A stretch of 64,000 nt of DNA from an uncultured Clostridia bacterium (GTDB lineage: Bacteria; Bacillota; Clostridia; TANB77; CAG-508): positions 6,620-70,619 of the forward strand of contig CALXCB010000001.1 of NCBI GenBank assembly GCA_944386695.1. Reading direction: 5' to 3'. The notes beneath the pieces are model-generated. The model searched no databases, was not told the DNA's origin, and was given only the letters and a program-made list of their open reading frames with translations. The first letter of the stretch is position 1. Every line of letters begins with the position of its first letter. The position numbers and the translations under genes are program-made. Of the stretch, positions 1-64,000 are shown piece by piece.

Positions 1-1687
1 CTATTGAAGCTCTAAAATCTTTATCCCCTGTTGATATACCATCTTTGTCAACATCTATATTTTGACTTGAATAATAATATCCTCCAATTAATATTCCATT
101 ATCTTTTGTAGATACTATGTCTGTAAACATCATTGTAGCATTATTTGCAGATGAAGATCCTATTTTTGAATTTAAATCATAAAGATTTTTTATAAAATCG
201 CCATTTTTAGATAAAATCATTAAATTTGAAGTAATTCCATTATTTGGACTAGTATAAATTGTAGTATAATCTGTTTCTCCAGATTTTCTTCCTTTTACCA
301 TATCACTACAAGCAATAGATATTACTAGAGTATTTTCTTTTGTAGTAGCTAGTGCTGTTGTTCGCAAAAATTTACTATTAGAGAATATGTTTTTTGCTGC
401 AGAGCAAAGTTCATAATACCACTGTAATTCGCCTTTTAAAGAGTAATTTATAATTACTCCATCTTCATAATCTTCTAAATAACTTGAAATTTTATTGTTG
501 TCATCTATTTTTATATTTCCTTTGTAATTAATTGCTACTGCTATACTATTTTCTACTTGTGTTATATCACATATTTCTATATAATCTTTTCCTACTATTT
601 TTTTGCTCCAATTATATTTACCTATTTGCGAATAAGATGCTATAAATGAGTTTTTTTCTCCCTCGTTTTGTATTTTTTCTAAAATGTTATGCTCTGAATT
701 ATTCTCATAAAAATTGAGTGTATTGCTTTCAAAATTTCCTATAATATCTACATCTCCACTTGATGTTTCTATTACTTTAACTATTTCGTCATCCAAATTG
801 CCACCTATTCTAGTACTCCACTCATAATTACCATTTTGATCTATTTTTAATATAAATCCATCTTTGTTAAGCATATCATAATTTGACTTAGATAGATCTT
901 CTATAATTTTTTCATCTAAATATATTACAGAACTTGATGTATACCCTACAATTACATATCCTCCATCTTGTGTTTGGATAATTTCATTACAACTATCATC
1001 ATCAATTCCTCCAAATGTTTTCGACCATGAATAATTTCCTTTTTCATCATATGAAATAATAATACCATCATTTCCTCCTTCTGATTTTTCATCAACTATA
1101 CCATCTGAATTTAAATCAATTCCATCATAAAAATCTTTTGCTATTTCAACAGAATATTCTGAAATTGATCCTACAGCAATCACTTCTCCTGTATTATTAA
1201 TAATTGTTGATTTTATATAATCCCAAGAATATCCATTAATTCCTTTTATCCATTCTGACATATCAAGTTCAGGCAGACCTATTTTAAAATAATATGTTCT
1301 ATCTTCCTCTTTTTCTTCTAATTTATATGCTTCATTTGCAGATATTTCTATTGCTTTATATATACCTTGTGGAAGTTTTGCTTTTATTATTCCGTTTTTG
1401 TCTGTTGTAAGTACTTGTTGATTTTTTCCATCTAAATCTGTAATTTCAAATTTTGTTCCCTCAATTGGTTCAAATGTTTCCCCATCTTGCTTATATAAAG
1501 TAAATTCTGTTGTCGTTTCTGACTCTGATTTAATCTCAGTTGCAGATTTATATCTATATGTTGATTTACTGTTAATTAAAGATTTGACATTAAAAATTTC
1601 TGAATACCTATTTTGAATTAATATTATTGTATTAATTATAATTAATATGAATAAAACTTTTTTTATATTTTTTAATTTTTTGTTCAT
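1..1687 (-). CDS. Secreted or anchored protein with an N-terminal signal anchor, a Cna-B/SpaA-like Ig domain and beta-propeller (SBBP-like) repeats; the C-terminus runs off the window
   Basis: The minus-strand frame is open from the ATG at 1685-1687 (MNKKLKNIKKVLFILIIIINTIIL...) to the window edge. It is absent from the ORF track because there is no stop in the window. TEFTLYKQDGETFEPIEGTKFEITDLDGK...GIYKAIEISANEAYKL is Cna-B-like. There are repeated Y.WSK..GG..DD...I....DGG.V.VGY units. Confidence 0.6.
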   Translation of the reverse strand, partial: MNKKLKNIKKVLFILIIINTIILIQNRYSEIFNVKSLINSKSTYRYKSATEIKSESETTTEFTLYKQDGETFEPIEGTKFEITDLDGKNQQVLTTDKNGIIKAKLPQGIYKAIEISANEAYKLEEKEEDRTYYFKIGLPELDMSEWIKGINGYSWDYIKSTIINNTGEVIAVGSISEYSVEIAKDFYDGIDLNSDGIVDEKSEGGNDGIIISYDEKGNYSWSKTFGGIDDDSCNEIIQTQDGGYVIVGYTSSSVIYLDEKIIEDLSKSNYDMLNKDGFILKIDQNGNYEWSTRIGGNLDDEIVKVIETSSGDVDIIGNFESNTLNFYENNSEHNILEKIQNEGEKNSFIASYSQIGKYNWSKKIVGKDYIEICDITQVENSIAVAINYKGNIKIDDNNKISSYLEDYEDGVIINYSLKGELQWYYELCSAAKNIFSNSKFLRTTALATTKENTLVISIACSDMVKGRKSGETDYTTIYTSPNNGITSNLMILSKNGDFIKNLYDLNSKIGSSSANNATMMFTDIVSTKDNGILIGGYYYSSQNIDVDKDGISTGDKDFRASI

Positions 1688-1743
1688 TATGTTTATTTAT
1701 GTTAGCTTATTTTGTTTCTAACTATATTTTCTCCTTTCTATTT

Positions 1744-3015
1744 TTATTTTAATAAAAGAATTGCTCTACTTCCTGTTCTTGGTAACTTTGCATCTATTTC
1801 TTGATAACTTCTATAGCTACATGATTTTTCAGAATCAGAATATGAGTTATAATATCCTCCTCTATAGCTAAAATAATAACTATACCCTCCTAGAGTTAAT
1901 TCATTTACATTTCCAGCCATATCATAAATATTATTTACCTTGGTATATTCCGAACTTCCAGCAGGTATTAATTTTGAATTGTTACTTCCTGGTTCTTTTA
2001 ATAATATATTGCCAGTCACGTCTGTATAATACTTAAATGATGAATCTCTATAGTTTCCCCACAAATTAGAGTTGCTTATATCTTCATATGTTTTAACTCC
2101 AGTATCAATAAACCATTGTATAGTATAATCCCATAAAGAACTCCATATCATTGAGGTTATTATGTTTTCATTTTCTTTTTTTAGCTTTTTAGTTTTTTGA
2201 TACATATCAGTCCAACTTTGTTCTGATAAATTTTCATTCAATCTTCTGATTGTTACCTCATTATCTACTAGCCCACTTTCATATCTACCTATATAAAAAC
2301 CTCCATATTTTTTTATACTTTTTATCATCTCGTAATAATTTTGTTCTAATTCTCTTAATAATTCTTCTCGATTTTTATTTAATCTTAATTGTAATGTCAT
2401 TTCACTAACAATATTGGTATTTGCTCCATATCCTAAACCTGGTTCAAAGTAATTAGTCGATACTTTTACATCAACTTTACCATTTATATCTTTCCACCCT
2501 AGTGGACTTCTTCCATCTTGAGTATATGAATATAATTTTCCCCATATCTTTCCATTGCTATCTACACCATATATACTATTAATCTGTTCTTCATTTACAG
2601 GAATCCATACATATTGATTATAACTAGATTGTAGCTGTAATAACTCCTTTTCTTTGCTACTTGTATTTGAATTTTCTTCTGCTAAATCTTCATTTTTAAT
2701 ACTATTCCAGTCTATATCTTTTTTGTTACATTCATAAATTACAAACCCTCCATTTACTGTTGTTTCTCCTTCTATCTTAGAAGCTGTGTACCCTTCAGGC
2801 ACAGGAACGAAATTTCCATCACTGCTTTCTACATATGAAATATTTGTTGTTTCTTGAATTAGTTTTGATGAATTTTTTGATTTTAAAATTATTTTTTCAC
2901 TTAAAATCGATTGAATAAATGATTTGATTAATATTGAAAAAATTAATATTGTAATTATAAAAATGACTAGAAATAAAAAATTTTTTAAAAATTTTATTGA
3001 CCTTCTCGCAATAAT
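1744..3015 (-). CDS. Membrane-anchored FGE-sulfatase/SUMF1-family domain protein with a probable non-canonical ATT start
   Basis: The C-terminal MAGNVNELTLGG...YRGGYYNSY...CSYRSY pattern is typical of formylglycine-generating-enzyme-like domains. The frame stays open upstream of the tracked GTG (2802) and encodes a signal anchor (FLFLVIFIITILIFSILI). An AAAGGAGGG SD precedes it, and there is no ATG, GTG or TTG in between. Confidence 0.55.
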   Translation of the reverse strand: MIARRSIKFLKNFLFLVIFIITILIFSILIKSFIQSILSEKIILKSKNSSKLIQETTNISYVESSDGNFVPVPEGYTASKIEGETTVNGGFVIYECNKKDIDWNSIKNEDLAEENSNTSSKEKELLQLQSSYNQYVWIPVNEEQINSIYGVDSNGKIWGKLYSYTQDGRSPLGWKDINGKVDVKVSTNYFEPGLGYGANTNIVSEMTLQLRLNKNREELLRELEQNYYEMIKSIKKYGGFYIGRYESGLVDNEVTIRRLNENLSEQSWTDMYQKTKKLKKENENIITSMIWSSLWDYTIQWFIDTGVKTYEDISNSNLWGNYRDSSFKYYTDVTGNILLKEPGSNNSKLIPAGSSEYTKVNNIYDMAGNVNELTLGGYSYYFSYRGGYYNSYSDSEKSCSYRSYQEIDAKLPRTGSRAILLLK

Positions 3016-3081
3016 CCCTCCTTTTAAATTTTGTTTTGAGATATTTTTTATATCTCTTGTGTTTTATGTTAACATAAAATT

Positions 3082-3944
3082 TTAATTTTGACAATATTTT
3101 TTTCCATTTTTTTCTATTTTTTCATCGCAAATTTCGACTTTTTTTTGTAAATTCGGGACCTTTTGGACCGGTTGTTTTTGGTTCCAAATTTCATTTATTG
3201 TTTTTCTTCCTATTGTAATTATTCTTGCTATTTGCCTTTGGCTTACACCTTGTATCTTTTTTAATTCTTTTATTTTTTCTATATTTCCATTCTCTTTGAA
3301 AAATTTACCTATTTTTTTACAGAGTCTATTTTGAATCTTTTCATTATAATATCTATAACTTCTTCATCTTTCAAATTATTAGATAGTTCAAAATCCGCAA
3401 AATTCATTATCTCTTCTATGCTATCAATTTTATTTGTATATTTAACAAAACTCTCTACCTCATTATTAAAATAATGTAGTAATATTTTTTTATCTATCAA
3501 TATTTCTCTTCCTACATATTCTTGATAGCTACTCCATTTATAAGTATTAGTTTTTTCTATTCCTGCTTTTTCTGGATTTCTATGGACATACCTACAGACT
3601 TCTAAAAAATATCTTTGATTTTCAATATTCTTACTTTTAAATCTATTTTGAACAAATGGACCTTTTCGATCATATTTTTTATTGAAATAACTTGCATATC
3701 GAATTGTCAAACTTTGCATTGCTTTTGATAAAAACTCATCTTCTATTTTAATTACCATATGCACATGATTGCCCATCAAACAATAAGCATACAGTTTATA
3801 ATGATATTCTTTTTTAGTTATTTTTAATCTATCTAAAAATATTTTTCTATCTTGATTATCATAAAAAATATTATTATCATCAATTCCTTTTAGAATTATA
3901 TGATAAATTTTTGAATTACTATATTTTCTTTTTATTCTTGACAA
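3082..3944 (-). CDS. RayT/IS200-like Y1 (HUH) tyrosine transposase, with the catalytic part (3309-3944) and a C-terminal HTH (3082-3318) in the -1 frame across an A7 run
   Basis: YHIILKG...LMGNHVHMVI...RFKS...YVHRNPEKAG are HUH/Y1 motifs. The downstream -1 frame encodes ...IGKFFKENGNIEKIKELKKIQGVSQRQIARIITIGRKTINEIW, which is HTH-like. The A7 run lies at 3312-3318. Confidence 0.75.
3155..3185. repeat. REP-A palindromic unit, a degenerate copy inverted relative to the 3971-4032 copies
   Basis: GGGACCTTTTGGACCGGTTGTTTTTGGTTCC is the reverse-complement match to GAACCAAAAAGAACCGGTCCAAATGGTTC. Confidence 0.7.
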
Positions 3945-3970
3945 TAAATTTCATCTCCTTTTTTCTTTTT

Positions 3971-4032
3971 GGAGCCAAAAAGAACCGGTCCAAATGGTTC
4001 GAAGAACCAAAAAGAACCGGTCCAAATGGTTC
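3971..4032. repeat. REP-A, two tandem direct units
   Basis: GGAGCCAAAAAGAACCGGTCCAAATGGTTC is followed by GAAGAACCAAAAAGAACCGGTCCAAATGGTTCC. Each unit has a GAACCA...TGGTTC stem. Confidence 0.8.
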
Positions 4033-4083
4033 CTTTTGCTATAATTCAAACTGTGTTGTGTATCTTCGAGGGAAGAAAATTTG

Positions 4084-5514
4084 TTATATAATATTATTTA
4101 TTTCATTTATCATATTATATACTCTTTCATCATTATATGTTCTATTTTCAAAAAGTATATCTAAAAAATTAGTATCACTCATAATAAATTCAATAAAATT
4201 CTTACAAATAGAATCATCAAATAATCCAAGCCAATTATAATATTCTATAGATGCTCCTCCTTCAAGGTATTTAGCTGCTTTTAACTCTTTTATTTTTAAT
4301 TTATATGAAGAAAACCTTACTAATATTTTAAATACTTCATATTTTTTTTCATTATTATAATTTACATTGCACTCCTTTTTATTATATTGCTCAAATTGAT
4401 TTTCTAGTTTTCTTCCTGTGTTTCTATCATAATTTATTAATAATATTTTATTATAAACTGTTTCCTTATTTTCTAATAATAAGTATTTATATTCATCATT
4501 ATGAAAAATGTGTATAATTATAAAATACAACACTAAAATAATATTATATATATTACTTAAGTCAATATTTTTTCTTATTAAATATTCTTTTATTGAAATA
4601 TATTTCCTTAACACTTTCTTTATATGTCTAGAATTGCTAAAAGCAATACTATCAAAAAAATCCACTATTTTTTTCGAATCCTCATGGCTAATATTCATAA
4701 TCTTAACAATACTATCTTCAAAATTTTCTACATTTATATTATTGCTTATACTAAAATTAATAGGAAATATTTTTTCTAAATATTCATCTGCTTTGTTGAA
4801 ATCATTATTATATTTATTTTGCAATGCTAAAGTAACAGCTTTTTTATCTATTCCAATTATAAATATAATATTTTTATTTACAGATAATAGCAATTTTATA
4901 GAAGATATTAGATTAATAATATTTTCTGATTCACATCTATCCAAATCATCTAAAAATACAACTAATTTTTTATTATTAAAAGTCATTTTACTATATTCTT
5001 TTTCGAATTCATCTATTTTTTCCCACAAGCATTTATTATCTTTTATATTTTTTACTCTTTCTTCATCTAATTTTTGTACCTCATCTATAGCCTCTCCTGG
5101 CTTTATATTTATTATTCCTAAATTAACATCTATTCCCTTTGCCATGCTTTTTAATATACTGTATCCTATTTCTAGTATATTTTTTCCACTTTCTTTTAAT
5201 TTACTGATTTTCTTATCCTTAGTCATAAATTTTAGCAATGAATATGGTAAATTATCATCTTTTTCATATTTCCAAGTGTCAAACCATACTGTTTCAAATT
5301 TATTTTCAGGCAAGTTACTTTGTATTGTTTTCATTAAGCAACTTTTACCAATTCCCCATGGACCATATATAGCAATTAAATTGTTTTTTTCTAATAATTG
5401 CTTACTATCCTCTAGATTTAAAAAATTACAAATTGCTATTGCTTTATCATAAGTTCCGAACATATCATTTTCCCTATTTAATACTTTTATTTCTTCAATT
5501 AAACTTTCCTCCAT
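4084..5514 (-). CDS. KAP-family P-loop NTPase
   Basis: It has the Walker A motif IYGPWGIGKSCL, the Walker B/KAP signature VVFLDDLDRC, and a hydrophobic insert YNIILVLYFIIIHIF. Confidence 0.8.
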   Translation of the reverse strand: MEESLIEEIKVLNRENDMFGTYDKAIAICNFLNLEDSKQLLEKNNLIAIYGPWGIGKSCLMKTIQSNLPENKFETVWFDTWKYEKDDNLPYSLLKFMTKDKKISKLKESGKNILEIGYSILKSMAKGIDVNLGIINIKPGEAIDEVQKLDEERVKNIKDNKCLWEKIDEFEKEYSKMTFNNKKLVVFLDDLDRCESENIINLISSIKLLLSVNKNIIFIIGIDKKAVTLALQNKYNNDFNKADEYLEKIFPINFSISNNINVENFEDSIVKIMNISHEDSKKIVDFFDSIAFSNSRHIKKVLRKYISIKEYLIRKNIDLSNIYNIILVLYFIIIHIFHNDEYKYLLLENKETVYNKILLINYDRNTGRKLENQFEQYNKKECNVNYNNEKKYEVFKILVRFSSYKLKIKELKAAKYLEGGASIEYYNWLGLFDDSICKNFIEFIMSDTNFLDILFENRTYNDERVYNMINEINNII

Positions 5515-5535
5515 TTACTTTCTCCTTGTCATATT

Positions 5536-6345
5536 TTATTTTAATAATTTTCTTTCATTATCTTTCATTAATATTTTCATTTGTGATATTGCTATTTGAT
5601 TTAATTTATACAACCTTTGAGATTGTTGCATTCCTTCATTTATAAATATTGAATTTGTATTTTCTAAGTTTGCTAAACATATTAATTCATTTATACTTGC
5701 ATAATCTCTTATATTTCCTTTTTTATTTGGATTCTTTTCTCTCCATTCTTTTGCTGTCATTCCAAATAATGCCATATTTAATACATCAGCTTCTTCGGCA
5801 TATACTAAATTTACTTGCTTATTCGTTAATTCTTTAGGTATTAAATTGTTTTTTATTGCATCTGTATGTATTATATAATTAATCTTACTTAATTCTCTTT
5901 TAGCACTCCAACCTATTTCTCTTTGTTCATTTGCTTTTAATCTTTCAAACTCTTGAATTAAATATATTTTAAACTCTACTGAAACCCATGAAGCAAATTC
6001 AAAAGCAATATCTCTATGTGCATATGTTCCACCACCTTTGCCAGATTTAGAAACTAATCCTATAGCATCTGTTGATTCTATCCATTTTTGTGGAGCTAAT
6101 GTAAAACTATTTAATCCAGCCTCTTTTTTAAAGGCCTCGAATTCGATGCCTTTAAAATTTGGGTTGTGTATTAATTCCCAAATTCCTAAAAACTCTATTG
6201 TATTTCTATTCCTTATCCAATTTTGTATCACACCTTTTGGATTTTCTCTATTTTTATATCTAGCAATATCTGTTAAAGATATATATTCCTCATTATCTAC
6301 TAGAGTTATATTTATAGCTTGCTTCTTTACTATTAACGTTTTCAT
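5536..6345 (-). CDS. KilA-N domain-containing protein
   Basis: ISLTDIARYKN...VIQNWIRNRNTIEFLGIWE...GTYAHRDIAFEFASWVSVEFKIYLI matches the KilA-N/Bro-N pattern. It is co-directional with the KAP gene, 21 nt upstream of it. Confidence 0.75.
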   Translation of the reverse strand: MKTLIVKKQAINITLVDNEEYISLTDIARYKNRENPKGVIQNWIRNRNTIEFLGIWELIHNPNFKGIEFEAFKKEAGLNSFTLAPQKWIESTDAIGLVSKSGKGGGTYAHRDIAFEFASWVSVEFKIYLIQEFERLKANEQREIGWSAKRELSKINYIIHTDAIKNNLIPKELTNKQVNLVYAEEADVLNMALFGMTAKEWREKNPNKKGNIRDYASINELICLANLENTNSIFINEGMQQSQRLYKLNQIAISQMKILMKDNERKLLK

Positions 6346-6470
6346 TGTACCACATCCTTTTTGCTGATTTTATCAAACATTTGTTTTAATGTCAAGTGAA
6401 TAAAAATTATTTTTTAGATTTTGCACAAAATTTTAACTATTTAAAGTTTCCATAAAAATAAAGTATATGT

Positions 6471-6665
6471 TTATATATCATATACTTTATTTTCTTTATC
6501 ATTTTTCACTATTTCTACCCCAAAATATTCAAGTGGCAAAGCCCACTTAACATTAAATTTTCTACCATTTATAATATTTTTCATTTGGTCTTTGTGTTTC
6601 GTGGAGATATTCTCAAAATGCTCTTTCTCATATGCTACAAAATATTCTACTTTTTCATCCGTCAA
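6471..6665 (-). CDS. Small hypothetical protein (64 aa), possibly translationally coupled to the ABC gene
   Basis: Its TTG start overlaps the TGA stop of the upstream ABC gene. No recognisable motifs. Confidence 0.2.
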   Translation of the reverse strand: MTDEKVEYFVAYEKEHFENISTKHKDQMKNIINGRKFNVKWALPLEYFGVEIVKNDKENKVYDI

Positions 6666-9019
6666 AGCTCGTCGAATTGACTGTTATATAAATCTGCATA
6701 AAATCCTTGTTTTGCCATTAATTGATCATGATTTCCTTGTTCTATAATGTTTCCATCATTTACTACTAAAATCAAGTCAGCATTTTTTATTGTAGATAAT
6801 CTGTGAGCAATAATGAATGATGTCTTGCCCTCTGTTAATTTGTCCATTGCTTTTTGTACAAGCTCCTCTGTTCTTGTATCTACATTTGATGTTGCTTCAT
6901 CTAGTATTAAGAATGGTGTATTTTTTGTCATTCCTCTTGCTATTGTAAGTAATTGTTTTTGTCCTGCTGATACAGCATCATTATCTGAAAGAAGTGTATC
7001 TAATCCATGTGGTAATGTTTTTACAAAGTGGTCTAATCCTACTGTTTTGCATATTTCTCTTACTTCTTCATCTGTGATATTTTCGTTATTGTAAACTATG
7101 TTTTCTCTGATTGTTCCATCAAATAACCATGTATCTTGCAAAACCATTGTAAATAAATCATGTATGTTTTCTCTTGTTAATTCCTTTGTTGATATTCCAT
7201 CTATTTTTATATCTCCTGAATTTATTTCATAGAATTTCATAAGTAAGTTTACTAGGGTTGTTTTTCCTGCTCCTGTTGGTCCTACTATTGCTATCTTTTG
7301 ACCTGGTTCTGTTTTTGCACTAAAGTTCTTTATTGTAGGTTTAGGATTGTTGTCATATTGGAAAACAACATTATCAAATTCGATATTTCCTTTTACTTTT
7401 TCTTTATCAAGTTTTTTAGTTAACGAACTTTCGTCACTCATTTCTGCTTCATCTAAAAATTCAAATACTCTTTCACTAGCTGCTCCTGTTGATTGAAGCG
7501 ATGTCATTGCTTGAGCTATTTGCGATAAAGGTGATGTAAATAATCTTACATATGTAATAAATGCAACTATTACACCAAATGAGATTATATCATTCATTGT
7601 AAGTAATGCCCCAACTATACATACTGCAACATATCCAAAGTTTCCTATAAAGTTCATTATTGGTTGCATAAGTCCTGATAAGAATTGACTTTTTCTATTA
7701 GCTTCATATACATTTCTATTTAAAACATCAAATTTTTCATCAGCTAGTCTTTTGCCATTATATACTTTTACAACATTTAATCCTGTATAAATTTCTTCTA
7801 TATGACCATTCAATTTTCCTAATTCGACTTGTCTTGCTACGAAATATTTTTGTGATTTTCCTAAAATCAAAAACATAAATACAAATCCTATCAAACTCGC
7901 AAATATTGCTGTAAGTGCCATTATCCAGTTTGTATAGAACATCATTATTATTGTTCCTAAAAATAATGTTGTACTACTTACTAATGTTGCTAATGATTGG
8001 TTCATGCTTTGTGCTATTGTATCCACATCATTTGTTACTCTTGATAAAATGTCTCCTTTTGCGTTTTTGTCAAAATATCTTAATGGTAATTTATTTATTT
8101 TTATAGATATTCTGCTTCTTAAACTTTTTGCAAATTTGTTTGCAACATCTGTCATTAAAATTGATTGTATGAATGTAAATATCGCACTGGCTGTATATAA
8201 TGATGCTAATATTAATGCTATTTTCTTTATTGCATCCATATCCATAAATGGTTCAATTACATCTTGTATGCTTTTTGGCATTTCATCTATTTTTGAATAT
8301 AGCTCTGTTTCATCAGTTTCATCAGTCATAGAACTCATTAATTCTATAAATTTAATTTGATCTTCTGATGATATTTTTGTTCCATCAATTTCGATTTCAT
8401 CTAATAATGCTTTTTTGATATTTTCAGGTATTGATGATATTGCATCTTCTTTCACTTCTCCTGTCTCTAAACTTCCTATTGCTTTTAAGAATTCTATCTT
8501 ATCTTCAGTTGATATTTCTATATCATGATATGAAGTTTCTGGAAGAATTACTTGTAAAATACTATCTGGAAGCTCGCTTATATAACTCATACCATTATTT
8601 GATGCTTCTGACTCTTGCATCTTAGCCATTACTGTTTGAAATTCTTGTTTGTCTTCTTCTGATATCTCACTAGACATCATAATTTGTGTTATTGTGTCTT
8701 CTGATAAATTCATTGATAATATTTCTTCAATTTTTGACTGCATATTTTCTTCATTAAGACTTGATGTTATTGTATCTGTTATTGTTTTTAAATTATCTGT
8801 ATTTATAACTAATCCTTCTGATATTTCATCTGTTAAAGTTGATAATTTATTTGGAGCAATTATAGACATTATTGAGCCTAGCACTGCTAGAATAAGTGCT
8901 ATATATACTAATATTCTAAAAGGTTTCAATTCAGAAAAAAGCCTTTTCATTGCTCCTTTAAAGTCTTTTGCTTTATCTGTTGGGTTTCCTCCTCTTCCCA
9001 TTGGTCCTCCTCTAGGCAT
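6662..9019 (-). CDS. ABC exporter fused permease/ATPase (heterodimer subunit) with a large acidic insert between TM1 and TM2
   Basis: It has GPTGAGKTT, the signature SAGQKQLL and LILDEATS. Its 785 aa compare with about 590 aa for the partner subunit. Confidence 0.9.
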   Translation of the reverse strand: MPRGGPMGRGGNPTDKAKDFKGAMKRLFSELKPFRILVYIALILAVLGSIMSIIAPNKLSTLTDEISEGLVINTDNLKTITDTITSSLNEENMQSKIEEILSMNLSEDTITQIMMSSEISEEDKQEFQTVMAKMQESEASNNGMSYISELPDSILQVILPETSYHDIEISTEDKIEFLKAIGSLETGEVKEDAISSIPENIKKALLDEIEIDGTKISSEDQIKFIELMSSMTDETDETELYSKIDEMPKSIQDVIEPFMDMDAIKKIALILASLYTASAIFTFIQSILMTDVANKFAKSLRSRISIKINKLPLRYFDKNAKGDILSRVTNDVDTIAQSMNQSLATLVSSTTLFLGTIIMMFYTNWIMALTAIFASLIGFVFMFLILGKSQKYFVARQVELGKLNGHIEEIYTGLNVVKVYNGKRLADEKFDVLNRNVYEANRKSQFLSGLMQPIMNFIGNFGYVAVCIVGALLTMNDIISFGVIVAFITYVRLFTSPLSQIAQAMTSLQSTGAASERVFEFLDEAEMSDESSLTKKLDKEKVKGNIEFDNVVFQYDNNPKPTIKNFSAKTEPGQKIAIVGPTGAGKTTLVNLLMKFYEINSGDIKIDGISTKELTRENIHDLFTMVLQDTWLFDGTIRENIVYNNENITDEEVREICKTVGLDHFVKTLPHGLDTLLSDNDAVSAGQKQLLTIARGMTKNTPFLILDEATSNVDTRTEELVQKAMDKLTEGKTSFIIAHRLSTIKNADLILVVNDGNIIEQGNHDQLMAKQGFYADLYNSQFDEL

Positions 9020-28900: not shown

Positions 28901-29407
28901 TTAAATCAAGCCTTCTATTATATGAACTATTATTTTACCATTTTCTAGATCGATATCTTTTATTACCTCATCTATATATGGTAATAAATATTGTTTTCCT
29001 AGTTCATTTTTTACAACATATATATCTGAACTTCCTGAATTAAAAATATCATCTAAAATACCTAGTTTTTCTCCAGTATCCACATACACTGGAAGTCCTA
29101 GTAAATCTGCAATAAAATATTGTCCTTCTTCTAATTCGATTGCATCTTTTCTATCTATTTCTACATAAGAATTTCTTAATTTTTCTGCTTCTTCCACAGT
29201 TTCAATGCCTTTGAATTTTACAAGCACCATATTTTTTTGATATTTTACTTCTGCTATTTCTAATTTTTGTTCTTTATTTTTTGATTTTATATATACATTT
29301 TTTAAATTACCAAATCTTTTAATATCATCTACATATGGATAAATTTTTACAAAGCCTTTTATTCCAAATGTATTAACAATCTGACCAACTTCTAATCTTT
29401 CTTTCAT
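28901..29407 (-). CDS. rimM: 16S rRNA processing protein RimM
   Basis: VGQIVNTFGIKGFVKI is an N-terminal RimM motif. It also has a PRC barrel tail and lies in the conserved rpsP-KH-rimM-trmD-rplS order. Confidence 0.85.
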   Translation of the reverse strand: MKERLEVGQIVNTFGIKGFVKIYPYVDDIKRFGNLKNVYIKSKNKEQKLEIAEVKYQKNMVLVKFKGIETVEEAEKLRNSYVEIDRKDAIELEEGQYFIADLLGLPVYVDTGEKLGILDDIFNSGSSDIYVVKNELGKQYLLPYIDEVIKDIDLENGKIIVHIIEGLI

Positions 29408-29417
29408 ATAAATTACC

Positions 29418-29648
29418 TTATCCAATAAATTCAACAGTTGCTTTTTTATGTTCTTTTGCTGCAACAGCTTTCATTACTGTTCTTATAGATTTTGCAATTT
29501 TCCCTTGTTTTCCTATTATTTTTCCCATGTCGCCTTCTGCTACTTTTACTTCAAATACTACTGATTGAGTACCTGCTATTTCATTTACTTCAACAGCTTC
29601 TTTGTTATCTACTAAATTTGCAACTATTGTTTGTAATATTTCTTTCAT
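29418..29648 (-). CDS. KH-domain RNA-binding protein (YlqC-like)
   Basis: GKIIGKQGKIAKSIRTV is a KH GxxG motif. The gene has the conserved position after rpsP. Confidence 0.8.
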   Translation of the reverse strand: MKEILQTIVANLVDNKEAVEVNEIAGTQSVVFEVKVAEGDMGKIIGKQGKIAKSIRTVMKAVAAKEHKKATVEFIG

Positions 29649-29683
29649 CCTCTTTGTCCTTTCACTTTTTATTATGATTTAAA

Positions 29684-29920
29684 TTATTTTGATGCTTTTT
29701 CAATTAATGCTTTTACTGTATCTGTTGGTTTAGCACCATTTTTGATCCATTTTTCAACTTTTTCTTTATCTAATACGATTGTTCCTGGTTTAGTCATTGG
29801 ATCATATGTACCAATTTGTTCAATTATTTTTCCATCTCTTGGGCTTCTAGAATCTGCAACTACTATATGATAGAAAGGTGCTTTTTTCTTTCCAGCTCTT
29901 TGTAATCTTATTTTTACCAT
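29684..29920 (-). CDS. rpsP: 30S ribosomal protein S16
   Basis: [31 protein letters not shown]. Confidence 0.95.
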
Positions 29921-30011
29921 TATTTGTTCACCTCCTAATTGTTTGATGCTTTTTTGTGTTTTACTTTGATGTTTAGCATCTTATTTATATATTTTAAATT
30001 TAATAACAACT

Positions 30012-31367
30012 TTACATTAAATCTTTAAACTCATCCATTTTATCAAGTTTAAGACCTTTCATTACTCTTCTCATGCCACCTTTTGTTTTCATCTGCTTCA
30101 TCATTTTTTGCGTCATTTCAAAAGATTCCATGAATTTATTTATATCATGAACTTGGGTTCCACTTCCTTTTGCAATACGTTTTCTTCTGCTTCCATTTAA
30201 AATATTTGGATTTTTTCTTTCTTGTGCTGTCATTGATGTTATTATTGCTTCTATTCTTATAAATTCTTTATCATCTACTTTTAAATCTTTTAGTTTATCA
30301 GCTCCTGGTAGCATTTTTAGTAATGATGATACTGAACCCATTTTCTTTATTTGTCTTAATTGTACTAAATAATCGTCTAAATCAAATTTATTTTTTTGTA
30401 ATTGTTTTTCTAATTTTTCAGCTTCTTCTAAATCTAGAGCTTGCTCTGCCTTTTCTACTATTGACAAAACATCTCCCATTCCTAAAATTCTTGATGCCAT
30501 TCTGTCTGGATGAAATTCTTCTAATTCGTTTAGTTTTTCGCCAACACCTATGAATTTTATTGGTTTTCCTGTAACTTTTTTTACTGAAAGTGCTGCTCCT
30601 CCACGTGTATCTCCATCCAGCTTTGTTAATACAACTCCATCTATTCCTACTTGTTCATTAAAAGTTTGAGCTACATTTACTGCTTCTTGACCTGTCATAG
30701 AGTCAACAATAAGTAAAATTTCGTGTGGTTTTACAGCTCTTTTTATATCTTGAAGCTCTTGCATAAGTTTTTCGTCTATTTGTAAACGTCCAGCTGTATC
30801 TATTATTACTACATCATTTAGTTTTGACATCGCTGTATTTATTGCTCTTTTTGCTATTCCTACTGCATCTTTTGTGTTTTCTTCTGCATATACAGGAATA
30901 TTTAATTGTGAACCTACTACTTGTAATTGCTTTATAGCTGCTGGTCTATATATATCACATGCGACCATTAGAGGTTTTTTTCCATTTTTTCTTAAATAGT
31001 TTGCAAGCTTTCCTGCAAATGTTGTTTTACCAGCACCTTGAAGTCCTACTAACATGATTATTGTTGGTGGGTTTGATGATATATTTATTTTGCTATCTGT
31101 TCCTCCAAGTAATTCTATAAGCTCATCTCTAACTATTTTTACTACTTGCTCTCCTGGTTTTAATGATTTCATTACGTCTTGACCAAGTGCTTTTTCTTGA
31201 ATACTTGCTATAAATTCTTTTACTATTTTGTAGTTTACATCTGCTTCTAATAATGCAAGTTTTACTTCTCTAAGCATATCTTTCATATTGCTTTCTGTAA
31301 TTCTTGCTTCTCCTTTTATTTTTCTCGTAATATCTTGAAGTCTTGAAGATAATCCTTCAAATGCCAT
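30012..31367 (-). CDS. ffh: Signal recognition particle protein Ffh
   Basis: MAFEGLSSRLQ..., GLQGAGKTT, DTAGR, TKLDGD and an M-domain. An AAAGGAGGG SD lies 7 nt before the ATG at 31365-31367. Confidence 0.95.
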   Translation of the reverse strand: MAFEGLSSRLQDITRKIKGEARITESNMKDMLREVKLALLEADVNYKIVKEFIASIQEKALGQDVMKSLKPGEQVVKIVRDELIELLGGTDSKINISSNPPTIIMLVGLQGAGKTTFAGKLANYLRKNGKKPLMVACDIYRPAAIKQLQVVGSQLNIPVYAEENTKDAVGIAKRAINTAMSKLNDVVIIDTAGRLQIDEKLMQELQDIKRAVKPHEILLIVDSMTGQEAVNVAQTFNEQVGIDGVVLTKLDGDTRGGAALSVKKVTGKPIKFIGVGEKLNELEEFHPDRMASRILGMGDVLSIVEKAEQALDLEEAEKLEKQLQKNKFDLDDYLVQLRQIKKMGSVSSLLKMLPGADKLKDLKVDDKEFIRIEAIITSMTAQERKNPNILNGSRRKRIAKGSGTQVHDINKFMESFEMTQKMMKQMKTKGGMRRVMKGLKLDKMDEFKDLM

Positions 31368-31389
31368 TATTTTCCCTCCTTTTGAAAAA

Positions 31390-31710
31390 TCAGAAATCAA
31401 GTTTGCTATTTATTTGTTCTATTATTTCTTTTTGTTTTTTGTTTATATTTGTTTTTTCTAGTTTTTGTGTCAATGCTTTTAATTCTGTTTCTTTTTGCAT
31501 AAATTGGAGATATGTTTCATATTCTTGTAATTTTTTTTTGGATTTTACCAGTATTGTTCTTACTGCTTGTCTGGTTATGTTTTCGTTGTCTCCAATTTCT
31601 GATAATGATAAGTCTTCATTATAGTATAAGTCCATATATTTTCTTTGTGTCTCTGTTAATAAATTTCCATATATTGTAAGTAATATGCTGATTTTTATTT
31701 TTTCTTCCAC
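31390..31710 (-). CDS. ylxM: YlxM/UPF0122 putative HTH protein
   Basis: LTETQRKYMDLYYNEDLSLSEIGDNENITRQAV lies upstream of ffh, as in other Firmicutes. Confidence 0.8.
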   Translation of the reverse strand: MEEKIKISILLTIYGNLLTETQRKYMDLYYNEDLSLSEIGDNENITRQAVRTILVKSKKKLQEYETYLQFMQKETELKALTQKLEKTNINKKQKEIIEQINSKLDF

Positions 31711-31856
31711 TTTTCTCTTCTTTCTTTATTATATATTTTACAATAAAAAATCTGCTGCTTTTGCTGCAACAGATATTTTAACAGTAAACTATATCTGTAA
31801 TACGAATATAGTTTACACTCTTTTTTCTTATTTGTCAATAGTTTTGAAAGAAATTT

Positions 31857-32435
31857 CTATGTCAATTTATAAATTTTTTTTGCTTCTTCATATATTTTAT
31901 GATATTTTCTTTTAATATCATTTTTAAATTCTTCATCTTGTACCGATTTTAAATTAACTTTAACATTTACAATACTTGCTTTTATAGATGCAAATGCATA
32001 GTCTTTACAAATTTCAAAATCACTTGAAAGCATTCTATTTCCCACTTTACTTATTCTATCTGCTAGCTTTAATGTTTCAAAAGCATTTTTAGTCACATCT
32101 AAGCAAAATATAACCGCTTCTTTATTTATTCTTTCAAACTCTTCAGGATTTTCTTTTCTAATTTTATATCCTCCCAAAATTTTTTCTAAAACTTCTTTAT
32201 CTTTATCTATTACTATAAGTGCTTCTTTTTTTAACTCATCTACTTCTTTTTTTATATTTACAACTTCTTCTTGTACTGATTCATAATTTTTCTTTCCAAT
32301 TGTTAAATTACATATATATCCAATTAGCGAGTTTGTAATTGAAAGTATCATTCCTACTGCACTTCCACCTGCTATCTCTATTTCTTTACTTTCTAAATCA
32401 TCTAATACTGGTTTTAATTTTTCATTATATGACAT
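31857..32435 (-). CDS. Cyclodeaminase/cyclohydrolase (FTCD C-terminal-like) family protein
   Basis: IAGGSAVGMILSITNSLIGYICNLTIGKKNY is a typical N-terminal motif for the family. Confidence 0.65.
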   Translation of the reverse strand: MSYNEKLKPVLDDLESKEIEIAGGSAVGMILSITNSLIGYICNLTIGKKNYESVQEEVVNIKKEVDELKKEALIVIDKDKEVLEKILGGYKIRKENPEEFERINKEAVIFCLDVTKNAFETLKLADRISKVGNRMLSSDFEICKDYAFASIKASIVNVKVNLKSVQDEEFKNDIKRKYHKIYEEAKKIYKLT

Positions 32436-32442
32436 ACTTAAT

Positions 32443-33447
32443 TTATCCTTCCTTACACTTTTTTCTTCTTATTATCCAATCTTTATCTGCATTTATAGGT
32501 AATTTCATTTTTACCTGTTGTCCTTGCTTTCCTGGATTTACAGTTGGAATTTCCTCATCTGTTTCTATATCCCATAATTTATCTATTTTAAATTTTATAG
32601 GCTCTAATTTGCCTGGTACCAATAATTCCAAATCATCTCCAACTGAAAGCTTATTTCTTATCTCTATTATTGCTTTTTCTTTGCTTGCATCTATTACTTT
32701 TCCACCAAATTCATAATTTGTGTTATACTGTTTACCTTCATATTCTTGAATGTCTTTATTATCTCTACTATTAAAATAAAATGTTGTTAGTCCTCTTGTT
32801 TTTATTTTTTCTATTTCTTTCATATATTTTTTAGCATCATAATTATTTGGATCATTATAATAATCATCTATTGCTGCTCTATATACACTTACTATACTTG
32901 CTATATAATATTCTGTTTTTAGTCTTCCTTCTATTTTTAAACTATCTACTCCCATATCTATAATCTCTGGAAGCTCATTTATTAAACATAAATCTTTTGA
33001 AGAAAGTATACTTGTTCCATGCTCATCCATTTCAACAGGCATCAAGTTTCCTGGATTATTTTTTTCCTCTAAATATACATTATAAGACCATCTACAACTT
33101 TGAGCACAACTTCCATAATTTGCACTTCTACCACATAAAAAATCACTTAAAAAACATCTTCCAGAATATGAAAAACATATTGCACCATGTACAAATATTT
33201 CTATTTCCATATCTTTAGGTTTGTTTTCCATTATATATTTTAATTGATTTTTATTTAATTCTCTTGCCATAATCATTCTTTTACAACCTTGATTATACCA
33301 AAATTTACATGCTTCTAAACTCACCAAATTGGCTTGTGTACTTACATTTATAGGTACACTTGGTGCATATTTTAATATTGTTGATATTACACCTGGATCT
33401 GCTGCAATTATTCCATCTGGTTTTATATTTTCTAATTTTTCGCACAT
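32443..33447 (-). CDS. Peptidase U32 family protein, C-terminal 334 aa; it follows an in-frame TAA
   Basis: DPGVISTILKYAP...ELNKNQL...EIFVHGAICFSYSGRCFLS...SANYGSCAQSCRW is the U32 signature. Confidence 0.8.
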   Translation of the reverse strand: MCEKLENIKPDGIIAADPGVISTILKYAPSVPINVSTQANLVSLEACKFWYNQGCKRMIMARELNKNQLKYIMENKPKDMEIEIFVHGAICFSYSGRCFLSDFLCGRSANYGSCAQSCRWSYNVYLEEKNNPGNLMPVEMDEHGTSILSSKDLCLINELPEIIDMGVDSLKIEGRLKTEYYIASIVSVYRAAIDDYYNDPNNYDAKKYMKEIEKIKTRGLTTFYFNSRDNKDIQEYEGKQYNTNYEFGGKVIDASKEKAIIEIRNKLSVGDDLELLVPGKLEPIKFKIDKLWDIETDEEIPTVNPGKQGQQVKMKLPINADKDWIIRRKKCKEG

Positions 33448-33684
33448 TTATTTTATTTCTTTATAATCTGAATCATTTGGATATATATTCATTGCAACAT
33501 AAACTTTTTTTCCAATTGAGTGTGTATATTCTATTGTTTTTATTAAATCATCTTCATTTATCGCGGCTCTTGATCTTAATGAGAGCTCTTTTGTTCCACA
33601 ATATATTGCATCTGCACCATATAAAAATGCTATTTTTGCTTTTTCAAAAGATCCTGCTGGTGCTAATAGTTCTACTTTTTTCAT
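33448..33684 (-). CDS. Peptidase U32 family protein, N-terminal 78 aa; it ends at a TAA that is in frame with and adjacent to the next ATG
   Basis: MKKVELLAPAGSFEKAKIAFLYGADAIYCG is the normal U32 N-terminus. Confidence 0.7.
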   Translation of the reverse strand: MKKVELLAPAGSFEKAKIAFLYGADAIYCGTKELSLRSRAAINEDDLIKTIEYTHSIGKKVYVAMNIYPNDSDYKEIK

Positions 33685-33746
33685 TTATTATCAAATCCTT
33701 TCATATAATTTAGTATACTATTAAAACCCAATTTTTTCAAGTAAAA

Positions 33747-33776
33747 TTAGACTTTTTTGCTTATTTATGCTATAAT
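33747..33776 (+). promoter_or_regulatory. Putative extended -10 promoter for the 33812 gene
   Basis: TTAGAC, an 18-nt spacer, then TGcTATAAT (33768-33776). An AAAGGAGG SD precedes the ATG. Confidence 0.4.
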
Positions 33777-33811
33777 ATATAGATAGGCTATTATACAAAG
33801 GAGGTATTTTT

Positions 33812-35695
33812 ATGCCAGAAGCAAATACAAAATTAAATAATGATGCTCAATTGAGGAATTATTCACAAGAAAAAGTACATGAAATAACAATAGAATGTGT
33901 GAATAACTATCTTCTTCTTAATCAATATGATTCACTATTTCATACATTTCTATCTCTAGTATTTATGAAATTTAGAGATTCTGTAGCAACTAGTATTCAC
34001 ATTCCTTTTAGAAATAAAGCATCACAAAGTTCTATTCATAACATAGAAAAAGAATCTATAAGGTTATTAGAAGAGAAATTGCCAGAAAATTATACAAAAG
34101 AAGATATAGATATGTTGGCTCCAGATGTAGTTCAAAGTATTTGTAAAGACTTTTTAGCAGCAACTGTTGTTTTTCATTCAAAAAATAATCTAAGTGAATA
34201 TTGTGAAGAGTCTGATGATCCAACTGTAAAACAATTATATAACCAACTTCTTATTGTTGAGGATTATTTAAGAGCTATTGAAAGAAAAGAAGATAAAGGT
34301 CTATTTTCAAATATTTTTGGTTCATCAAAATATATTGATGTTTCTGATACTTATATTGATGGAGATCTTCCTAAGGATAAACGATTGACTAGACTAAAAC
34401 CTATGAATTTAAATAATGTTATGTCAAGAGAGGACTATTATAAGCAAAAAATAAATTTGCTTGTTTTACTTACAAATTCAAGTATGCTTTGTACAGAAAG
34501 TCCAGATGGCAAAACTCATAAATATTGTGTTGGCCAAGTAGACGTTCCTTATTTACAATTAGTAAAACAGGCTAAAGCTATGAATCCTCGAAATAATGAT
34601 GAGTTTATCAAAATTTTAACAGATTTAGCCAGAGAAAATTATTATGTACCATATCTGCCATTTGACGAGCAGCTAGAAAATACAATTAATGAATTTAAAG
34701 CTGCAAAAAAAGATTCTTCATTCAAATCTCCTCTTTCTGTTAAAGAAAGAGCTAAGAATATACAAGAATTAAAAAATTTACAATCTAATTTAAAACAGAT
34801 GAAAAATGACAGATTATTAAACTATGTTCTATCTATAGAACTTCCAAGGATATTTGATGAGCTTTCTACATTACCTAATTTACATGTTGAGGAAATATCA
34901 AAAAAAGTAAGAGGCAAACTTAATGGTTTTTATGCTAGTTATTATATTTTGAAATTAAATGATGTTGTTATATGTGAAGTTCAAGGGCAATCTGAATTTC
35001 GTTCTGATATTTCTAAAGATGGAAATGCAGCTCATAATATGATGGATTCAAAAAGTTTTAATTTTAGACATTTATTTGAGCCAGCAGCTTTTCCTTTTAA
35101 AAATACTCCTAAAGCTCAAGAAATATTGAAATTCTATTGTGACTTTTTGGAAACTGTTAATCTTAATACAGTAAGTGGATATCGTGTATCTAAAGAAGAT
35201 AAAACTGCTTTAAGAGATTTAAAAGATTTAGTTGAATATGCTTCATCAAAAATAAAAGTAAAAGATAAAGTTGAAGTTCAACCAGGAAATTTTATATCAT
35301 TTGAAAAATACATAGATAATATTTTATCTGCTTATGGTTCTAAATATGGAACTATAAATGCAGCTCATAGAATAGAGCATAACCAAGCATTAGAAGTTCC
35401 TCAAAATGCTTTGTTTTCACTTGAAAATTTACTAAGAGCTCGTGTAGGTTTTTCTTGTTTGGCAAATTTAATTAGAACCAAATATAAAGAGTGTAAATCA
35501 AAAATACCACCATATGATCTTGCTAAAGCATTCTCTCCTTCTTTTAGCGAACATGATATTAATAGTAATCTTGATGAAATAGAAAAAGCTAAAGAAACAT
35601 ATGAACCCCTAGATGTTCCATTTAATCCTATGAATGGCGAAGATTCAGATATACCACCTTATCATTCTTCTGATAAAGATGATGATGCTCGTTAA
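33812..35695 (+). CDS. Large (627 aa) hypothetical protein with a split, divergent RelA/SpoT-like nucleotidyltransferase signature
   Basis: It shows IPFRNKASQSSIHNIEK (R.K...S....K), KDFLAATVVF (D..G.R-like) and, about 250 aa later, GFYASYYIL...ICEVQGQSEFRS...AAH (GY.S.H...EIQIRT...H-like). Confidence 0.35.
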   Translation: MPEANTKLNNDAQLRNYSQEKVHEITIECVNNYLLLNQYDSLFHTFLSLVFMKFRDSVATSIHIPFRNKASQSSIHNIEKESIRLLEEKLPENYTKEDIDMLAPDVVQSICKDFLAATVVFHSKNNLSEYCEESDDPTVKQLYNQLLIVEDYLRAIERKEDKGLFSNIFGSSKYIDVSDTYIDGDLPKDKRLTRLKPMNLNNVMSREDYYKQKINLLVLLTNSSMLCTESPDGKTHKYCVGQVDVPYLQLVKQAKAMNPRNNDEFIKILTDLARENYYVPYLPFDEQLENTINEFKAAKKDSSFKSPLSVKERAKNIQELKNLQSNLKQMKNDRLLNYVLSIELPRIFDELSTLPNLHVEEISKKVRGKLNGFYASYYILKLNDVVICEVQGQSEFRSDISKDGNAAHNMMDSKSFNFRHLFEPAAFPFKNTPKAQEILKFYCDFLETVNLNTVSGYRVSKEDKTALRDLKDLVEYASSKIKVKDKVEVQPGNFISFEKYIDNILSAYGSKYGTINAAHRIEHNQALEVPQNALFSLENLLRARVGFSCLANLIRTKYKECKSKIPPYDLAKAFSPSFSEHDINSNLDEIEKAKETYEPLDVPFNPMNGEDSDIPPYHSSDKDDDAR

Positions 35696-35704
35696 AATAA
35701 ATAA

Positions 35705-35740
35705 AAAACCTTAAAGTAATTAATCTTACCTTAAGGTTTT
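35705..35740. terminator. Bidirectional terminator between the 33812 gene and folD
   Basis: The AACCTTAAAGTAA / TTACCTTAAGGTT hairpin is flanked by A and T runs. Confidence 0.6.
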
Positions 35741-35742
35741 AT

Positions 35743-36567
35743 TTATTTTATTGAATTTATTATATTATCTATTAATAATGTATTTGTTACTACTCCAATT
35801 CCTCCTGGTACAGGAGTTATGGCATATGCCTTTTCTTTTACATCTTCAAAATCAATATCCCCAACCATTTTACCATTTTCAAAATTAATTCCTACATCTA
35901 TAAGTATTGCTCCCTGCTTTATCATTTCTTTTTTTAGAAATTTTGCTTGTCCTATTGCCATTATTATAACATCTGCTTGTCTTAATATTTCTTCTATATT
36001 TTTAGTTTTTGAATGACAAATTGTTACTGTTGCATTTTTATTTAGTAATTGTGGAATAAGAGGCTTTCCTACAATATTGCTTCTTCCAAGTACTACAACA
36101 TTTTTTCCAGTCAAATCTATATTATAAAAATCTAAAGTTTCAATTACTGCTTTACTTGTACAAGGTATATTTACATCTTTTTTTCCAGCAAATAATTTTC
36201 CCATACTTAAATCACTTATACCTTCTATGTCTTTTTCAGCTGGTATTTGATTTATTAATTCTGATAAATGTGTAGGCAATGGTTGTTGAAACATTATTCC
36301 TGTAATTTTTGGATTAGAATTCACTTCATTAAAGTTTTTTATAAATTCTTCTTCGTTAGTTGATAGTTTTAATAAAAATTTTATACCATATTTACTACAA
36401 TTTTTTTCTATTCTTTTTATATATGTTAAACTTGCTTCATCTCCTTGCATTCCTAAAACTGCTATATATGGTATAATGTTTTTTTCTTGTTTTAATTTTT
36501 CTATTCGCTTTTCAAAATCTTTTTTTAGATTTTCGCTAACAGCTTTTCCTTCTAATAGTAATTCCAT
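35743..36567 (-). CDS. folD: Bifunctional methylene-THF dehydrogenase/methenyl-THF cyclohydrolase FolD
   Basis: GRSNIVGKPL...TICHSKT...PVPGGIGVVT. Confidence 0.9.
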   Translation of the reverse strand: MELLLEGKAVSENLKKDFEKRIEKLKQEKNIIPYIAVLGMQGDEASLTYIKRIEKNCSKYGIKFLLKLSTNEEEFIKNFNEVNSNPKITGIMFQQPLPTHLSELINQIPAEKDIEGISDLSMGKLFAGKKDVNIPCTSKAVIETLDFYNIDLTGKNVVVLGRSNIVGKPLIPQLLNKNATVTICHSKTKNIEEILRQADVIIMAIGQAKFLKKEMIKQGAILIDVGINFENGKMVGDIDFEDVKEKAYAITPVPGGIGVVTNTLLIDNIINSIK

Positions 36568-36592
36568 TTTTTCTTTTTCCTTACTTTTAATT

Positions 36593-37189
36593 TTATTTTT
36601 TCCAATAAGTAACAGCTAATCCATCTCCACTTTCTAAAATTTCAGTTTCTAGTTTTTCGTTTTCTGTTACTTCTTTTATATATTCTCTTAAATTTCTTAC
36701 AGCTGTACGTTGTTTATGCTTATTATAATCACTCATTACATAACCTTTATATAATATATTATCCGCAAAAATTATTCCTTTTGGTTCTAACATTCTAAGA
36801 GATTCTTTTAAAAAGAATGGATATTTTCCTTTTGCTGCATCTATAAATATCATGTCATATTTTTTGTTTAAAGTAGGTAAAATTTCTACTGCATCTCCTA
36901 CAATAATATTTATTCTATTTTCTAATTTCATTGCTTTTATATTTTCTTCAGCCTCTGCAGCTCTTGTTTTATCTCTTTCTATTGTATCAATTGTTCCATT
37001 TTCAGTTAAAAATGCAGAAAAACATATTGCTGAATATCCAACAGCTGTTCCTATTTCTAGAATTTTAGTTGGTTTATTTTTTTCTATTCTTTTTTCTATT
37101 TCCTCTAATGTATCATCCATTATTATTGGAATATGTTCCTCTAATGCTTTTATTTTTATTTTTGCTAATTTTTCTTTATTTTCTTGCAT
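36593..37189 (-). CDS. Class I SAM-dependent O-methyltransferase (YrrM/TrmR-like)
   Basis: ILEIGTAVGYS...IFIDAAKGKY resembles the COG4122 family. It lies near a U32 gene, as in the B. subtilis yrrMNO cluster. Confidence 0.65.
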   Translation of the reverse strand: MQENKEKLAKIKIKALEEHIPIIMDDTLEEIEKRIEKNKPTKILEIGTAVGYSAICFSAFLTENGTIDTIERDKTRAAEAEENIKAMKLENRINIIVGDAVEILPTLNKKYDMIFIDAAKGKYPFFLKESLRMLEPKGIIFADNILYKGYVMSDYNKHKQRTAVRNLREYIKEVTENEKLETEILESGDGLAVTYWKK

Positions 37190-37223
37190 ATTTAATCTTC
37201 CTTTATTTTATTGCATCTCTCAA

Positions 37224-39041
37224 TTATTTGTTATTTCTTGCTGCTCTTTCTCTTTCTTTATTGTTTAAAATTTTTTTTCTTAATCTTATAGAGTTAGGTG
37301 TAACTTCTACTAGTTCATCATCTTGAATAAACTCTATTGCTTTCTCTAAACTCATTTGAATTGGTGGCACTAAATGAAGCGCATCATCTGCTCCTGAAGA
37401 TCTAGTATTAGTTAAATGTTTTTCTTTACATACATTTACTGCTAAGTCTTCTGAACGAGAGTTTAGACCTACTATCATTCCTTCATATACATCTACACCA
37501 GGTCCAATAAATAAATCTCCTTTTTCTTGAGCGTTATATAGTCCATATGTTATAGATTTTCCTGTTTCAAATGCGACTATTGTTCCTCTAACTCTTGAAA
37601 CAACTTCTCCTTTAAAAGGCTCATATCCTTTAAACATACTTGCCATTGTTCCCTCGCCTTTTGTATCTGTTAGGAATTCTGTTCTATAACCAATAAGTCC
37701 CCTTGATGGAATATCAAATTCTATTTTTGTATGTCCATTATTAAGTGGTTCCATATTTGTCATTTCGCCTTTTCTTCTTCCAAGTTTTTCTATAACCGTT
37801 CCTACAGATTCATCTGGAACATTTACAACTAAAGATTCTATTGGCTCACATTTTACTCCATCTATTTCTTTTATAATAACCTTTGGACGAGAAACTAATA
37901 GTTCAAACCCTTCTCTTCTCATTGTTTCGATTAATACAGATAGGTGTAACTCTCCTCTTCCTGATACTTCAAAAGAGTCTGGAGTTTCTCCTTCTTTTAC
38001 TCTTAAAGATACATTTCTTTCTAATTCTTTAAATAGTCTATCTCTTATATGTCTTGAAGTTACAAATTGTCCTTCTCTTCCTGCAAACGGTCCATTATTT
38101 ACACTAAATGTCATTGTTACTGTTGGTTCATCTATATTTACAAATGGTATTTTTTCTACATTTTCTGGGTCACATACTGTTTCCCCTATACTTATATCTG
38201 AAATTCCTGCAAATTCTATAATATCTCCAGCTGATACTTCTTCAACTTCTACTTTTTTTAGACCTATATGTGTATATAATTTTGCAATTTTTCCTTGATA
38301 TACTGTATCATCAGCTTTTACTATAGAAACATTCATTCCTGATTTGAATTTACCACGTTCAACTCTTCCTACACCTATTCTTCCAACATAATCATCATAA
38401 TCTATGTTTGATACTAACATTTGAGCAGCTCCTTCTTCATCACAATTTGGAGCTTCTATTGAATTTATAATTGTTTCAAACAATGGTGTCATATCACTAT
38501 CTTCGTCAGTTAATTTTAATTTAGATGTTCCATTTTTTGCTGATGTGTAAACTACAGGAAAATCTAATTGTTCATCTGTAGCATTTAATTCTATAAACAA
38601 TTCTATTACTTCATCAACAACTTTTTCAGGATCGCATCCAGGTCTATCTATTTTATTAATTACTACAATTGGTTTTAGATTTAATGCTAGTGCCTTTTTC
38701 AAAACTTCTCTAGTTTGAGGCATTGCTCCTTCAAAAGCATCAACTAATAAAAGTACTCCATCTACTGTTTTAAGTACTCTTTCAACTTCTCCACCAAAAT
38801 CAGCATGTCCTGGTGTGTCTACTATATTTATTTTTATATCTTTATACATTACAGATGTATTTTTAGAAAGTATTGTTATTCCTCTTTCTTTTTCTAAATC
38901 ATTTGAATCCATTATTCTCTCTTGAACTTGCTCATTGTCTCTAAAAATATGGCTTTGTTTTAACAAACTATCTACAAGTGTTGTTTTTCCATGGTCAACG
39001 TGTGCGATTATTGCTATGTTTCTTATATTTTTGTTGTTCAT
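37224..39041 (-). CDS. typA: Translational GTPase TypA/BipA
   Basis: [27 protein letters not shown] and NKIDR. Confidence 0.95.
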
Positions 39042-39123
39042 TTTTTCTTCTCCTTCTCTATCTTTTTATTCTCTATCTGCTTTTTAACTTTATTATTATA
39101 CTACGATTGTATATTTTTGTCAA

Positions 39124-39217
39124 TTTTTCATTGGGGTCGTTTCTTTTTGCAAAAGGGTCGGTTCTTTTCGCAAAAGGGTCGGTTCTTTTTGCAAAAAGAA
39201 ACGACCCCAATGAAAAA
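39124..39217. repeat. REP-B compound repeat with three direct 21-nt units plus an inverted terminal unit
   Basis: TTTTCATTGGGGTCGTTTCTTTTTGCAAAAGGGTCGGTTCTTTTCGCAAAAGGGTCGGTTCTTTTTGCAAAAAGAAACGACCCCAATGAAAAA. Confidence 0.8.
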
Positions 39218-39256
39218 TGATCTGTCCCAAATTCAAAAAAGTGAACTTTATTTAGT

Positions 39257-49414: not shown

Positions 49415-49477
49415 AAGATTCTCCTATTTCATATTTTTACCAGTCTTTAGTATATACTTTTTAATAAGTATTGTCAA

Positions 49478-52210
49478 TTATTTTTCATCACTTAATGAAT
49501 TTATCTTGAATAATTTAAATATTTCTACAATTACTAGTGGTGCAAATACTAAACATATAATTTCTATAATATTATCAACCGGAAGTATTGGTATGCTAAA
49601 CATATGTCTTAAACCTGGTACTAATAGTACTACAAACATTAGTAATGCTGACATAATTATTGCTCCTATTAAAGTCTTATTATTAAATACTTTTGTTTTA
49701 AATACTGATTTTTTATTGTCTCTAATATTAAATACATGTACTAGCTCTGATAATGCTAAAGTCACAAATGCCATAGTTTGTCCTACTTCTATTTTTGTTT
49801 CATCTAATGTTAAACCATCGATTGGTGTATCTGTTGTTGCCAAACCAATCATAAATGCTGCAAGTGTTAGTAATCCTACCATTACTCCTTGATAAATAAT
49901 CCTATAAACCATAGATTTTGTAAATATACCTTTACTTGACTTAATTGGTTTTCTTTCCATAATTCCATCATTTGCAGGATCAAATGCTAGAGCTAATGCT
50001 GGAAGCGAATCTGTAATTAAATTTACCCATAAAATATGAATTGGTAATAATATTTCAAGATGTGCAATATCTGCAATTCCAAACCATTTTGAGAAAAGTG
50101 ATGTTCCTAGTGTTGCTAAAAGTAGTACTACTATTTCTCCTATATTACTTGATAATAAAAACTGTATTACTTTTAATATATTGTCATATATTCTTCTTCC
50201 TTCTTCAACAGCTGATACGACAGTTGCAAAATTATCATCTGTTAATATTACATCTGCAGCTTCTTTTGCAACATCTGTTCCAACCATTCCCATAGCACAT
50301 CCAATATCTGCTTGTTTTAATGCTGGACTATCATTTACTCCATCTCCTGTCATAGCAACCACTTCGCCTTGTTTTTGCCACGCTTTTACTATACGAACCT
50401 TGTGCTCTGGAGCAACTCTAGCATAGACCGAATAATTTCTAATATTTTTTTCTAATTCTTCATCAGATATTTTATCTAATTCAACACCTGTTATTGCTTC
50501 TTTTTCATCTTTTAAAATTCCTAATTTTTTAGCTATAGCTGTTGCTGTAATTTTATGATCTCCTGTTATCATTACAGTTTTTATTCCTGCTGATTTACAC
50601 TTTTCTACTGCAAGTTTTGCTTCTTCTCGTGGAGGATCTATCATTCCATACATTCCAACAAATATTAAATCTTTTTCTAGTTCTTCTTTTTGTGGTTTAT
50701 AATCTAATTCTTTATAGGCAAACCCTAATACCCTTAAAGCGTCTTTTGCCATAGTTTCATTTACTTCATTAATTCTTGCTTTGTATAATTGTAAATTAGA
50801 ACTTTGGTTTCCATTTTCTATATATGATGTACAAATAGAAAGCAATTCGTCAATTCCACCTTTTGTAAATACTAAGTATTTATTATTTACTTTATGAACT
50901 GTTGTCATTAGCTTTCTTTCAGAATCAAATGGAACCTCATCTACTCTTGGCATCTGATCATATATATTTTTCGTAAATCCTAATTTTAAAGCAATATCTA
51001 CTAATGCTGTTTCTGTAGGATCTCCTGTAAGAGTATTTTCATCACTAATTTTTGTATCATTACATAACATACCATTATATACTAAAAGTTTTATTTCTTG
51101 GTTTGCATTTTCGTATTTCGTTATTTCATCTATATCTACCATATCATATACATGATTATTTACAAACATTTTTTGAACTGTCATTTTATTTTGCGTTAAT
51201 GTTCCTGTTTTATCTGAACATATAACAGAACTACTTCCTAAAGTTTCAACAGCTGGTAAATTTTTTACTATAGCATTTCTCTTAACCATTTTTTGAACAC
51301 CAATTGCTAAAACTATAGTTGAAACAGCAGCTAACCCCTCTGGTATTGCAGCAACAGCCAAACTTACTGCTGTCATAAACATTGAAATAGCTGGCTTTCC
51401 TTGAACCAATCCTGCTGCAAAAATTATTGCACAAATTATTAAAGCTACTATTCCTAATGTTTTTCCTAAATTATTTAATTTTTGTTGAAGTGGAGTTTGC
51501 TTTTCTTCTTGATTAGATAACATACTAGCAATTTTTCCAACTTCAGTTGTCATTGCAGTTTCGACAACAATTGCTTTTCCTCTACCATATGTTATAAGAC
51601 TTGAAGAAAATAACATATTGGTTCTGTCTCCAATAGACACCTCTTCTTCTTCAATTTGACTTGCTTGTTTTTCAACAGGTACTGATTCCCCTGTTAGAGA
51701 TGCTTCTTGTGACTTTAAATTAATTGCTTCAATAATTCTTAAATCTGCTGGTACATAATCTCCTGTTTCTAATACAACAATATCTCCTGGTACTAATTCT
51801 TTTGCAGAGATAACTTCTACATTACCATTTCTTACAACTTTGGCTTCATAACCACTTAATTCTTGTAAAGCTTCTAGCGATTTTTCAGCTTTTGCTTCTT
51901 GAGCTACTCCAATTATCGCATTTACAATTACTACAATCAAAATTATAACAGAATCAGTAATAGCTTCTCCTTGAGCAACTGAAACTGCTCCTGAAAGTAT
52001 TGCAGCTACTATTAAAACTATTATCATAAAATCTTTAAATTGCTCTAAGAATTTTACAATTAAAGATTTCTTTTTTTCAGCTTTTAACTCATTTAACCCA
52101 TATTTTTCTATTCTTTTTTTTACCTCTTCTGAGTTTAAACCTTTATCAATATTTGTGGATAATTCCTCTTCCACTTCTTTTACTGTTTTATTAAACCATT
52201 TTCCTTGCAT
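49478..52210 (-). CDS. Calcium-type P-type ATPase (P2A)
   Basis: It has ICSDKTGTLT, MITGDH and TGDGVNDSPALK. An AAGGAGGAG SD precedes the ATG at 52208-52210. Confidence 0.9.
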   Translation of the reverse strand: MQGKWFNKTVKEVEEELSTNIDKGLNSEEVKKRIEKYGLNELKAEKKKSLIVKFLEQFKDFMIIVLIVAAILSGAVSVAQGEAITDSVIILIVVIVNAIIGVAQEAKAEKSLEALQELSGYEAKVVRNGNVEVISAKELVPGDIVVLETGDYVPADLRIIEAINLKSQEASLTGESVPVEKQASQIEEEEVSIGDRTNMLFSSSLITYGRGKAIVVETAMTTEVGKIASMLSNQEEKQTPLQQKLNNLGKTLGIVALIICAIIFAAGLVQGKPAISMFMTAVSLAVAAIPEGLAAVSTIVLAIGVQKMVKRNAIVKNLPAVETLGSSSVICSDKTGTLTQNKMTVQKMFVNNHVYDMVDIDEITKYENANQEIKLLVYNGMLCNDTKISDENTLTGDPTETALVDIALKLGFTKNIYDQMPRVDEVPFDSERKLMTTVHKVNNKYLVFTKGGIDELLSICTSYIENGNQSSNLQLYKARINEVNETMAKDALRVLGFAYKELDYKPQKEELEKDLIFVGMYGMIDPPREEAKLAVEKCKSAGIKTVMITGDHKITATAIAKKLGILKDEKEAITGVELDKISDEELEKNIRNYSVYARVAPEHKVRIVKAWQKQGEVVAMTGDGVNDSPALKQADIGCAMGMVGTDVAKEAADVILTDDNFATVVSAVEEGRRIYDNILKVIQFLLSSNIGEIVVLLLATLGTSLFSKWFGIADIAHLEILLPIHILWVNLITDSLPALALAFDPANDGIMERKPIKSSKGIFTKSMVYRIIYQGVMVGLLTLAAFMIGLATTDTPIDGLTLDETKIEVGQTMAFVTLALSELVHVFNIRDNKKSVFKTKVFNNKTLIGAIIMSALLMFVVLLVPGLRHMFSIPILPVDNIIEIICLVFAPLVIVEIFKLFKINSLSDEK

Positions 52211-52229
52211 AAACACTCCTCCTTGACAA

Positions 52230-52745
52230 TTAAGACTCGATCCTTTTGGTATTTTCATTCTTGTTTCCCTTAAAAATCCATATTTTGCTAAATACAAAAT
52301 TTAAAATAATGACAACTATATTTGATACTACTTTCATTAAAATATCATTTATACTAAACCACACTGCTACATTCATCATTAAAATACTTATAATTTCCGT
52401 AAATATTCTACAACTAAAAAACGACATTATCTCTTTAGCTAATTCTTTATAATTATTTGTTTTACTATCAAAAACATATAATTTATTAGTAACATATGCA
52501 AAAATTACACCAACTATAAATGCTATAATTTCACTTATGTTTACTCTTAAGGAATCATTTGATATTCCTTTTAAAAATATAGCTGAAAAAATAGCATATG
52601 TTAATATATTTACCAATGTTGTTAAAGCTCCAAATACTAGATATCTCATTCCTTCTTGATGTTGTCTATACCATGAAGCTAGAGATTTTAGACCTATTTT
52701 TTCCAATATTTTTAAACAAAACTCTTCTATTTTATCCACTATCAT
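52230..52745 (-). CDS. GtrA-family membrane protein
   Basis: It has four predicted TMs, and YLVFGALTTLVNILTY...YVTNKLYVF resembles GtrA. Confidence 0.7.
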   Translation of the reverse strand: MIVDKIEEFCLKILEKIGLKSLASWYRQHQEGMRYLVFGALTTLVNILTYAIFSAIFLKGISNDSLRVNISEIIAFIVGVIFAYVTNKLYVFDSKTNNYKELAKEIMSFFSCRIFTEIISILMMNVAVWFSINDILMKVVSNIVVIILNFVFSKIWIFKGNKNENTKRIES

Positions 52746-52807
52746 CTTATTTTGCTCCTTTTATTATTTTCTAATATTTTTTAGTTTTTTATTATAAAAT
52801 CTATCTT

Positions 52808-53686
52808 TTATATTAGATCTTTTTCTGTAAAAATGTATTTTTTGTGACAAAAATGACATTGTGCTTCTATCTTGCCATCTTCTTTTAAAATTTTAGAAAT
52901 TTCTTCTTTTCCAAGAGATAATATCCCTTGTTTTATTTTTTCCTTACTACAATCACATTTATATGAAACATCTAAATCATTTTCTAAAATTTCAATATTA
53001 TTATCTCCTGTAATAGTTTTTGCAATTTCTTCTAATGTTAAACCTTTATTTAACATTTCTGAAATTGGATTTGCTTTTTTTATAGCATTTTCTATATTAG
53101 TAATATCTTCATCTGTTGCATCTGGCATTGGATTTATAATATATCCTCCTGCTCTTTTTACACCATCTTTGTTTACTAAAACACCTAATGCTAATGCTGT
53201 TGGCTTTTGTTCTGATTTTGCAAAAAATTCTGTAAAGTCTTCCGCTATTTCACCTGAAACAAGAGGGATTACAGCATTATAATTTCCATTTGTTAATTTA
53301 TTTTGCTTAATTATATTTAAGTATCCTTGATGTCCTACTGCACCACCTACATCTATTTTTCCATCTGATTTTAAAGGCAATTCAACATGTGGATTTTGTG
53401 CATAAATTCTTACATTTGCTAATTTTTTATTTTCCAATTTACTTACAGCTACTATACTGCCAATTGGTCCATTTCCTTTTACTTGTATAGTTAAGCTATC
53501 TGTTTCGTCTTTTATTTCTAAATGTGTCATCATTGTTGCAACTGTTGCAACTCGTCCTACTGCTGCTGTTACTGTAGGTGATAAATCATGTATCTTTCTT
53601 ATTTCTTCAACTAAATTTGTAGAATCAATACACATGACTGCTACTCTTTTGTTATATGCTAAAAATTTTATTATTTTACATTTCAA
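52808..53686 (-). CDS. hslO: Redox-regulated chaperone Hsp33
   Basis: It has a C-terminal CDCSKE...CHFCHKKY zinc centre. A probable TTG start follows an AGGAGTG SD. Confidence 0.85.
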   Translation of the reverse strand: MKCKIIKFLAYNKRVAVMCIDSTNLVEEIRKIHDLSPTVTAAVGRVATVATMMTHLEIKDETDSLTIQVKGNGPIGSIVAVSKLENKKLANVRIYAQNPHVELPLKSDGKIDVGGAVGHQGYLNIIKQNKLTNGNYNAVIPLVSGEIAEDFTEFFAKSEQKPTALALGVLVNKDGVKRAGGYIINPMPDATDEDITNIENAIKKANPISEMLNKGLTLEEIAKTITGDNNIEILENDLDVSYKCDCSKEKIKQGILSLGKEEISKILKEDGKIEAQCHFCHKKYIFTEKDLI

Positions 53687-53750
53687 ATATATCACTCCTA
53701 TATTTTGCTTATTTTGTTATTTATATACGATATGTATTGTACCGTAAAAT

Positions 53751-53783
53751 AAAAAAAATAGCAAGAGTTTTCTTGCTATTTTG
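53751..53783 (-). terminator. Rho-independent terminator after spoVG
   Basis: The ATAGCAAGA-GTTT-TCTTGCTAT hairpin is followed by a T-run on the minus strand. Confidence 0.65.
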
Positions 53784-53801
53784 ATTATACTAAATATTTT
53801 A

Positions 53802-54077
53802 TTATTCAGCTGATCCTTCTTCTGCTTCAGGAGCATTATATACTTCTAATATAGCATTTTGAATTTTTTCCCTTGTTTCAGGATTAATTGGATGAGCTAT
53901 ATCCTTAAATTCTCCTGTTGGGATTTTTTTACTAGGCATAGCAATGAATAATCCATTTTGGCTTTCAATAACTTTGATATCATGAACTACAAATTCATCG
54001 TCAAATGTCACAGAAGCAACAGCTTTCATTCTATTTTCTGAATTAACCTTTCTTAAACGTACATCTGTTATTTGCAT
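53802..54077 (-). CDS. spoVG: Septation/sporulation regulator SpoVG
   Basis: [11 protein letters not shown]...[21 protein letters not shown]...FIAMPS...KDIAHPIN. Confidence 0.9.
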
Positions 54078-54254
54078 TTTAAGCACCTCTTTCTTTAAGT
54101 AATATAGATATTTTGTACATATTTTTTAATTTTTATGTACTAATATATTATTCTTCAAAAAAAATGTTTTTCCTTCTTTTTTTTACAAAATTTTTTTATA
54201 TTTTTTTGAGACGGATAAAAAAATACTTTTTCCTCCATCCTTAACTTTTCTTCA

Positions 54255-55401
54255 TCATACATATTCTATTGGTATATAATAATTATTTTCATCAATCGCC
54301 ATTATATTTTCCATCATACATAGAACTGTTCCATTACCAATTTTAATTCCAAACTTTTTTACAATATCAAAATTTTTTATTGCTGTATTGCCTGGGTTTG
54401 CACTCTTTTTTATTTCTACTGGATAAACTGTATTATCATAAAATACTAATAAGTCAATTTCTTTTTGATTCGTATCTCTATAATAATAAAGTCTTGTTCT
54501 TGGGTCTTTTCCATTATTAGTATAAGATTTTATAATTTCACTTATTATATAGGTTTCAAATATTGCACCATTATATGCACTTTTTTCTAATGTTTGACTA
54601 TTTATATATCCTGTTAAATAACAAGCAAGTCCTGTGTCCATAAAATAAATTTTAGGCCTTTTTATTGCTTTTTTTATATTATTATTGGAATATGATGGAA
54701 GCATGTAGATTAAATTTGTATTTTTTAAAATAGATATCCATTCATTTGCTGTCTTTGAATCAATTCCTACATCATTCGATATATCTAGAGCATTGTATTC
54801 TTGAGCTATTGATTCCATTATTATTATTTACCTCTGGATAACTACCATTAATGATTTTTATATATATTTCTTGTGTTGTTTTCATTTTTACTTTTTCTTT
54901 ATTTTTTAAAAGTTGAATATCAGGTATAAATACAGGTTCTTCTATATTTTCTAATTCCCTTGACGAAAATCCATATAAATCTAGTATTCCAATTCTACCA
55001 GCAAGGGATTCACTCACATTTTTCATTGTTTGAAATACTTGAGAACCTGTTAAATAATATAATGTTCCAACTTCTTTTCCATCTCCAAACATTTCATTTT
55101 TTCTTGCCTCATCTACCTTAATTTTTATATAAGATAGCAATTCTGGTGCATATTGAAATTCGTCTATAATAAGTGGTGTTTCATAAGTTCTCAAAAATAA
55201 TTCTGGATCATCTATTGCCTGACTTCTAACTAATAGATTATCTAGCGAAACATAATTTATTTTTTCTTTAGAAGTTACAGCTAAATGATTTAGTAAAGTT
55301 GTCTTTCCAACTTGTCTGGGTCCAGTTATCATAATTACAGGACAATTACCTTTTAAAGAATTTAAACTTTTTTCAATGGTTCTTGTTCTATATTTTTCCA
55401 T
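54255..55401 (-). pseudogene. AAA ATPase with a DUF4143 domain (COG1373-like), frameshifted in an AAT repeat and missing a short internal segment
   Basis: The N-terminal part has ITGPRQVGKTTLL...GSYPEV, and the C-terminal part has ...DISNDVGIDSKTANEWISIL...YFMDTGL...EIDLL. The frames differ, and about 30 aa of the usual linker are absent. Confidence 0.65.
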
Positions 55402-55589
55402 ACATTATTCACCTCATAATCATTATACTTTATTTTTGAAAAAAGTCTATCTTTTTTAGATTTTTTTGGAGTTCAATTCCATATTTATCTTTAAACGATT
55501 TTTTAAGGTCTGCTTTTAAAATTTATTAGAATATAAGTTAAAATCTCCAATGTAAAATAATTTTCTTGATAGTTTTTTCATAGATTACT

Positions 55590-56057
55590 TTACACTATCA
55601 TTTTGTAGTTTACAAAATCACTATTATCATAAAAAATATTATTTTCTATTTCTCTTATCACTTTTTTTGCTCGCTTATCTAAATTCTCCGGTAACTCTTC
55701 TATATTAAACCATTCTAGATTTTCACATTTTTCTGGTTCGCCAATTTCTAAATTTCCTTCATATTTTTCTGAAGAAATAATAAACTTTAATCTATTTCCT
55801 TTATAATGATGTAAAATGTGTTCTATATGCAAATCTTCAAGTTTTAATTTAATTTTCAACTCTTCATAAGCTTCTCTAATCATAGCATTCATTAAATCTT
55901 CACCTTCATCAACATGACCACCAGGTAATTCATATTCTCCATCATTGTATCCTGTATTCTTCCTTAATGCCAGTAATACTTCCTTTTTTCCAGTCTCTTC
56001 ATTTTTTCTTATCAACATTAAGTCCACTACTATCATACTTTTATATCTTTCTTCCAT
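55590..56057 (-). CDS. NUDIX hydrolase
   Basis: GGHVDEGEDLMNAMIREAYEELKI is the Nudix box. Confidence 0.85.
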   Translation of the reverse strand: MEERYKSMIVVDLMLIRKNEETGKKEVLLALRKNTGYNDGEYELPGGHVDEGEDLMNAMIREAYEELKIKLKLEDLHIEHILHHYKGNRLKFIISSEKYEGNLEIGEPEKCENLEWFNIEELPENLDKRAKKVIREIENNIFYDNSDFVNYKMIV

Positions 56058-56101
56058 AGTTAAAACCTCTTATTTTTTATAATTTATATATTCTATCATT
56101 A

Positions 56102-56845
56102 CTAATAATCCAAAATTCCTTTTAAGATTTCCTCCTGATTTATTTTTCCATAAGAATTTGCACTTATTATAAACATTTCCTTATTATCTGTTGAAAAATA
56201 TTCATATTCAGTATATGGATCCATCTCTTCAAATGGATATTCTTGAATCTCACCTGTTACTTCATCCACTATATATGTTGTTGAATTTATATCAAATATA
56301 TGAAGAGTTTCATCTGAAAGCATTTCCTGTATTTTTTTATCATAATCATTCATCTCTCTATTTTCTTTTTTAATTAAAAAACCTTCTTCATTTACTTCAT
56401 ATTCTGAATCTGCTATATTATTTAAAATATTTAAAAAGCTTTCTCTTGAAGTTTCTTCTATCCAAATTCCAGTATGTGTTGGTGCTTGAGTTAATAAATT
56501 ATCTAATTCTGAAAAATCAGGTATTTCTTTTTTTATCATTCCTGCTAAAGCTACATTATATTGAATACTTGGTTTAACTCTTACTACTTCTCTTCCATCA
56601 TATTCTGTTGCTATTTCATAAATATTTTCATCTGCTTGAAGTCCTTGGTTTTCTGTTATTTGAGCTATTTGTTCTTGATCTTGCTCACTATTTTCTTCAT
56701 TTTCTGAATCATAACTAATTGGAAGTGAAGATATATTCTCTTCACTTCCGTCTTGTTGTGATTTTTTTGTAATGAAGAAAACAACTAATATAACAATTAA
56801 TATAATAATTAATATAATACTACTTATAATTACTTTTTTCTTCAT
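56102..56845 (-). CDS. Hypothetical membrane-anchored protein with an acidic linker
   Basis: It has an N-terminal TM (VIISSIILIIILIVILVVFFI) and no recognisable domain. Confidence 0.5.
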   Translation of the reverse strand: MKKKVIISSIILIIILIVILVVFFITKKSQQDGSEENISSLPISYDSENEENSEQDQEQIAQITENQGLQADENIYEIATEYDGREVVRVKPSIQYNVALAGMIKKEIPDFSELDNLLTQAPTHTGIWIEETSRESFLNILNNIADSEYEVNEEGFLIKKENREMNDYDKKIQEMLSDETLHIFDINSTTYIVDEVTGEIQEYPFEEMDPYTEYEYFSTDNKEMFIISANSYGKINQEEILKGILDY

Positions 56846-56943
56846 TCTAATTATTTTGTATTAGTCTTATAAAAAACTATAATATTCTAATACAAAATTC
56901 CCTCCTTACAAACTTTACTAAAATCTATGTACTAAATACATAA

Positions 56944-59208
56944 TTAATATTTTTTATAACTTATATCTAAATCTACATTTCCAGATATTCCATTTACACT
57001 TCCAGTACTTGTATATTGCCAAATTGTATAATAACCAGTATAATCTGAAGTATTGTCTGGTGCACCATAAACATAGTGTGCAAGCCATACATCATAACCT
57101 GATAATTTTGACATATCCAATTGATTATTTAGCCAATCTTTACTTGCATATATAATTGGTGTATATCCAGCATTTCTTATAGTTTCTACAAAGCCTTGTA
57201 TAGCTGCTGTTCTATCTTCTACTGATATATTGTCAGCTCTTCCGTCTTTGTCACTATTTGACCATTCTGTATCTATTGCTATTGGATAAGTTAAATCATA
57301 TCCTTTTATTTTTTCCAATACCCAATTTGCTTCTTCTACACCTTCATCTCTATTAATTGCTTGTGAGAAGAAATATACTCCACATTTTATGCCATTGCTC
57401 ATAGCTCCACGAAGATTTTGCTCATAATAATTATCTGATACAATTTTTCCTGTTCCATATCCTCTAAGACCTATTCTTACCATTGCAAAATCTACATTAC
57501 TTTGTTTTACTCCAGACCAATTGATATTTCCTTGATATTTCGAAACATCAATTCCATATGTTCTATCTGTATAATACATAAAATCTTTGCTGGCAGACGC
57601 TAAAAGTGTTTTACCTGTTGAATCATATAATTTTGCATATACGGTATGCTTTCCGTCACCAACCCCTGACAAATTAGCTACTCCTGCATAACCAGGTGTT
57701 GGATTTATACTAATATCTCCATAATTTACATTTATATTTGTACTTGTAGTTTCATTATTTGCAAATACATCATTTCTTTCACTTCTTGTAACAGATACTA
57801 ATTTAGAATCTACATATAATTTTAAAACTGTATTTTCATGTTCTGAAAGAACATATCCAGATATATCTAAACTTGAAGATGTTATAATCGTTCTTGTAGG
57901 ATTTTCTATTTCCACTTTGCTATGCTTGATCTTAGGTACAATTCTTATTTCTAGTCCTTCTAGCCTTCTAGATTCTCCTGTTGTTCCTGCTAATTCTCCA
58001 TCTGATACCCAGTTCATCCAACCATAGCCTTCTACTTGAGCTCTATATTCTACAGAATATTCATCTAAGTTTACAAGTTGGATTCTTATTCCTTCCATTC
58101 TTTTGCTTTCACCATCTGTTCCTGCTAATTGTCCATCAGATACATAATTTTGCCAACCATATCCTTCTCCATGTGCCTGATAGATTATTTTTGCATCACT
58201 TGGTGCATTTTTTAATTTTATTTTTATTCCTTCTAATCTTTTTGATTGTCCATCTGTTCCTGCAAGCTGACCTTCAGAAACCCATGATTGCCAACCATAT
58301 CCTTCTCCTTGTCCTTGATATGTTAATGTTAATTCTTTTTCTTCTGGTTCTTCTGGTTCTTGATCTTGTCCATCTTTTTTTACAATTCTTATTTCAAGTC
58401 CTTCCATACGTTTGCTTTGACCAGTCGTTCCTGCAAGTTCTCCATCAGATACCCAGCCTTGCCAACCATAGCCTTCTCCATGTGCTCTGTATTCAACAGA
58501 ATATCCAGGCATATTTACAAGTTTTATTTCTATTCCTTCAATCCTTTTAGATTCTCCATCTGTTCCTGCAAGCTTACCATCAGATACCCAGCCTTGCCAA
58601 CCATAACCTTCTCCATGTGCTCTGTACTCTATCTTTGCTAGCTTTGGTGCATTTTCCAATTCTATTTTTATTCCTTCAAGTCTTCTAGATTCTCCTGTTG
58701 TTCCTGCTAATTCTCCATTAGATACCCATGATTGCCAACCATAATCTTGTCCTTGTCCTTGATATTTTACTCCAATTTCACTATTAGATGTAGCATTTAC
58801 TGATAAAGCATTAACCTCTGTGCTTTCATTAATAGCATCTTGTTGTTCTTCTTCATCTAATTGTTCTTCATTTATAACTTCTTCTTCTATTATTTCATTT
58901 TCTGTTGAATCTACTTCATTGGAATTTTCTGTATTAGTAGTTGAAGATTCATTTTCTTCAACTATTATATCTTTGTCTTCTTCACTTAAATTTTCATTTG
59001 AGCTATTTTCTTCATTATCAGCACTTTCGTCTATATTTTCATTATTTGTATTTTCGTCTGAATCTGTAGTTTCATTTTCAACACTTAGATTTTCTTCTTC
59101 TATAGTCATATTTTCTACTTGATTAACAGCAATACTAACTGTACTTCCTATAATATTTATGAAAAAGATTATTAACAAAACTACTGATATTAATATCTTT
59201 TTATTCAT
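56944..59208 (-). CDS. Secreted ChW-repeat protein with a C-terminal GH25 muramidase
   Basis: Multiple Y(Q/R)AHGEGYGWQ.WVSDG.LAGT.G.SKR(L/M)EGI.I units are present, with C-terminal GIDVSKYQGNINW...FAMVRIG...VYFFS.... Confidence 0.8.
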   Translation of the reverse strand: MNKKILISVVLLIIFFINIIGSTVSIAVNQVENMTIEEENLSVENETTDSDENTNNENIDESADNEENSSNENLSEEDKDIIVEENESSTTNTENSNEVDSTENEIIEEEVINEEQLDEEEQQDAINESTEVNALSVNATSNSEIGVKYQGQGQDYGWQSWVSNGELAGTTGESRRLEGIKIELENAPKLAKIEYRAHGEGYGWQGWVSDGKLAGTDGESKRIEGIEIKLVNMPGYSVEYRAHGEGYGWQGWVSDGELAGTTGQSKRMEGLEIRIVKKDGQDQEPEEPEEKELTLTYQGQGEGYGWQSWVSEGQLAGTDGQSKRLEGIKIKLKNAPSDAKIIYQAHGEGYGWQNYVSDGQLAGTDGESKRMEGIRIQLVNLDEYSVEYRAQVEGYGWMNWVSDGELAGTTGESRRLEGLEIRIVPKIKHSKVEIENPTRTIITSSSLDISGYVLSEHENTVLKLYVDSKLVSVTRSERNDVFANNETTSTNINVNYGDISINPTPGYAGVANLSGVGDGKHTVYAKLYDSTGKTLLASASKDFMYYTDRTYGIDVSKYQGNINWSGVKQSNVDFAMVRIGLRGYGTGKIVSDNYYEQNLRGAMSNGIKCGVYFFSQAINRDEGVEEANWVLEKIKGYDLTYPIAIDTEWSNSDKDGRADNISVEDRTAAIQGFVETIRNAGYTPIIYASKDWLNNQLDMSKLSGYDVWLAHYVYGAPDNTSDYTGYYTIWQYTSTGSVNGISGNVDLDISYKKY

Positions 59209-59230
59209 AGTTTTCCTCCTAATATCATTT

Positions 59231-64000: not shown

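Follow-up and report, generated by a model that had tools for sequence, protein, structure and literature searches.

The window, a 64-kb stretch of DNA from an uncultured Clostridia bacterium, carries on its minus strand a gene for a Y1 (HUH) transposase which is bracketed by copies of a short repeat, REP-A. As the gene is read from the minus strand, its 5′ side is the segment 3972-4032 and its 3′ side the segment 3156-3184, and the units on the two sides are found in opposite orientations. The initial annotation, made from the letters of this DNA, had placed two tandem REP-A units upstream of the gene and a degenerate unit of opposite orientation downstream of it, and both are located there (Table 1). 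Scanning the whole window with the 29-nt query GAACCAAAAAGAACCGGTCCAAATGGTTC, with up to three mismatches allowed, gives five matches, while 100 shuffles lead to an expectation of none. A profile built from 107 family members and run over the 64 kb finds exactly seven REP-A-type units at four loci and zero further ones, the chance expectation being 0. Besides the flanks of the transposase gene these loci are an inverted doublet within whiA and the two tips of a foldback element, where the REP-A variant announced for both arms is indeed present. The unit portion 4014-4032 has a terminator-like score. A CRISPR-like array was rejected on account of the period of 32 and the absence of spacers. Rfam and tRNA scans of the window returned no match, so that the repeat belongs to none of the known RNA families.

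Table 1. Positions of the transposase gene, the repeat units and the associated features in the window.
Feature	Positions	Strand	Remarks
Y1 gene, second reading frame	3082..3318	-	C-terminal helix-turn-helix (..KIKELKKIQGVSQRQIARIITIGRKTINEIW), then 33-aa tail
Degenerate repeat unit	3156-3184	-	3 mismatches, 26/29 positions; at 3′ end of Y1 gene, sense relative to gene
Y1 (HUH) transposase, first ORF	3309..3944	-	211 aa, TTG start; HUH motif NHVH
Frameshift site	3311..3322	-	reads GTAAAAAAATAG; intact relative L004 reads GTGAAAAAAATAGG
Tandem pair	3972-4032	+	period 32; 28 nt upstream of Y1 start codon, antisense to gene
Tandem unit	3972-4000	+	1 mismatch to GAACCAAAAAGAACCGGTCCAAATGGTTC
Tandem unit	4004-4032	+	0 mismatches to GAACCAAAAAGAACCGGTCCAAATGGTTC
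whiA	21253..22108	-	two ORFs in different frames, split by doublet
whiA C-part	21253-21798	-	181 aa; ATG within repeat
whiA N-part	21791-22108	-	105 aa; stop within repeat
Inverted REPIN-like doublet	21792..21851		hairpin of 26 base pairs, one internal mismatch
Doublet unit in whiA	21792-21820	-	2 mismatches to GAACCAAAAAGAACCGGTCCAAATGGTTC
Doublet unit in whiA	21823-21851	+	1 mismatch to GAACCAAAAAGAACCGGTCCAAATGGTTC
Foldback (MITE-like)	43798..44262		465 bp; 79-nt arms, 99% complementary
Foldback tip, left	43799-43827	-	24/29 positions match
Foldback tip, right	44233-44261	+	25/29 positions match

The transposase gene and its frameshift

A Y1 transposase gene had been annotated between the units and is present there, although not as one ORF. 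The first ORF, which also encodes the Tyr motif RYVHRNP, a WSSY serine motif and a linker, terminates at a TAG made by a frameshift, and the helix-turn-helix (HTH) part, with a weak match to HTH_19 (E = 6e-4), continues in another frame. In the second frame the usual stop after ..W is absent and the 33-aa tail runs through the 3′ repeat unit up to a stop at 3082-3084, whereas Y1 homologs (255-262 aa) have their C-terminus directly after the HTH. The tail shows a pLDDT <50 in the structure model, and a 1-nt deletion polymorphism at 3139 (runs X4 and X8) indicates that it is not under coding constraint. Comparison with the intact, 91% identical gene of L004 reveals that one base is missing in the window at 3311-3320, within the frameshift site. 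L004 also harbors two good units where the window has the degenerate 3′ unit.

The frameshift is genuine, as the same sequence is found in four independent metagenomes: contigs of the runs X1, X4, X6 and X8 cross the site without an indel. That the repeats are chimeric joins or mis-assemblies of a metagenome contig is of negligible probability. The source organism is uncultured and known from metagenomes, and Logan contigs often break at repeats, but independent runs and studies give the RAYT locus with 0-2 base differences (2900-4032 in X1; 2900-4035 in X6), the contigs of X4 and X8 show in addition a single 1-nt gap at 3139, independent contigs run across the whiA doublet junctions, and the same architecture appears in independently assembled contigs of related species. 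The contig in X4 contains a single unit upstream of the gene instead of two (32 nt skipped, 3974 to 4007). This is the sole polymorphism of the units seen, and replication slippage could account for it.

The missing base leaves an A_AAA_AAA heptamer immediately 5′ of the 0-frame stop, and one extra A, or a -1 slip, gives back the sequence of the relative exactly (..SVKKIGKFF..). A programmed event, either a -1 slip on the heptamer or transcriptional slippage on the A7, would yield a short catalytic protein next to a full-length Y1-HTH protein and leave the system fully active and regulated, in keeping with a downstream frame that stays open for 76 codons in a genome of 27.6% GC and with the fixation of the site in the four samples. 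We nevertheless hold such an event to be unlikely, because the closest relative and >100 homologs encode a single continuous ORF and slippage is therefore not a family trait. Moreover, the AT-rich flank offers no evident SD-like or structured stimulator, an A7 is short for efficient transcriptional slippage, and other signs of decay (degenerate 3′ unit, lost stop codon, few copies) are present.

In run X1 the read depth over the gene is 22.8 and equals that of the flanks, and gene and flanks also agree in X6 and X8. By depth, the gene is single-copy, and a search for a second copy within the 64-kb window found none.

The first ORF matches the Pfam family Y1_Tnp with E = 5e-11. The best NCBIfam family is REP_Tyr_transpos (NF047646) with 61.9 bits, which is under the cutoff of 80, and the same search gave no match to the IS200 family. 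NHVH, YVHRNP and WSSY are invariant across 49 homologs, YVHRNP being of the class-2 type (Y---NP) and not Y---Q. The AF2 model of the protein has a pLDDT of 79 with confidently modelled C-terminal helices, and its top fold match in the PDB is 4ER8, the E. coli RAYT bound to REP (E = 4.3e-7, TM 0.73), which outranks every IS608, ISDra2 and IS200 structure, those of IS608 and ISDra2 being significant as well. When the PDB was searched by sequence, neither the protein nor a 49-sequence profile reached any Y1 structure, 4ER8 included.

Judged by motifs and architecture, with the motif table taken from PMC6006769, the protein appears to fit TnpA_Y1 subclass 2.1 (Bertels Group 1, TIRYT-like) and not the classical E. 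coli-type RAYT. The published signature comprises NHVH or NH[YF]H, Y[IV]HLNP or YIELNP and a proximal SS motif, at a median of ~238 aa and with a C-terminal HTH (Bac_DnaA_C, HTH_23 or HTH_28-like; PMC6006769). NHVH, YVHRNP, WSSY, the length of the homologs, the C-terminal helices and the weak HTH_19 match are the corresponding features here. The designation as a RAYT-type transposase is thus supported by best family, class-2 motif and best fold, but has to be narrowed to the HTH-bearing subclass 2.1.

An ordinary IS200/IS605 insertion sequence, with the flanking repeats as its left and right subterminal hairpins, would share the Y1_Tnp domain and the significant fold matches to IS608 and ISDra2 TnpA, and IS200-family elements are common in Clostridia (Quentin 2018, PMC6006769). 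This alternative is nonetheless largely refuted, and we consider it very improbable. The protein comprises ~255 aa with an HTH in place of ~150 aa and Y---NP in place of Y---Q, the IS200 match is missing, and the gene is single-copy with neighbours that are conserved in related organisms and without tnpB or IS ends. The flanks, furthermore, are arrays of a unit that is also found alone and far from any transposase, and they are inverted copies of one sequence and not distinct LE and RE. The initial annotation, which had set its proposal against an ordinary TnpA with canonical IS ends, is in agreement with these findings.

Structure and dispersal of the repeat units

The repeat unit measures ~31 nt and has a 6-7-bp stem that closes a conserved loop of 17 nt, AAAAGA(A/C)CCGGTCC(C/A)AA, in which CCGGTCC is invariant and whose core holds the dyad ACCGGT. 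The stem sequence differs among lineages by compensatory changes. The 7-bp stem is paired in 83% as compared to 73% in shuffles (0/500 reach it), and the covariation score of the stem is 0.219 versus 0.08, with values of at most 0.151 if the partner is slid. Solo units retain the stem. The palindromic character ascribed to REP-A is pronounced in the inverted doublet (-27.9 kcal/mol, z -10.3), which folds better than shuffled sequence, but weak in the single 29-nt unit (-3.1 kcal/mol, z -1.4), which folds no better than shuffled sequence; a GTAG/GTGG tag was sought in the units and is absent from all of them. Many family members carry an A-run before the stem and a T-run after it, as in bidirectional terminators. 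In some relatives the outer arms of GGGGACGG resemble the TIRYT consensus GGGGWSAS without fitting it.

The doublet at whiA is situated in the hypervariable interdomain linker of the gene. Intact WhiA homologs (277-302 aa) have a variable linker at this position, and contigs of X1, X6, X7 and X13 reproduce the doublet sequence. An inverted doublet inside whiA had been described before, correctly so, but the gene is not continuous: it is divided into two ORFs whose stop and start overlap as ATGGTTAG, with complete LAGLIDADG_WhiA and HTH_WhiA domains in the C-part. An intein or intron was rejected, since the insert consists of two repeat units only. Each arm of the foldback element carries, as its outermost 29 nt, a variant repeat unit (GTACCAAAAAGACCCGGTCCCAATTGTTC), for which the units flanking the RAYT homolog of lineage L054 are the best match (96.8% over 31 nt). 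The inner segments of the element are multi-copy in the genome, with a depth of 300-555 versus 19-27 in the flanks (X1). Empty-site contigs were sought in eight metagenome runs at 80-90% likeness, and none were found for the whiA doublet or the foldback; the joints at 80% likeness are whiA genes of other species and uninformative.

The REP-A unit occurs in near-identical form on ~17 contigs per chicken-gut metagenome run, and its summed depth is ~395 versus ~20 for single-copy flanks, i.e. ~18-fold. From these metagenome contigs we estimate about 17-20 near-identical units in this genome, while classical REPs reach >100 copies per genome. The wider family, defined by the core CCAAAAAGANCCGGTCCNAAT, extends over at least 120 metagenome stretches, nearly all of 25-33% GC. 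Dispersed copies had been proposed at the outset, and confinement to a few loci can be dismissed on these counts. Units lie inside ORFs in 33% of cases versus 81% for the background, and elsewhere they are found solo, in tandem arrays (period 31-32), as inverted doublets and as MITE tips. With respect to GC skew no overall leading/lagging strand bias was detected (150 versus 146 units), although L125 shows a strong bias. The exact 19-mer gave three unrelated high-GC matches only among 185,579 species-representative genomes, in which the organism and its close relatives are apparently unrepresented. A spore-forming host is probable in view of two genes of the window, one for a cell-wall hydrolase of the Hydrolase_2 family (SleB/CwlJ-type) and one with a BofC_C domain, and of SpoVG, SipL and YunB genes in one relative.

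The gene-plus-repeat layout in related lineages

The same layout of gene and repeats is present in L054, L115, L057, L125, L129/130 and L131/132. Both flanks are visible in seven lineages, and all seven have the 5′ units antisense and the 3′ units sense to the gene, the latter beginning at or overlapping the stop codon. The REPtron-like arrangement that the initial annotation recognized at a single locus is hence a recurrent one, seen in seven independent related lineages. Flanking units are alike within a lineage and different between lineages. The order POR genes - RAYT - RecD2 is common to L129 and L130, RecD2 follows the gene in L131/132 too, and the downstream gene of the window is also present in L004. 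With neighbouring genes shared among related organisms, the Y1 gene appears to be vertically inherited. In this clade, direct doublets in tandem (period 31-32) are no rarer than inverted ones. In L125, a stretch of 20 kb has arrays in ten of its intergenic spacers, including the spacer immediately 5′ of the Y1 gene.

The other nine arrays of L125 are in sense orientation, intergenic and shortly after a + strand gene, as would be expected of host elements, namely terminators, mRNA 3′ stabilisers or HTH operators; the Y1 protein would then be a domesticated regulator and its adjacency a matter of autoregulation. The A-run and T-run around the stem, the terminator-like score of 4014-4032, the dyad ACCGGT as a fitting site for a dimeric HTH, and the lack of any empty-site sign of movement at the whiA doublet or the foldback are in line with this. 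We regard such a purely regulatory role as rather unlikely, though, as the 49 homologs all have the catalytic HUH and Tyr residues unchanged, and pure regulators seldom retain such residues. In addition, units inside whiA and at MITE tips imply insertion events, some arrays of L131 are antisense to both adjacent genes, and for hundreds of scattered units to be homogenised within one lineage, a mechanism that copies them is required.

A candidate repeat-maintaining system and its known counterparts

The gene and its repeats most likely constitute a system of the REPtron/TIRtron type, in which a single-copy, vertically inherited subclass 2.1 Y1 enzyme is paired with cognate non-autonomous repeats. 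By analogy to E. coli TnpA_REP and IS608 TnpA, the enzyme would bind the unit in its folded, single-stranded form, with the replication fork as the probable place, and its HUH/Tyr site would cleave and rejoin the strand, by which units are copied or moved. The C-terminal HTH may direct the enzyme to double-stranded DNA or to particular loci, with the ACCGGT dyad as a possible site. That units are homogenised within lineages is a sign of continued activity. This genome seems to carry a weakened version of the system: the 1-nt deletion parts the catalytic portion from the HTH, the 3′ unit is degenerate, the stop codon proper to the gene is lost and so, apparently, is its promoter spacer, and about 17-20 near-identical units are left; past insertions would have split whiA and capped a MITE. 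Here, the system looks modest and is possibly decaying. The data establish the anatomy and its conservation, the covariation, the fold, the estimate of copy number and the frameshift, while catalysis on the repeats, the part of the HTH and the decay are inferred. Against movement of the units stand the negative search for empty sites at the whiA doublet and the foldback and a conserved loop unlike the studied REP/RAYT pairs.

More tentatively, and with somewhat less than even confidence, the family may be seen as an unrecognised REP-RAYT class, widespread in low-GC gut Clostridia. Its subclass 2.1 enzyme would read a conserved loop in single-stranded form, or a dyad (CCGGTCC/ACCGGT), held in a variable stem, not a GTAG-tagged hairpin foot. 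In some species its repeats would occupy the majority of intergenic spacers; they would also cap MITEs and could divide conserved genes, whiA for example, into a pair of translationally coupled ORFs.

REP/RAYT is the best example of a domesticated transposase maintaining a population of short repeats in bacterial genomes, and to our knowledge nearly all that has been learned about it concerns Proteobacteria and GTAG-tagged hairpins. Among the Y1 subclasses, 2.1 ranks second in size, and it has an extra DNA-binding domain. As it has been reported without cognate repeats, its function was left open. The recurrence of the layout in all seven lineages indicates that REP/RAYT-type systems reach a subclass and a phylum where surveys found none. 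A Clostridial branch of subclass 2.1 would have a clear, co-evolving repeat partner of different architecture, and the REP/RAYT relationship would extend to Firmicutes. The repeat offers a defined biochemical substrate for the strand that is bound and cleaved and for the role of the HTH, and the system would account for a conspicuous GC-rich repeat at which metagenome assemblies of gut Clostridia break up and which interrupts genes like whiA.

The E. coli REPtron reportedly combines TnpA_REP/RAYT (subclass 2.2, PDB 4ER8) with REP/BIME (Nunvar 2010; Ton-Hoang 2012; Messing 2012). As in that system, a single-copy Y1 HUH gene is bracketed by the short repeat that belongs to it, in inverted orientation. 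The units appear to be scattered, for the most part outside genes, and are found singly, in tandem clusters and in inverted pairs, and the enzyme has the Y---NP motif and 4ER8 as best structural match. Unlike the 165-aa E. coli RAYT, the protein has ~255 aa including the C-terminal HTH, W94 of the GTAG-recognition region is replaced (..FVQNRF..), and the host is a Clostridium and not a proteobacterium. The 5′ GT[AG]G tag of canonical REPs is absent, and a short stem with a long, conserved loop is the reverse of the canonical unit. In every REP/RAYT pair known to have been studied biochemically the conserved part is a hairpin foot with a GTAG-like tag, whereas here it is the loop. Similar to the REPINs reportedly described by Bertels & Rainey 2011, the whiA doublet is formed by two inverted units that give a long hairpin; direct tandem doublets are, however, at least as common, and the REPIN population looks small. 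With IS200/IS605 elements (IS608, ISDra2) the enzyme shares the catalytic fold and presumably the single-strand, hairpin-guided chemistry, but it is single-copy, syntenic and devoid of tnpB, its Y and W motifs are different, and its flanks are copies of a dispersed repeat.

Among the closest published systems are also TIRtrons and their TIRYTs (Di Nocera et al. 2013, PMC3733652), which have been equated with subclass 2.1 or Bertels Group 1 (PMC6006769; PMC5581495). Some TIR families are moderately repeated, in dimers or clusters (PMC3733652), and the occurrence of Group 1 in Clostridia has been noted (PMC5581495); a Clostridial TIRtron/TIRYT example was not found in the searchable literature. 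The subclass 2.1 signature (NHVH, Y[IV]H-NP, SS motif, ~240-260 aa, C-terminal HTH) is common to TIRYTs and the present enzyme, and in both cases the gene lies between inverted repeats that are not GTAG REPs, but the TIRYT consensus GGGGWSAS has 0 matches in the window. Quentin et al. 2018 (PMC6006769) looked for REP-like sequences of subclass 2.1 both automatically and manually and detected none. In contrast to the subclass as surveyed there, the flanking units described here make up a family of structured, covarying stem-loops, which in some lineages is abundant.

The transposase gene and its frameshift

In the window, which has a GC content of 27.6%, the Y1 transposase gene is read in two frames. 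The TAG terminating the first ORF is located immediately 3′ of GTAAAAAAA, and the second frame encodes a helix-turn-helix (HTH) segment (..KIKELKKIQGVSQRQIARIITIGRKTINEIW) before running on to its stop. The initial annotation placed the start of the arrangement at 3082, a position that is the stop of the second frame; the gene is broken by a frameshift. One added A yields an uninterrupted protein of 287 amino acids, and the nearest homolog, P0001 (91% identical, 297 amino acids), is unbroken. Since the metagenome contig encoding P0001 (L004), which carries the same downstream gene as the window, has GTGAAAAAAATAGG at the corresponding position, a base has been lost from the window there. In four independent metagenome runs (X1, X4, X6 and X8), contigs span the site with no indel; the frameshift is therefore a true feature of the population and an assembly error is ruled out. 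The depth of the gene in metagenome contigs equals that of its flanks, thus the gene is single-copy. Polymorphism is found in a T-run at 3139 within the repeat-encoded ORF tail (1-nt deletion in X4 and X8) and in the tandem units, of which X4 carries one instead of two (3974-4007).

The Y1 motifs (NHVH, ..VQNRF.., YVHRNP and WSSY) agree with subclass 2.1 as defined by Quentin et al. 2018 (PMC6006769), as do the protein length (255-262 amino acids) and the C-terminal HTH. This subclass is equivalent to Group 1 of Bertels (PMC5581495) and, probably, to what Di Nocera et al. 2013 called TIRYTs (PMC3733652). The TIRYT motif GGGGWSAS does not occur in the window. In an NCBIfam search the top family for the Y1 ORF is REP_Tyr_transpos, at a sub-cutoff score (61.9 bits, cutoff 80); IS200 gives no match. 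The AlphaFold model of P0001 has a pLDDT of 79, with a core above 90 and a repeat-encoded tail below 50. Its closest predicted fold and top PDB match is 4ER8, the complex of E. coli RAYT with a REP hairpin (E = 4.3e-7, TM 0.73, rmsd 3.1 Å), whereas the IS608, ISDra2 and IS200 transposases all rank below it, with E values of 1.4e-4 or worse. In fold the protein is nearer to RAYT than to IS200, in line with the RAYT type supposed in the initial annotation.

A KAP-family P-loop NTPase, whose QatA-like match is weak (72 bits, cutoff 600), and a protein with a KilA-N domain are encoded immediately upstream of the gene, possibly as part of a defence or mobile islet. GC skew of the plus strand is negative in 15 of 16 4-kb bins (the exception being +0.04 at 40001-44000) and the majority of genes are on the minus strand, which places the whole window on a single replichore whose leading strand is the minus strand. 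The Hydrolase_2 and BofC_C genes appear consistent with a spore-forming Clostridium.

Repeat units in the window and their copy number

A 29-mer search allowing up to 3 mismatches finds five sites in the window (chance expectation 0), and a wider-family profile finds exactly seven units. The tandem pair and degenerate inverted unit around the gene, the inverted doublet inside whiA and the variant units at the foldback tips, all anticipated by the initial annotation, are present. For a single unit, predicted folding does not exceed that of shuffled sequence, whereas very strong folding is seen for the inverted doublet.

Features of the window and their coordinates
Feature	Position	Strand	Remarks
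3′ unit	3156-3184	-	immediately 3′ of HTH; sense orientation; degenerate
Y1 gene, second frame	down to stop 3082-3084	-	HTH segment
Y1 gene, first ORF	3309-3944	-	211 aa, TTG start; Pfam Y1_Tnp E = 5e-11
Tandem units	3972-4000 and 4004-4032	+	~27-28 nt upstream of Y1 start codon; antisense to gene
KAP-family NTPase and KilA-N protein	4084-6345		
whiA	21253-22108		split by doublet into two ORFs in different frames
Inverted doublet	21792-21820 and 21823-21851	- and +	in whiA
Hydrolase_2 (Pfam)	22679-23083		cell-wall hydrolase, SleB/CwlJ-type
Foldback	43798-44262		
Foldback tip units	43799-43827 and 44233-44261	- and +	variant units; arms 79 nt, 99% complementary
BofC_C domain (Pfam)	44260-44697		

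Dispersal of the unit beyond these loci is borne out by contigs of two chicken-gut metagenomes placed on the tandem pair (17 in each run), with a summed depth over the unit of ~395 vs ~20 on unique flanks and a similar ratio at the whiA doublet. This corresponds to roughly 17-20 near-identical units in this genome, an estimate that misses diverged units and to which other species in the sample could add contigs.

The whiA doublet is located in the linker joining the N-terminal and LAGLIDADG domains, which is hypervariable in length and sequence in intact WhiA homologs (277-302 amino acids). The N-part's stop codon overlaps the C-part's ATG, both within a repeat unit (ATGGTTAG), and translational coupling of the two ORFs is plausible; the C-part retains complete LAGLIDADG_WhiA and HTH_WhiA domains. 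The split arrangement is seen, and fixed, in several independent metagenome samples.

The inner segments of the foldback reach 10- to 20-fold single-copy depth in X1, X4 and X6, so this element belongs to a MITE-like multi-copy family. Its tips are closest to the units flanking the Y1 homolog of another lineage (L054), which may point to a second subfamily of repeats in the genome, perhaps with a second or former enzyme. The foldback harbors nested internal inverted repeats (I2-I4) and is neighbored on one side by a CDP-alcohol phosphatidyltransferase gene and on the other by the gene with the BofC C-terminal domain.

The repeat family and its linkage to the gene in relatives

Scanning metagenome contigs with the conserved core CCAAAAAGANCCGGTCCNAAT yields at least 120 stretches; among the matches listed, nearly all have 25-33% GC, many stem from gut metagenomes and several large contigs contain multiple cores. 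Alignment of 107 distinct units depicts an invariant 19-nt centre and flanking arms which vary by lineage yet remain complementary (TGTCCC/GGGACA, GTACC/GGTAC, GACCC/GGGTC, GCCCC/GGGGC; GAACC/GGTTC in the window). A 7-bp stem around a 17-nt loop is 83% paired vs 73% in shuffles (none of 500 equals it), with 65 vs 28 doubly changed cells and a covariation score of 0.219 vs 0.08 (at most 0.151 with a slid partner), and it is retained in solo units. The element is therefore a structured stem-loop in which conservation resides in the loop. The GT[AG]G tag is absent from it. Units are rarer in coding sequence, 33% lying within ORFs of at least 120 amino acids vs 81% for background. In many members (in L007, L021, L035, L066, L107 and others) the unit sits inside a larger hairpin, GGGACGGTTCTTTTTGCAAAATGTCCC - loop - GGGACATTTTTCGCAAAAGGAACCGTCCCC, the outer arms of which look like the core's reverse complement minus one base, so that alternative pairings between outer arm and core are possible.

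Three of the motif-selected loci contain a Y1 homolog, with units at the gene ends. More tellingly, units also flank the gene in loci retrieved via the protein alone. In L125 (P0089, 58% identical) unit arrays precede the gene on the opposite strand and follow it on its own strand, and in this 20-kb locus another nine intergenic spacers carry the cognate unit as tandem doublets with a period of 32. All nine (4296-18646 of L125) are on the plus strand shortly after a plus-strand gene, which suggests that the units play a part at transcript 3′ ends or strongly favor one strand in this lineage. In L129-L132 (P0039 and P0045, ~61% identical) the Y1 gene is located upstream of RecD2 in all four cases, with POR genes adjoining its other side in L129 and L130; the gene is preceded by two or three antisense units and followed, from the stop codon on, by two to four sense units, and L131 and L132 contain additional doublets elsewhere. 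In each of the seven lineages with both flanks visible, 5′ units are antisense and 3′ units sense. Units are homogeneous per lineage and divergent across lineages, CCGGTCC being invariant. As judged from these sequences, inverted flanks and lineage-specific units form the REPtron pattern, with gene and repeat apparently co-evolving.

Putative mechanism and comparison with known systems

What the analysis establishes is the anatomy with its conservation and covariation, the fold, the single-copy status and the frameshift. Drawing on biochemical work with E. coli TnpA_REP and IS608 TnpA, we infer that the Y1 enzyme would act on the folded single strand of a unit, copying or moving it. Judging from domain content, the HTH would add double-strand recognition, perhaps at the ACCGGT dyad. 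The frameshift and four further signs suggest that the system is declining in this species: the 3′ unit is degenerate, whereas L004 has two good units at the same place; the gene's own stop codon is lost; the gap between array and start codon is ~27-28 nt vs ~80-110 nt in L129-L132, where it includes a promoter-like TAGACA-N17-TG-n-TAAAAT; and the copy number is modest. A new A_AAA_AAA heptamer ahead of the stop would still allow -1 rescue at a low level.

In a literature check of limited scope, REP-RAYT pairs stem chiefly from Proteobacteria, Cyanobacteria and Bacteroidetes, and Firmicutes go unmentioned in Nunvar 2010 and Corneloup 2021. Subclass 2.1 is stated to lack REP-like sequences in the searches of its authors (PMC6006769), Group 1 is merely noted to be present in Clostridia, where its flanking 16-mers are weakly repeated (PMC5581495), and TIRtrons have been described without Firmicute examples (PMC3733652). 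The gene-repeat system of this Clostridial clade, well supported as real by sequence comparison, would therefore be a previously undescribed form of these known systems.
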